NCBI GenBank assembly: GCA_965603825.1
Contig: CBFDEM010000024.1
Coordinates: 62,001-126,000, forward strand
Reading direction: 5' to 3'
Source: Blepharisma stoltei ATCC 30299
Taxonomy: Eukaryota > Protista > Ciliophora
DNA: 64,000 nt
In this document: in pieces, positions 1 through 64,000 of the stretch
Position numbering within the stretch: the stretch's first letter is position 1
How the letters are laid out: each line of letters begins with the position of its first letter
The notes under the pieces: model-generated
The model's database searches: none
What the model was told of the DNA's origin: nothing
Seen by the model: only the letters and a program-made list of their open reading frames with translations
Translations under genes and position numbers: made by a program

Positions 1-455
1 TATTGACTCAAAGTAATCGGTCAAGAAGCAATTTGCCTTTTTATTATATATTTAAATAGGCATTTTTGATTTTTGGATCTAGAAGTTAATAAAGATGAAT
101 CAAATATGATATTGCCAGAGCATTAATAAAAATTTAAAAGACTAGCAATAAAATATAAAATTTTACTAAAGAATTCTTAAGTTTATCCGATATTTATTTT
201 GCATTAAAAAAATCCTTCATATGCATGCAAATAAAGTAATATCAAGCTAAATCTATTATCTCTAACCTCTATAAGTTTATTAAATATCCTATATTTTAAT
301 CTTTTTTAATACTAAAATTTTTAATTTTAACTGGAATTGTCAGTAATGATAATAAAACTTTAAATAATATGATAATAATTTTTATTCCTAATAAAATCAT
401 AAAATCTGCTTGATCTGAGCACAATTTCATAATCACGTTATAGTCAATAAAAATA

Positions 456-528
456 AGCCTCCATCCGGGTTTGAACCGGAGACCTTTTGCTTACTAAGCA
501 AATGCTCTGCCAACTGAGCTATAGAGGC
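456..528 (-). tRNA. tRNA-Thr, anticodon AGT
   Basis: Reverse complement GCCTCTATAGCTCAGTTGGCAGAGCATTTGCTTAGTAAGCAAAAGGTCTCCGGTTCAAACCCGGATGGAGGCT folds as a cloverleaf: anticodon arm TTTGC-TT AGT AA-GCAAA, T-loop GGTTCAAAC. Confidence 0.95.
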
Positions 529-635
529 AGCAATGTCTCTTTTCTCTTCTTCTATAAATACCCATCATACCAATATTTCAAATTATTTCATTCCTAACAA
601 ATTAATCAAAATGACTTTATAATCCATTATTTCGA

Positions 636-1508
636 ATGAACCCATTAATTTCAGTCCAAGAATTCACAAACCAGCCTGCAGAGAACTTCAATATAGTCTT
701 CTGCTCACCTCCTTCAAATAGCCAAAACTCATTTATTCCAAATTCTTATATTTATTACATATCAGACGACACAGAAGAATTTATCAAAGATGCACGCAGT
801 ATTGAATTTGACGAAGAAGAAAAAACCATCATTTGCTATGACGACGGCTCCTTTAACTATGCCAGTAAAGCATATTGAGGATTCAAAGCTACTGGTGTTG
901 ATGAAGTCAGAATTTTAATCGGTGGCTTAAAAGTATGCCAAGAAATAGGTCTAGAGCTCGACGAAGGCGAGCCTCCTGAGATTACCAAATCAAACCACCC
1001 TTATTTGCCTTTCAATAACTCAGTTGTCTTCACAAAAGAAGAATTCGCTAAGAAAAGCGTGTATTGCCAACAAATTCTGCGAGCTAATAGTCTGCCTTTT
1101 AATTTGCTTGACGCTAGAGGAAATTTAATACTGCAAACACAATTAGTCAAAAATTTCGAAAATCATGGAATCACGTTCAGCACTGGAAAATCGACCATTG
1201 TGCATGGGAAATCTGCCTGCTTGCTAGGGGTTTTATTGACATTTTTAGGCGAAAAATCAGTGAGTGTCGTTATTGATGATACTGAAGGCGTTTTGGCAGG
1301 AAATAAAGGACGGGCTTCAAAAAAGAGAGAATTGTCGTTCCATATAATGCCTGACGGGTCTGATGTCCCTGATAGTGGGGCTACTAGATCACCTAAAAAG
1401 CCTGATGAAACACATTATATGCTGCCTGTTGAAGACGGAAATGAAACCAAAAAGCCTGAAGCTGGGAGGTCAAATACAATATGCTGCAGCGCATGTAGTA
1501 TATTTTAA
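636..1508 (+). CDS. Tandem rhodanese / sulfurtransferase-like protein, degenerate, with C-terminal CaaX
   Basis: ORFs 636-878 and 1005-1508 join in frame through TGA(876)=Trp giving IICYDD..ASKAYWGFKATGVDEVRILIGGL (rhodanese/MST motif); second domain LLDAR; ends CCSACSIF. Confidence 0.7.
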
Positions 1509-1544
1509 GATAAATAATTGCAAAAATTATCAGAAAAATTCAAA

Positions 1545-2453
1545 TTAATTTATATTAAGAAACGCTTCTTTTAGCCACGGATGGCTGAGCGCGTCCTTTA
1601 TACTCAGCCTTCCTTGTGGATCAACCACCAGCAGTTTCGCAATAAAATCAAATGCCTGAGCACTGATTTCTTCTCTTCTTTTTTTATATCTTCCGTCAAT
1701 TATTTTCTTAGAAATTTCAGGCTGCCGATTTCCGTCAAATGGTAGCACCCTATGGAGCAAGTAGTAGGCGACCACTCCGACAGCCCAAGAATCATTTTTC
1801 GGTCCAAATTTTCCATCAAAACTTTCAGGAGAGGTAAAATGCTGCATACCATTATATTGAGAAATTTTCCTTTTATTGTGTGGTTTAGTGGTTTCAGCTC
1901 TCGTGAAATCGACTAATTTTACTTGGTTTTCTGCCAATTTTATATTTTCCAAATTAATTTTCAAATGCACATATTCTTTTTCATGCAAATAGTCTAAAGC
2001 TTGCAAAACCTGCTTAATCACTCTTGCCGCTTCATCTTCATTTAATTTTTGTCTATCTCTTATCACATCGAGTAGCCCAAAATCTTCACAATCTTCCATC
2101 ACGATATGGAAAACATTTTCATCTTCAAAAACTTCATAAATTTTTGCAATATTCGGGTGATCAAGTGTGCTGAGCACGTTAATTTCATTTTTAAGCAAAG
2201 CCAAATTTTCTTCAGAATTTCGCTTATAAACGCTTCTTATGGAGACTTTTTGGCTTTGGTTTAGGTTGGACATTGCTTTTCTTATAATTCCCATTTCGGA
2301 AGGGATGGTCTGGCCAGTAAAGTTATAGAATTCTTCAAGTTTTGTGTCAGTGTTTGTGCGGATTCCAAGAACTGAGCCCACAAATTCATCAGGCTGAAAC
2401 GTTTCAATCTCAATTGGACGTTCTGAGAGACAGGTAGATTTACAAATTCCCAT
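1545..2453 (-). CDS. CAMK/CDPK-family kinase-fold protein, probable pseudokinase, N-terminal MGIC acylation motif
   Basis: LDHPNIAKIYEVFED, DSWAVGV, ALSHPWL present; catalytic motifs altered (VSIR, HLKINLENI, DFT). Confidence 0.85.
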   Translation of the reverse strand: MGICKSTCLSERPIEIETFQPDEFVGSVLGIRTNTDTKLEEFYNFTGQTIPSEMGIIRKAMSNLNQSQKVSIRSVYKRNSEENLALLKNEINVLSTLDHPNIAKIYEVFEDENVFHIVMEDCEDFGLLDVIRDRQKLNEDEAARVIKQVLQALDYLHEKEYVHLKINLENIKLAENQVKLVDFTRAETTKPHNKRKISQYNGMQHFTSPESFDGKFGPKNDSWAVGVVAYYLLHRVLPFDGNRQPEISKKIIDGRYKKRREEISAQAFDFIAKLLVVDPQGRLSIKDALSHPWLKEAFLNIN

Positions 2454-2604
2454 TAATAAATATAGTTTATTGGGAATTTAAATAAAATATTAAATTCTTT
2501 TTATTTCTGGTGAAAATTGGGTAGCAAAATTTTGAATTTTTTAATTATTTTTTAGAAAATAAGTTTTTTTTTGTCTGTAATAACACATTTAATTATAAAC
2601 AAAA

Positions 2605-3675
2605 CTAATGGGTCTCAGTTGCAGCTCTGTAAGCTGCTGGACTGATATTTTTAATATCCTTTATCATAAGTCTGAAGTGGTTCCTATACTTAGAAGACAT
2701 AGAAGGATCCTTCATTCTTAAATTTCTCTCAATAGACAAGGCGATTTCTTGTGCTTTTTCTATTGCAAAATTATTATTTTCTAGCACTTTAGCAATTTTA
2801 CAGCAGACTCTTCTCCTCAAACTTTTATCAGCTATATAAGTTTCATCATTTTCTGTCCTAAACCTTTTTTCGCACCCTTCTACTGGTATTCCTATCTCCC
2901 TGATTTTTTTCCAATATTCCCTCAGCCTTAATGCCACCTCAGCAAGCTCTTTTAATACTTCACAATCACTTTTCTGGCATGAATTCGCCAACAGTTTTAC
3001 TATTTTTTTAATTGGGTTTTTTGCTAACAGTTTTGCATTTATGTCAAGTTCGATTAATTCAGATAGACTTTTACAGATCTCAGTGACTTTTCCATCCTCA
3101 TCACTAAGCCCTTCAGTGAATTCTGATAGCAGCTTTTCATGTCGAGCCAAAATATTGGTGGTTTTTTTTGATTTTGTGGAAATTTGGAGCTCACTGATCC
3201 TGTGAATTTTTTCCTCAAGCAGCGTCTTTAGCTGCTCAAGTTTAAAATTTGGCTCTGCTAGCTGGCTGTTTTCAGCTTCAGCCGCTTTAGTTTTGTGTTT
3301 TTTCTTTATTAGACTTTGGTTTATACTTGGGAGATTAGAAACGTTTAAAATTCCATCAGAAAGCTGTTTTGCAATTCCAATGCATTTTAATAGCCACTTA
3401 TTCCCTGGGGCTCTGCCTTTTAGTTTGGAATGCTGAGGGTAAAGCATTTCAAAATCACTTAAATATTTGCTTGACAACGACGCACTGATTATAAGTTACT
3501 GTGTATTTTCCCCAATGAAATTGACTGTGTATTGTATATCGTCAACTGGCCTTATTAAATTAGATTTTTCAGTTTTACTAATCTGTATAAAAATTACGAC
3601 GCCTGGCCATCATGGGTAGCCTCGTATTTTTGCCCATACTACTTGGTCTTCTTCATAGGCTATGCCTTCAGTCAT
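2605..3675 (-). CDS. PWWP domain protein with C-terminal TFIIS-central-like helical domain; two 15-nt introns
   Basis: ATG at 3675 gives MTEGIAYEEDQVVWAKIRGYP(TGA=W)WPGV; introns 3583-3597 and 3485-3499 join it in frame to ORF 2605-3477; C-terminus AQEIALSIERNL..SKYRNHFR. Confidence 0.8.
3485..3499 (-). other. 15-nt spliceosomal intron
   Basis: GTAACTTATAATCAG; contains in-frame TAA; removal restores VNFIGENTHASL of the PWWP domain. Confidence 0.85.
3583..3597 (-). other. 15-nt spliceosomal intron (no in-frame stop)
   Basis: GTAATTTTTATACAG; matches the local consensus including A at position 10; retention would only insert VIFIQ. Confidence 0.7.
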
Positions 3676-3716
3676 TTTTCTTATTAATTTTTAGCCATAC
3701 TTATTTATGTTTTTAC

Positions 3717-4658
3717 CTAGATTACCCAGTCTCTAGGAGTTGCCAATGCAGCCATCAGTCTTTCTTCAGGAGACCCTGGAGCTATATTATGCTTATATTC
3801 CCATCTAGCTGCTAAAGGACAAGGCATTAAAACTGCTTCGATATTTGCATCGGGAGTGACCAGACCAAATTTTGTGCCTCTGTCATATACCAAATTAAAC
3901 TCCACATAGTGGCCTCTTCTGATTTTTTGCCACCTTCTCTGTTCTTTTGTAAAAGGCTCATCCATATGTTTTCTAATAATTTCTGGGTAGCTTCTTACAA
4001 ATGCATCTCCACATTTCGCAATAAATTCCCTTAAAATTTCTTTATCAAGGCAATCTACATCGTCAAAGAAAATTCCTCCAATCCCTCTTCTGAATCCACG
4101 ATGAGTAATCATAAAATAATTATCACATTCAGTTTTGTACTGGGGATAAAAATCAGGACTAGCAAAATCACATGCATTTTTAAGCTCAGTATGGAATAAA
4201 GTGCAATCGGCTTCATCTAGATAATAAGGTGTTAAATCAGAACCCCCGGCAAACCACCAGACTTGGACTTCACCGCTTAAGGTAATTTCTAAGTATCTGT
4301 AATTTGCATGAACTGTAGGGCAATTTGGATTTCTTGGGTGGATGACTAAGCTGCAGCCTGTTGCGTAGATTTTATAGTCAGAAATTCGGGCTAAATCGAT
4401 GTTTTTGCCTCTATCTGTCATGTATTTGGCTAGAGGTGGGGATAGAGGAAGCTCTAATTCTGTGACGTTTACACCTCCTTTTTCGAAGACTCGGCCATTT
4501 TGTAAGACATTGGCTTGGCCATGTCCATTGTGGTCTTGACGCTCCCAACTGTCATGAAGAAATGGGGCTCCTTCAATAGCTTCAAGAGATTCTGTGATTT
4601 TTTTTTGGATTTCAAGGATGGTTTCTTTAGCTTTGGCTCGAAATGAGGTCTCAGCCAT
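3717..4658 (-). CDS. CPOX: Oxygen-dependent coproporphyrinogen III oxidase
   Basis: FEKGGVN, HPRNPNCPTVHANYRY, WWFAGGSDLTP, RGIGGIFFD, RRGHYVEFNLVYDRGTKFGL; ends TAG. Confidence 0.97.
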   Translation of the reverse strand: MAETSFRAKAKETILEIQKKITESLEAIEGAPFLHDSWERQDHNGHGQANVLQNGRVFEKGGVNVTELELPLSPPLAKYMTDRGKNIDLARISDYKIYATGCSLVIHPRNPNCPTVHANYRYLEITLSGEVQVWWFAGGSDLTPYYLDEADCTLFHTELKNACDFASPDFYPQYKTECDNYFMITHRGFRRGIGGIFFDDVDCLDKEILREFIAKCGDAFVRSYPEIIRKHMDEPFTKEQRRWQKIRRGHYVEFNLVYDRGTKFGLVTPDANIEAVLMPCPLAARWEYKHNIAPGSPEERLMAALATPRDWVI

Positions 4659-4960
4659 TTATTAAGATTGATTGTAAGTAATGGAGATTTTTAATGAGTT
4701 TTGTTTTTAAGGCAGTAATTTTGATAATATCTCTTGATAGTGAGGAAAAAGTAATTGGAAAGAAAAAGGATGCTAGGGCAATCGTATTATAAGAAACTCA
4801 TACTGAAAAAATTAAAATTTTATGTATAGAGCTATTTGGTTAAAATAATTTACTTTAATGTAAATTGCATAAATTTTATTTATCAGGTACACAAAAATTC
4901 ATTATGGTTAAAATTGGAAAGAAGACACGATTTATTAGTAAATTCTTATAAGTAAGTAAA

Positions 4961-5512
4961 TTATGATAATTCTCTCTCGTTTGAACATCCAAAGCCCCAC
5001 AGCATTATCAATGGAACTAACAGTAAGTAAACTACATATAATATATGTCTGTACTTCGCGATCTCTATATATGGTGCTTGATGCAGCCCATAAGCATTTC
5101 TAAAGACAGTCGCCAAATAAATGTAATTTAGTCACCCAATCAGAGGGAACATCATAAGAAAGCAGTGAAATGCAAAAGGGAGCATTAAAAATCATGGATA
5201 ATGAGGTATTGTCAATGCTGAGCCAGCCCCAACTAAGGTGACAACGTGATGTACAAAAAATGAAATTTTGCACTGATCTATGGCTTCTGCAAAAAACATG
5301 AGATTGATTGAGTCGGCTATGTAATAAATAGCGGATGGCCAGAGTAAAATCCTAAAAATTGTATCGACTGTGTCTGTTTTCAATGCCGCTTCTTTTACGA
5401 AAGTGCTTTGTTTCTCACATCAGATCCTATAGAATGTGCACCAAAACATCGGAACCCATGCAACACTGCTTCAGCTGAACCATATATCATCATGAAACGT
5501 CATGTTAGACAT
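4961..5512 (-). CDS. Small multi-pass membrane protein, TLC-domain-like
   Basis: Open 184-codon frame with four TGA=Trp from ATG 5512 to TAA 4961; several hydrophobic segments and FFVHHVVTL di-His motif. Confidence 0.6.
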
Positions 5513-6123
5513 TATTAGCAGAAAAAAGCCATAAATTTCAACAATTTAATAGTCATAAAATAAATTTGTAATTGAGACCATCACCTGCTCAGATAGAAGT
5601 TTTAAGTATTTTTAACTCTTAAAGGAAAATTTAGTTGACATTTAATAAAAAATTGTGCGAAATTCATATAAAAATATAGAAAAGAATAATTCTGATAAAA
5701 ATTAATTTTGGTCAAGATAAATATTTTAAGAAGATGAGTTAAAACGAAGTTTAAATTGGTAAATAAAAATTAATATAAAAGAATAAATCTTTTGGGATTT
5801 AAAAAATACACATTAAATAATTTTCTTACTTACGAGATTAATTTAAAATAGATTCGCTGCTTAAAGTATCAAATAAAGTTCTCAAAGTAAAAAAATGTAA
5901 AATTATGATTGAATCAAAGCTTTTTGTAATCCAAAAATCAGAACCGACCATTTATCACCTCATCCCTTACTTTGTAACTGTAATTTTACATTTCTTGAAA
6001 ATTCAAAAAAATAAAATTAATTTATATTACTGATATATCATCATAAATTCCTAGCAATCCAAGCATCACATTATTTTATGCCAGAATTAATATTCAAAAA
6101 CTTAAATGAAAATTTACTAAAAA

Positions 6124-7872
6124 ATGGATCTCCTTAATGTCGCTACCCCTTCACTCTCCACAAGTACATCAGCTCGCAGTGTTCGCAGTATCAATGACAG
6201 AAGCATGGAAGAAAATTCTCTTGCATTATCTTATGCTGAAGATCGACCTCTTTCAAAAGAATCTTTAAAAACCCTTCTGCGAGGGCATTATTTCATCAAG
6301 TATCAGAAAAATGGACACAGAAGTGTGCGTCGAATCTATTTCAATGATTCTCTCCAAAAATTAATCCTCGAAAAAGACCGCTCAAACTCGAAATTTATAT
6401 TTACTACAGATATATTAGCAGTTGAATTTGGATTTTCAAATCAACTGACCGCTGTGCTTCTTAAAGGAGATTACAATCATAAAGTATACGGATTTCGTCT
6501 TATTACGAGAAAAAGGCTTATTGAGTTAAGCTCTAATAGTCGCGCTGAACGAGAGCAATGAGTTGACAGCGTAAATGTGCTAGCAGAGGTGGTAAAGGAA
6601 TGAAGCAGTCATATTGGGCTGAGAAAATATTGGGATACACTTACAACAATAAGCCAGTCTGAGCAAGATATTTCTGATCTTTTAGAATGCCAGAGAAATG
6701 CTAAAAAAGAAATATCAATTATAACTCTACAAAGAAATGAGCTCGAAAAAGAAGTAATTGAAGGACTAATTAATGAAATGATTTTGGCTTTAGAAGTCAG
6801 AGAAGCTAATTTAGCTATGCTCATGGTCAAGCGCCAAGAAGAAGCTGTAGATGCTGAAAATCGACTTTTAAGGCAAAAACAAGAAAGTTTGCAAAACTCT
6901 TTACGCGAAAAAAATAAAGAAATTGGGACTCTCAAAGACCATATAAAAGATCTTTATAGTAACTTATCTTCCAACCAATCCCGCACACTAAGCAAAATTT
7001 GGAAAAATATCATTGATTTTTTATCATTTAAAGACCTCCTTGTCTTACAAAATGTTTCATTGTATTTTAAAGACCAGGTCGCTAAAGCGTTTATTACAAA
7101 ATCTTTGTGGAGGCGTATAGGAACTGTGAGCCTTTGTCCTCGAAAAATTAGCTGAAGAATGTATATTAGAAATTTTTATGGGATGAGGGTAGGAGGAATG
7201 GGCCATGAAGTCTACCCAGAAATAATGGAAGAAATCAGCAAAGATGTAAATAGAGGCTTAGTCGACCACCAACAAGAGGTAGAAGAAGTCTTAATTGGCC
7301 TATGCGCCCTAAACCCTGATGTGGGGTATTGCCAAGGCATGCAGCTTGTTACACATTTTTTATTGGGGATTTTAAGAGACACTGACGAAGTTTTGGGGAC
7401 TCTTATGTCTCTATTAAGACCACCTTTTTACCTTGGCGAGCTCTGGAAAAATGGATTTTCAAGGCTCAAACTTGGGATTTTTCAGTTGGAATTTTTATTG
7501 AAATTGAAATTGCCTTACCTTGCTAAACATTTTAAAGATCTTGATATAAATCTAGATGTGATTGTAACACCTTGGCTTTTGACTGTATTTACTCATTTAT
7601 TAGGACAGCAAGGAGTGCCTATTGAAGTGGTTCAGTGGATCTGGGATTTCTTTTTAGTCCAAGGATGGCCAGCTTTGCTATCAACATGCTTAGCATTATT
7701 TTATTTGAGCCAAGAGTCGGTCTTGGGGGAAAATTTGGAAACGACACTGCACAGATTTTCTAATAATATGCCATTTGAGAGTGTCGTGAAATTTATCCCG
7801 AAATTTGAAATTGAGCCTTCACTACTTGATGACCTTGAAAGAGCTTTTTACTTGCAAACAAATATAAATTAA
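6124..7872 (+). CDS. PH-like + coiled-coil + TBC (Rab-GAP) domain protein
   Basis: ORFs 6124, 6778 and 7159 share one frame, joined by TGA at 6559, 6601 and 7153; PH C-terminal helix EREQWVDSV; TBC motifs ISKDVNR and GYCQGM. Confidence 0.88.
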
Positions 7873-7938
7873 TTTATTTTTACTTATTAAATATTAAAGA
7901 AAATATAAAAAATCGATATATTTAAGCATTAAATAACC

Positions 7939-8538
7939 TTAACTCATGCTTCTGCAAAAATTCTTTTGCATAAATATCTCACTATCATATGAACCATTTT
8001 CTGAAGAGAATTTTCCTTTAAAAAGATTTCTGCATAAGTCCCCTTCATTTCCTAAAAGTTTCATTTTGTCTTCCTTCCCAAAAACCAAAAAATCACTCGC
8101 AATTAAAGCTTTGCTTTTCTTATGACAAACTGGGCAAGTTTTAGCTGTTGAAGCGTTCACATTTCCTCTTCCTCTTCATTGTCTAATGCATGGCAAACAA
8201 AACACATCATTACAGTCACTCAACATCCCAAATTGTCTAAAACTCGCTTTTACTTTTACCTTACAAATTGAGCACTCTGCGTCAGGGCTGATATTTTTTG
8301 GGAATTTTTCGCAGCTTTTTGAGCATTTTCTTTGATTTTCTATGAAAATTTTGCAAATTTCGGTGTCTTCGATTTCGTCGTTGAAAAAATCCTTGGTGTT
8401 GAAGACGCTACGCGGGGAAGGAGTGTCGAATTTCCCAAATAGTTTGAAAGAGCTTGTGTTGATGTTGGTGAGCACAAAAATTGGGATTTGGATAGAATTT
8501 GTGTTCATATTAAATTTAAATATGAACATACCGCACAT
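7939..8538 (-). CDS. Makorin-like RING finger E3 ligase (start may be ATG 8508)
   Basis: CSIC..RQFGMLSDCNDVFCLPCIRQ(TGA=W)R..KTCPVC..LIASDF..EDKMKLL matches the makorin RING and its following segment. Confidence 0.8.
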
Positions 8539-9094
8539 TATGAAATGTTAGCCCATTTATTTAATAATTAATATTATTTTGAAGGTATGATAGAGAATGA
8601 TTATTGTGAATGCCTTGATATATTAGTAGAACATTAGAGAAAATGGCTTAATTAAGGAATCTTTTGGAAGAATGGGAAAGACTATATTTTTTAGTTACAA
8701 TATTCTTGATTATTAATATTAATTGACCTAGCAAATCGCAAACATCTTTATTTTTTGAGTAATGATATTTTTAAATGTTTGGAGTTTACAATCAATGTGA
8801 TTAGATATCTTTAAGCTAATATTCATAAGAAAGTAGATGATTTTGTAAGAGTTAAAAAAATAGAAATTAAAAATGATTTTAGCAAGTCTATTTTAAATTG
8901 ACCAGAATTTTACTATTGGTTTCTGGTCGAAAAATGATTATTCTGATAAAAATAGATTTTATCAGTAAAAATGGAATTTTAAGAGATTTAAGTCTTATGC
9001 AAGAGAGGTTGTTACTTTATTTTGAGTTCCAACAGTGGTACACAATTTGGTAATTGTAAAATAACAGATGCAGCTCACATTATGCATCTTTCGA

Positions 9095-9636
9095 CTAAAA
9101 CACATGCATTATATCTCTAAAACCTGTAATAAATTTCTTAGTCATAACATCGTAAAAGTCGTCAATACTCCTTGCTTTGTTATCAGCAGAAACTTTAGTA
9201 GGAGCTTGTTGGAGTTCTTCTTCAGTCATGCTTTCTCCGAGCTCTCTGGCAACTCTAGCTAAGTTTTTGATGCTGATTGAGCTTGATCTGTCTGCATCAA
9301 AGAGATCGAAAATCCTTTGGATACCTTCTCTGCTATTTCTGTGGCTGAGTCTTTCGCTGATGTGGCTTAAGAAGTCATCAAAGTGAATTCTTTAATTCCT
9401 GCAAGAAGTCTGAAGATGGTTGGAGTTCTGTCTTGGCCAAGAGATGCAAATGCTGCGTTAATTTCTTTAGGGTCGATGGTCCGAGTTTACTGAGTCGAAG
9501 AGATCGAAGGTTTCCTTGATTTCTTTGATTTCGTCCTTAGTAAAGTTGGTGGTCTCTGGAACCTTTTTAGCTGGGATTTTCCTTTTGCTAGTCCATTCTT
9601 AGGGTCCTTTTTGGCTGCTGCTCATCTTTTTGACAT
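9095..9636 (-). pseudogene. Centrin (EF-hand) pseudogene with about three frameshifts
   Basis: Blocks EIKEIKETFDLFD, TIDPKEINAAFASLG and FDDFLSHISERL..IFDLFDADRSSSISIKNLARVARELGESMTEEEL..DDFYDVMTKK lie in different frames; ATG-to-stop span 542 nt is not 3n; no fitting intron. Confidence 0.75.
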
Positions 9637-9820
9637 TTATCGCAATAAATTCTGTCACTAAAACATTTTCTACTTGCAAATACTATTGTCTTGCATTTTC
9701 CTAATATCCTACGATACTTATACTATTAAGCAATTTAATTTTAGCAAAATTTATGGCAATTTAATAACAAAATTAATTATTAGCGATATATTAGCTGAAA
9801 TTGAATAAAAAATAAATAAA

Positions 9821-12800
9821 ATGAATTCGGTGCGCTATCTTACATTGATCCTTTTATCGTACTCATTAGGAGATTTACTAATTTATATACTTTATTCTCA
9901 GCAGACAAATATAAATCTGCTTTCGGACCTGAAAAATAATTTGCCCAGCTCTATTTTTGAAAATGAGTATTATTTTGACTTTCAGTTTGTAGAGATTACT
10001 GCAAATCAAACAATTGAAAATATTTTAGAAGCACAGCAGACTTTTATCACTATAGATGTCACTTTTGACGTATATTGAAGCAGCATAATTTATCATTATA
10101 CAGAGCGAAATCAAATAGTCAATCTTAATTTGAATTTCGATTCTAACTCCTATGGCGAATGACAATTTTTTATTCATAATTCTATTGACCAACATCAAAA
10201 TGCAGCGGGATTCATAATAGATTTTTTTGAGTGGAAAAATTTTGCCATTATTTCAAATGAGTCACCAATAAATCTAAAACTAGCCTTAAATGTTGAAACA
10301 AAATACAGAAGCCAAGTTTCCCAAAAATTAGTTCTCCCTGACTCCATAAGTGATGAAAGCATAGAAAATTTAATTTCTAAAATTATTAAGCCAAATGGGA
10401 TTCAATTATTTTTTATTTTAGAAGAAGGATATGGATTATGAAAATTTATTGAAAAATTAAAAAGTAAAAAGATATACAAAAAAGGGGCAGGAATTATAGT
10501 TGGAAGCACAGCTATATGAGCACCTGCTGAGGATGGAGTTACAATATATGTCGAAAAAGGACTAGAAACTGCTCAATCATATTCTGAATATGAAATCTTG
10601 GCAATAAAACAGTTTACTGATATTATCCTAGATTTTAAGTCAAAATACCCCAGCATTCAAATTGATTCACTTCTCCTTCGACAATTATTTGAGTCTAACA
10701 CCTTTCAGCACCGAAAATTGCCTATATTTTCGGTAGTAAATATTTATAACAGCCAAAAAATTATAAAAGCTCAAATTGAAGGCTGAAACGCTACAATTTT
10801 CAATTCAACATTTTTTTATCCTGGGAACACAGCAATTACCCCAAAAAGATCAGAAACTGAAATTGTTGTTTCAATTGCTTCAGGGTCGGCTGAGCCAGAT
10901 GGATCTACTAATATCTACAACCCTCAAAACTTTTTAGGCTCGTTATATGCCCAATGAGTCATAAACAACTCAACCTCTCTTCTGAAAAACTTTTATATAT
11001 CTCAATTTCAGACAAATTGCGGATCAAGCATTTTTGATCTAAAATTCTACTATACGTGTATGAGGCAATATAAAGATCAGCTTGGCGTAGCTTTTCTTTC
11101 CCCTTCTTTTGATATTGGAGCTATTGGATATATTTATGCATTTAGGGGCTTAGGGGTTGAGATACCTCACTGCGGAGCTTCTACTGTGGTTTCTTTTTTG
11201 TCAAATAAAACTGAATATCCTGAATATATGAGAATCTCAACGAGTGGAGACTATATTGCAACAAATTTAGCTAAAATTATTTCTTATCTTGGTTGAACTC
11301 ATGCTGCAGTAATATTTGGAAATAATACTTATAATTACCCTTTATATAAAAAACTCTATGACGAATTCGCTTCACTAAGAGTATCTATTATGAATGATGA
11401 AAACAAAAAATTAATTCCTCAAAATTACTTAAGGACTGATTTTGAACAGTATAAGTATATTTTTAAACATATTTATAGCTTAAAAGTCAGAATTTGTCTG
11501 CTAGTTCTAGGGAACCCGTATGCTTGGCATGCAATTGAGGGTTTATACGATGTAGGCTTTAGGAAAGGCGACATAATTCTTTTTGTAACCAGCAAAGCTG
11601 GAGGGTCTGGGCCTGTTTTTAATGACCTCGATGAACATGTAATTAAAAGAACAAGCCTGATGGATGGATCTCTTAGTGGCTCTATCAATGAATATGTAGG
11701 AAACTATGGAGAAAAAATCAAGCAAGAAATAATTCAAGCCTTTTATCCTTATCCTCCAAGCTATAAGTGCTACTCTTTTGATGCTTTTATGCTAGTAGCT
11801 CATGGGCTTGACTATACAATTAATCAAGGAAGTGATATAGAAAATCCTTGACTACTAAACAAAAATTTGAGAAAGCAACGGTTCATTAGCTGCAGTGGAC
11901 TGATCTCTATTGAATCTAACAGCAATAACAGAAACTACGCATCTATCAATTTCAATAATTTTTATTACAATAAAACAGACAAGACTTATTATGAAGTCCC
12001 AGTCACTATAGTTAACTTAGGAACACAAGTACTTTTCGAGCAAATACAAGAAATCACATGACCTGGAAATTCTCATACAACTCCAAACGATATGAGAGAT
12101 AAAAATTTTGATTGCCCATTTGAGGAAAAAATTACCAGTCACTCTGAAAAAGGCATTGGGGTCTTCTTTGGGATTTGTTTTGCGATTTTTTCTATTTCAA
12201 TCTATATTTCATTTTTAATATGGAAAAAATATAAAAAAGTATATATACCCAAATTACTGAAAACCAAGAAGCTAAAATTCGCTGATATGATGGTTTATTC
12301 GGTGATTGCTGTAGAATTTTTCCAATATCTTTATTTAGGCCCACCAATACTCTCAATTAACTCTGCAGTTACGCATGCCAGTGATATGGCATCTCTAGAC
12401 TTTTCTAAATTAACATCAATTAAGAGAACAGCTTTTTGGATCCAGATGATTATCACCATTTGCATAGCTTGATTGATGGTATTTTTGAATTTTTTTACAA
12501 TGACGAAGCTGAGAAACTGTTTTATATTTAATTTTTTAGCAAATATCAGATCCCTCTTAGAAATATTAATGCCCTTACTCGGAAATATTTTATTTGTCCC
12601 TATACTCTTATTTTTATTAAATATTTTTGCGTGCACCCATACAACTGGAAACAGTGTTTTAGGCACTTACTTGGATAAAGACTGCTATCAATATTGCTGG
12701 GAAGATAAACATTTACTGTTCGTGTTCTTGTGTTTATTCACAATTTTTGTTTATGTACCTTTAACAATTTATTATCGTCCAGTGTATCAAGATGTCCAAG

Positions 12801-13180
12801 AATCATTGCATATAAAAACTATGCCAAGCTATTTGGTGATAAAGAGTTTTGCTCAAATTTTCTTTGTGATTTTCAAAAAAACTATTGGCCTTTGGCAACC
12901 TGAAATTCATGGATTTCTTTATTTTGTTTTTTTTTCTATCTACATATGAATGATTTACCTTGTGAAGCCATATAATTATGATAAAATTTGCTTAATACTG
13001 ATCATATCAATGCTAATGGTTGCCTGATCTGTATTTTGGACATCGATAGCTAATGTAGTCATGGGAAATCTTACACCATGAATATGCTGTCAACTCATTG
13101 GGTGAGCTGTAATATTTATTTTGGGATATTTAAAAGCTAAAAAACTACCATCACTAATTATTACAGAAAGTGGATCTTAA
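9821..13180 (+). CDS. Signal peptide + two Venus-flytrap (ANF-receptor/PBP1) modules + multi-TM domain receptor; C-terminus truncated by an insertion
   Basis: Eight supplied ORFs share one frame joined by about 14 TGA=Trp; IIDFFEWKNFAII, LSNKTEYPEYMRI..ISYLGWTHAAVIF, ITWPGNSHTTPND; then about 8 hydrophobic segments; TAA 13178-13180. Confidence 0.82.
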
Positions 13181-13744
13181 TTTTAATTTTTAATAAATTA
13201 ACAGACAGTTCAGAGCCGTATTGGTGGCACAGTCATCTTGGGACTCGCCAGATGGTTTATTCACTTTGAGATGCCCACAAAATGAAATTATGGTTCGCCT
13301 ACTACAGTGAGCTGGCAGTATTTTTCTTCTCTAGAAGTCAATCTAGGTCAAGGCGACATCAGTGTGCACAAGTGAGGTTTTCATCCTCCTTGTCTTTATT
13401 AGAAGCTTCAGTATTGAGCGGCTGGGCTATGTTTTTTGCAGCCCTGCTTTGGATGAATTAAAAATAGCTTGATCCAAGGGGTGAATTTTGGAGCCTGACA
13501 GTTGCTAAAGTGACTGCAAGTAAAAGACTTAAATCCTATGCTGATAAACCCTGATATCTCGGGGCCAATGATCTTAGATCCCTAAGGAGATAGCGGCTCG
13601 ATTTCTATCGCAGGAACTAAGGAAGACTTACTTGAATATATAGAAGCAAGTACCAACCATAATTCTTGACTATTTCTAGCCTTATTAGCTGTGAAGTTAA
13701 GAAAATCTCCTCAGGTCACCATTTTATTACATACAGAAACTGGA
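13162..13744. mobile_element. 570 bp insert between imperfect 13 bp direct repeats (retroposed insertion with TSD, or IES-like segment)
   Basis: TACAGAAAGTGGA (13162-13174) and TACAGAAACTGGA (13732-13744); T-rich left end reads TAATTTATTAAAAATTAAAATTAAGA on the minus strand; interior more GC-rich than local intergenic DNA. Confidence 0.5.
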
Positions 13745-14005
13745 ATGGATATATCTCTTTTGTTTAAATTTATGCTTGGAAAGATAGAAGCAGATCATGT
13801 TAATAGAAAAGAATTAAAACTTATGTCAAGGAAAACGCTAAATGACTCGAAGAAAAGTAACATCATTATTGAAATTACAGAGAAAGAGAACCTAGAGGTT
13901 AGAGTTGAAGGAGAAGATGATTCTTATAGAAATCAAGCTGTGATTGGTAGCGATGAGAGGCTAAGGGCTGATGAAAATGAAAAATTGAATAATGATGCTA
14001 TGTAA
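13733..14005 (+). pseudogene. Orphaned cytoplasmic C-terminal tail of the upstream receptor (or of a paralog)
   Basis: Same frame as the 9821 gene; TETGMDISLLFKFMLGK.. continues directly from LPSLIITESG; TAA at 14005. Confidence 0.55.
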
Positions 14006-14717
14006 CATAAATTAAAGGATATAAGCTGATTATTTTTTTATTTATAAAACATCAAAAATATCAATTTTTAGTAAATTTTATTTTAAATTCTAAATATTGT
14101 TTATAATATAAGAAGGAATAGCCAGCCTCAAAAAAATCTTAGAAATTTTGATTGTGACCATTTAAAATTTCCTATATGGACACAGTATAGACCACTTGTC
14201 TGAATTTAAGGTATTTGCATAGTAAGTCCGCTTATGGCTGCGCAAAATCAGACTCTTAAATTGCAAAAATGGTTATATTCTTGAGATTTTGAATCCAAAT
14301 GTAAAAATTGGAGCTGATCGTTGATAAGCTTGCTCTATGCAGCAGATCATTTAGTTTCAGTTCTTAAGCGGCAAGATATTAATTACGCGGTAATTATTAG
14401 CATTAATTTAAGATCTGCATAGATTCTAGCTTTTGTGACACTGATAGCATAAAAATGACCTTGATATAATACCAAGATGTAGTGAGAAAAAAGAAGACTT
14501 GAAATCCAAATAAAATTCACTATTTGAAAGGCTCAAAGATGATAAATGCCTAGTCAGCGCTCAGAGGAATGATTCAAAAAAAAGTCATGTATTATCAATA
14601 ATTAAATCTGGTGAATAATCTATAATAATCTATCTTAAATCAAAAAATGGAAATCTATTAACATTAAATTATTCTCTCAATTGTAAGTGAAAATAGGAAC
14701 TTTCCTACAATAAATAA

Positions 14718-17700
14718 ATGGTTAAGTTCTGGACGCCTTTTCCCTTCTGTCTATCGCTATGATATTTGTTATGATGAACTTTATTTGTTTTAAACCCAGC
14801 AGATTCATCTTTGTCCGCATCTGATATTGTCATGTCATTCGAAAACGGAGGAAGCACCGCTCAGCTTATGACTCCAGAGACCTGGACAATATCTGAAGAC
14901 ACCTTGGTATATAACCCAAGCGCAGCTTCTAACAGCTTGACCTGCAGCACTATTTCTAATACGGATTACACTAACACTTTACCTGCCAAAACATTTGTGT
15001 ATGAAAGCAATGGTTTTTCCTTTTCATTATCAATTAGCACTGGAGACTCCAATTATGTATTGATTCTTGGATTTTGTGACGATGGGACAGTACAAAGAAA
15101 ATTTACTGTGGAGTTAGCAGATGCTTTTACAATTCTGAACAACTTTAATCCAGCTACAACAGTTGGAGCTTGCAAACTATATGAGACTTACACTCTTTTT
15201 ACACTGTCAAACTCAGGAACAACAATAATGATTAATGGGTCACCAGCAACACTATCATCAGCTAATATTATCACAATCGCTTTTACTGGGACAAAGCCAA
15301 TAATTAATTATACCATTTTAGTTATAGGAGACTGCTCCAAGGCAAACTATTGCTCCATGTGCAATGACCAATTATGCGCTTCCTGCGATCCATATTCCAG
15401 AACCTGCACATCTTGTGTAGCAAGAGCAAATTTAAATGGATCCAAATGTAAATGTGCTTCTCAATATTATGCAGATGCAGCCAGTTGTCAGCTTTGTGAC
15501 CAACTTTGTGAAACTTGTGCTGGTGGCGGAGTCTTTTCTTGCTCAGTCTGCATTTCATCACCCTCTTATTTAGTTGATGGTGTATGCTTAGCAGGCTGCC
15601 CATATGGCTTCTTGTCTCCTTGTATAAGTACATCAAATCCAGTTATTGATATAAATTTCAATCAAGATTTTTCAGGGAATTATGGAATTTTTATAACAGG
15701 AACCAGCTCAGTTTCTTATCAGTTTTTTAATTCTGCTGAGCAGGTAGATCCAGTTCCTTCTTATAAGCAAGGATTTTATTTTTCTGGGACTTATTTGGAA
15801 TCAAGCTCTCCCATTTTTCTTTCTCATACTTTTTCGATAGCTTTATGGGCTTATTTAATATCTGGAACTGGAGATTTGATGAGTAAAGGAGATACAGAAG
15901 TTTATGTATTAAATATACAAGGGACAGGAGTATTGAGTTTGCAACTGCAAAGCCCATCATTGGAATCAATAACAGTCAGTTCAAGCTCTTTTGATATAAA
16001 TAAAGGAATTTGAATTTTGCTTTCTTATACAGTTGCATTCTCAAATTATGCGACCACAATCACGTCTTATCAAAACAATGTTTCTAATACTCCTATGACT
16101 GAATCAGGCTATATTTTTAGAGAATCATCTTCATCATACCTTTATTTAGGCAAAGGAGCGAGCAATTTCAATGGCTTTATATACAATTTCAAGCTATGGA
16201 ATACAAACTATATATCTTTTTCTAATGAATTTACAGAAACAGAACTTTGTGACCAAGGAGGAAATTCTTGCTTTGGGACTTGTAATTTTGGTCAATACTA
16301 TTCGACCTCCAGCATGGAGTGCCAAAATTGTATGGGAATCTGCTCTTTTGGGTGCACTAGAGCTTCCTCCTGTAATATTTGCTATGATCCTTTATGCTCA
16401 ATCTGCACTGGCTTTGACTCTGGCAAATGTACAGAATGCGTTTTGAATGCTTCTAAATCAAAAAATAATGATTGTGATTGTGATGAGGGATATTATTCAG
16501 ATGGGTTTTCATGTGTTTTATGCTCTCAAGGATGCTCAACATGCATAGGAGAAAAATATTATCAATGCTCCTCATGCCTTTTAGAAAAGTATTTCCTTTC
16601 AGGTATGTGTTTAGACTACTGTCCAACTGGCTATAGTCAAGATTCTAGTGTATGCACACTATCTACGACGACTGCACTTACATTATCTTTGCAAAATTTG
16701 ATTTCTCTAGGCACTATAAGCAGCTTTCAGGTCGGCTCATCAAATTCTAATAGTTACCCTAATGTTGATTCTAGTGACCCAATTCCGTCAATTTATAGAG
16801 GATACTATTTCAGAAGTACTTGTTATGTGACTTATAGCTCCTTTACAATGACACCTTATTTTACTATAACAGCTTGGGTAAAATCTACAGAAAAAGGAAA
16901 TTTATTAGTAAAGCTTGATAGCAGCTTAACTTCTATGTTTTCTTTCTCATTTACCTCAGTAGGCGCAGCATCTTTAGTACTTGAACTCAGCGACACCTCA
17001 ACAGTTTCTTGTGCAGGATCGTCAAATTTGTTCGGAAGCTGGCACAATATCGCATTCACAGGAGACATCTCAAGTGGGAAAACTTCTATTAATTTATATA
17101 CAGATGGCCAAGCTGTCACTTCTTCAGTTTCTACAAATGCTTATCCATTCATAGATTCTTTATTGGGGACTTTATATATTGGCTCCCAAACAGGCAATGA
17201 TGGCTTTACAGGGTTTCTTTGGAGTCTTAAATTTTTCAATGGGAATTCTTATATGTTTAGCGAATGGGTCACAAGTGAGTGCAATTCTGGTTGCTCATCA
17301 TGCCCTTCAGAACTTTTATGTCCTGACAATTGTGGATTTGGGTACTTTTACTCTGGCTCAGGCTGCACTCAATGCTCAAGTAACTGTGGAAGCTATGGAT
17401 GTAGAAGCACAGAAACGTGTAGGCTCTGTAAGGCTAAAGAATGCTTATCTTGTAATTCATTTGATGGAGCCTGCATATCATGCATTACAAATGCATCTAA
17501 AATTGGAACTGAATGTGCCTGCAACGATAACGCATTTTGGGAAAGTTCGTCAGAGACATGTGAGTTGTGTGATGCAAATTGTTCAAAATGTTCAGGAAGC
17601 TATTATTTTTTGTGTAGCACATGTGCATCAGAAATGATACTTGTAGGAAATGTATGTTTGAATGGGTGCCCACAAGGATTTACAGCAAGCCCAATCTGTG

Positions 17701-20700
17701 AAAATGTATCATCAGCAACAGCTTTTCAGGTATCGTTTGATACTTATTTTATGGGTGTCTATGGATCTATTTTCAGAACGTCAAGCTCGGAGTCAACATA
17801 TCAGTTTTTTAACAGCCCAGATAGTTTAGATCCAGTGCCAGCTTATAAGAGGGGTCTTTATTTTTCAGGAGGGCAATATTTAGTTTCTGATACCAGCATT
17901 CTACTAAACAATAATGTATCAATGGGTCTATGGATTTATGTGATCTCAGCTGGAGATATCCTTGAAAAATCACCTGGAATAAGACTCAAATCTTCAGGCG
18001 CTTTAACTGTAAGTCTAGAAAGCCCTTCTCTTGCCCCAAGCACTCTTTCTACTGCAGATTTGAATGCTTTTACTGGCTGAAATTATCTATCTTTTTCTAT
18101 TTCTTTTACAAAAGGAGATACATTTATAACAAATTATTTAAATGCATTACCAGGAGACACTGCGAGCGCTTTTTCTAATATTTATAGAGATTCTTCAAGT
18201 GAGTTATATATTGGCAAAAGCTCAGAGAGCTCTTTTAGCGGATTTATTTATTATTTTGCTTTATGGAATTCAGCTATCAGTGATTTTCGCTCTGATTTGG
18301 CTATTCCTTGCTCAGCTAGCGCCTACCCTTATGATTCGTGTCTGTGAACTTGTGATATTCATCAATATTTTAGCTCAGAATGCACCAATTGTGATGATGG
18401 GTCAGATGAAGGCTGCACTGCTGGTTGTGTACGAGGGTCGACCTGCAATATATGCAATGATTTATTATGTGCTGTTTGTTCAGGATTCAATGAAGGAGCC
18501 TGCACATCATGCACATCTCATGCATCTGGAACCCCTTGCTCATGTGATGCAAACTATGAAGTATCAGTAGACGGGCTATCCTGCATCTCTATTATCTGTT
18601 TTTCTGGCTGCAAATCATGCTCAGGAACTAAGAATTTTCAATGCTTGTCTTGTCAAAAATCTTATTATTTCATTGGTGGGTTTTGCTTAACAAACTGCCC
18701 TACAGGCTATAATACAAATTCCGCCACTGATACTTGTGATTTTGTAAATAGCCAAATTTTATATCTTGATCTGACTGACCAGCTAAAGTTAAACTCTGTG
18801 AGTGGATTTTCTGTTGGAAATGACAATACAAATGTATATCCGTTATGGGATACAAATGACCCTAAGCCATCTAAAGGAAGAGGATACTATTTTGAAGGGA
18901 CAAGCTATATGACAACAAACTCAAATATAATAATCGGCCCATGGTTTACTATAACTATATGGATAAAAGTTATTTTTGATGGATACCTTCTGACTAAATC
19001 AGGCACAGATAATTTCTCAATACAAATAACCAATGGAAGTCCCCATGTATTAATAAAATTATCTGATGGGGATACATTATCTGTTTCAACTGAAACAATT
19101 ATTAGTGAAGCATGGCATTATATATCCATTGTAGGAGATGTTCAAATTGATGGGAAATACATCGCAAAAATATTTCTTGACACAATTCAAATGTCTGTTG
19201 CCGAAGGATCACAGAGCAGCTATTTTAATGATTTAGCATCGAAAATTATTTTAGGGACATATAATAACTATGCAAGCGGATTTATGGGATTTCTGTGGAA
19301 TTTAAAGATTTATAATGATAATGCCCATGCACTTGATGATTTCTCCTCAACCTGCACAAATTTATGCTCAGCTTGCCCATCAGATTTAACTTGTCTCAAT
19401 GATTGCCATTTTAATGAGTTTTCTGATTCATGTCGCAATTGTAAGAGCTCTTGCTCTGAGGGCTGTGTTAATGATTTGACATGTAGATTATGCAAAAATA
19501 AAGAGTGTTTATCTTGTGATACCTTTTCAGGGACATGTATTAGCTGCATAGATAATGCGGGGTTTGTTGGAACAGACTGTCAATGTAATGAAAACGCCCT
19601 ATGGGAGAGTGAAACAGAATCGTGTGAGCTTTGTAACTCTGCATGCTCATCGTGCTCGACATTAGCATTTACAGGATGCATTTCATGTGAAAAATCGCGA
19701 AAAAAGTTTGAAAATTTGTGTATTCAATATTGTCCGACTGGGTATACTTATATATCAAGCAGGTTTATACTAGATGAATATTTGAATGGCTTTGTTTTTG
19801 ACTTAAAACCGAATCAAATAAAAGATACAGTTTATGATTCAAAATCAAATATAGCTGTAGAAACAGGGGAAAACTATGATTTCTATCCATTTTATATGCC
19901 TTCTGATCCAGTTGCTGCAGAATATCGTGGGTATTACTTTACTGGGACTTCATATATGAAGTTTAGCGGTTTCCTCTTTGCTCCAAAATTAAGCATTTTT
20001 ACTTGAATAAGAACTTTAGATGGTGCTGGAGATTTATTAGCTAAAGAAGCTGCTAATTTTACTGATTTTCTAAGGCTTGGGCTGAATAACTATTATCCGG
20101 AATTTGAGCTACGTATAATTGATGGGGTTACGTTGAAGCAAAAAAGCTATACACAAATTGGAAATCAATGAACTCTCTTAGGAATAGTATCAGACATCAA
20201 TAATATCCCATCTCAACAAATTGGAATTTATTTAAATGGAGCCCTCGACAGCCTCAGTGTCCAAAACACTCTTTGGTTTGAAGACTTGCAGGATTCATAT
20301 ACAATTACTATAGGAGCTTCTTATGTTGATAGTAAATTAAGCAACTTTTTTGTAGGATTTTTGTGAGACTTAATGATTTGGAATAGAATAATAGAGCCGT
20401 CATTATTTATTACAGAAACTTGTCAAGGATGCTCTCTATGTCCAATTAGTAATTCTGGGAACTGCTTAATAAATTGTGAAATTTCTGAGTACTGGGATGG
20501 AAACTCTTGTCAAAACTGCGCTGAAGCTTGCACTGGGACTGGATGTGTAAGACCTGACAAGAACTGTAATTTATGCGCCGACATAATATGCAATGTATGT
20601 GATGATTATAATTCAACTTGTATTACCTGCAGGCCTAATGCTCACTTATCTATAGACCAATGTGTCTGCGATGACGGGTTTTATTGAAACGAAATAAATG

Positions 20701-23600
20701 AAAAGTGTTCACCTTGCCATTCTTCATGTAAGAGCTGCACAAATGAAAATTTCATGAGCTGTTTGACATGTGCAAATGATTACTATCTTATTAATGGGCT
20801 ATGTCTTGAATTTTGTCCTTTGGGATATTCTTATGGCTTGAATGTATGCACTCTTAAATATGAGCACATTTTTGAATTAGATTTAAACATTTTGAATGGC
20901 TTGATATATGATAAGAAATCGCTTATTCCAATTTTAACTGGGTCCACAAATAATTTTTATAAAAATTATGACGATGATGACCCTATCCCTGCTCCTCTTC
21001 GAGGATTTTATTTTAATGGAAATTCGTCTATTCTGCATTTACCAGAGCATTTAGCATATATCACGCCAAAGTTAATTATGGCCCCTGTTTTCACATATTC
21101 AATATGATTTAATCCTGAATTACCAGCAATGACTATAGCATCACTTATTGACTCCTCAAGGACTATAGAGTTTGAAATCAGCTTGGCTAATTCATATCCT
21201 TTTTTTACTATAAATCTCCAATTTGTCGGTATATTTAGTCACATTTGTGAAAAATCTGCTTATTTATCAGAGTGGAATCATTTAATGATATCTATCTATT
21301 TTGACCCTTCAGGGCATTCTTTTATAAATTGTGCAGTAAATACAGTTTCCGATTCTTCTCTGACAGATTCAGGTATTTCTTATTACAAAGCATCTCAATC
21401 AGGGATGAAAAATGTTATTGGTGCTAAACTGCAAAATTCAAATTTAAGTGACTATTATCAAGGATTTATCTTTAGCATTAATATTTTTAACGCTATTAAA
21501 GATATATCTCAATTAGCTTTATACCAGCCATTTTGCTCAGAGAATTGCAGATCATGCTTGCCAACCAAAATTTGTATCCCAAATTGTAGTGTCGGTAAAT
21601 TCTGAATTGGACCTAATTACAACTATTGCTCTGACTGTCATCACAATTGCACGTTTAGCTGCAAAGATTCTTCGTCAACTTGCAGTTTGTGCCATAATAA
21701 TCTTTGCGAAGCGTGCACTGACTATAAAGCAGATTCATGCTTAGAATGCAAAGAAAATGCTGATAATGCTCCATTTTGTAAATGCTCAAGCCACTATGGC
21801 GTAAGTAAAGATTTATTATATTGTGAAGAATGCAAACCAAATGAGTACTCAGATGAAGGAATATGCAGTTATTGCCCAGATAGATGCATTTCTTGTGAAA
21901 ATAATAATAACTGTACAAGCTGTATAAATAACGCTGAAATCTATAACGGATTATGCAGATGTGAAATTGGCTATAATGGCACAGCAGAATGTTTACTAGT
22001 ACCTTTTAATGCATCCTTAGCTGTTAATAAAGACAACTCTTTGAATTTAACATTTTCAGATGAGCTTGCTGCAGATTTATCAGCCAATGATCTGTTTATA
22101 GAAATTAAAAATCTTGATGTTTCTGATTTTTCTTTCTCATTAGAAAAACATGACCCACATTTTTATAAAATTTTATTATTATCATCTACCAGTATTAAAA
22201 AAGGAGCATGGGTTTTTGTAACTTTTATTAATTTGACCCACTGTGTTTCTATCTCAAACGGTTTATTACAAAACTCTACGTTGTCAGGTATTTTATATCA
22301 TTATGATCCTTATTCTAATCTAAAAGAAACTGCTGAGATTTCAACAGAATCCTCAGCTATTTTTGAAGCATCTGTTGGAGCAGTTTTAGCTTTAAGTGTT
22401 ATAAATCCTTCACCTGGTGGATTCTGAAATATGATTAACGCTTTGCAGATCATTTATTATTTAGGCTTGTCAAAAATTCCAATGTCTGACTCTTTTTTTG
22501 AGATTATTACAAAAATGAATGCTATAAAATATGCACCAAATATATTTTCAGAGTTTATTAGTAAGGATAGTGGAAATATTCCATTTGATCAAGCTGTAAA
22601 ATTCAGCTATAACAGTGATATAATGTTTCTAAACGCAGGATGCGATATTACAATCTTTTTAATTATTATAGTTACTTGGCTTTCTGTGCTTTCCTTGTCT
22701 TTAATTCCTTATCCACCACTTTCAAAAATAGTTTCAGCTATTTTATCTTATTATAAATATTCAGTATTTTTAAGGTTCTGGGTCCAAGCTTACTTAGACA
22801 TTGGAAATGCGGCTCTTATAAGTTTGTTATACGTAATAGACATTTAGTTTTCAGCTGGAAATGCTATTCAGCTAACAAGCACTTTATTATCATTAGCATC
22901 AATTGTGAGATTAATTTAGACTTTGGCTTTTATTTCGCCAATAGCTTTAATAAGGCTATCTTCAAATAATTTAAGCAGAATACAGCAAGAAGACAAAGAA
23001 TACTGCTCAAAATGAAATTCATTATTTTATGAGTTCAAAAATGACAAAGGCCTTATCAGTACCCAATATTATTTTGTTTTTTTTATGAGAAGGCTGATAT
23101 ATATGGTAAATCTTGTGCTATTAGGGCAGCATTCAGAAACTCAAATTTCTATCAATATTTTGCTTTCATTTATGACTCTAGTTTATTTAATAAAATATCA
23201 GCCATATAAAGAAATTTTATTGCAGATTGCGAATCTTGTCAGCGAAGTTGCCATATTATTATTAATGGCAATGATATCTGCAAATTTATTTGATGTTCCA
23301 GAAATAGAGCTGACGAGCTTTGAACTTGTTATGGCAGTTCTGATTTTGGTTGTCATTGGAATTCAAATATTGGCTTCATTAGGCATTTTTGTTAAAGTTT
23401 GCTATAATATAATTAGAAAAGGCTTGCAGTCCCAATCAAGTACAGACCATAAATATGCGATTAGTACAGTTCAGCCAGAAATTGTTGTAGAAGATCTTGA
23501 AAGGACACCAGCAACTCAAGAAACTGAAGTCACTATGACGGCATTTGATAAGCAAATGTTTATTATAGCTGAAGAGGACGAAATTATTTCTCGTACCTAA
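14718..23600 (+). CDS. Giant (~2950 aa) surface receptor: signal peptide, malectin-like domain, six LamG/ConA-like modules alternating with furin/EGF-like Cys-rich repeats, C-terminal multi-TM domain; two 15-nt introns
   Basis: All large ORFs from 14811 to 23600 share one frame joined by TGA=Trp; six DPxPxxxRG[YF]YF repeats; CxxC arrays; introns 22833-22847 and 22905-22919 remove in-frame TAG. Confidence 0.85.
22833..22847 (+). other. 15-nt spliceosomal intron
   Basis: GTAATAGACATTTAG; A at position 10; ends in in-frame TAG. Confidence 0.85.
22905..22919 (+). other. 15-nt spliceosomal intron
   Basis: GTGAGATTAATTTAG; A at position 10; ends in in-frame TAG. Confidence 0.8.
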
Positions 23601-24774
23601 AGATATTTAATAAGGTTTAATTTTAATATCGTTACAAATATAATGTAACACTTTTTAATATAAACATAGAAATTGTTTATATTTAAAATCAATTTTTTGG
23701 TTTCTAATTATAACTATCAGCCAGATACTCAATAATAGGGCTTGCTCTTTGTATCGGTTAGATAATAGCTAAAAACCCTATACAGATTTCTATTAGGAAT
23801 AACTAAATGTGAATTGTTTTATACAATCTTTTATATTGAAGTAAGTTTTAAAATATCAGATGCAAGCATTGAAAATATCATTATCTTAAATAAACTTTTC
23901 AAAGTCAAAGCCTTAAAATAATTAAAGGAGTGAAAGATTTCTGGCTTTTTCTTCTTAGCATGGCTCTATATATTGATATTAAAAAACTGCGATAATTTCC
24001 AAAAACTTTATCTTCTCAATTATGAGCTCTTAATCTTCTTATAAAATAAATCTAATTTAATAATGCCTTTTACTTAAATATTAAATGGCTTTTCCAAAAT
24101 TGAAATATATTATCATGCAGCAATTCAGAATCCTTTAATTTATCAGCAGATGCTCAAATCTTAATAACCCCAATTTAATTAAAGGCAATTTATCTCACTG
24201 CTCCAGCTTAAACTAAAGGAATTAATTTTTATATAAGATAAAAATATAGCTTGATTGTAATATTTTGAATTTTAATCTATTTTTTATAGAGAATAAATAA
24301 AATAAATTAATTTATTGAGTTTGCCAGCTGTTTAAATAGATTTCTACTAAAGGCACAGTTTTGATGAAATCAAACAATATTAATTTTTATGTTGAAATTC
24401 AATAAAAGAATTTCTAATTAATAATCTTCTTAAAATTAATCTGAATCAGTATTAAACCAAGTCTTTAAAAATTTTAAAATTAAACAATAATTATCTCGCG
24501 TTTCCATCATTCCAATTCAAAATTTATATATAATTCAAAATTACTGCTAAATATAAAAAGTGCTTTTATCTCTATAAATATGAATACTATTCTGAATATA
24601 TATTATCAAGTCATCACCAGTTTCTGAGATTATAAATGGAATTATTTCATTCTATATATTTCCCTTATTAATCTTTAAATTTTCTGCTTATTTCTGAAGC
24701 CTCAAAATTTTTCATTTTTTGCTAAATTTCAGATTTTAACTTTTCTCCCTTTTCAACTTAATCAGTAATAAAAA

Positions 24775-26079
24775 ATGCACTTCTTCAGTGGCGGCGGCGG
24801 AGGTTTCCCATTCGAAGATTTTTTTAGTCAACAAGGCCCTCAAGAACCAGAAGAAGAGGTTGACAACACTCGCTTTTACACTTTACTTGGAGTCGACAAG
24901 TCAATATCCTGCGCTGATGTCAAAAAAGCATTTAGACAATTAGCCAAAACCAAGCATCCTGATAAAGGCGGAGATCCTAAGGAATTTCAAGAAATCACCC
25001 ACGCTGCTGAAATCCTTTCAGACCCAGAAAAAAGAAAAGTTTATGATAGATATGGCGAGAAAGGCATCAATCAAGGGATGACTGGCGGTGACACTGAAGC
25101 CACAAGCATATTCGATTTATTGTCAGGAAGAGGCGGAAGAAGAAGAGAACAAAGCGGCCCACAGCGAGGAGAGGACGCGACGCATACTTTGAAAGCCAGC
25201 TTGGAAGAGATTTATAATGGCGCCGTCAAAAAAATCGCAATTAACAGAGACCGAGTCTGCCAGGCCTGCAACGGAGAAGGAGGGACTAACGCAAAAACTT
25301 GTAGTGGATGCAAAGGCAGAGGAATGGTCAACAAACTCCAAATGATTGGCCCTAATATGTATACCCAATCAGTTGGTGCATGTGACGACTGCAACGGCAC
25401 AGGCAAAACATATGATGCCAAAAACCGCTGCAAGGAATGTAAAGGTAAAAGGATTTTCCAAGAGCGCAAAGTCATTGAAGTTACTATTGACAAAGGTATC
25501 CCGAACCACCACAAATACTCATTTATGGGAGAAAGTGATGAGAAACCTGGAGTCTTGCCTGGTGATCTTATAGTAATTATTGAAGAAAAGCATCATGAAA
25601 TATTCAAGCGCAAGCATGCCGACTTGATTTTGCTGAAGAAAATCACAATAAAAGAAGCCCTGACTGGCTATAAATTCAAAGTAGCCCATCTGGATGGGAC
25701 AGAAAAGATCATTGAATCTACTCCAGGAGACATTATAAAGCCAGGTGACGTCAGAACAGTAAGGGATCTTGGCATGCCCATAATGAGGACTCCTTTTAAA
25801 TTCGGAAACTTATTTGTAACTTTTGAGGTCGAATTTCCCCCACCGAAATCGTTAAACGCTCGACAAATTGAGGAGCTGAAAAATTTGATACCTGGAGAGT
25901 CTATGGAAATTGACAGCGCAGGTGCTGAAAAACATATGACGATTGAGTTTGATAAGTCGCATCAGACAGAAAATAATACCAAGATTCATTCAGACTATAA
26001 AGATGAAGAAGAAGATGATTTAAATGATCCAAGATTTGAAGGAGCCAGAAGAGTTAATTGTTCTGGGGTTATATTTTAG
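24775..26079 (+). CDS. DNAJA: Type I DnaJ / Hsp40 co-chaperone (Ydj1/DNAJA family)
   Basis: J-domain with HPD, four CxxCxGxG-type zinc repeats, DnaJ C-terminal domain GMPIMR..GNLFVTFEVEFP. Confidence 0.95.
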   Translation: MHFFSGGGGGFPFEDFFSQQGPQEPEEEVDNTRFYTLLGVDKSISCADVKKAFRQLAKTKHPDKGGDPKEFQEITHAAEILSDPEKRKVYDRYGEKGINQGMTGGDTEATSIFDLLSGRGGRRREQSGPQRGEDATHTLKASLEEIYNGAVKKIAINRDRVCQACNGEGGTNAKTCSGCKGRGMVNKLQMIGPNMYTQSVGACDDCNGTGKTYDAKNRCKECKGKRIFQERKVIEVTIDKGIPNHHKYSFMGESDEKPGVLPGDLIVIIEEKHHEIFKRKHADLILLKKITIKEALTGYKFKVAHLDGTEKIIESTPGDIIKPGDVRTVRDLGMPIMRTPFKFGNLFVTFEVEFPPPKSLNARQIEELKNLIPGESMEIDSAGAEKHMTIEFDKSHQTENNTKIHSDYKDEEEDDLNDPRFEGARRVNCSGVIF

Positions 26080-26250
26080 ATAATTTCTTGAATAAATTTA
26101 GTATTATATTTTTAAATATGGCGAAAGCCTGAAATTATCGGCCATACTGAGAAAATTTTTAAACTATACCTTACTATTTTGATTTATTTTAGTAAAGATT
26201 AATAAAATTCAAAATAATTAATCATGATGGGTTTAAAACTAAACTCATAC

Positions 26251-26802
26251 TTAATCTGCGCATAGAATTGAAGTCAATTCAGACCCCCTCTTATATCTTC
26301 TTCTGTTTTTCGCTTTAAAGTGAGTTTGCATAGCGTTTTCGATCATACTTAAAACATTTGTATTAGCTTTGCTAAAACCCTCTTTTTCTAGAATATCCTC
26401 AATTTCTAAAAGAAGCCCAGAATTTTGATGGACACCTAAAATTTTCACTATGTCGTCTTCTAGCAGTCTGTGATTGATAAAGTTGAACAAGGAAATGCTG
26501 TTTAAAATTTCGTGCTCAGCTTCCTTTTTGAGCTCTGATGTATTGTCAAGAGTTTTTAGGAGTTCTTGAAGATGTGCAATTTTTCCCTCTATGTATAAGT
26601 GCTTTAATTTCAAAAGAACAGCTTTTTCTCTATTCATTTTCATGATGCAGATGTCAGTTGCTTCACTGCATTTGCTATTTAGCCGGCTCATATAAAAAAT
26701 TTTTTCAATTAGGTTTTTTCTGGCTTCAATGATGCTAGGACTTGCCTCTGTAAGTACTTCTGAGTTTAAATCCCCACTGAGTGACCCAAAACGAAATTCC
26801 AT
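26251..26802 (-). CDS. Hypothetical helical protein
   Basis: 183-aa ATG..TAA ORF between AT-rich spacers; no recognised motif. Confidence 0.6.
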   Translation of the reverse strand: MEFRFGSLSGDLNSEVLTEASPSIIEARKNLIEKIFYMSRLNSKCSEATDICIMKMNREKAVLLKLKHLYIEGKIAHLQELLKTLDNTSELKKEAEHEILNSISLFNFINHRLLEDDIVKILGVHQNSGLLLEIEDILEKEGFSKANTNVLSMIENAMQTHFKAKNRRRYKRGSELTSILCAD

Positions 26803-27150
26803 CTGTTTGTTATATTATATATAAAGAAATCGAATTTCTGGAAATATGGCAAGTATAAAAAAAATGCATGGATCAGGGAGAAATAAAGTCAAATACCTTG
26901 GCAGAAGGGTAGATATTGTTTCATAGTAGCTAAATTGACTGCATAAGTCAAATGAAATAGTTTTACGACTATAAATCATAAAAATATAAAAATAAAATTA
27001 AAATTATTACTACTTTCATTGACCTAAATTTGAATTACCTTAGCTATAAAATAGTCTTAATATGCACATGTTTATCTTTCTATTTTATAGTCTGAGCTAT
27101 CAATTTCGGCATACCAAAAATTGCCCATTTTTACTAGAATATTCGTTTTA

Positions 27151-29523
27151 TTATAAACTGCTAAAATTATCGATTAAGACATTTTTCAGCGGAATTATCA
27201 GATCACTTTCTGCTTCATGTCCCATGTATTTCCTTATCTTCCTCTCATCAATCCGAGACAGACCTTCCAATTTTTCTAACAACCCAAACGATACTCCAAT
27301 TCTCGCTTCATCCTGCACCCACATGATTAATTTTCTGCAGCATTTTCTAATAATTTCAATATTTTCGTCATTTTCTAGCTCACTGGGATCTTTTGAGTTA
27401 TTTTCATGCACATAATCAATGGTAAAAGCTCTTAACCAATGATAAACATGTAAGCAATTTTCACTGAAAAAGTCAATTAATTCTTCTGATAACTCAGTAT
27501 TAATTTCTACAACGTGCGCAATGCACAAAATTGATTCCTGCTTAAATTCAAACTGGTACTGAAGAGTTTTTGAGTCTGAATGCTTTGATCTCCCATCAAT
27601 TTCTAAGCACCAAACCAAGGACTGTAAAAGCTCAGCTGAATACCCAAGCAGCTGTGACCTGAATTTTCTTAAAATTTGGCATGAGTTGATTTTGGTTTTA
27701 AAATTATTTTGCATTTTAATCGCTTGGATCAGATTTGGTATCAGCCTATCCGCAATCTCATAATGGGGCATGCTTTCATTTTCAAAAAACGCGAAAAATG
27801 CTTTGCATGAGTCCCAGCCTACTTTGGCAGTTTTATGTGAAAGGCCTTTTACACAAATTTCAAAAAGCTCATCAAAATACTGTTGGATTTGGTGGTAATT
27901 AAACATTTCAAAGAGATTAGAGATGGAAACAATTGCGTTCGAAACCACTTTTTCTCTTCGATTTTCGCTGCTGTCTTTAATAATATCCACAATTGTCTCA
28001 ATTCTGCTTAAACTGATCGGATTCAAGCAGAAATAAGAAAGGGCTAGAGATGCGTTAATGGCGACACTTAAGTTGCTTGTATCTCGGTGGGCAGAAATAA
28101 TGCTGATCCCTAAGTCAAAAAAATCTTCAGGGACAAGCTGAGCTTTAGCTAAAGTCCCAAATAATTTCATGACAATGCTTTTTAATAGTGATGGAGAATT
28201 TCCAGAAAAATCGAAATTTTCTAGAAAATAAATCAGGTCTTGGACTTGTTGAGGGTTAAGTACTGCTATGTCTGGGATCACTGCAAGAGTGCTGAGGCAA
28301 GGAGTCAAAGTATCGATAGGCTGTTTTTTAATCAAAATTAATGCTGTTTTTATGGCTGTATCAATAGCACAGCAATTAGGTTTGACACGGATGTACTCGT
28401 CAGTAATTTCATAAGCCTTTTTTTGAAGGGATAAGTTTTCAGAAAGCATAATGCTGCTTAATTTTTCTTGAATTCAGTCCTTGAATGCGTCCATCTCTTC
28501 TGGGTAATTTTTTATTAATCTTTCGAAGAGCTCAAGTCTTTCTTCGATAAAATCTTGGCTGCCAAGAACATGATAGACAAAATCATAAGTCAAAATGTGC
28601 TTTATTTTTTCAATCCTTTCTTTGAAAGCTGCAATAAGGCATTTCACGACTCCAAATCTGATGTCTGGAATGAAAGCGCCCAGATGAATCATAATTGATT
28701 CAGTGATTTTCAATAAATGGGATGGGGAAAATGCCTGGTAACGGGTTTTTGAAATCAATGCAGCTGTGGTTTTTAATACAGCAATCAGCACTTCAGGAGC
28801 TAATTGGGACCTAAGCATAAAATTGATGATTTCATGCAAATTGTCCATAATCCCTACAAGTTCATGGAACTTTGAATTTAAAACTCTGCCGGTAATATCC
28901 AAAGATTCCATAGTCTCGATTTCAGGAAACTCCTCTATAAGTGAGGCAAGAGACGAAGCTGCTGATGCACGAATTTCATTACTCGAGTCATTTAGCATCA
29001 TATAGATCAACGGTGTTTGTGCAGAAACGCTTTCATGCACATTTCCCCTCACATCAGAAGGTAAAGCTGCACTGATAAATTCGAAAAGAATTTTCCCATG
29101 TTTCTTACAAATAATTTGGATGCAGCTGATTAGGCCTGATCTGATCCTGACATGCATAGGGTTTTTGAGTTTTTTGGCGCTTTGGCTTTTTTTCTCTATA
29201 GCTACAGCCCGATGTACCAGAGCTTGAATTGCCGATCATAAGGCAACAATTTTTTCAGGGTCGTCAGCAGTGGCTTGCTTATTCTTTGATTTTTGGATTT
29301 CTTTATGCAAACAGTTCTTTTTTAGTAGCTCCTGCTCAGATCCACTCAGGCTAATTTGGAACATTTTTTTGATGAGATCTTGATAATCCTGAAAGAGCTG
29401 CTGGTCTTCTGGGTCCAAATTTTGTGGAAGCCAAGGGATTTTATTATATTTTCTTGGGTTTATTTTTTGCTTTGGACCGTTTTCGGGTTTTGCCTTGGGA
29501 TTATTTGGTTTAATAGATGCCAT
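27151..29523 (-). CDS. HEATR6: HEAT repeat-containing protein 6-like (DUF4042)
   Basis: Three ORFs joined in frame by TGA at 29236 and 28474; VRIRSGLISCIQ..LIYMMLNDSSNEIRASAASSL; C-terminal KVGWDSC and NFKTKINSC. Confidence 0.75.
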
Positions 29524-30164
29524 AAATGTATTATTTAAATCAAGAATGAGAAATTGATAGGGACATTGGAATCGAGATAGAGTAAAAATTATGAGTTCAC
29601 AGCTGTGACTTGTAAATGCAAGATAGAAAGCTAAGCTAGGTTATTTAAGAAAAATTAATAACAGAATTTGTATTTTTGCCAGTTTCAATTATTACTGGGT
29701 TTATAAATGGAGGCTGCTGTATTCCATTCATTAAAATTAAACTAATTATGCAAGTAAAAACTATTTCTTTACCTTAATCAGGAATTTGAGCTCAATACAA
29801 ATTTAATTATTTATGCATATACTGATACTGTGAACACAGAATAGCCATTTTCGTATTTTTAAGTGACAGAAAGCTAAAGTAAATTTTTATTATTTTAAAA
29901 AAAATACTTAAATTTTATTTTTGTATGCAAAAAGTCTATTTCCAGTTTAATTTACTGTCAATCGCACTATTAATAAAGCTATACTCATTTTATTAATAAA
30001 ATATTATCTAAATTTTAAATTATCCATTTGTCTCCTACAAAATATCACCCTACCTTTTCAAATCATCATCAGAATTTTTTAATTCTTTAAAATAATCAGT
30101 GAGCTCCTCCATTTTCCCATAAAACTAACAGAATTTCTTATGGTTTTCCAATACAGTAATAAAT

Positions 30165-31706
30165 ATGAGCAGTCCTTCCATAGTCAACATATATGACGGC
30201 TCAGATGGCCATGCTGCTGAGACAGTTTTCAGCTCAGGAGTGTATGCATACACCTATGACGACATCATTTTGATGCCAGACCATATAAGTTTTCCAGTTG
30301 GCAGTGTCGATCTTTCCACTCGTGTATCAAAAAACATCAGATTAAATCTTCCGTTTTTGTCATCTCCTATGGATACTGTTACTGAAAGTCGTATGGCTCT
30401 AGGAATGGCTCTTCAAGGTGGTATGGGATTTATCCACTATAATAACTCCATTGAAGAACAAGCCTGGAAAATTGGAAATGTCAAGAGGTTTAGAAGTGGC
30501 TTCATTGCTAGGCCTTACTGTTTAGGCCCAGAGGCAACTTTAGAGGACGTTGACAGAGTTTTTGCAGAGAGAGGCTTTTCAGGGTTTCCTATTACATCTA
30601 CTGGTAGCGTAGGTGGGACTCTTTTAGGACTGATTACTACAAGAGACCACGATTTTATCCAAAATAGACAAAAAAAGATCACTGAGGTGATGACCCCTGC
30701 CAAAGACTTAATTACTGCTGACAGCAAACTTTCTCTTGAGCTTGCCCAAGAGATTATGAAATCCAATAAAAAAGGAAAACTGCCTATTGTAGACGAAGAA
30801 TTCAATCTAGTTTCTTTAATTTCTAGAAGTGACTTAAAGAAAGCCAAAAGTTTCCCTCTGTCCACTAAAAACGCCAACAATAAACTTATGGTCGGTGCAG
30901 CTGTCGGGACAAGAGAGTCAGACAGACAAAGACTGGAAGCCCTTTACGCTGAAGGTGTAGACGCCATTGTGATTGATTCTTCACAAGGCGACTCAGATTT
31001 CCAAATTGAAATGCTTAATCACATCAAAAGGACTTTCCCATCTTTAGACGTTATCTGTGGAAACATCGTCACAGTTAGACAAGCAAGGCGGCTTATAGAA
31101 GCTGGCTGTGATGGTCTCAGAGTTGGCATGGGCGCAGGCTCAATTTGTACTACACAAGAAGTCTGTGCTGTCGGAAGAGCCCAAGCAACCGCAGTTTACC
31201 ATGTATCGAAATTTGCCAAACAATTCGGAATCCCTGTGATTGCTGATGGAGGAGTTTCTAACTCAGGGCACATCATAAAGGCCATCACTTTAGGAGCTAG
31301 CTGCGTCATGATGGGCAGCATGCTTGCTGGTACTGAAGAAGCCCCTGGAGATTTCTTTTTCCAAGACGGCGTCAGAGTCAAAAGATATAGAGGAATGGGC
31401 TCATCGGAGGCTATGCAGAAAGGCTCGAAAACCCGATACTTCGGAGATACTGCAAATATTCAGGTACCACAAGGTGTCAGTGGAACAGTTATTGATAGAG
31501 GTACAATAAAGACCTTGATTCCTTATTTAACTCAATCTGTAAGACATGGTCTGCAAGACGCAGGGGTCCAAAGTATTAGGCAGGCTCATGAATTTTTGTA
31601 TGAAGGAAGACTTAGATTTGAAGTCAGAAGTGGCGCTGCACAAAGAGAAGGAGGCGTCCACAATCTTTTTTCATATGAAGGGAAATTAGGAAATAAAAAC
31701 AATTAA
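30165..31706 (+). CDS. IMPDH: Inosine-5'-monophosphate dehydrogenase
   Basis: [12 protein letters not shown] pair, [18 protein letters not shown] (catalytic Cys), YRGMGS. Confidence 0.98.
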
Positions 31707-31719
31707 TAGAGTCTTTTAG

Positions 31720-32574
31720 TTAATTAGATTTGGAAAGCAAATACTCAGTTAAAAGGGTTATTTCGGGAAGAATTTCTTGAGAAGAGTAAGAATAAATAAA
31801 GCTAAGGCATTCTGTTATTGGTAAAGAAAAATTTGGGAATGATAAAGTGCATAATATTGTTTTTAGCATTTTATCGGTAACTTTGGCTTGTATGCAGCTG
31901 CAATCTTGTGTTTTCGCATAAAAGTCTAAGGAGTTATCAGTCAGGTTTTCGTCTATATTTGAAGGTGGATTTTTAACACCTGACACAATTTCTTTCACAA
32001 AATTGATAAAAACGCTTTTGGAGATACTTGAAGCATCTTCAATATTTTTCCAATAAACCATCAAATAAAATAGCATTAAATCGTCTTTTTCTTCCAAAGT
32101 GATAGGCTGATGTGTAAATTTCACGAAATGTTTCCCAAAAGGAACTTTTTTCAGTCTTCCTCTTCACTCCCCTCTCAGCACCTCATAATTCCTCACCAGC
32201 AAAGGCTCCACAAATCTTTTGCTTTTCTGCGAATCCATCATCCACAGCATTATAGGTATCAAATTAAAAAACAACCTCGACCCTGCAGCTGCATATTTTT
32301 CAAATAACCCTTTAATTTCTATATCTGCCCTCGCTATACAACAATACAAGAAATTTTCCAAGCCATCACTATTTTCCAGGTTTTTTGCCTCCTCAATAAC
32401 TTTTGCATAGGCTTTAAACGTCTGTGAATCGACATCATAAAAATTGCTTTTTAGCATCCCTTCAAAAAACAATGGAAATTCCTCTGTTGTCCTAGGCTCT
32501 CTATAAGGAAAATCTTGGCTTTTTTGCGTCTGAACTCTGCCTGTGTCTACCTCATCTTCGCTAGAACTTTCCAT
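31720..32574 (-). CDS. Hypothetical helical protein with weak resemblance to hyccin/FAM126
   Basis: Two ORFs joined in frame by TGA at 32164 (284 aa); LFEKY..LFFNLIPIMLW..VEPLLVRNY resembles the hyccin core. Confidence 0.5.
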
Positions 32575-32590
32575 TTATATAAAATTCAAA

Positions 32591-33769
32591 ATGATTGAAG
32601 AAAGACTTGCCGCAGAGCTTCAACGTCGTCAGCTTGACCGTGAGCGAGAAAAGCGCGAAGTCCAGCGCATCTGTGCAGAGAGTGAAGAACTGCGAGATCT
32701 TCGCCAAAAGCTCAGTGCGGCTTATGTTAATAAAGAAAGAACAGCGCAGTTACAAGAACTTCACGCAAGACGTGAAGAGGAGGTCTTGAGAGACGCCTAT
32801 ATTGAAAAAGCGATGCTGAAAAATGCAGAAAATCAGCTTAAACTTCAAGCTCAGATGGAAGAAGAAAAGAAGCGTGAAAGGCTGAAGTCAAAAGAGGTGT
32901 TACAGCAGCAAATGATTGAGAGAGAGCAGTTACGCCAAGAAGCTTATAATGAATACCTTAGAGAAAAGGCCCAGGTTGATGCTTTGGTGCAAAAATTGAT
33001 TGATGAAGACCAAGACTCCTTAAGAAGGATGGAAGAAAAAAAGCAGCAAGCAATCAGAGATATGGAAGAAAGCGTCAGACTAAGACGAAACCAAATTCAA
33101 GCTGCAAGAGAGCGAGAAATGAGAGAAGCAGAAGCCCTGAGACAGTACCAGCTCGAAAAAGAAAGACGAGAAGAAGAAATCGCCTTACTCCGAGCTAAAA
33201 AAGAAGAAGCCAGAAACGAAATTTTTGACAGGCTGCAAGCTGAAGAAGAGCGCCGCCGTGCAGAACAAGACTACATAGAAAAGTTGCGAAACGACTTATA
33301 CTATGAAGAATTCGAATACAATGAAAGAATGCGTGACCAAGAAAGAGCTGAAAAAATGAACAAGATAAAAGAAGAACTTATGATTGCCAACGAGTACCAA
33401 AAGAAGCTCAAAGAAGAACAGAAAAAAGAAGACATCAGGCTTGAAAAAGAATTCAAAGAACAAATGATGAGAAAATTCGCTGAAGATGACAGAATTGAGC
33501 AAATGAACGCCCAGAAAAGGAGAATGAAAGAGCTGGAGCACAAAAGACAAGCTGACGCCTTGTGGCAGCAGAAGCTAGAAATGCTGCAAAGAGAAAGGGA
33601 AAGAGAAGCAGAAGAGGAAAGAAAGACAAAAGAAGAAGAAATGAGAAAGAAAGAAATTGTGGAAAGAGAAAGGCAAAGACTGCTTCAGGAGTACGCTCCT
33701 CATGTGGCTGAGTTTTTGCCGAAAGGTACTTTGAGAACGCAAGACGAAAGAGTTTACTTAAGAAGATAA
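32591..33769 (+). CDS. MNS1: MNS1-like axonemal coiled-coil protein (TPH domain)
   Basis: ESEELRDLRQKLSAAYVNKER, KFAEDDRIEQMNAQKRRMKELEHKR, FLPKG; first ATG at 32591. Confidence 0.9.
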   Translation: MIEERLAAELQRRQLDREREKREVQRICAESEELRDLRQKLSAAYVNKERTAQLQELHARREEEVLRDAYIEKAMLKNAENQLKLQAQMEEEKKRERLKSKEVLQQQMIEREQLRQEAYNEYLREKAQVDALVQKLIDEDQDSLRRMEEKKQQAIRDMEESVRLRRNQIQAAREREMREAEALRQYQLEKERREEEIALLRAKKEEARNEIFDRLQAEEERRRAEQDYIEKLRNDLYYEEFEYNERMRDQERAEKMNKIKEELMIANEYQKKLKEEQKKEDIRLEKEFKEQMMRKFAEDDRIEQMNAQKRRMKELEHKRQADALWQQKLEMLQREREREAEEERKTKEEEMRKKEIVERERQRLLQEYAPHVAEFLPKGTLRTQDERVYLRR

Positions 33770-33783
33770 TAATTTTAGTAAAA

Positions 33784-36723
33784 TTATCCACGGAGTCTGA
33801 TAAGCTCGGTGACGAGCTGCTCTTCTAAATCACCGTCAGCAATAGTGAAAGGCGCGGAGTGGTCTTGGGAAACTAGAATAAGCTCTTGGTTTCTCATATC
33901 TAGTACATTGCCGACGACATAGTCAACTTCATATTTGGAAAGAGCATTATGGCAGGATTTGAGAAGCTCTTTAGGATCAGTTTCCAGCTTGAAAGAAACG
34001 ACTAAAGCTTTGCTGCAGATCTTCTTGATTAAGCCAAGCTTCTTTGGGGTAGGAACTAATGATAAATCTAGCTTAGGTAGGTCACTTTTGATTTTGTGGG
34101 TAGAAGGAGGCCCTGAAAGCATAAAGTCGCTTACAGCAGCTGACAGCACAAAAATGGTATTTTCTTGGTATTTTTTAGCCTCAATTGTAATTTCTTCTAA
34201 TCTTGCAAGGTAATTATCTACAGTGATAAATTCCTGGATCAGCAGCTTTCCTCCATCTTTATAGCTCTGGAATTTATTTATTAAGCTTTGAATATCTGCA
34301 GCAATTTCTGGTGTTTTCAGCACATCATGCTGATTTATAAGTCTTAAAAATGGCAATTTTCCTGTATTTCTCGTCAAAAATAGCACAGTGTAGCCTTTCT
34401 CCAAAAACTGCTCAGCGATTTTTGACCCTCTTTGCCCAGTGGAGAAATTTTCAATCGACCTAACAGTATGCTGTTCAAGAGGAACTGAGGTTCCACCTGA
34501 CGTAACCACTGCCACTTTTCCTTTGGCTTGCTCAAAGAATAGTTTTACTTCTTTTCTAAATGAAGAGTTCCCTGTGTATTCTTCATCAGAATTGAAAATT
34601 AATTGCAAACAGTGTCTGGTAACAGCATTCATAGCAGATATTCCTTCATCCCAAGAGACATTTCCTTCTTCTTGAGCCAAGTTGCTATTAGGGTCTAATG
34701 GCAAATCAGATACATAGTAAAGATACCTGCTCGGGACATCTTTTTTAATAAATCCTGCATCTATACCTTGCTGGACGCCTTGGGCGAAGTAGCAGCCTTC
34801 CATTTCTAAGCCAATGCAGCCTTGTAAATATAAATAGTATTTAAGCAAAAATGAATTTTGAAGCACCGTTCCGCCAACTGTAAGCATTGGCCCGACATGG
34901 ACATCACACTCAGCCATTTTGCTGAGCCTTTCTGGGTTGAGCCCTGAAGGATTAGCTCTTGTAACAGTCTGTGAGGTTTCGTCAAAAAACTTGGTAGCTA
35001 TCAAGATATCAGTTCTTTCTCCTACAAGTCCTCCTGCTTTTCCAATTATGTTAAAAGAATTTATAGAATTCCCAAACAGCAACGTTAAACATTTGACTAT
35101 ATCCAGGCACTGTTTCCCAAACGTATAGCCAATATTCACAACAAGGTGTAACAGTCCTCTAGGCTTAGGCACGAAATGGGGATCTACAAAGTTCGGGTCA
35201 ATTTTGCTGACATTAATAAGGAGTACTCTGACACCTGTCATCTCGGTTTCTTCAATTTTATGAATTCCTGCTGCTTTTTCTCTTTCTGCCTTTTTCACTT
35301 CTTCTTCTGGGAATTCTTTAAAGTAGTAATAAGCCATCGCACAAAGCTCGTCAATCGCGTTAGGGAATTCTTTGGTTTTCAATACTTTTCCAGACTTGCT
35401 GAACCATTCTTTGATATCATTTTGCTTTTCAAACACATAAGGACTTAGCGTGTTAAGCAGAGTTCTGGTGCTTCCTTGAATTACGTCGACAGTAAGTCCT
35501 AAGTTTATAGCTTCTCCAATAGAAACTGAGCCTACTTCTAAGCAGACCTGACACTCGTTCCACAGTCTAGCAGCCCATCTTTCACCTGGATCAGCTGTAA
35601 GATGCATTCTGGGGATATAAATAAACATATTGAAGTCTTCATGGTGGAGAATAATTTCTGCACATCTTTTATAGCAGTCTGTAGGCCAAATTTCTTTTAG
35701 CCCTTCCAGAGTTCCTTCTGGTAAGGCTAAGGAGTCCAATTGGTCATTATTTAAAAGCATTTGGATAATATCTGGAGTCCTTAAGAAGTCGCGCAGTTTT
35801 CTGCTTTCTAGGATATGAATGCACAAATTTGACAGAAAATCGAGTAAATCAGTTTCTAGCTCTCTAAATACAACGATATTTTTTCCTCTCATTTGAGTAA
35901 AAATTGTTCTGGCCCTTGCGCTGCTTTTTACTGGAATATTGAACTCTGGGTGGTTTAATATTAGTGGCAGCCTTGTGGTCCCATAAAACACAAAAGTACT
36001 TGTAATGTCTTCAGGGAGCCTTCTAATTGCATATTTTCAAGCTGAAATGTCAATTTCTGAATTATTCATCCCAGGGTGCAATGAAGAATTGATTTCTTTA
36101 TAAATTTCCACGAGCCTGATTAAGTCAATTTCTCCTCTTTGCGCTCCTTCTGAAACAAAGCTTCTGAATTTTTGTAAAGGCAAAAATATATGCTGCTTCT
36201 CTACGAGTGACCTTGCGATTAGTAAAGTAAACTGCTTTTCAGGGACGATGAGCTTCATTAAGCAGTCTTTTGGACAGATCATGACGATAGAGTCATCACT
36301 GGCTGTTTTTATTGTATAAGCTGTTTTTCCAAGTATGCAGCCTTCAATTCCAAAACTGTCTCCTGGGAATAGATATTCAGAAAAGCTGGAATTAGTGTCA
36401 GATGTCGCACAAGCTTGTCCTTCAATCATGATACCAAATTCACTTGTATCTCCAGAAATAAGGATTGGGAAATTTGATGCCCTGAAGTTTATGAATCTTG
36501 AAGAGCTGATCAATAGGTCTCTTTCTTCGAGATTGAGGTAGAGGAATGGTGGCGAAACTGACAGGAGTTTTTTGATTTTTTCATAGTCGTAAGTGATTTC
36601 TTCTTTAAGGCCAACGTGGGTTGAAAAAATTTTATTCTCACTTAAGGCTCTTTTGAGGCGAAGGGAGATGTGCTCTTGACTGAAAAGCTCGTCGACAAAG
36701 GACTTACCTGATGGGCTTGACAT
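33784..36723 (-). CDS. Fusion: cyclic-nucleotide-binding domain + DUF6909/nucleoside-phosphorylase-fold domain + phosphopantothenate-cysteine ligase (PPCS/CoaB)
   Basis: ORFs joined in frame by TGA at 36037 (979 aa); cNMP-like [18 protein letters not shown]; [37 protein letters not shown]; [39 protein letters not shown]. Confidence 0.85.
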
Positions 36724-37111
36724 ATTTATGCCAATGGTTGAATCCTATTAATTTCCGTAAATTTTGGGAATTTACGAACTGGTGACAAAGAAAATGAATA
36801 AAAAATATTTTTATGTTATATTTCTGATTTTTTAGAAATTGATTTATATCAAAAATATAATTTAAAATGACTAATTATGCTTGGGTATCTAATAAAATAT
36901 AAATTTTAAAAAATTATTATAATCTTCAATCTATATAAATACACATTATTATTTGTGGAGATTGATAAAATCGAGTCTTATTGTCTATACAATAGATTAT
37001 TTTTTTTATATCTAAACTGACACTATTCTTTTATTAAAGTAAAATATGATAGACTCCAAAAATAAAATATATAAAGTTCATGAATTAGTAGCAATTTTAT
37101 ACCGACAATTC

Positions 37112-38116
37112 TTACCTATTTTGAAGCTCTCGCTCTAGATTTTCAAACTGTTTATAGCAAAAATCAATATCAGGTCTCTCATAAGGATTGTTTCTTAGCA
37201 TAACCTTGACGATATCTTGAAATTTTTCAGGGATGTCATCCAGTCCTATATACTCTGAGTATGGCCCTTGAGTCAAAATATAGTAAACCATTAACCCATA
37301 AGAATACACATCACAATAAAACCCTCTATTCCCATTTAAAGCTTCTGGAGATGCAAAATCCTGCTCTTTGTACGTCATTTCGCTCTGAGTCTCCATGTTT
37401 AAATTGCTGCAGCAGTCCAAATCAAATATCACAGCTTTTCCTTCAGGACTTATAAAGACGCTCCAAGGGCTCAAATTCATTAGCACAGTATTTTTCATAT
37501 GCATAAAGCATAAGCCTCGTCCTATGTCTAAAATTAGTCCAAGTCTTTGTTTTAAATCTAAAGTATCATCTAAATATTCGTACAAAGTTTTAGGCAGATA
37601 TTCAAGTACGATGTATTTCTGATTATTAATTTTCGTATACCCACAAGTCTTTACAATATTTTCATGCCGTAATCTTGAGTTGCAATAAACAAGAAGCGGA
37701 ACTTTAAATATTTTTTTATCAGAATAAATAGCTTTAAGAAAATAATATTCGTCAGCAAGTTTGCAATAAAATAAGTCAGAATACATCTGATCTTTTTTAG
37801 GTTTAAATCAATTTTGAAAATTAATTGATTGAAATTGGCTTTTCTTTATTCTGAGTGAATTTTTTATTAAATTCCTATTATCCTGGAGTTTTTGCAGCTT
37901 TTCTCGTATTTTTAGTTTCAAAAAATTTAATAAATCAGAGTCTTCAATTCTAGAACTTTCTGAATTTGTTTTGTAAGACTCAGCGTTGTAAAAATCAAGG
38001 TTTGAAGTGCTAGCCGACATATCTGAGTGATTGTCCAATCAATCAGGATCAATTGGCAAATTGGCTTCTCTTACATATTTTTGCCTTTTTGCAGTTAAAC
38101 TATTACTCGGCTTCAT
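37112..38116 (-). CDS. TKL-like kinase-fold protein, probable pseudokinase
   Basis: Frame open from ATG 38116 via TGA at 38039 and 37808; LRHENIV, IVLEYL, DVYSYGL, PYERP; HRD and DFG replaced by LMN and DLD. Confidence 0.75.
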
Positions 38117-39255
38117 TTTTATGATTCTACAAATGTTAAAAATCTGAGATAGAGTGATAGAAAATATCACCGATGTAATTCTAGGCTTGCATGCAGCAAA
38201 TGTTATCGATAGTAGAGTCATGGCCATTTAGCTAAAAAGCTAAAGTATTGAGATCATCATGGGTTTATGCATTTCAAGTTAGCAAAGGTTATCATCAAAG
38301 AACAATAATTCAAAGACCTCTCACTATGCTTCCATATTATTACAAGAAACAGCGATAACTTTTATCACCAAATAGAGTATGAATTGGCAAAGAGGGAAAT
38401 TAAAAAGTCAATTTATGTTTGCGAATGAATAATGCCTATCAGCATTATAGGCTTAAGAGAAGAATTCGCTCTTAGGATTGATTAATATTTAATATCGATG
38501 AGGGAAAATTCCGAGAAACTATAGAACTGCTTTGCAGAGAATCTTTTCGAAAAGTGAGAAGGAATAATTTAGATAAATACAGGTGAACTTCAAGCAATTC
38601 TATCACATAATTATAAAGCAAATTCAATTCTACATAAGTTTAAAAAGTGTATTTAGAATTATAAGGGCAATATGGTTAAATTTCATAAAGTAATTTTTAG
38701 ACAGTCCTCGGAATATAGTCTAAGATTGCAAATAAGCTGATTTAAATTATACAGAGAGTACAGTATATCTTAAACTTAAAATTTATTCCAAATTGACACT
38801 TTCTTAGAATTATTATTAAAATCTAGAAATTTTATTGGACGAACGAGAAGAGAGCTGCTCATCAACTATATTGCGATTGTGTAGATGATAAATCTCACAT
38901 AGCTAAATATATATCTAATAAAATGATTTATTATTAAAATTATAATGGAATATCGAATCGAAAAATTAGATGAATTTCTTCCTGAGTGATTATTTTTAAT
39001 ATTTAAGATTCATAATTGTTTGGTTCTTAAAAATCTATAATTCTATAGCCATTAGATAATTTTTAAATAAATAATAAAAATATGACTATAGACAACTAAA
39101 ATGTTATTAATTCTTATTATAATTAACACGCTCTAATTAGATTTTTAGCATCTCATCTCCTTCAAGAAATCATTTCCTACAGTATCCTTCAAGATATCCG
39201 TTATTGGCATATAAAGCCATTTTAAGCGATTTCAAAGTTTAAATGTTATAAAATT

Positions 39256-40413
39256 ATGTCCCAAAAGCTAATTGAAGAAAATATCCCAGACTGCTTTTTA
39301 TGCCCCATAACTCAAGAATTAATGCAAGATCCAGTTATAGCAGCTGATGGCCATACTTATGAGCGTAAAGCAATTAAGAGATGGCTAAAAACCGGCAATA
39401 GACGAAGTCCTTTAACTAATGAAAGTTTAACGAACATGACTTTTATCGAAAATTATCTTGCAAGATCTTTAATTCATGAATTTATAGAAAATCAAACCAA
39501 GACAACTCAAAGCTGCGATTTAATAAGGAATAAAGAAGTTGAGTTCAAATCTAAAGAAAAATGCTTAAAAGATGAAATTAATAAAAAGAGCCAAGAAATT
39601 AATTCCTTGTTAAGCAGACTAGAAACTCAAAGAAAAACGAAAAAAAGACACACAATTTTTGATTATACTGCATTTATCGTTATTCTTGGGATGTTATTTT
39701 ATAACTCAGCTGATAGGTTTGTTAAAAGCAGCGAAATATATTCAAGCAAATTCAATACAATTGAATTTGAGAGCTCAAAGTTGGTTTTAGCTCAGCCTGT
39801 TGAATACCAATCATCGAAAATATCAGCCACTTCAAAAGATGGGAGCCATTATGCATATGCTGATTCTAATTACATTTTTGTAATTAATACAGCTACTAAT
39901 GAAAATGAAATTTCATTAAGGCATAATTCTTCCGAAATTACCTTTATCCAATTTTCCAATAGCGGGAAGCTTTTAGCTTCTGGAAATAGAGATAATGAAG
40001 TCACTTTATGGAGCTTAGAATCCAAAAAGAAAATAAAAGACTTCATGGGGCACAAAAAGGCTATCTCCGCTATTGATATCTCAGCTGATGAAAAATTGGT
40101 AGTTTCTGGGGGTTGGGATGGAAAAGTAATTCTTTGGGATATCGAATCTCAGCACCAAAATGGAATTTTTGGCAAAATGAATGATAAAACAAGCTGGGTT
40201 ACAGCAATAAAATTTTCCCCTGATGGAAAATTAATTGCGTCAAGCCATGGAGATTTTGCTATTAATATTTGGAATATTGCAGACAAAAAAATTATAAAGC
40301 AAATAAAAGGGCATCAAAATTGGATACAGTCTGTTGCCTTTTCAGATTGTGGAAAATTTTTGAACTCAAAAAGCATTGATGGAACTATTATAATAACTAA
40401 AATATTTAATTAA
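39256..40413 (+). CDS. U-box E3 ligase with coiled coil, putative TM segment and WD40 repeats
   Basis: FLCPITQELMQDPVIAADGHTYERKAIKRWL..SPLTN; hydrophobic YTAFIVILGMLFY; about five WD40 repeats. Confidence 0.9.
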   Translation: MSQKLIEENIPDCFLCPITQELMQDPVIAADGHTYERKAIKRWLKTGNRRSPLTNESLTNMTFIENYLARSLIHEFIENQTKTTQSCDLIRNKEVEFKSKEKCLKDEINKKSQEINSLLSRLETQRKTKKRHTIFDYTAFIVILGMLFYNSADRFVKSSEIYSSKFNTIEFESSKLVLAQPVEYQSSKISATSKDGSHYAYADSNYIFVINTATNENEISLRHNSSEITFIQFSNSGKLLASGNRDNEVTLWSLESKKKIKDFMGHKKAISAIDISADEKLVVSGGWDGKVILWDIESQHQNGIFGKMNDKTSWVTAIKFSPDGKLIASSHGDFAINIWNIADKKIIKQIKGHQNWIQSVAFSDCGKFLNSKSIDGTIIITKIFN

Positions 40414-40457
40414 ATGTTTGCAAATTATTTTAATGAATGAGATTTCTAATCAATAAA

Positions 40458-40904
40458 TTAAATTAATGAATCAATTAAATTTATTCTTCTTCGGTTATCT
40501 TCACAACTGTCAAATTTAGTGGCAAAAAATATATCTACAATTTCTTCTGCAACCCAATACGACATTGTTCTTTCCCCTAATGCAATTACATTGCAGTTAT
40601 ATTTTTTTCTCGATGTTTCGGCAGTTCAGTAATCATGACATAAAGCACATCTAATTCCAAGGAATTTATTGGCAGCCATTGAACTTGCCATACCTCCTCC
40701 ACATACAATTAATCCATATTGGGCTTGATTTTGATTAATCTTATCACATACAGCTTTTGCATATATTGGATAGTCAACAACCTCTCCAGGGAAGCAGCCA
40801 ACATCAATTATCGTTGCATCTTTGCTTTGCATATGCTGTATAAGCTGCTGCTTAAAGTTAATTCCTGCATGGTCACACCCAGCAGCAATAACAAGAGATT
40901 CCAT
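40458..40904 (-). CDS. rpiB: Ribose-5-phosphate isomerase B (RpiB/LacAB family)
   Basis: GCDHAG, DYPIYA, GLIVCG.G..SMAANKFLGIRCALCHD; continues through TGA 40626 to NVIALGER..RRINLI TAA. Confidence 0.88.
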
Positions 40905-40976
40905 TGATAGTTTTATGGCGTTTTTAGTCGATAATAACTATTTTATTTATAATTATAGCTGTTTATCAGAAATAGT

Positions 40977-41792
40977 TTATTTATTAGTAAAATTAGGCTT
41001 TCTTTTATTCAAAAGTGCAGATATTCCTTCTTCTTTATCTTGCAATGAAAACCCTGAGTTAAACAGTGCCAGCTCATGCGAAAGTCCAGCTGACAATCCT
41101 ACTTCTAATGCAAAATTAATCGACTTTTTAGCAATTCCTACAACTGGGACAGAATAGCTTGCTATTTTCTTTGCAATTACAATAGCTTCTTCTAGAGCAT
41201 TTTCTACAACCTTATTAACAAGCCCCATTTCTTTAGCTTCATCAGCAGAAATCATATCTCCAGTTAATATCAATTCCATAGCTTTATACTTTCCCACAAC
41301 TCTCGTAAGCCTTTGCGTTCCCCCTGCTCCAGGTATTAGCCCAAGCTTAATTTCAGGCTGCCCAAATTTTGCAGTTTTACTAGCAATAATAATATCACAC
41401 ATCATTGCCACTTCGCAGCCACCTCCTAGTGCAAGTCCATTTACAGCAGCAATTACAGGCTTTTTCATTCTAGGCAAAACAGTGAACCAATTTTCTATTG
41501 GGTTTGTAATGATAACTGAAGATGTTGATTTATTTTGAAATTCAGAAACATCAGCACCTGCTGCAAAAGATTTTCCGACCCCTGTCAAAATTACTACATG
41601 GACATTTGGGTCATCTTCTGCTTGTCGGAATAGAGGATTTAGGTCATTTCAGACGGCAGTGCTAAAAGCGTTTAGTTTTGATGGACGAGTAATTGTGATA
41701 ATCGCAATTTTGTCTGCAGTTGTTTGATAAGTCGCTAGCTTTGGTTCCGTATTCAGATGATTAGCAAGAAGACTGAGCCTTTTTAGAGCCAT
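40977..41792 (-). CDS. Enoyl-CoA hydratase (crotonase, ECHS1-like) with N-terminal PTS2
   Basis: ATG 41792, one TGA=Trp; FAAGAD, ALGGGCE, FGQPEIKLGLIPGAGGTQRL; N-terminus RLSLLANHL. Confidence 0.92.
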
Positions 41793-41843
41793 TTTTCGGG
41801 AGATTAATTATATAGAGGATTTAGCTATTTATTTATAATAAAT

Positions 41844-43590
41844 TTAAGTGAATCTCAAGTTTGTGAAAAATGGCTTAAGCAATGGATGAGCACATTGTAT
41901 ATGCAAGTGCGCATAACACCTTTGTGCAAATTTAAGCCCACATAATAAGCATCGTCTTTCTTGGGTGTTCCTTCCTTTTAGTAATTTATTCTTAATAATA
42001 ATTTCTTCTATGTGCTTCAATAAATTATGCAAATAATATTCATCTCGACGATGAAATCTTTGTGAGCATTCTGAGCATCTGGGATGATCTGTCCGAATGT
42101 GGTATGAAAGCCTATTTCTTGTTTTTTCAGTTTTAGAACAAATTGGACATATTGGGGAGCAAGTGTGATTTCTAGACATGTGCGCTCGTGCTTGCTTTAA
42201 GGTCTCGAAATGGTAGCCGCATTCAGGGCAGTTGCCTTCGTAAGGATAATTTAATAGTTTGATATAATATAAATGAAAAAAAATTATGTAGCTTTCGTTT
42301 AAAAGATCTTTGGATTTTTATAGCATGATATTTTATGCACTTGCCAGGGCTTAAGGATCTAAAAATCCATTTGCACCTTTTCATGTCCAAGCATATGACG
42401 CAATTTTTGATTTTTTTCAAGCCTTTTTAGCTTTTTCTTCTCTCTGCTTCTTCTTGTCGATTATTATACTTTCATCAGAATTTTCAGTCTTTTTAACTTT
42501 TTCAATTGATTTTTGAGAGTTTTGGGAGTCCTTACGAATTAGGGTTTTACTGTTCGACCTCATTATAGATTTTTCTTTCGGCAAAATCTCATCGAATTTC
42601 TTTGAAGGCAATTTTTGAACTGAATGCGATTTTCTCTTTTGCTGGCCCGTTTCGTCCAAATCTTCATTTAAAGGGGAATTTTCTTCTTTTCTGATTTCTT
42701 TTATAGATGTATCTAATAATTTTTGATGTAAATTTCTTTTCGATAATCGGGCTTGACCTTCTTCAATGGACGGAGAAAAATCATTTCTCGGTCTTACGAA
42801 TGAAGTCGTCAACTCTTTTGAGTTCGACCTTGATCTTTCAGCTAAAGTATTGATTCTTTCATTAACCTTTTTTTGCCCTTTTGTTAAGTCTTTAACACCT
42901 ATTATGCCTGCTTCATTTGAGATCTTCAAATTTTTAACTATCCCTCTTGATTTTCCCTTCTTAAAAATAATTTCATTGCTTTCTTCACTTATTTTCCTTT
43001 GATGATTTACGTGCTTTTCTTGTTGATCCTCTCTTTCTGAACTTAGTTTTTCCTCACTATTTTTAATTGGAGACGGCCTATTAAGTTTAAGTTTTGTATT
43101 CCTAAACAGCGGATTTGACGGTGAACTCGTCTCATTCATGCTAATATTTTGATTTTTTTCATAAAAAGTGACTTGTAAAGTAAAAGAATTGAAATTATGA
43201 GTGACTGATGTATTTGGGGTGATGATTTTTGACCTACTTTCAGGAGTGGCACATTTTGAAATCGGATTTGATTTCAAGGAATTATAGAGCTGCTTTCTGA
43301 TGTTTATTTTTGAAGAAATTTTGATATTATTGATATTATCAGGCGGGATAATTTCGATTTTAGGCTTTGGTTTTGGGAGTTTTTTCCAGCTCAAGCTATT
43401 TGTGAGGCATAAAGTTTCATTAAGTCTTGGGTCGCGCTGAAGGTTATAAGATCTTGACACGTCTAATGAAGTGCTGCTTTTTCTTGTTTTGATTTTAATC
43501 GAAGATCGATTTAATCTACTCTTTGCGGGGCTTTGAGAACTAGACTCATTTCCCTTTAACTTTACAGGTGTTGTTTGTTTTAATATTTTT
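41844..43590 (-). pseudogene. Low-complexity Lys/Ser-rich protein with IQ-like motif and C-terminal C2H2 zinc fingers, broken by homopolymer frameshifts; start unresolved
   Basis: ORF 42417-43460 and the C2H2 block (CPECG..HMSRNH, CPIC, CSEC, CLLC) share a frame but are separated by TAA; bridging sequence HAIKIQRSFKRKL is in another frame. Confidence 0.5.
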
Positions 43591-43676
43591 TAAAAAAATT
43601 CTTCTAATTAATATTCTCATAAAAATTCTGTAATAATGATTAAAAACCCAAGCTAAGAGAAATTTAAATTATTAAA

Positions 43677-44315
43677 ATGGAACGTACAACAGAAAAGTCT
43701 TGCAAATATATTTACAAAATTGTTATTGCAGGAGATCAAAAATCAGGAAAAAGTACGTTATTTTCAAGATTCACTAAGCACAAATCGAAATTTAAAGAGC
43801 CTCAAAGTGGAGTAAAATTTGAAAATTGCAACTTTCACATGTCATCAGGCGAAAACATCAAATTTCAGCTTTGAGATATTATTGGATTTAAGCAGTACCG
43901 GTCCATAATAAAGTCTCATTTCCGAAGAGCTGTTGGCGCTTTCATAGTTTACGATATAACCAGCGAGAATTCTTTTAACAGCGCAAAATCATGGCTAGAA
44001 GATCTCAGAATCGCAGAACCAGATATCATTATATCAATTATTGGAAATAAAATCGATAAAGACCCTTCATTAAGAAAAATAAGTTTTGAGCAAGGACGAA
44101 CTTTTGCTCAAGAAAATGATGCTATTTTTGCAGAAACTTCTGCAAGGGATAACTTAGGCGTAAATGAGGCATTTGAAAGGTTATTTAAAAGAGTTTATGA
44201 TGTGAAAGTAGAAATTATAAAAAATGATGTCGAGATGAGTGACCAAAGCTCTTTAATTAGTGAGCAGATAAAAATCGAGAAAAATACAATAACCAAAAAT
44301 TTTTGTTGTCATTAA
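43677..44315 (+). CDS. Divergent Rab GTPase (Rab11-like)
   Basis: GDQKSGKST, FQL(TGA=W)D, RRAVGAFIVYDIT, GNKID, ETSA, C-terminal CCH. Confidence 0.9.
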
Positions 44316-44326
44316 ATTTTCTTCAA

Positions 44327-45085
44327 TTAAATAGGAACGCAGGCATACATTTTTACCTTATAAAGATCTTCTGGAAAATTTGGCTGCAGCTGCTCATGGA
44401 TAATCCTAAGTCCTGCATTTCTGAATGCAATTTTGTATATTTTATCTGATCTTGTCACACTGAAATCTTCCTTATGCACCATAAAGCCATTCTTCTTTAT
44501 ATTTTCTTTAATGCAAATGATCCCTCCTTCTCTCAGCCCATTTTGAATTCTTCTCAAAAAACTGACCAAATCTTCATCTGTTAGCTGTGCAAGTACCCAT
44601 TGAATTCATATACAATCATAAGCTCGTGGCTCTGGGTTGAAATTTTGTAGTCCTTGTACATAAAAATTAACAGCTCTTGAGTCATCCACAAAAGTTCTTG
44701 CATGGTCTACATATTTTTGGCATTGGTCAACTAAGTCTACTGTTTCAAATTCATTTAATAAAAGAAATTTTGTAACTCTTCCAATTCCACAGCCACAATC
44801 AAGAGCTCTTCTCCCAGCCATAGCGTGGCTTGTTTTCAAAAATGCCACAAATTCTCTAGAGGTATTGATATCTGGCTGATTAATTATTTCATAGCCACCT
44901 AAAACTCCATTTAAAGATGACTCTTGAGAAGACCAGTAGCTGTTTCCTAAATGGTACCAAGTTTCTTTATCTCTTATGAATTTTGAGTGCAGCTCTCTCC
45001 GCCACATTTCTTCTGGCGAAGCATATGCTTCTCCAAAGGTGTCTGTCCCAGATTTCTCGTGTGGAAAAAGCTCTTTTGTGTCCAT
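44327..45085 (-). CDS. NTMT1: Alpha-N-terminal protein methyltransferase (NTMT1/Tae1)
   Basis: GVLGGY, ALDCGCGIGRVT, YDCI(TGA=W)IQWV, IKEN, DFSVTR, VKMYA. Confidence 0.93.
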
Positions 45086-45117
45086 TTAGATTATCAATTT
45101 ATTAGGGTAATTTTATA

Positions 45118-46131
45118 CTAAGCTAGCTTCCATAATTTGAAGGTTTTATCAAAAGACGTAGTTACTAGGATGTCTCCTTTAGGACTGAGATTTATATCAG
45201 TCACTTTATTTTCATTTGAAAATGTTTTAAGCAGCGAAAAATCTTTAGGAGACCATAACTTGGTGGTTCCATCATAGGAGCATGAGCCAATAAATTTTTC
45301 TGTTGCGGTTGTTGAAGAAACCAGTTTGGAGTGTGCAGGAATCGTAAAAACAAGCCCACGCTTTCGAATGTCCCAGATTTTGACGGTATTATCATCGCTG
45401 CCTGTAGAAATTGTGTGTCCATTTGGAGAAATGCTCATGCAGAGGAGCTGCTTGACATGCCCTCTGAGGGTAAGAATATGACCGCCTGTTCTGAGATCTC
45501 ATAGAGCGCCGGTTCCAGAAAGGTCACCAGTCCCGAGGATACTGCCATCTGGGTGAAGGCTTAAACAGTGGATGCCTCTGCCATGCCCATGCTGTGTGAG
45601 AATGCAATCATTTCGGCTTATGTCTCAAAGCTTCCAAGTTTTATCATATGAACAGCTTAAAAGCAAGTTGCCAATAGGATGGAATTTAACTTTATTGACC
45701 CTAGATTCATGTCCTCTAAGTCATCTAGCCTGACTATTTTCTCATATTCCTATATTCATATCAAATGATCCTGTTGCAACAATATTATTGCAAATATCTA
45801 TTGTCTGCACTCTATCTGAATGCCCTTCAAGGCTAGAAATTAGAGTTCCACTTGGAATAGAATAAAGAGATGCAATTCCAGATCATCCTGCTATTCCTAA
45901 AACGGTCCCTGTTTCATCAAATGAAGTACTAATTGGAACTCTTTCATCACATATTTGGCTTCCTAAGACTTCAAATTCTAAAGGATCTGAACGGACATTG
46001 TAAATTCTTTCAGCTTCTAGTCTGATTGAAGCTTTCATTAAGCTAATGCTTGCAATTTCTTCTCTTGTTGCTCTTAAGAAAGGATGGGATGCTGGCTGAT
46101 CTTCAGGAGGCCTGTCTTCAACTTGGAGCAT
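45118..46131 (-). CDS. PRPF4: U4/U6 snRNP protein Prp4 (WD40), short form
   Basis: Single frame of 337 aa with several TGA=Trp; SQICDERPIS, AGWSG, LHPDGSILGTGD, WDLRTG, TIPAHSKLVS. Confidence 0.85.
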
Positions 46132-46304
46132 TCTTTATATTTATTTAATTTTCATAGAGCTCAATAGTCATTTTAAATGATGCGTGTATTAAAAATTATT
46201 TTTGTCTTGGCACTAAGCCTAAAAAGGATTTTGCACTATTACCAGCTGCTGAAAATAGAATTAATTAGTTATTCAATATTTTATAAGAAAGAAATGATTA
46301 ATAT

Positions 46305-47927
46305 ATGGAAGCTCGCATTGAAGCATTGGAGCTATCAGTTGCACATCTTCAAAACAATATAAATAGCGAAACCATAAAGCAGGCTGTTTTAGAAACTATA
46401 AAATCAGAAATCGATGACTTGCTTGCAGGAACTCTTACTGTTAGTTGCATCAAAGGGGAGCTAGAAAGGCGAAATAAACGAGAAAAGCTTGACATTGAGG
46501 AAATCATGAAAGGAAATAAATCAACTCAGCTAGGAATTCAAAAACTTTCTGAAAAGCTCATAAGCTTTAATGACGATTTAAAAGATTTAAAAATAGAAGT
46601 CAATGATATTTCTCATGAACTCAAACACAAAGCTCTGGATATTGATCTACAAAGAATTGAGAGCTCAATACAGTCACTATGTCCAATGTCCTATGCTTAT
46701 TTATTGGATGCTGAAATCAGGACATTGGCAAAGCAAGAAGAATTAAATTTGACACTGCAAGCTTTGAACGACCTTAAAAAAACTGTCGAATTTGATTGTT
46801 TTAGCAAGGCAGGTGCTAATGAAGAATTTTTGAGAATAGAAAAAGCATTCGAGATTGAATTTTCTCAATATGCGACTGTAAAAAATTTGAATGAAGCTTT
46901 TGGAAGCTTGAAAAATGGGTATGAAGAAGTGGCCAGATTAAATAAAGAAACCAAAGAAATGCTTATAAAGGAAACTGAGCATTTAAGAGAAGTAATAAAT
47001 TACAATAAAAAAGATACACAAGAAAAAATTACGAAGTTAAATGTAGAGATAGTTCGTGAGCTAGATAACAAAAGCAGCAGAAGCGAGCTGAAAAGTTTTG
47101 AAATAGAAATCACACAAAACATCCAAAGTTTCAGAGAAGAAATCAAAGGGTTTGCAAGGAGTTTAAAAGCATATGAAGCGGAATTAAGACGATTTGATGA
47201 AGTTTTATTGCAGAAAGCCTCAAAAGTCGACATAAAAGACTTATTAAAAAAAGTGAGTTTTTTATCTCAGTATCCAAATGTTGAATTAACATTAAATGAC
47301 TTAACCCAGAACGTCGAAATACTTTTCCAGCACAAAGAAAGTCTATTAATTACGATCCATCAACTTGAAGAAGAGCTTGAAAATCTTAAAAAAGGCATAG
47401 AAAAAAAAATCAGTAATAATCATGAAATGAAGCTATTTAAACAAGCTCTATATGACCTCCAATTTACTCTGACAGATAAAGCTGACACAATAGATGTTCT
47501 AAAATACTTGGATGAGAAGGCAACAATAGCTGATCTAAACAATTCAAATGCTTCTATTGATGCCCTACACAAGCAGTTAAAGCTAATTGCTGTCCATTTA
47601 ACAGCGCTGCAAAGGATACTATCAGACCCCTACAAGCTCAAAGGACCAGAAAGATCAAAAAAAGAATATTTCTATAAAATGACGCAGAGATTAGTAGACT
47701 ATATTGTAGCCTCAAAAGTTATAACTAATAACAGCGCTCCCATCCCAGAAGATCTCAAAGCTTTTTTTAAGCTTAATGAGAGTATCAAGTTAAGCGAGAG
47801 CGTAAAGGTAAACGACAGCATTAAGCTCAACGAAACTGTGAGGCCGCCCGAACCAACTCAAACAGCCCCAACTCCAAAGCGAAAGTTCAGCTTCCACAGA
47901 AGATTCAGCTCATTAGATACATTTTAG
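46305..47927 (+). CDS. Hypothetical coiled-coil protein
   Basis: 540-aa ORF with heptad-rich composition; ends TAG. Confidence 0.75.
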   Translation: MEARIEALELSVAHLQNNINSETIKQAVLETIKSEIDDLLAGTLTVSCIKGELERRNKREKLDIEEIMKGNKSTQLGIQKLSEKLISFNDDLKDLKIEVNDISHELKHKALDIDLQRIESSIQSLCPMSYAYLLDAEIRTLAKQEELNLTLQALNDLKKTVEFDCFSKAGANEEFLRIEKAFEIEFSQYATVKNLNEAFGSLKNGYEEVARLNKETKEMLIKETEHLREVINYNKKDTQEKITKLNVEIVRELDNKSSRSELKSFEIEITQNIQSFREEIKGFARSLKAYEAELRRFDEVLLQKASKVDIKDLLKKVSFLSQYPNVELTLNDLTQNVEILFQHKESLLITIHQLEEELENLKKGIEKKISNNHEMKLFKQALYDLQFTLTDKADTIDVLKYLDEKATIADLNNSNASIDALHKQLKLIAVHLTALQRILSDPYKLKGPERSKKEYFYKMTQRLVDYIVASKVITNNSAPIPEDLKAFFKLNESIKLSESVKVNDSIKLNETVRPPEPTQTAPTPKRKFSFHRRFSSLDTF

Positions 47928-47974
47928 TAGCTTTAAGGTATTTTTATTTATATCTCCACTTGTTTTCATTATAA

Positions 47975-48334
47975 ATGGACTCTCTCCCAGACGAAATCGC
48001 AACTGAAATCTTCGGGTTTTTAGCAGCAAATGACCTATGCACAGTTTCACTTATAAATAAAAGATTCCACAGCCTGGCTCAGTCAAACTTCATATGGAAA
48101 AACGTATTCTCCAGAAGATGGAATATGGTGCCATCTTCTGAAGGAAACTTAAAAGAATTCTATGCCAACTTAAACTGTAGAGTCACAGGAATCATCAGTC
48201 AATACCAATCTGAAAACCACAGACTGCAAGAACTTTTGGCGTTTGAAAAGAAAAGGCAGCTTGAAAGCTTGAACCAAAGAATTCAAGAAAAAAAGAACAA
48301 GCGGTTTATCAAAGAACTGGAAATGTCATTATAG
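47975..48334 (+). CDS. Small F-box protein
   Basis: LPDEIATEIFGFL..DLCTVSLINKRFHSLAQSNFIWK. Confidence 0.85.
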   Translation: MDSLPDEIATEIFGFLAANDLCTVSLINKRFHSLAQSNFIWKNVFSRRWNMVPSSEGNLKEFYANLNCRVTGIISQYQSENHRLQELLAFEKKRQLESLNQRIQEKKNKRFIKELEMSL

Positions 48335-48363
48335 TCAATCTTAAGTTAACTAACATAGTTTTT

Positions 48364-49014
48364 CTAAATAACCAGGATAAACCAGCCTAAAAAGAGGTAG
48401 AAAAGGATCACTGGGTACTCTGCTAACACTTTTCTGCTTTCTGGTACAAGCTGAGTCATGAATCCTATTGAGGAGAGAGTTGACCATGCAAATCCTGCCA
48501 GGACTATAGGTATCTTTATATATGGCACAAATCCTAGGATAATTACGAGCAGAGATGCCACGTTCATAGGAAAGATGCAGTAGCCAAGCAGACAAACACT
48601 TTGGAAAAATGACACGGTGCCTCCTAGAAGCTGTGCATTGATTGTAACGACTGCTGCTCCTACCCAGACCACGACGAAAACTATTCCGAATACCAAGCTT
48701 GCAGTGTCTTCCTGAGAGCTTCCTGTTGTACTTGAAATTGATAAAGTAAGCGCTAATAATAAGCAAAGGAGAAGAGGACCCCATAAATCCCAGTCACGGA
48801 GCTGTTTTGCTTTTTCTTGCTCAGCGGACTTGGGGATGAGAACGTATTTAAGCTTGAAAGCGATTCGTTTTAAATCACGGAGCTATATAAAAATTACAAT
48901 TGTTTCTGAAACAGGCTCTTCTAAAGTGTTTACTTCTTGATCTGCTGCCATATGGCCAAGCTGGTCACTTTTAGGACCTTGTTGAAGAGTGATGTTGCCA
49001 CTTAGTCCAGCCAT
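48364..49014 (-). CDS. YIPF6: Yip1-domain Golgi membrane protein (YIPF6-like); one 15-nt intron
   Basis: TLEEPVSETI^LRDL, LRDWDLWGPL, VSFFQSVCLLGYCIFP; intron 48883-48897. Confidence 0.9.
48883..48897 (-). other. 15-nt spliceosomal intron
   Basis: GTAATTTTTATATAG; in-frame TAG; removal restores ETILRDL. Confidence 0.9.
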
Positions 49015-49118
49015 TATAATATAAAATTCTAAAAATCGATATTAAAAAGATTTTGTAGGCAGTGTAATCAATTTTGATTTTTTCAAGCCTAAAAACAAAA
49101 ATTTATAAAACTTTAAAA

Positions 49119-50876
49119 ATGCCAGGCCAAGATGTGATAATGCCACCTGATGATATATTAAAGCTTATTGAAAAAACTGCAGAGTTTGTTGCAGCCAATG
49201 GTAGTGCCGTCGAAATGAAGGTCTGAGAAGCCCAAAAAACAAACCCAAAATTCAGTTTCCTCAGACCTGGAGATCCATTCAGGAAATTTTACGAACAAAA
49301 AATTTACGAATATGCAGAAAAATTAGAGCAAGATGAGGAATTCGAAGAAATTGAAGAGCAGTTTGAAGAAGCCCCGACAACTGAAATCAAAGCTCCTGAA
49401 GTTAACCCATTTTATGTCAAGCATCCAACAATAGCCAAAGTTGATATGGACATCATTAAACTAGCAGCACAATTTGTAGCTCGAAATGGGAGAAATTTCT
49501 GGATGGGCTTAACAGAAAGGGAGAGTAAAAATCCTCAATTTGATTTCCTAAAGCCGAACCATGCGCTCTTCAATTACTTTACTTCTTTAATTGAAGCCTA
49601 TTCCAGATGCATACTACCAAGGCTTGACGATATAAAATCCTTACAAAAGAACGTTGCAGACAGAGGATCAATTCTTCAAAGATGCATGGACAGATTCCAA
49701 TTTGAAAGAAACCAGATAAAAAGTCAAAAATCCAAGGAGGAAATGGAAGAAGAGGAACGCCAGCAAATGGCAATGATTGACTGGCATGATTTTGTAGTAG
49801 TAGAAACAATAGAACTAAGAGAAGAAGAAGAGCTCCCAGCACCAATAGACCTAAATATTGTCCACACTTTGGGTTCAAGGCCTTTTATGCAAGATATTGA
49901 ACAAAATGTTAGAAAACAAATCACAGAATCACTAGAAGAATCTGCCAAAAGAGCTAAAGAAGCACTAGGGGCAGGGAGAGAAAGGGCGAAAAAATCTGAA
50001 ATTGATACTGGAGCAGCCACTGATATATCGAATTACACGCAGAAATGCGAAAAATGCGGAGAAATGATTCCAATTGATTTGTATGATGAGCATATTAAGC
50101 TGGAGCTGCTTGATCCCAAATACAAAAAAGAAAGAGAAGCTGCAAGGATTAAAGAAAAAGACCATGTTTTTGCTGCAAATTCAGAAATATATCAGAATCT
50201 TAAAAACATGATGAAGAATAGAGCTGAAGCGATGGGAGATTTTGAAGAAAATAAAGAAGAGCCAGGAGAAATAAGCGCTGCAAAGCAGCGCAATGAGCTG
50301 ACTGCTATGAGTTCAGCTAATATTTCACAGTTAATTCAAGAACTTAAAAAATCACAGCCTGCAATGCCTGCAGCTAAAGAAGTTCCAAAGTTTGTGCCCC
50401 CGCCACCTCCACCTCCAAGTGGTCAGATGATAAATCCACTAGAAGGCTATGTACCTCCTCCTTCAATGGTGCAGCCTCTTGCAGGTCCAAGCTATCAGGC
50501 TGCTGCTGTAATGGAACGAACTCCTTATAGACTCCACGAAGAAACTCGAAGCAGCCTAGTTCCAGAGCAGCAATGGGCAAAAATGCATCCAGGGACTTCT
50601 TCAATACACATAAGAGTCCCTGACGACGGTGGAGACAACCAATGGGGCTTTAAAGGCCAGATAATCCAGCTTAGCGTTGATTTGTTGCAGTCAATCCAAA
50701 GCATCAAACAAATGCTATCAGGGATTCTTGGAGGCATGCCTCCTCAAAAAATGAAATTTAAAACTCATGTGCACAGCGTATTAAAAGATCAAGACACCTT
50801 AGCTAAATACAACATTTCAAACGGCGCTATGATTGAATTAGCATTAAAAGAAAGAGGAGGTCGTAAAAGAGGTTAA
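49119..50876 (+). CDS. SF3A1: Splicing factor 3A subunit 1 (Prp21)
   Basis: ATG 49119 with one TGA=Trp; two SURP motifs (IEKTAEFVAANG, IIKLAAQFVARNG), IDWHDFVVVETI, C-terminal ubiquitin-like domain ending ERGGRKRG. Confidence 0.95.
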
Positions 50877-50946
50877 TACACAAATTAATACTAAAATGGA
50901 AACTCTAATAATTCTGCTCTTGCTAAACTAATATGATAATTAATTA

Positions 50947-51882
50947 TTAATCATCTCTTGCATCGATTTTTTGTTCCACAATTCGATGCATGAACTCATA
51001 AAAATCTCTTTTCTCATTCATTTTTTCTTCATATATGCTTCCTTGGAAATTCAATATCTTATTTCTCAAAGTGTCCATAAGATAATACATTATATGCTTC
51101 GTCCCAAAATTGATCAGTCACCTTGGCAAGAGAAACTATGTAAGGGTTACGATATTGGCGTTGGCTTGGGCAATAAAAATAATCTTTGTTTGTGTTGGAG
51201 AAATAACTTGGGCATAGAGACAGCCTATGTTCATAAACATCCTTTTCTTCCCTTCTGCTGGAGGAGGGATATCAAAGTTCATATAATTGTCAGACTTAGG
51301 CGATCTCATCACTATGCAAATCGCTTTTTCTGACACAATAGGGAACGCTGCAAACTCCAGCATGCACTCTCTGTCAGAAAGCGGCCATGGGAACCAGAAA
51401 TTGTACCTGGCAAACTTCCTTGTTCGTGAAGGGGACTCGAATACAGTTACTTGTTTAAGAACATCAACCCTATATATAAGTTACCATGTGGGGACAAGCT
51501 CGATCTCCGAAAGAAACGGAAGGACTTGAATCAGAGGGGCGTCAACCAGCAACGTACACCGTGTTAAAAAATCATTCCCAGACCCTTTACTTTCAGTCTT
51601 GATGTTGCGCTTATTGGTGACTTGTTTTCAGTCGTCTCCTCTGATATCACTGATACACATTTCTAGTGCACCCATGTCTTCAGTGAATTTTGTGAACTCC
51701 ATACACTTAGACAGAGGCTCTCGGAAGCTTGGATCTTCGCTGCAGCATTTTTCTAGCTTACTGTGATATTTTAAGAGAGATTCCACATTATCCTGGTAAA
51801 ACGCTTCCTTGAAGTTCAAAAGTGTCTTTTCAAATTTTGGCATGGAAGCAAATAAATGGCGAGTTATGAATTGATAACCCAT
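50947..51882 (-). CDS. START-like lipid-binding domain protein; two 15-nt introns
   Basis: Frame restored by two TGA=Trp and introns 51470-51484 and 51136-51150; EIELVPTW, FPWPLSDRE, LPRWLIN. Confidence 0.8.
51136..51150 (-). other. 15-nt spliceosomal intron
   Basis: GTAACCCTTACATAG; A at position 10; in-frame TAG. Confidence 0.85.
51470..51484 (-). other. 15-nt spliceosomal intron
   Basis: GTAACTTATATATAG; splits the TG^G Trp codon; in-frame TAA. Confidence 0.85.
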
Positions 51883-51944
51883 CGCGCATTTTATTTGAAA
51901 TTAACTCATAAAATGGTAAATAAAACTCACAAATTAATAGGAAA

Positions 51945-52607
51945 TTATTCTGATTTAGGTTTATTTGCTTCCTCCTCTTCATTATTTTGATTTTTTTGGT
52001 CTCCTTGATTATCTTGTTTTTTCTTTTGCTCTTTATTCTTCCTATTTTCTTCATGCTGCTTTAAAAGTTCCTCATGGGCTTTCTGCTTGATAAGTTTATT
52101 TTCTTCCACAGCTTTTAGCCTTTGCTCTTCTCTTTCGGCTTCTTTTTGTTTCTTAAGCAATGCCTTGGCCTCTCTTCTTGGCTGTTTTAATGCTCTGCGT
52201 GTTGGAGGGACTGTAAACCAAGGCTTTTCTTTGAATGATAATGAGCCAGACTCAATCACGTATTGAACGTGTGTAGGGGCTGGACCTTCTGGATGGAAAT
52301 GGCCTAAATGACTTCCACAGCCTGAACACTGGACTTCTTGGTCTTTTGGGTTATCTCCAGACAGCCTGGTAGCTCCATCCTCGCTGGCAAAAAAATGACA
52401 TCTGCCTGTGTCAGGGAAAAATTTGTAATGAGAAGGGAATAATTTTTGCTCACAAACAATGCAATAGTAAGTTCCAGTGTCTTTGACCCACCAATGATCT
52501 CCCATGAAGGGTCTTTCAGTTCCTTTGCCTTGAGTAATATAGAGCTGATGAGGGCTTAACTTGAGCTTAAGGTCAGAAAACCTTCGTAGGGATTTTAGTA
52601 TAATCAT
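51945..52607 (-). CDS. MsrB/SelR-fold protein lacking the catalytic Cys, with mitochondrial-type presequence and charged tail
   Basis: QLYITQGKGTERPF, GTYYCIVC, EVQCSGCGSHLGH..EGPAPT; RYCINS replaced by QYVIES; start MIILKSLRRFS. Confidence 0.85.
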   Translation of the reverse strand: MIILKSLRRFSDLKLKLSPHQLYITQGKGTERPFMGDHWWVKDTGTYYCIVCEQKLFPSHYKFFPDTGRCHFFASEDGATRLSGDNPKDQEVQCSGCGSHLGHFHPEGPAPTHVQYVIESGSLSFKEKPWFTVPPTRRALKQPRREAKALLKKQKEAEREEQRLKAVEENKLIKQKAHEELLKQHEENRKNKEQKKKQDNQGDQKNQNNEEEEANKPKSE

Positions 52608-52741
52608 AGTGCTTATATAAATATAAAAAGATATGGAAGATTGACGTCGAAATAAGCTTTGATTGATACTTAATATCAATAATTACAGTGATATATAAAT
52701 TCAAAGCTTGAAATAATTATTCTGCCCCCTCAATAAAAAAT

Positions 52742-54115
52742 ATGAGTTTAGACAAAATCGAGCAAGAAATAAATTATTTGAAACGAGAAATCTATCCTTA
52801 TTTCACATCATGCTTAGCACTTCTGAGGAGGAAAAAAACAAATCAATTGTCGCAGAAAAATCAAATTTCTTTTGATTTACCAAATTTGGATGCCTTAATA
52901 TCTGAACTTAGTGAAGACCAAAATTTAATCCAGCAACTTGAAGAAAGACACAAACTGTCACAGATTTCATGTTCTAATTCTCTTAATTTGCTTATAAAAG
53001 CTAAAGAGTCACTAGAAGCTAAATTAAAAGCCTCAACAGTCCAGCAGAAGCATGTTGAAAGTTCGTGTTTAATGCTTCAAGAAGATTACTTCTCAAGTCT
53101 AGCTAGATATATAGAACTAGGGCACAGCATCAATAAAACAACAAATTCAATCAATTCTCTTAAAAAGAAAATAAAGAAAGCTGTCCATGAAAAGAATAAG
53201 GAAAAGCAGAATATAGAAAACAGCATGATGGAAAGGCTTGATTTGGAGTCTTCTCTGCGAGAAAAAATAAAATCACTAGAAAAAAAATCCCTTGTGCTAC
53301 AAAAGGTTGAGACAAGCCATGAAACAAAGGCATCAAAGCTGTCACAAGAAATTTCTATTGAAAATTGCAAAATCGGAGAACAGGAAATTCTCAAAAAGCA
53401 ATATGAAAAAGAAATTTCTCAGCTTAATGAACAAATTTCAAATAAAAACTCCGAAAACGGCACAGCAAAAAAAGAATATAGTGACGTTTTCTTATTAAAT
53501 GAAAAAACAAGCCGATTTTTATTTGAGCTTTCTATTCAATTTGCTATCGACAAAGAATCTTTTGAAAAAGTCCTAAAGCAAAAAAGTGACCAGCGAGACT
53601 ACATCTCAGTTCAAGAAAAAAAGATTGGAAACCTCAAATCTGAAATAAACACCCTGCTAACAGATAAAAAAAAATTCAATTTAAATAAAGTGTGAATTCA
53701 CAGATCATCACGAGCATTTAGTCAGTTTAAATTTGCTGTAAAGATCTCAACAATCAAATATGACATAAAAAAGCTTGCATCTGAAGAACTGTCTGACTTC
53801 TCTCGACAAATTGACGCTGAGAATTCCAAAGAACTTGAAGACTTCAAAGCTATCTGTATCGACCAAAACGAAAACCCTCCAAATAAAAAGCGAGGAAGAA
53901 AGCAAAAACCAAAGAAAAAAGGCTCCGAGCAAGTAGCAGTCGCAACTGAAAATCTAGTCCAAAGGAAAAAGAAAAGCAGCGAGCCATCTTTAGCTGGGCT
54001 ATTTAGCACAATCACCTCAATAAAAAACCTCCCAAAAGACAGCTCTTTAAGCTACGCTTCCAAAAAGAAAAGTTCGTCAATTTTTGAAGACCTTTCCGAC
54101 TCCTTTTTCCACTAG
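52742..54115 (+). CDS. Hypothetical coiled-coil protein with basic C-terminal tail
   Basis: ORF reads through TGA 53693 to TAG 54115 (457 aa); NLS-like PNKKRGRKQKPKKK. Confidence 0.7.
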
Positions 54116-54152
54116 TGTAATTAATCTAATTAAATTTTAATAGTAGTTGAAA

Positions 54153-57100
54153 ATGGACATCAAGCCTGATGGCTATGTGGAGCTCCAAGATTCCCCACAG
54201 ATTGAGGTCAAAGAGTTCTTAGAGAACGTCATAAAAGATTTCGACAAGAGGGTGGAAACAATCAGCGTAAACTCAGTGATTACAAGCATGCTGGTTTCCA
54301 AGTCTAGCAAATTCTTACTTGTAGGAACTAGAAAAGGACTGGTCCAAGTCTATAAGTTAAATAGCAAAGAAAATTATCCTTTTCAAGGCCATGTCGGAAA
54401 AATCAACTGCTTATGCAACCTAAGTGACAGTATGGTCGCCAGTGGTGGAGAGGACAATAAAATCATTTTGTGGAACTTCGAGACAAGAAGGAGGGTCAAA
54501 ATCATCGCTGCTGATGATAAAGTATTTGCAATTGCAGCAGACGAAGACAAGAAAATAGTGATTTCGGGAGGAGGAGCTGTGAGAATTTGGAGCAGCGAAA
54601 CTGGAGAACTTGTAAAAGAAATTAAAGATCATAAAGGACATATTAAAGGGATTTCCTTTGCGAAGAAAGGAGATATTTTTGTGACTGCAGCTTCTGATAA
54701 CAAAATTTTTATTTATTCTGCAAATAGCCCATATGATAAAGTTTCTGAAATCGTCCAAGATTCAAGCTTAGGAAGTTTTGCCTACTGTCCTTCAAATGAG
54801 CTTAATAACAGAGAAGAAAAGCCTATACTTGCGTCTACTGGAGAAGACCGAATTATTCGACTGTGGAATCTTTCTGATGGAAGCCATAATAGACTTGAAA
54901 AAATGAAAAGCAGCATAATTGCTATCTGCAATATAGAAAATTCCAATTATATGGCAACTGCATGCGAAGAAGACGGGATAGGAATGCTTTATATTTGGGA
55001 TTCGAACACAGGGAACTGTGAGACTTACCTAAAACTGAATTCTGTTCCAAAGGTTTTGTGCTCTTCTAGCGACGGAAAGTACATTTACTCAGGAAGTATC
55101 GACAAAACGATCGAAAGAATCAGACTTGTTGAAGACCCTAAAAGAAAAGATGGGATTGTCACTCATGACGACACAATCAATGGCCTGCTCATTACACCAG
55201 ATAATTCAAGTATTTTTACTATTGGAGAAGACAATTCTCTAAAAATGCACAGTCTCCAGTCAAACATCACAATTGAGCTACGTAGATATGAAGGGAGGCC
55301 TAAATGTATTGCAATTAATAAGCTAGGCACTCTAATGGCAGTTGGAAATGAATATTCTACTATCAAGATTTGGAACACCCAAACTCAAAAAGAAGTCAGA
55401 AGTCTAGCCATGCACCACTGGGCGGTCACTTCTGTTGATTTTTCAAGAGATAACACCAAACTTGCGTCAGTTGCGAATGATGCGACTAAATCAGAAGGAG
55501 AACTTCTGATATGGGATCTGGCAAGTTTTACACCAATAAAATACGCAACTTCTACAAAAGAAATCCGCTGTGTTTCTTTTGCAAATTCCAATTTTGTAGT
55601 CCAAGCGACTGCAGACACTCTTCATGTGGTAAGCTGCACTGCAGCAGAGCATAAGGAGCTTAAAGGATTTACTCAGAATATCAGCCACCTGGTATTAAGC
55701 CACAATCAGAAATTATTAATTTCGTTAGGAGGAAATGGGATGATTGATATCTGGGATCTTGAATTTTTCACGCTTATTGCCTCTTTGACTGCTTTGGAAG
55801 AGACTCAAGAAATTGGAGAGATGGGGAATCAAATGATTGCAGGGCTTAGAGACTCAATCAGACCGAAGCAGAAAAGAAATATCCAGAGAGTGCCTCTTCT
55901 GGTGAGTGGGTGTCTAACTGACTCTGATGAATATTTGATTGTAGGGACTAGATATGAGGAACTGCAGTTTTGGTCAATGAGAGATAAAGCAATGCTGGGG
56001 ACTGTAAAGCTAGGTACAGCAATAAAGCATGTAGCATTGGATCCTATCAGTGAATATATATACGTTACAAGCGAAAACCAAGTGATCAGCTTAAAAAACC
56101 CTGCTACCACAAAAGGAAATGATGTAAGTGTCTTTGGGCCAAACATCTATTCAGTCTTCTATGTAGCTTTCTTTAAAAGGGTTTGGTCTGGCGATTTCCA
56201 AGGCAGCTACCCAACCCACTTGAACGATTGGATAATTCTTCCATGGTGCGTCAATATCATGCATCTTTTTGCTTATATAGTCGATATACAGCTGGTCAAC
56301 TTATCATTCAAAGGGAAATGCAAGTTTTTAACAACTACAAGCGGAATAAGTCCTCTCAGCATTGCTTTGGAAACTCAAAACAAAGAACTTGTCGATTTGA
56401 TTATCAAGAAAATCGCAAAAATAATCCCAAGGGACTCGTTTGTACTGACTCGTCTAGAAAATGATCTCCCTAGTCTCAATGAGCTATCAACCCCAAGTCT
56501 TTCAAATCTTTATAAATACGCCTTTCTGAGGTCTAAGCAGCCTGGACTGAAGTACTTTGGAATTTTGAAGTCAGACGAAAGCCACGTCTATCCATCTGTC
56601 AGCTACAATATAGACTGCAACAACTTTTTAGACAAGACCAATGCTAAGAAAAGCGAAGAGTTCCTCATATACAGAGTCAGCTCTTTCAGAGTTAACCTGA
56701 CTATGGGAAACGTAGAAGGGATCCGATTTTTAAGCAGCCTCATCGCATGCACAGATCCAAGTGTTTTTGAAGCGCCAATCATCCATACTTATATCATTAC
56801 AAAGTGGCAGCAAATTCAGTCCTTAATGCTAGGTCACGCAACTTTGTATCTGATTTTCCTCATGATATTGATATATTACACGCTGATTGCGGCTGATAAG
56901 TCAACCGAAACTTGGAGTCTGATTTTATTAGGCCTCATTAATACTGTTTTTTTGCTAATAGAAGGAATTGAGATGTCTATGGGGTTCCAACACTTTATTA
57001 ATGACATGTGGAATTGGTCAGATCTTGCAAGGATATTTTTAGTATTTATTTATCTTATTGAAGCACCTCTTTGGGGAGGGGAATTTTCTAGAATCTTGCT

Positions 57101-57842
57101 GGCTCTAATTCTAGTTTTTTCATTCCAAAGAGGACTGGGATTTTTCAGGGTATTTAAGCAGACACGTTATATGATTAGTATGATTTCAGAAATCGTCTCA
57201 GATATGGTGCCATTCGGGATTGTCCTGCTATTTTCAATCCTTGCATTCACCTTTATGTTTATTGTACTCAGCGGAATTTCTGAAGCGAAAGGTTTTGAAG
57301 AGTCATTGATGAATTCTTATTTGTTAGTTTTCAATGCATTTAACACTGATGGGTACTCAGATATCGAATGGATAAGCTTTTATGTGGCAACTATTGTGAA
57401 CCCACTTATGATGTTCAATCTCCTTGTCGCAATCATGGGTGATACTTATGAAAGAGTCAACGACGAAATGGTTGTCGCTGATATTCAAGCTATGGTCTCA
57501 ATGATCATTGAATATGAAACTATGGTCTTCTGGAGAAGGAACTCAGGCCAAAGAATGTACCTCCAGCTTTGCACAAATGTAGACCAAGACGAATTTGCCT
57601 TGGACTTAGGCCTTGAAAAGAAAGTGCAAACCTTTATAAAAGAACTTACTTCTGTGAACACAAAATTGACATCTATAAATGAAAGCAGCAAGACAACGCA
57701 AGATTTACTTGGAAAAAAAATCGCTGATATCAGCAATGAAGGGGTCGAAACATTAAGTGGGATTGAAATTGAAATTAAAAGCTTCAAAGAAAAGTTTGCA
57801 GACAAACTTAAAGCTTTAGAAGAAAAGGTAAAAAATAAATAA
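54153..57842 (+). CDS. WD40 multi-repeat + TRP-like six-TM ion-channel protein
   Basis: About a dozen WD40 repeats; ankyrin-like SPLSIAL; ITKWQ, WNWSD, FFRVFKQTRYMISMI, MFNLLVAIMGDTYERV; C-terminal coiled coil. Confidence 0.88.
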   Translation: MDIKPDGYVELQDSPQIEVKEFLENVIKDFDKRVETISVNSVITSMLVSKSSKFLLVGTRKGLVQVYKLNSKENYPFQGHVGKINCLCNLSDSMVASGGEDNKIILWNFETRRRVKIIAADDKVFAIAADEDKKIVISGGGAVRIWSSETGELVKEIKDHKGHIKGISFAKKGDIFVTAASDNKIFIYSANSPYDKVSEIVQDSSLGSFAYCPSNELNNREEKPILASTGEDRIIRLWNLSDGSHNRLEKMKSSIIAICNIENSNYMATACEEDGIGMLYIWDSNTGNCETYLKLNSVPKVLCSSSDGKYIYSGSIDKTIERIRLVEDPKRKDGIVTHDDTINGLLITPDNSSIFTIGEDNSLKMHSLQSNITIELRRYEGRPKCIAINKLGTLMAVGNEYSTIKIWNTQTQKEVRSLAMHHWAVTSVDFSRDNTKLASVANDATKSEGELLIWDLASFTPIKYATSTKEIRCVSFANSNFVVQATADTLHVVSCTAAEHKELKGFTQNISHLVLSHNQKLLISLGGNGMIDIWDLEFFTLIASLTALEETQEIGEMGNQMIAGLRDSIRPKQKRNIQRVPLLVSGCLTDSDEYLIVGTRYEELQFWSMRDKAMLGTVKLGTAIKHVALDPISEYIYVTSENQVISLKNPATTKGNDVSVFGPNIYSVFYVAFFKRVWSGDFQGSYPTHLNDWIILPWCVNIMHLFAYIVDIQLVNLSFKGKCKFLTTTSGISPLSIALETQNKELVDLIIKKIAKIIPRDSFVLTRLENDLPSLNELSTPSLSNLYKYAFLRSKQPGLKYFGILKSDESHVYPSVSYNIDCNNFLDKTNAKKSEEFLIYRVSSFRVNLTMGNVEGIRFLSSLIACTDPSVFEAPIIHTYIITKWQQIQSLMLGHATLYLIFLMILIYYTLIAADKSTETWSLILLGLINTVFLLIEGIEMSMGFQHFINDMWNWSDLARIFLVFIYLIEAPLWGGEFSRILLALILVFSFQRGLGFFRVFKQTRYMISMISEIVSDMVPFGIVLLFSILAFTFMFIVLSGISEAKGFEESLMNSYLLVFNAFNTDGYSDIEWISFYVATIVNPLMMFNLLVAIMGDTYERVNDEMVVADIQAMVSMIIEYETMVFWRRNSGQRMYLQLCTNVDQDEFALDLGLEKKVQTFIKELTSVNTKLTSINESSKTTQDLLGKKIADISNEGVETLSGIEIEIKSFKEKFADKLKALEEKVKNK

Positions 57843-57871
57843 AAATGATTAGAGAAATAGTTAACGTTAAA

Positions 57872-58786
57872 TTATTGACTACCTGACATGCAATTCTCAA
57901 CAGCATCATGAAGTTTTTTTCTTAGAGGCTCCCATTCTCCATCAGTCTCAAATTTAAACTCAGACATTGCAGCTGATATCTCGTTCTCATCATACCCAAA
58001 AATTTTCATCAGTTCATCTCCTTCTCTAAAATGCAACAAAATTACATCAGCTGGGAATCTGGGAGGGTTTCGCTGTAAAAAGTTCTCGAGGAATTGGGAC
58101 TGATATTCCATTATTTGGTGGAATACTTCCTTTGTAAGGGATTCTGGCTTTTGGACATTTACCTGTATAAGCTTAGTGGTCATTCTTTCAAGAGAATCGC
58201 GGACCTCTTGATCTGTTTCATTAGCTCTACAAGAAGTATTGAATATCAATGGGTTTATTCCAGCCTGCTTGCAAACATCGCCTAGAACTCCAGCCAAGAG
58301 AGTTTCTTGGAACTGCAGATGCTCAAAAGCTGCTAATTGCCATTTCCCTTCATCAATTGAATAAAATTCTTGCCTTTTATTTAAAAAACTTTTATAGGTT
58401 TCTGCGACTCTTTTTTGGGCTGCATTCCCGATTTCTTCGATTAGGGCAAGCAAGTCTGCCTTGCTGATGACACCATTTGAGACGATAAGCTTTTTAGGCT
58501 GTCTCAAGCTTTGGGATACATTTTGTATAGAGCTTCCTATGTAGCTTGGCATAGATAGTTCTTCTTCTATAACAAACTCAAGGGTGGGCTCTTTATTTTC
58601 TAAATAAGCTGTGAGTAATTGCTCAGTATTGGAAATTATTGCATCTCTGTATTTTACCTTGAAATGTATAGCTCCAGTTGATTTGTAAATTAAGTTGCAT
58701 AATTCTTCAATATTCAACGGGACAGCAGGAAGTTCTTGGGGTTCTTCATCTTCGAGTCTGACTAAAATGTGAACTTGAGCTTCCAT
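57872..58786 (-). CDS. Hypothetical protein with PB1-like N-terminus
   Basis: 304-aa ORF; FKVKYRD..ISNTEQLLTAY resembles a PB1 fold. Confidence 0.6.
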   Translation of the reverse strand: MEAQVHILVRLEDEEPQELPAVPLNIEELCNLIYKSTGAIHFKVKYRDAIISNTEQLLTAYLENKEPTLEFVIEEELSMPSYIGSSIQNVSQSLRQPKKLIVSNGVISKADLLALIEEIGNAAQKRVAETYKSFLNKRQEFYSIDEGKWQLAAFEHLQFQETLLAGVLGDVCKQAGINPLIFNTSCRANETDQEVRDSLERMTTKLIQVNVQKPESLTKEVFHQIMEYQSQFLENFLQRNPPRFPADVILLHFREGDELMKIFGYDENEISAAMSEFKFETDGEWEPLRKKLHDAVENCMSGSQ

Positions 58787-59044
58787 ATTAATATAAAAAG
58801 TTATTAATATAATTAGAGTGAATAAGTTTTGCTATATTGGCATTTTATATTTATAATCAGACAGTTATTTTAGCATTATTTTTTCAAATTTTTTTTATAA
58901 AAATTAAATTCTATAAATATGCTCCTTTAATTATAATTATAAACAAAATTAATAACTGAAGGAGCCAAAAATAACTTTTCTTATAAAAAAAATTTGAAGT
59001 AAAAATAAAAAACTTAGATAAGTTGCTTATTAAAATTCAGAAAA

Positions 59045-60547
59045 ATGAAGTCGAGTACATTGTAAGTTTTATATAGCCTTGAAATCCGTACAGTAACATG
59101 GTCAAGAGACACCCATGGGTTATTTGATTACGAGTCTCGCTCAATCACTAAATCGTTTCTAAAAACCGTCACTTCTTGTTCAATTTTCCGTGCCAATCAA
59201 ACTTGTTATACAGTTGCCGATGACACCAAAGATATTCATGAAGGTACAGAGCCGCTTCTCAGCATTCGAAAAAATCCAGGAAGCTTTACAGCCCATCAAT
59301 TCAGTGAGTCACTTAGCGAAAAACTCTGACTTGTGGTGAAATATATGAAAACAAAAGGCATAAAAGGCCATCTCATGCATGAAGGCGACTGATTAAAGCT
59401 TGGAAGGGTCCGCTTTAGAGTCAAAAAAATATCGATAAATAAAGACTCAGTCGACATCCCAGGGTTTCTCGGTTCAATCCCATCCGATGTCGAAAATGTC
59501 AAGCAGGAAGACTCAAACCAAGGAAATAACCAGTGCAGAATTTGCCTCTATGATACAAATACAAAATCAGACCCTCTAATTAACCCATGCAAGTGCTCAG
59601 GGACAATGAAATATGTCCACATAAATTGCCTGAAAGAGTGACTAAAAAATAAGGTGGCAACAAGGCAGTCAGAAAGGGCAATCTCGTATTATTGGAAAGA
59701 CCTATCATGTGAGCTCTGCAAGACAAAACTACCATCAGTCATGAACTTCGAAGGCCAAAAAATAGAGCTAATCAGCATGAGCTACCCTACAAAATCCTAT
59801 ATATTAATTGAAGATTATCGCCCAGACAACAGACAAAGCCACGGTTTGCATGTAGTTTCTCTAGACGAAGGTCAATTTTCCTTAATAGGAAGAGGTCATG
59901 AGTGTGATTTAAAGCTATCAGATATCTCTGTAAGTCGGCACCATGCTCGAATAAAGCTTGTAAATAATCAATTCATTATTGAAGACCAAAATAGCAAATT
60001 TGGAACTTTGCTGCAGTCTAAGAAAACAGTCCCAATTTCGTCTCATCAGGATGTGACAATTCAAGTCAACCGAACTGTCCTGCACTTGTCCTTAAAGGAG
60101 CCTTGGAGCTGTCAGAATTTCTGCAGGATGTGCTTTAGCAAACAAGTGATGCCGACTGAAGAAGTGTCGTATTTAACTCAAGAAGGAGGGAACTATGATG
60201 AGGACCAAGAAGAAGACCAAGAAGATTCAAGGGAATTAGATGAAGGGGAGTCTCAGCTGTTAGAAGCTGGCTCTTCGCTTTTAATTCATGGAGAGTCTGA
60301 CTCTGCTGTGATAGAAGTGATAGAGCAGGTTGAAAGAGAAAGAGAAAATGGACAAATTGTAGATGAAGAGAGAAAAGTGGAAGAGGGAAAAGAAGAAGAG
60401 AAAAGAGAAGAAGAGAGAAAGGATGAGGACAAAAAAGAAGAGGAAAAGCAAGAAGAAGGAAAAGAAGATTTCATTGAACAAATGAGGCTAAATGAGCCCA
60501 AAGAGCAGGAAAATGAAGAAATGGGGCCTCTTTGAAATATATCTTAA
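59045..60547 (+). CDS. FHA + RING-CH (RINGv) domain E3 ligase with acidic tail; one 15-nt intron
   Basis: TWSRDTHGLFDYE; CRIC..PLINPCKCSGTMKYVHINCLKE(TGA=W)L..CELCK; FHA GRGHECD..DISVSRHHA..NSKFGT; intron 59062-59076; TGA 60533 read as Trp, TAA 60545-60547. Confidence 0.9.
59062..59076 (+). other. 15-nt spliceosomal intron
   Basis: GTAAGTTTTATATAG; A at position 10; in-frame TAA. Confidence 0.85.
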
Positions 60548-60682
60548 TTTTAATTATGAAATTATTATTGTATAGTATTATTTATGATATAGCATCACCT
60601 CAGCCCAGATAAAAATATAAATCATTCCGCAACTTACCAAAATTCCATTCTTGAGAATATTAATCTTTAATTCTCTCTATAA

Positions 60683-62965
60683 ATGAAAAAATACGGAGTC
60701 ATCCTTTTATCACCTTTTCTTATCAGCTTATGACTCTCAATATACTATCTTCCTCAAGACAAAATAACAAGATATCATGGGTCCTCCTCCCTCACAGAAA
60801 TCCCTCTAGAATCCAAATCTAATCCCTACGGATTTTCACTAAACTATATTGATATTTATACAGGAAGATCCAAAACATCTCAATATCCACCTTTTCTCTT
60901 TATTCACGGACACAAAGGAAATGCCACTCAAGCTATAGAAATGGCTCAATATTTTGGATTCCATGACCTGGATCTTGATTTTTATTCAATTGACTTTAAA
61001 GGAGGCGCAGTTGCCTTTTCACACAATCTTATGAACGCTGAGGCTCAATTCGTCGTTGACTGTTTAAATGAGCTCTCAATTATGTACGAAAAGAAAATCA
61101 CAATAATTGCTCACTCTATGGGCGGAATAGTAACATCTTTAGCTTTGTCGCTACCAAATGCCCCAGTTGGAAGAATTTCTACAATAATTGCTTTGAGCAC
61201 GCCTTTTGAAGCACATCCAACCAATTTTTATTTAGCTTTTCCTGCAGCCTATGCAAAGGTACATAATTTTTGGCTTGACCCAAAGCATGAAGAGATTTTT
61301 ATCCTTTCTGCGACTGGAGGTGTAAAAGATTGAATGATTCCTTCTAGGCTTACAAATATAGAAGAATTAAATGATAAGAATTCGCTTCATGCTTACACGA
61401 CTCAGATTGAAGACCTTCATTTACAAATGAATCATAATGAGCTAGTTTATGGGTCTAAATTTTTAGGAAAATTGAATCAGGCAATTAAAGCAATATTAGA
61501 TAGTGAGCCAAGTGAAATAAAAGAAAACGTCAATAAGATATGGCAAAATAAAGTTAATAAGCTGCTGAACTATATAGGACCAAAAACAAAAATAGAAAAA
61601 GTTATAGAAATTATAAAGGTTCCTGATTTAAAGGAAAAGGTCACAAGGGTGATTTCAGGGAAGATTTATTCATTGATTGATGATAACACAGAAGGAATTT
61701 TTTTAATAAGAAGCTCTGAAGAGGTTGATCTATTTATTGATTTTGATGGAATTTACCAATTAGAAGCTGAAGCTTTTAAACTGAATAATCAATACTATTA
61801 CAAAATAAATAGCCCTCCAGACTCCACGTCAATGATCCAATCAAGAGAAAATGCATGGATTTCCTATGAGTTTTACAGCAAGAATCCAGAAGAACTGAGC
61901 TTTTCTGAGGCCTTCCTATTTGGAATTGACTACAAAATAAAAGGCTCAGACTCTGTAGCTACTCACATTACCCCAGGTCTTGATTTTTCTCAAGGGAGAT
62001 ATCCAATAAGGATCAAAAGTAAAAATGATGAAAAATTCTCAGTTATTTATGGTAAATGCGGAATTGAAGAAATTGTGAAATACAACGAAAACGATTTTAC
62101 CTTCTATTTTAATGAATATTGTGCTGATGGGCCTGATATCTGAATTCTTGGCTATGATCCTGAAAAAGTTTATGAATTCGAAATTAGCATTGATTTTATA
62201 GGAATGTTTATCATGCTTTCGAAAGAGTTCCGACTGACTGTTGTTAGTATGGCTGCTAGTATTGGCATTATATTAACATTTCCCTCAAAATTAAGATGGA
62301 TTCTTCTAGCAAGTATTGCAGGATTATTGTATTTGGCTAGCTGCACTTTAAGAGTTTATGGATTTTTAGGGTGGGATCACGTGCACAATCCACATCAGCA
62401 TTTAGGAATAATTGATGTTGCTTTCATTATGGCAACTGGATATGGAATAGCAATAATTATGGCATTCAACTATGTCACTTTAATTGATTTTTCTTATTTT
62501 GTCTGCAAAAAAGTGCCTCAGAAACATCTCTTAAAGTCCTATTATCTTGCAGTACTCATCCTTATTTTCCCTTGAATTACAGTTTTAATCTTGACAGTTA
62601 TATGTTTTGCTTTAAATAAATCAAAGTCTGTAACTAAAGGAATTCTTTTCCCAAGCTTCTTATTATTATTCCTTACTATTTCTCAGCAAATCAGCTGATA
62701 CCTAAACCTTGTGACTTTTTCTTACGTAGAAATTTTAAACCTATATGATGGATTCAATATCCTTTGCTATTTATCTCTACTTTTTGCTATAACTTACACA
62801 AATAAAACAATTAAGCCACATAAGGCAGACGTTTTAATAGCGTTTTATATGGCGTGCTGTGGACAAGATCTATTATACAGAACAAACTTCTCCTTAAGTC
62901 TGCACTGTTTAGGACTTGGCTTAAGAATTTACCTGTCGAAGACAAAAGAAAGAGAGGAAGATTAA
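60683..62965 (+). CDS. PGAP1: GPI inositol-deacylase-like alpha/beta hydrolase with C-terminal TM helices
   Basis: One frame with TGA=Trp; N-terminal TM, FLFIHGHKG, FYSIDF, IAHSMGG lipase Ser motif, LSTPF, GGVKDWMIP, multi-TM tail. Confidence 0.82.
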
Positions 62966-63009
62966 TTTAATTTAAATGAAATTAAATCAATAAATAAGTA
63001 ATAAAAATT

Positions 63010-63163
63010 AGCTGTTAGCACGAGAGCTTCCATGGCAGTCCCACCCAATTACTAGCCCCATGGCAGTCCCACCAAATTACTAGCCCCATGGCAGTCCCAC
63101 CCAATTACTAGCCTCACTTTATACCGTTTAATCTCAGAGTTCAGATGGGATCTGGCACTTTAG
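63010..63163 (-). pseudogene. 5S rRNA pseudogene, 5'-truncated, with internal triplication
   Basis: Minus strand CCAGATCCCATCTGAACTCTGAGATTAAACGG..GAGGCTAGTAATTGGGTGGGACTGCCATGGAAGCTCTCGTGCTAACAGCT follows the eukaryotic 5S consensus; first ~20 nt missing. Confidence 0.85.
63030..63113. repeat. Tandem repeat, 3 x 28 bp
   Basis: CCATGGCAGTCCCACC(C/A)AATTACTAGCC at 63030, 63058 and 63086; one mismatch in copy 2. Confidence 0.95.
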
Positions 63164-63244
63164 ATTTTAATCCATTTTTTATAAATACTATCTAATTAAA
63201 TATTTAATTAACACTTAATTTAATCATATACATTACTAACTAAA

Positions 63245-64000
63245 TTAGGTAGGTCTGGTTTCTTTCAATGCTAATGAAGAAGCACTTGCTAGCACAAATC
63301 CAACAAGCGACAGCCAAAGTGCTCCAATTGGCCCTGTTGAGTTAATAAGATAGCCTATCACAATAGGGGCAATAATCCCTGCCACCTTTGAAGTGCCCAT
63401 AAGCCATCCTGTCGATAAGCACCTTATGTGCGTATTAAAACTCTCAGGAGTTGCTGCACTTAACGTCGCGAAACCGACGTTGCTCATCATATTGTTGATC
63501 CCTGACATAATCAAAATGATCCAAAACCCTGAGGAATACATGATTGGGAATAAAGTGATAGCTGTAAATAAAAATCCCAAAGCTATTGTGTAAACTCTTC
63601 CGAAAACTGTGTCCATCAGTTCATATGAAATGACCATCCCTGGCATACTGCAGCAACTTTGGAACAAAATTACGATATATATTTGATGCTCAGAAATGTT
63701 TGGCAGCAATTCTGGCATAAAATATGTGAGACTGGTAGTTGCAATTGAAGAAAAAATGTAAATTGCTGAGAGAAAAATGGTTGCTCTTTTGTTGTGATGA
63801 TTGAATAGCTCTTTTAAAGTAGGAGGCTTGTCAGTGACTTCTTCTGAGCTAATTGAATTCTCAAGCATTGGAGTGTCCATCACATTATCGCAATCTGACT
63901 TCCCATTGATCTGGGCGATGTGAAATAATACAGTGGCCAGTTTTTTATCCTCGTAATGATCACAGAGATACATTGGAGTCTCCATGAGATAGATCCTCAT
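63245..64000 (-). CDS. MFS transporter (SV2/SVOP-like), C-terminal half; 5' end lies outside the window
   Basis: LMETP, MDTVFGRV, TPESFNTHIRCLSTG, six TM segments, LKET. Confidence 0.85.
   Translation of the reverse strand: MRIYLMETPMYLCDHYEDKKLATVLFHIAQINGKSDCDNVMDTPMLENSISSEEVTDKPPTLKELFNHHNKRATIFLSAIYIFSSIATTSLTYFMPELLPNISEHQIYIVILFQSCCSMPGMVISYELMDTVFGRVYTIALGFLFTAITLFPIMYSSGFWIILIMSGINNMMSNVGFATLSAATPESFNTHIRCLSTGWLMGTSKVAGIIAPIVIGYLINSTGPIGALWLSLVGFVLASASSLALKETRPT

Follow-up and report, generated by a model that had tools for sequence, protein, structure and literature searches.

A phosphopantothenate-cysteine ligase fused to a putative purine N-ribosyl-cleaving enzyme of the DUF6909 family in the ciliate Blepharisma stoltei

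In the heterotrich ciliate Blepharisma stoltei ATCC 30299, phosphopantothenate-cysteine ligase (PPCS) forms the C-terminal part of a protein that also contains a cNMP-binding (CNB) domain and a DUF6909 module. PPCS converts 4'-phosphopantothenate, Cys, and ATP or CTP to phosphopantothenoylcysteine, AMP or CMP, and PPi, and in eukaryotes it is an essential housekeeping enzyme that normally stands alone. The gene is located in a 64,000-nucleotide stretch of the genome (hereafter, the window). The fusion is real and undescribed; in the literature that we searched, we found no description of DUF6909, of a CNB domain combined with a nucleosidase, or of a PPCS fusion in ciliates, in keeping with the first-pass annotation, which had known of no account of this architecture. 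The protein is best read as PPCS joined to a regulated purine N-ribosyl-cleaving enzyme. We consider it fairly probable that it is a bifunctional three-module protein, in which a housekeeping PPCS was joined by a single fusion event, and with non-obligatory coupling, to a purine N-ribosyl-cleaving enzyme carrying a degenerate CNB sensor.

Gene structure and genetic code

The open reading frame constitutes one true gene, in a heterotrich ciliate with UGA as a Trp codon (Table 1). Its translation is identical to P0001, a 979-aa protein in a public protein collection that has Trp229 at the position of the TGA. Trp also occupies this column in the Stentor orthologue P0011 and in the DUF6909 family consensus. 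The Pfam DUF6909 match continues over the TGA, with profile positions 3-28 on its 5' side and 31-535 on its 3' side, and in a whole-genome profile scan the match containing one internal TGA reached 245.5 bits over profile positions 3-535. In-frame TGA codons were also found in other genes of the same genome, which comprises 41.46 Mb in 64 contigs and uses UGA for Trp, in agreement with the size (41 Mbp) and code (UGA for Trp) published for the B. stoltei MAC genome (PMC9942806). We detected neither introns nor gaps in the gene. Pfam searches were performed separately with the two gene pieces flanking the TGA, while fold predictions and alignments were performed with P0001.

Four runs (X1-X4), presumed to be RNA and represented by contigs, were compatible with either a single transcript or an internal start. 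The X1 contig and an X2 contig (32601-36715) had no joints or indels on the gene, and contig depth fell to 0-1 in the intergenic DNA at 36884-37074. Translation, P0001, and the gapless X1 and X2 contigs thus agree with the original description of one intron-free 979-aa frame with a single TGA. In X3 and X4 we observed a second haplotype with nine synonymous and three conservative changes. The upstream neighbor in the window is a protein kinase gene. The downstream neighbor is convergent, and the contigs merge it with the fusion gene.

Table 1. Features of the fusion gene and its product, in window coordinates
Feature	Position	Strand	Evidence or remark
Whole CDS	33784-36723	minus	979 codons plus TAA stop (33784-33786); start ATG 36721-36723
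In-frame TGA, Trp229	36037-36039	minus	P0001 has W229; W is the family consensus
Transcript-like contig, run X1, gapless	32596-36747	.	spans gene and convergent neighbor; ends 24 nt upstream of ATG
CNB fold, residues ~40-195 (beta-barrel 76-151)	36139-36606	minus	family profile, AF2 model, sub-cut-off Pfam match
Degenerate phosphate-binding cassette, residues 124-137	36313-36354	minus	Glu replaced by Ile126, Arg by Thr134
DUF6909 N-terminal alpha/beta subdomain, residues 196-384	35572-36138	minus	AF2 pLDDT 87.9; family-specific
DUF6909 C-terminal NP-I catalytic domain (predicted), residues 385-711	34591-35571	minus	Foldseek, VIA-align
GKAGG motif, G561-G565	35029-35043	minus	invariant K562 at the position of MTAN Ser76 / PNP Ser90
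E640-M641-E642	34798-34806	minus	corresponds to ribose-binding Met-Glu: MTAN M173/E174, PNP M180/E181, Amn M404/E405
S672-D673	34705-34710	minus	D673 corresponds to catalytic Asp: PNP D204, Amn D428, by motif MTAN D197
Linker DUF6909-PPCS, about 14 residues (712-725)	34549-34590	minus	pLDDT < 50 from residue 714
Eukaryote-type PPCS, residues 726-979	33787-34548	minus	Pfam DFP, solved PPCS structures, conserved columns

The PPCS domain and the CoA pathway

The C-terminal part of the protein matched Pfam DFP (PF04127) with an E-value of 1.4e-21 (77.6 bits against a cut-off of 22), and the match in the genome scan was also above the cut-off. In searches against solved structures, it matched yeast Cab2 (6ai8) at E 3e-35 and human PPCS (1p9o/7edz) at E 2e-33. 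All PPCS signature motifs are kept, namely TSGGT at residues 741-745 (34489-34503), [27 protein letters not shown], and VVGN, and the motifs NFS-G-RG, AAVSD, HKI, KLETD, and GN are present. Among the 51 positions that are conserved (>= 92%) in 25 stand-alone PPCS proteins, the domain keeps 47; the four missed positions are the start Met and three conservative replacements (I769, S861, and T892). The initial assignment of a complete PPCS of the eukaryote type was thereby confirmed.

This domain was the sole PF04127 match in the 41-Mb genome and the sole match to Paramecium PPCS at E <= 0.1; as the whole-genome scans score the best candidates only, its status as the only PPCS holds short of a very divergent second copy. 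Elsewhere in the genome we found three copies of PanK, two of PPCDC, and one of DPCK. Because the signature motifs are intact and no other PPCS was found in the genome, the domain most likely performs step 2 of CoA synthesis in B. stoltei.

The DUF6909 module

Residues 196-711 matched Pfam DUF6909 (PF21850) above the cut-off (E 4e-61; the piece downstream of the TGA scored 207 bits). The residues G561, K562, G611, G618, T619, Q622, M641, E642, R666, Y669, and P675 of the fusion are invariant in the family, and the motifs quoted in the first-pass annotation ([30 protein letters not shown]) are present and contain family-invariant residues. Since a search of the DUF6909 part against PDB chain sequences gave zero matches at E <= 1, fold prediction was needed. 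The AF2 model had a pLDDT of 91.3 and a pTM of 0.89. The top Foldseek matches all belonged to the NP-I superfamily (MTAN, futalosine hydrolase, UDP, PNP, and Amn; E 4e-8 and weaker). VIA-align superimposed the model (range 380-711) on DeoD (1xe3_E) with a Z score of 19.6 and an rmsd of 2.6 Å over 215 of 234 residues, and the structural match to MTAN (6aym) had a Z score of 18.9. The C-terminal half of DUF6909 is thus predicted to have the PNP/MTAN/AMP-nucleosidase (NP-I) fold, interrupted by a helical insertion of ~65 residues (about residues 419-484). Together with the Pfam match, this result upholds the earlier proposal, based on the motifs, that the central domain is DUF6909 with a PNP/AMP-nucleosidase fold.

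Pfam PNP_UDP_1 (PF01048; cut-off 25.1 bits) had no match in the fusion protein at E <= 0.1, and relatives reached 13.6-19.1 bits. By these scores, the fusion protein is a remote superfamily relative of PNP_UDP_1 that lies outside that sequence family; four ordinary PNP_UDP_1 genes are present elsewhere in the genome. The N-terminal subdomain has its own set of invariant residues (D225, Y231, R235, K281, R287, D292, D295, E306, and K309). A model of this subdomain by itself resembled no known fold among 48,161 PDB representatives (best Z score 3.8), and its matches in the ESM Atlas were DUF6909 proteins only.

We next considered the likely activity of the catalytic domain. The residue equivalences to MTAN, PNP, and Amn given here and in Table 1 come from single-sequence hhalign alignments that are weak (E 0.04-0.08) and motif-anchored, and are not coordinate superpositions. 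The roles of the Amn residues, including M404, E405, D428, and the phosphate ligands, are taken from a previous report (PMC9584410). By these equivalences, DUF6909 shares with MTAN, PNP, and AMP nucleosidase the Met-Glu pair that binds ribose and the Asp that protonates the base; M641 and E642 are invariant in 81 sequences, and D673 is found in 80 of the 81. Because the Met-Glu pair and the Asp are retained in the catalytic domain, the most likely activity of DUF6909 is hydrolysis or phosphorolysis of the N-ribosyl bond in a purine nucleoside or nucleotide, with adenine as the probable base. The 5'-phosphate ligands of Amn are not kept in the fusion, in which Q622 and N681 correspond to R381 and K436, respectively. 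The invariant K562 and the conserved basic residue R420 lie at phosphate-binding positions of PNP and hint at phosphate or a phosphorylated ligand.

The CNB domain

The homology of the N-terminal domain to the CNB fold holds. The DUF6909-family profile matched the CNB-A/B domains of PKA RI-alpha at E 7e-19 and also the CNB domains of PycTIR, while Pfam cNMP_binding (PF00027) scored below its cut-off (E 4.7e-4, 20.5 bits against 27.5). The AF2 model shows a beta-barrel with flanking helices, and its pLDDT was 92-98 over this part. With these matches, each part of the originally proposed triple architecture (cNMP-binding, DUF6909, and PPCS) has been located by Pfam, profile, or fold.

In a canonical phosphate-binding cassette (PBC), Glu is the ligand of the ribose 2'-OH and Arg is that of the cyclic phosphate. 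Both canonical ligands are lost in the B. stoltei protein. In our alignment (A1), the Arg column, occupied here by Thr134, has Arg in 65 of 81 relatives, and the Glu column, occupied by Ile126, has Glu in 11 of 81, all of which are bacterial-type sequences. Among the 18 sampled proteins with a C-terminal extension, 16 have lost the Arg and the two NADAR-bearing ones have kept it. The first-pass annotation had noticed the missing Arg and was right on this point, and it had also proposed control by cAMP or cGMP, for which we obtained no support; such control of the fusion protein is unlikely, given the loss of the PBC Glu and Arg. The CNB domain is the ancestral sensor of the DUF6909 enzyme family, and in the lineage of the fusion protein, where the canonical cNMP ligands are gone, it is now a structural remnant or senses a different ligand.

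Distribution of the family and evolution of the fusion

At 50% identity, DUF6909 accounted for only about 350 clusters among 1.84 billion representatives. The usual architecture of the family is CNB plus DUF6909, which we found in about 148 bacterial species and on many ciliate-like contigs. The view that the family is mainly bacterial is incomplete, as many members lie on ciliate-like eukaryotic contigs. The 18 proteins with a C-terminal extension formed one clade (SH-aLRT 99), and the fusion with intact PPCS was found in at least five proteins from three lineages. Separate eukaryotic contigs carry the same domain arrangement. In the tree, the pseudo-PPCS types together with the short-extension types were sister to the intact-PPCS types. 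The closest stand-alone PPCS proteins (P0121 and P0124) and the Stentor-type P0009 came from different samples. Fusions of DUF6909 proteins with an N-terminal NADAR domain were recurrent.

The PPCS-like domain of the Stentor-type proteins is clearly homologous (29% identity, E 4e-11) and has lost TSGGT, AAVSD, HKI, and KLETD. It keeps 8-11 of the 51 conserved positions, while the CNB domain and DUF6909 are intact; when the short-type relatives are included, 7-11 of the 51 PPCS positions are kept, yet every DUF6909 invariant residue is present. In our reading, PPCS was acquired in a single fusion at the root of a heterotrich-type clade, stayed functional in the Blepharisma and NADAR-bearing branches, and decayed to a pseudo-enzyme in the Stentor branch. 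Because the Stentor lineage keeps CNB and DUF6909 beside a decayed PPCS, the function of DUF6909 would be independent of PPCS catalysis in cis, and this decay speaks against an obligatory coupling through the NMP by-product. The benefit of the fusion would lie in joint expression or assembly, perhaps also in regulation, and not in a substrate channel on which either activity depends.

We also looked for functional links in gene neighborhoods and defense systems. Neither piece of the fusion protein had a match to the PADLOC defense models, so a Pycsar-like effector role was discarded for this protein; one bacterial DUF6909 member (P0116), whose PBC is canonical, showed a weak match of its CNB part to the PADLOC PycTIR models. 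Clustering of the ORFs flanking 80 bacterial DUF6909 loci yielded shadow ORFs, a double-receiver response regulator (24 loci), MlaE/ABC transporter genes, and PheRS, that is, housekeeping and signaling genes instead of defense islands, with no metabolic clue. The 78%-identical orthologue has an adenosine/AMP-deaminase gene immediately upstream, and this link was dropped because the corresponding position in the window is taken by the protein kinase gene.

Alternative explanations

It is highly improbable that adjacent CNB-DUF6909 and PPCS genes merely look fused owing to an error of gene modeling or assembly. Ciliate genes are densely packed, and the contigs even merge the convergent neighbor, but translation of the ORF revealed no stop, frame change, or spacer between the DUF6909 and PPCS domains, and contigs of all four runs, X3 and X4 included, cross their junction. 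In addition, the PPCS part has neither its own N-terminal region nor a start-proximal Met context, and separate assemblies, from different organisms, contain the same triple fusion (78%, 57%, and 49% identity). Given a true fusion, the first-pass annotation suggested that the nucleosidase removes or senses the AMP or CMP from the fused PPCS and that the CNB domain puts this step of CoA synthesis under cAMP/cGMP control. The release of AMP or CMP by PPCS is established biochemistry, the NP-I domain has the Asp typical of purine-specific enzymes and an SD-x-PL motif resembling that of Amn, the joint between DUF6909 and PPCS is only about 14 residues long, and the fusion has been kept in at least five intact-PPCS proteins of three lineages. 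We nevertheless regard this explanation as unlikely. The PBC has lost its Glu and Arg, the latter in 16 of the 18 extension-bearing proteins, and the phosphate ligands of Amn are not conserved. Moreover, CNB plus DUF6909 occurs without PPCS in about 148 bacterial species and many ciliates, and the Stentor- and short-type proteins combine a dead PPCS (7-11 of 51 positions) with all DUF6909 invariants, which argues for a nucleosidase role independent of PPCS turnover.

The PPCS-like tail could instead be mainly a regulatory or scaffolding module, such as a sensor of a nucleotide- or pantothenate-derived ligand or a dimerization element, with the ligase activity incidental or lost. Relatives that keep a homologous but dead PPCS-like domain indicate that a non-catalytic role is selectable, such a role is required in the Stentor-type proteins, and acquisition of the tail coincides with disappearance of the CNB Arg, as though a new sensor had taken over from an old one. 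For B. stoltei itself, however, we give this explanation little credence, as its protein keeps 47 of the 51 conserved PPCS positions, the genome encodes PanK, PPCDC, and DPCK but no PPCS besides this one, and the haplotype differences within the PPCS part are synonymous or conservative. Also doubtful is a more far-reaching version of the CoA link, in which DUF6909 would be a hitherto unnoticed class of signal-gated purine-nucleotide N-glycosidase or phosphorylase with a substrate tied to CoA metabolism, and the heterotrich fusion would be a true Rosetta stone connecting CoA synthesis to adenine-nucleotide turnover. If it were true, candidate substrates would be the AMP released by PPCS, 4'-phosphopantothenoyl-adenylate, and the adenine nucleotide moiety of dephospho-CoA or CoA, and the recurrent NADAR fusions would point to ADP-ribose-like ligands.

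Significance

A housekeeping PPCS with a putative purine N-ribosyl-cleaving partner and non-obligatory coupling, the reading that we prefer, joins the only PPCS found in B. stoltei, a free-living ciliate, to an uncharacterized enzyme family. This family combines a sensor domain, a subdomain of no known fold, and a predicted nucleosidase/phosphorylase fold with an intact catalytic set. By placing a putative purine N-ribosyl-cleaving enzyme beside a nucleotide-consuming ligase, the fusion offers a first clue to what DUF6909 may do. The intact (Blepharisma-type) and dead (Stentor-type) PPCS domains constitute a natural experiment on the conversion of a fused enzyme to a pseudo-enzyme. For genome annotation, the fusion means that such ciliates would seem to lack a complete CoA pathway in any search for a ~300-aa PPCS.

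Comparison with known systems

The C-terminal 254 residues of the fusion align with human PPCS (1p9o/7edz) and yeast Cab2 (6ai8) over the whole catalytic domain. Known eukaryotic PPCS proteins, however, are stand-alone enzymes of about 270-400 aa, whereas that of B. stoltei is the tail of a 979-aa protein. Bacterial CoaBC (Dfp) also has a PPCS domain fused to another enzyme, and the NCBIfam model coaBC_dfp matched the fusion over the CoaB part only (E 6e-20, far below the cut-off). The partner in CoaBC is the N-terminal flavoprotein PPCDC, the next enzyme of the pathway, which is separately encoded in the B. stoltei genome, whereas the partner in the fusion is a CNB domain plus an NP-I-fold enzyme that is not known to act in the CoA pathway.

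Amn of E. coli (1t8s) and Klebsiella pneumoniae (7uwq) resembles DUF6909 in having an NP-I fold after an extra N-terminal domain, the Met-Glu pair, and a Ser-Asp-x-Pro-Leu motif. It differs in its N-terminal domain, to which the DUF6909 N-terminal subdomain is hardly similar (best Z scores 3.6-3.8, with 3.6 against K. pneumoniae Amn), and in its 5'-phosphate ligands, which are R381, K436, and, in trans, H188/Y189, where the fusion has Q622 for R381 and N681 for K436. Amn has neither CNB nor PPCS, and no PDB sequence match connects it with the DUF6909 part. The hexameric PNP DeoD and MTAN are the best structural matches; GKAGGL of the fusion resembles GSAGGL of MTAN, and the basic R420 is located on the loop that carries R24 in PNP. 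These enzymes nevertheless differ from DUF6909 in that sequence identity is 13-20% and that both the helical insertion of ~65 residues and the 190-residue subdomain are specific to the DUF6909 family. PNP-fold ATP nucleosidases are also used in bacterial immunity (bioRxiv 10.1101/2023.01.24.525353). Finally, the PKA R subunit, CRP, and Pycsar effectors (PycTIR) likewise carry a CNB sensor N-terminal to the effector, whereas in the fusion the PBC of this sensor is degenerate.

Gene structure and transcription

The studied gene reads as 979 codons closed by a TAA stop; its sole internal TGA lies at 36037-36039. A table-11 ORF list breaks it into pieces of 228 aa and 735/749 aa, which belong together as one gene: the Pfam DUF6909 profile (PF21850) spans the TGA, so that the first piece ends with profile positions 3-28 and the second begins with 31-535, and in a six-frame scan of the genome (41.46 Mb, 64 contigs) the gene gave one continuous 245.5-bit DUF6909 match running through this TGA. 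The product is identical to P0001, its own entry in a public protein collection, where the TGA codon is Trp229; Trp also occupies this column in the Stentor coeruleus relative and in the family consensus. Neighbouring and other genes of the genome likewise contain in-frame TGA codons, with TAA or TAG as their stops, and UGA is known to encode Trp in the 41 Mbp macronuclear genome of this strain, which has tiny introns (PMC9942806). The single frame proposed by the first-pass annotation, with its TGA read as Trp, was thus confirmed. The nearest named relative is a heterotrich.

Four public sequencing runs (X1-X4) contain the stretch; they are labelled only 'RNA?', were kept as contigs of unconfirmed type, and were compared over window positions 32300-38000. 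Single contigs of X1 (32596-36747) and X2 (32601-36715) run without indels or joints, and contigs of X3 (34391-36204) and X4 (34082-36204) likewise bridge the DUF6909-PPCS junction. The runs have the character of transcriptomes, since depth sinks to 0-1 in the intergenic DNA on the upstream side (36884-37074) and contigs stop at gene borders. No 15-16-nt intron was spliced out of the gene in the contigs of the four runs. The single transcript that the first-pass annotation envisaged is consistent with the junction being spanned in all four runs, although contigs cannot prove one transcript. A second haplotype or strain is present in X3 and X4; it differs at 12 sites in the ORF, nine synonymous and three conservative (V/I/L), and the contigs of these two runs break at 33999-34081 and 36205-36262. 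Since the transcript-like contigs of X1 and X2 merge the gene with its convergent TPH-domain neighbour, the 3' ends of the two genes probably overlap. On the contig of P0002, the 78%-identical orthologue, the same strand carries an adenosine/AMP-deaminase-family gene about 290 nt upstream; this adjacency was rejected as a conserved feature, because the corresponding neighbour in the window encodes a protein kinase.

Coordinates of the studied gene, its neighbours and related loci
Feature	Position	Strand	Remarks
CNB-DUF6909-PPCS gene	33784-36723	-	window
TPH-domain (trichohyalin-plectin homology) protein	32507-33769	+	window; convergent, stop 15 nt from studied gene's stop
Protein kinase	37112-38227	-	window; upstream neighbour
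P0005	L011:6001-9474 and L012:6001-9474		neighbours include STIL, CCDC39, RPL28e
P0011 (S. coeruleus SteCoe_5646)	L105:3001-5820		Stentor-type; relatives P0009, P0012, P0014, P0018, P0022, P0024
Deaminase-family gene, P0002 contig	L013:3624-4712
Bacterial locus with adjoining response regulator, example	L088:8135-9382
PNP_UDP_1 match in long frame	G000:C21:133801-134532		L107
PNP_UDP_1 match in long frame	G000:C21:556328-556996		L108

PPCS domain

Residues 726-979 scored 77.6 bits for Pfam DFP (PF04127; cut-off 22) and aligned over the full catalytic domain with yeast Cab2 (6ai8, E 3e-35) and human PPCS (1p9o/7edz, E 2e-33), with 34-47% identity to stand-alone eukaryotic PPCS proteins, including those of Paramecium. 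Alignment with 25 stand-alone enzymes gave 51 columns of at least 92% conservation, of which the window protein matches 47; the four missed positions are the start Met and three conservative changes. The description of the C-terminal domain as a complete PPCS therefore held. Apart from this domain, the genome gave no PF04127 match and nothing that matched Paramecium PPCS at E <= 0.1; elsewhere it encodes three PanK, two PPCDC and one dephospho-CoA kinase. Taken together, these data indicate that the fused domain is very probably the working PPCS of the organism.

CNB domain and distribution of the family

CNB plus DUF6909 is the standard architecture of the family. When each GTDB species was scanned through one genome, 148 genomes proved to encode it, chiefly of Spirochaetota, Myxococcota, Gemmatimonadota and Planctomycetota, and every match spanned roughly residues 50-712 of the query; HMMER, run exhaustively on 1.84 billion representatives, returned only 350 clusters at E <= 1e-3. 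The earlier description of DUF6909 as mainly bacterial is incomplete, since many members come from eukaryotic, ciliate-like contigs. A receiver domain was the only further input domain encountered; it lies ahead of CNB and DUF6909 in the bacterial protein P0300 (903 aa). Taken with the double-receiver response regulators that adjoin the gene at 24 of 80 bacterial loci, most of them from Spirochaetota, it suggests that the enzyme family receives two-component input. In several bacterial loci the regulator lies only 18-76 nt downstream.

Alone, the window protein scored 20.5 bits for CNB, under the Pfam cut-off; the DUF6909-family profile matched the CNB domains of PKA RI-alpha at E 7e-19. By column counts, bacterial-type members (~650-700 aa) have a canonical FGE...R cassette and ~750-790-aa members on eukaryotic contigs an FGYD...R cassette. 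In proteins with a C-terminal extension the Arg is replaced by Thr, Ser, Val, Ile or Lys, two NADAR-bearing proteins excepted. The Glu and Arg of the PBC have an established role in cAMP/cGMP binding. Because Ile126 and Thr134 take their places in the window protein, canonical binding of either nucleotide is unlikely; the missing Arg had been noted correctly, and the proposed cAMP/cGMP control is disfavoured. A Chloroflexota-dominated DUF6909 cluster (~640 aa, ESM Atlas) has no recognisable cNMP-binding domain, and therefore the sensor is not universal in the family.

Fold of the DUF6909 domain

Residues 1-720 were modelled by AlphaFold2 with 81 homologues as input, at a pLDDT of 91.3 and a pTM of 0.89. 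The best PDB matches of this model by Foldseek were without exception NP-I enzymes (MTAN, futalosine hydrolase, uridine phosphorylase, PNP and AMP nucleosidase; from E 4e-8), and model residues 380-711 aligned with DeoD (1xe3_E) over 215 of 234 residues (VIA-align, Z 19.6, rmsd 2.6 A). The modelled structure thus supports the PNP/AMP-nucleosidase fold proposed earlier from motifs. Residues 196-384, modelled separately (pLDDT 87.9), gave nothing above Z 3.8 against 48,161 PDB representatives, and in the ESM Atlas only DUF6909 proteins resembled them (TM 0.80-0.87). As judged from the model, this part is a DUF6909-specific subdomain of no known fold; its invariant charged residues are D225, R235, K281, R287, D292, D295, E306 and K309.

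Evolution and interpretation of the fusion

The CNB-DUF6909-PPCS fusion is real, as the first-pass annotation held, and recurs in several lineages; literature searches found it described nowhere. An intact PPCS tail is present in P0002 (78% identity), P0003 (57%) and P0005/P0006, the last two (~1157 aa) having an additional N-terminal NADAR domain and thus four domains, on uncultured ciliate-like contigs. A separate 445-aa cNMP-binding protein is encoded directly downstream in both P0005 loci. Because P0026, with NADAR, CNB and DUF6909 and no PPCS tail, sits in another clade than P0005/P0006, NADAR appears to have joined the DUF6909 enzyme at least twice. Stentor-type proteins (~940 aa) carry a ~240-aa tail homologous to PPCS (29% identity, E 4e-11). 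Judged by its sequence this tail is a pseudo-enzyme, since the TSGGT, NFS-G-RG, AAVSD, HKI and KLETD motifs are gone and just 8-11 of the 51 conserved positions are kept. A shorter, more degenerate tail (~175-187 aa; 7-8 of 51) occurs in P0007, P0013, P0016, P0020 and P0025. In a maximum-likelihood tree of the DUF6909 part (quick method, LG+G4, midpoint root, all rows included), all 18 tail-bearing proteins formed one clade (SH-aLRT 99), both degenerate tail types fell on one branch (98), and bacteria were separate (100). One fusion event followed by ligase decay in one branch would be the simplest history.

The best-supported mechanism is a predicted bifunctional protein, which would combine a housekeeping PPCS with a regulated enzyme that cleaves purine N-ribosyl bonds and retains its ancestral cNMP sensor only in degenerate form. 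It is possible that the NP-I module removes the by-product of the fused PPCS, as the first-pass annotation proposed; however, the nucleosidase module is perfectly conserved in relatives whose PPCS is dead or absent, and therefore substrate channelling cannot be the core function of the family. Alternatively, the PPCS tail may serve as a scaffold or sensor, a role that fits the Stentor-type proteins but not the window protein, which holds the only PPCS of its genome.

Comparison with known NP-I enzymes

The window protein did not reach Pfam PNP_UDP_1 in a profile search; four ordinary PNP_UDP_1 genes are present elsewhere in the genome. Two of these matches lie in unusually long open frames (539 and 689 aa), whose products may be fusion proteins too. 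We aligned the family profile with E. coli mtn, deoD and amn sequences, taken from an annotated record; in this weak (E 0.04-0.08), motif-anchored alignment, K562 corresponds to MTAN S76, M641/E642 to MTAN M173/E174, PNP M180/E181 and Amn M404/E405, and D673 to PNP D204 and Amn D428. All four residues are invariant or nearly so across the 81 sequences. Together with the NP-I fold, this catalytic residue set supports a reading of DUF6909 as a putative N-ribosyl hydrolase or phosphorylase, the Asp being typical of purine-specific members. In Amn, base- and sugar-binding residues include M404, E405 and D428, and the phosphate ligands are R381 and K436 (PMC9584410). The latter two are not conserved in the window protein, which has Q622 and N681 instead. 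R420, in a column occupied by a basic residue (Arg, Lys or His) in 78 of the 81 sequences, probably sits on the loop that follows the first strand; the phosphate ligand R24 of PNP and the water-activating E12 of MTAN are found there.
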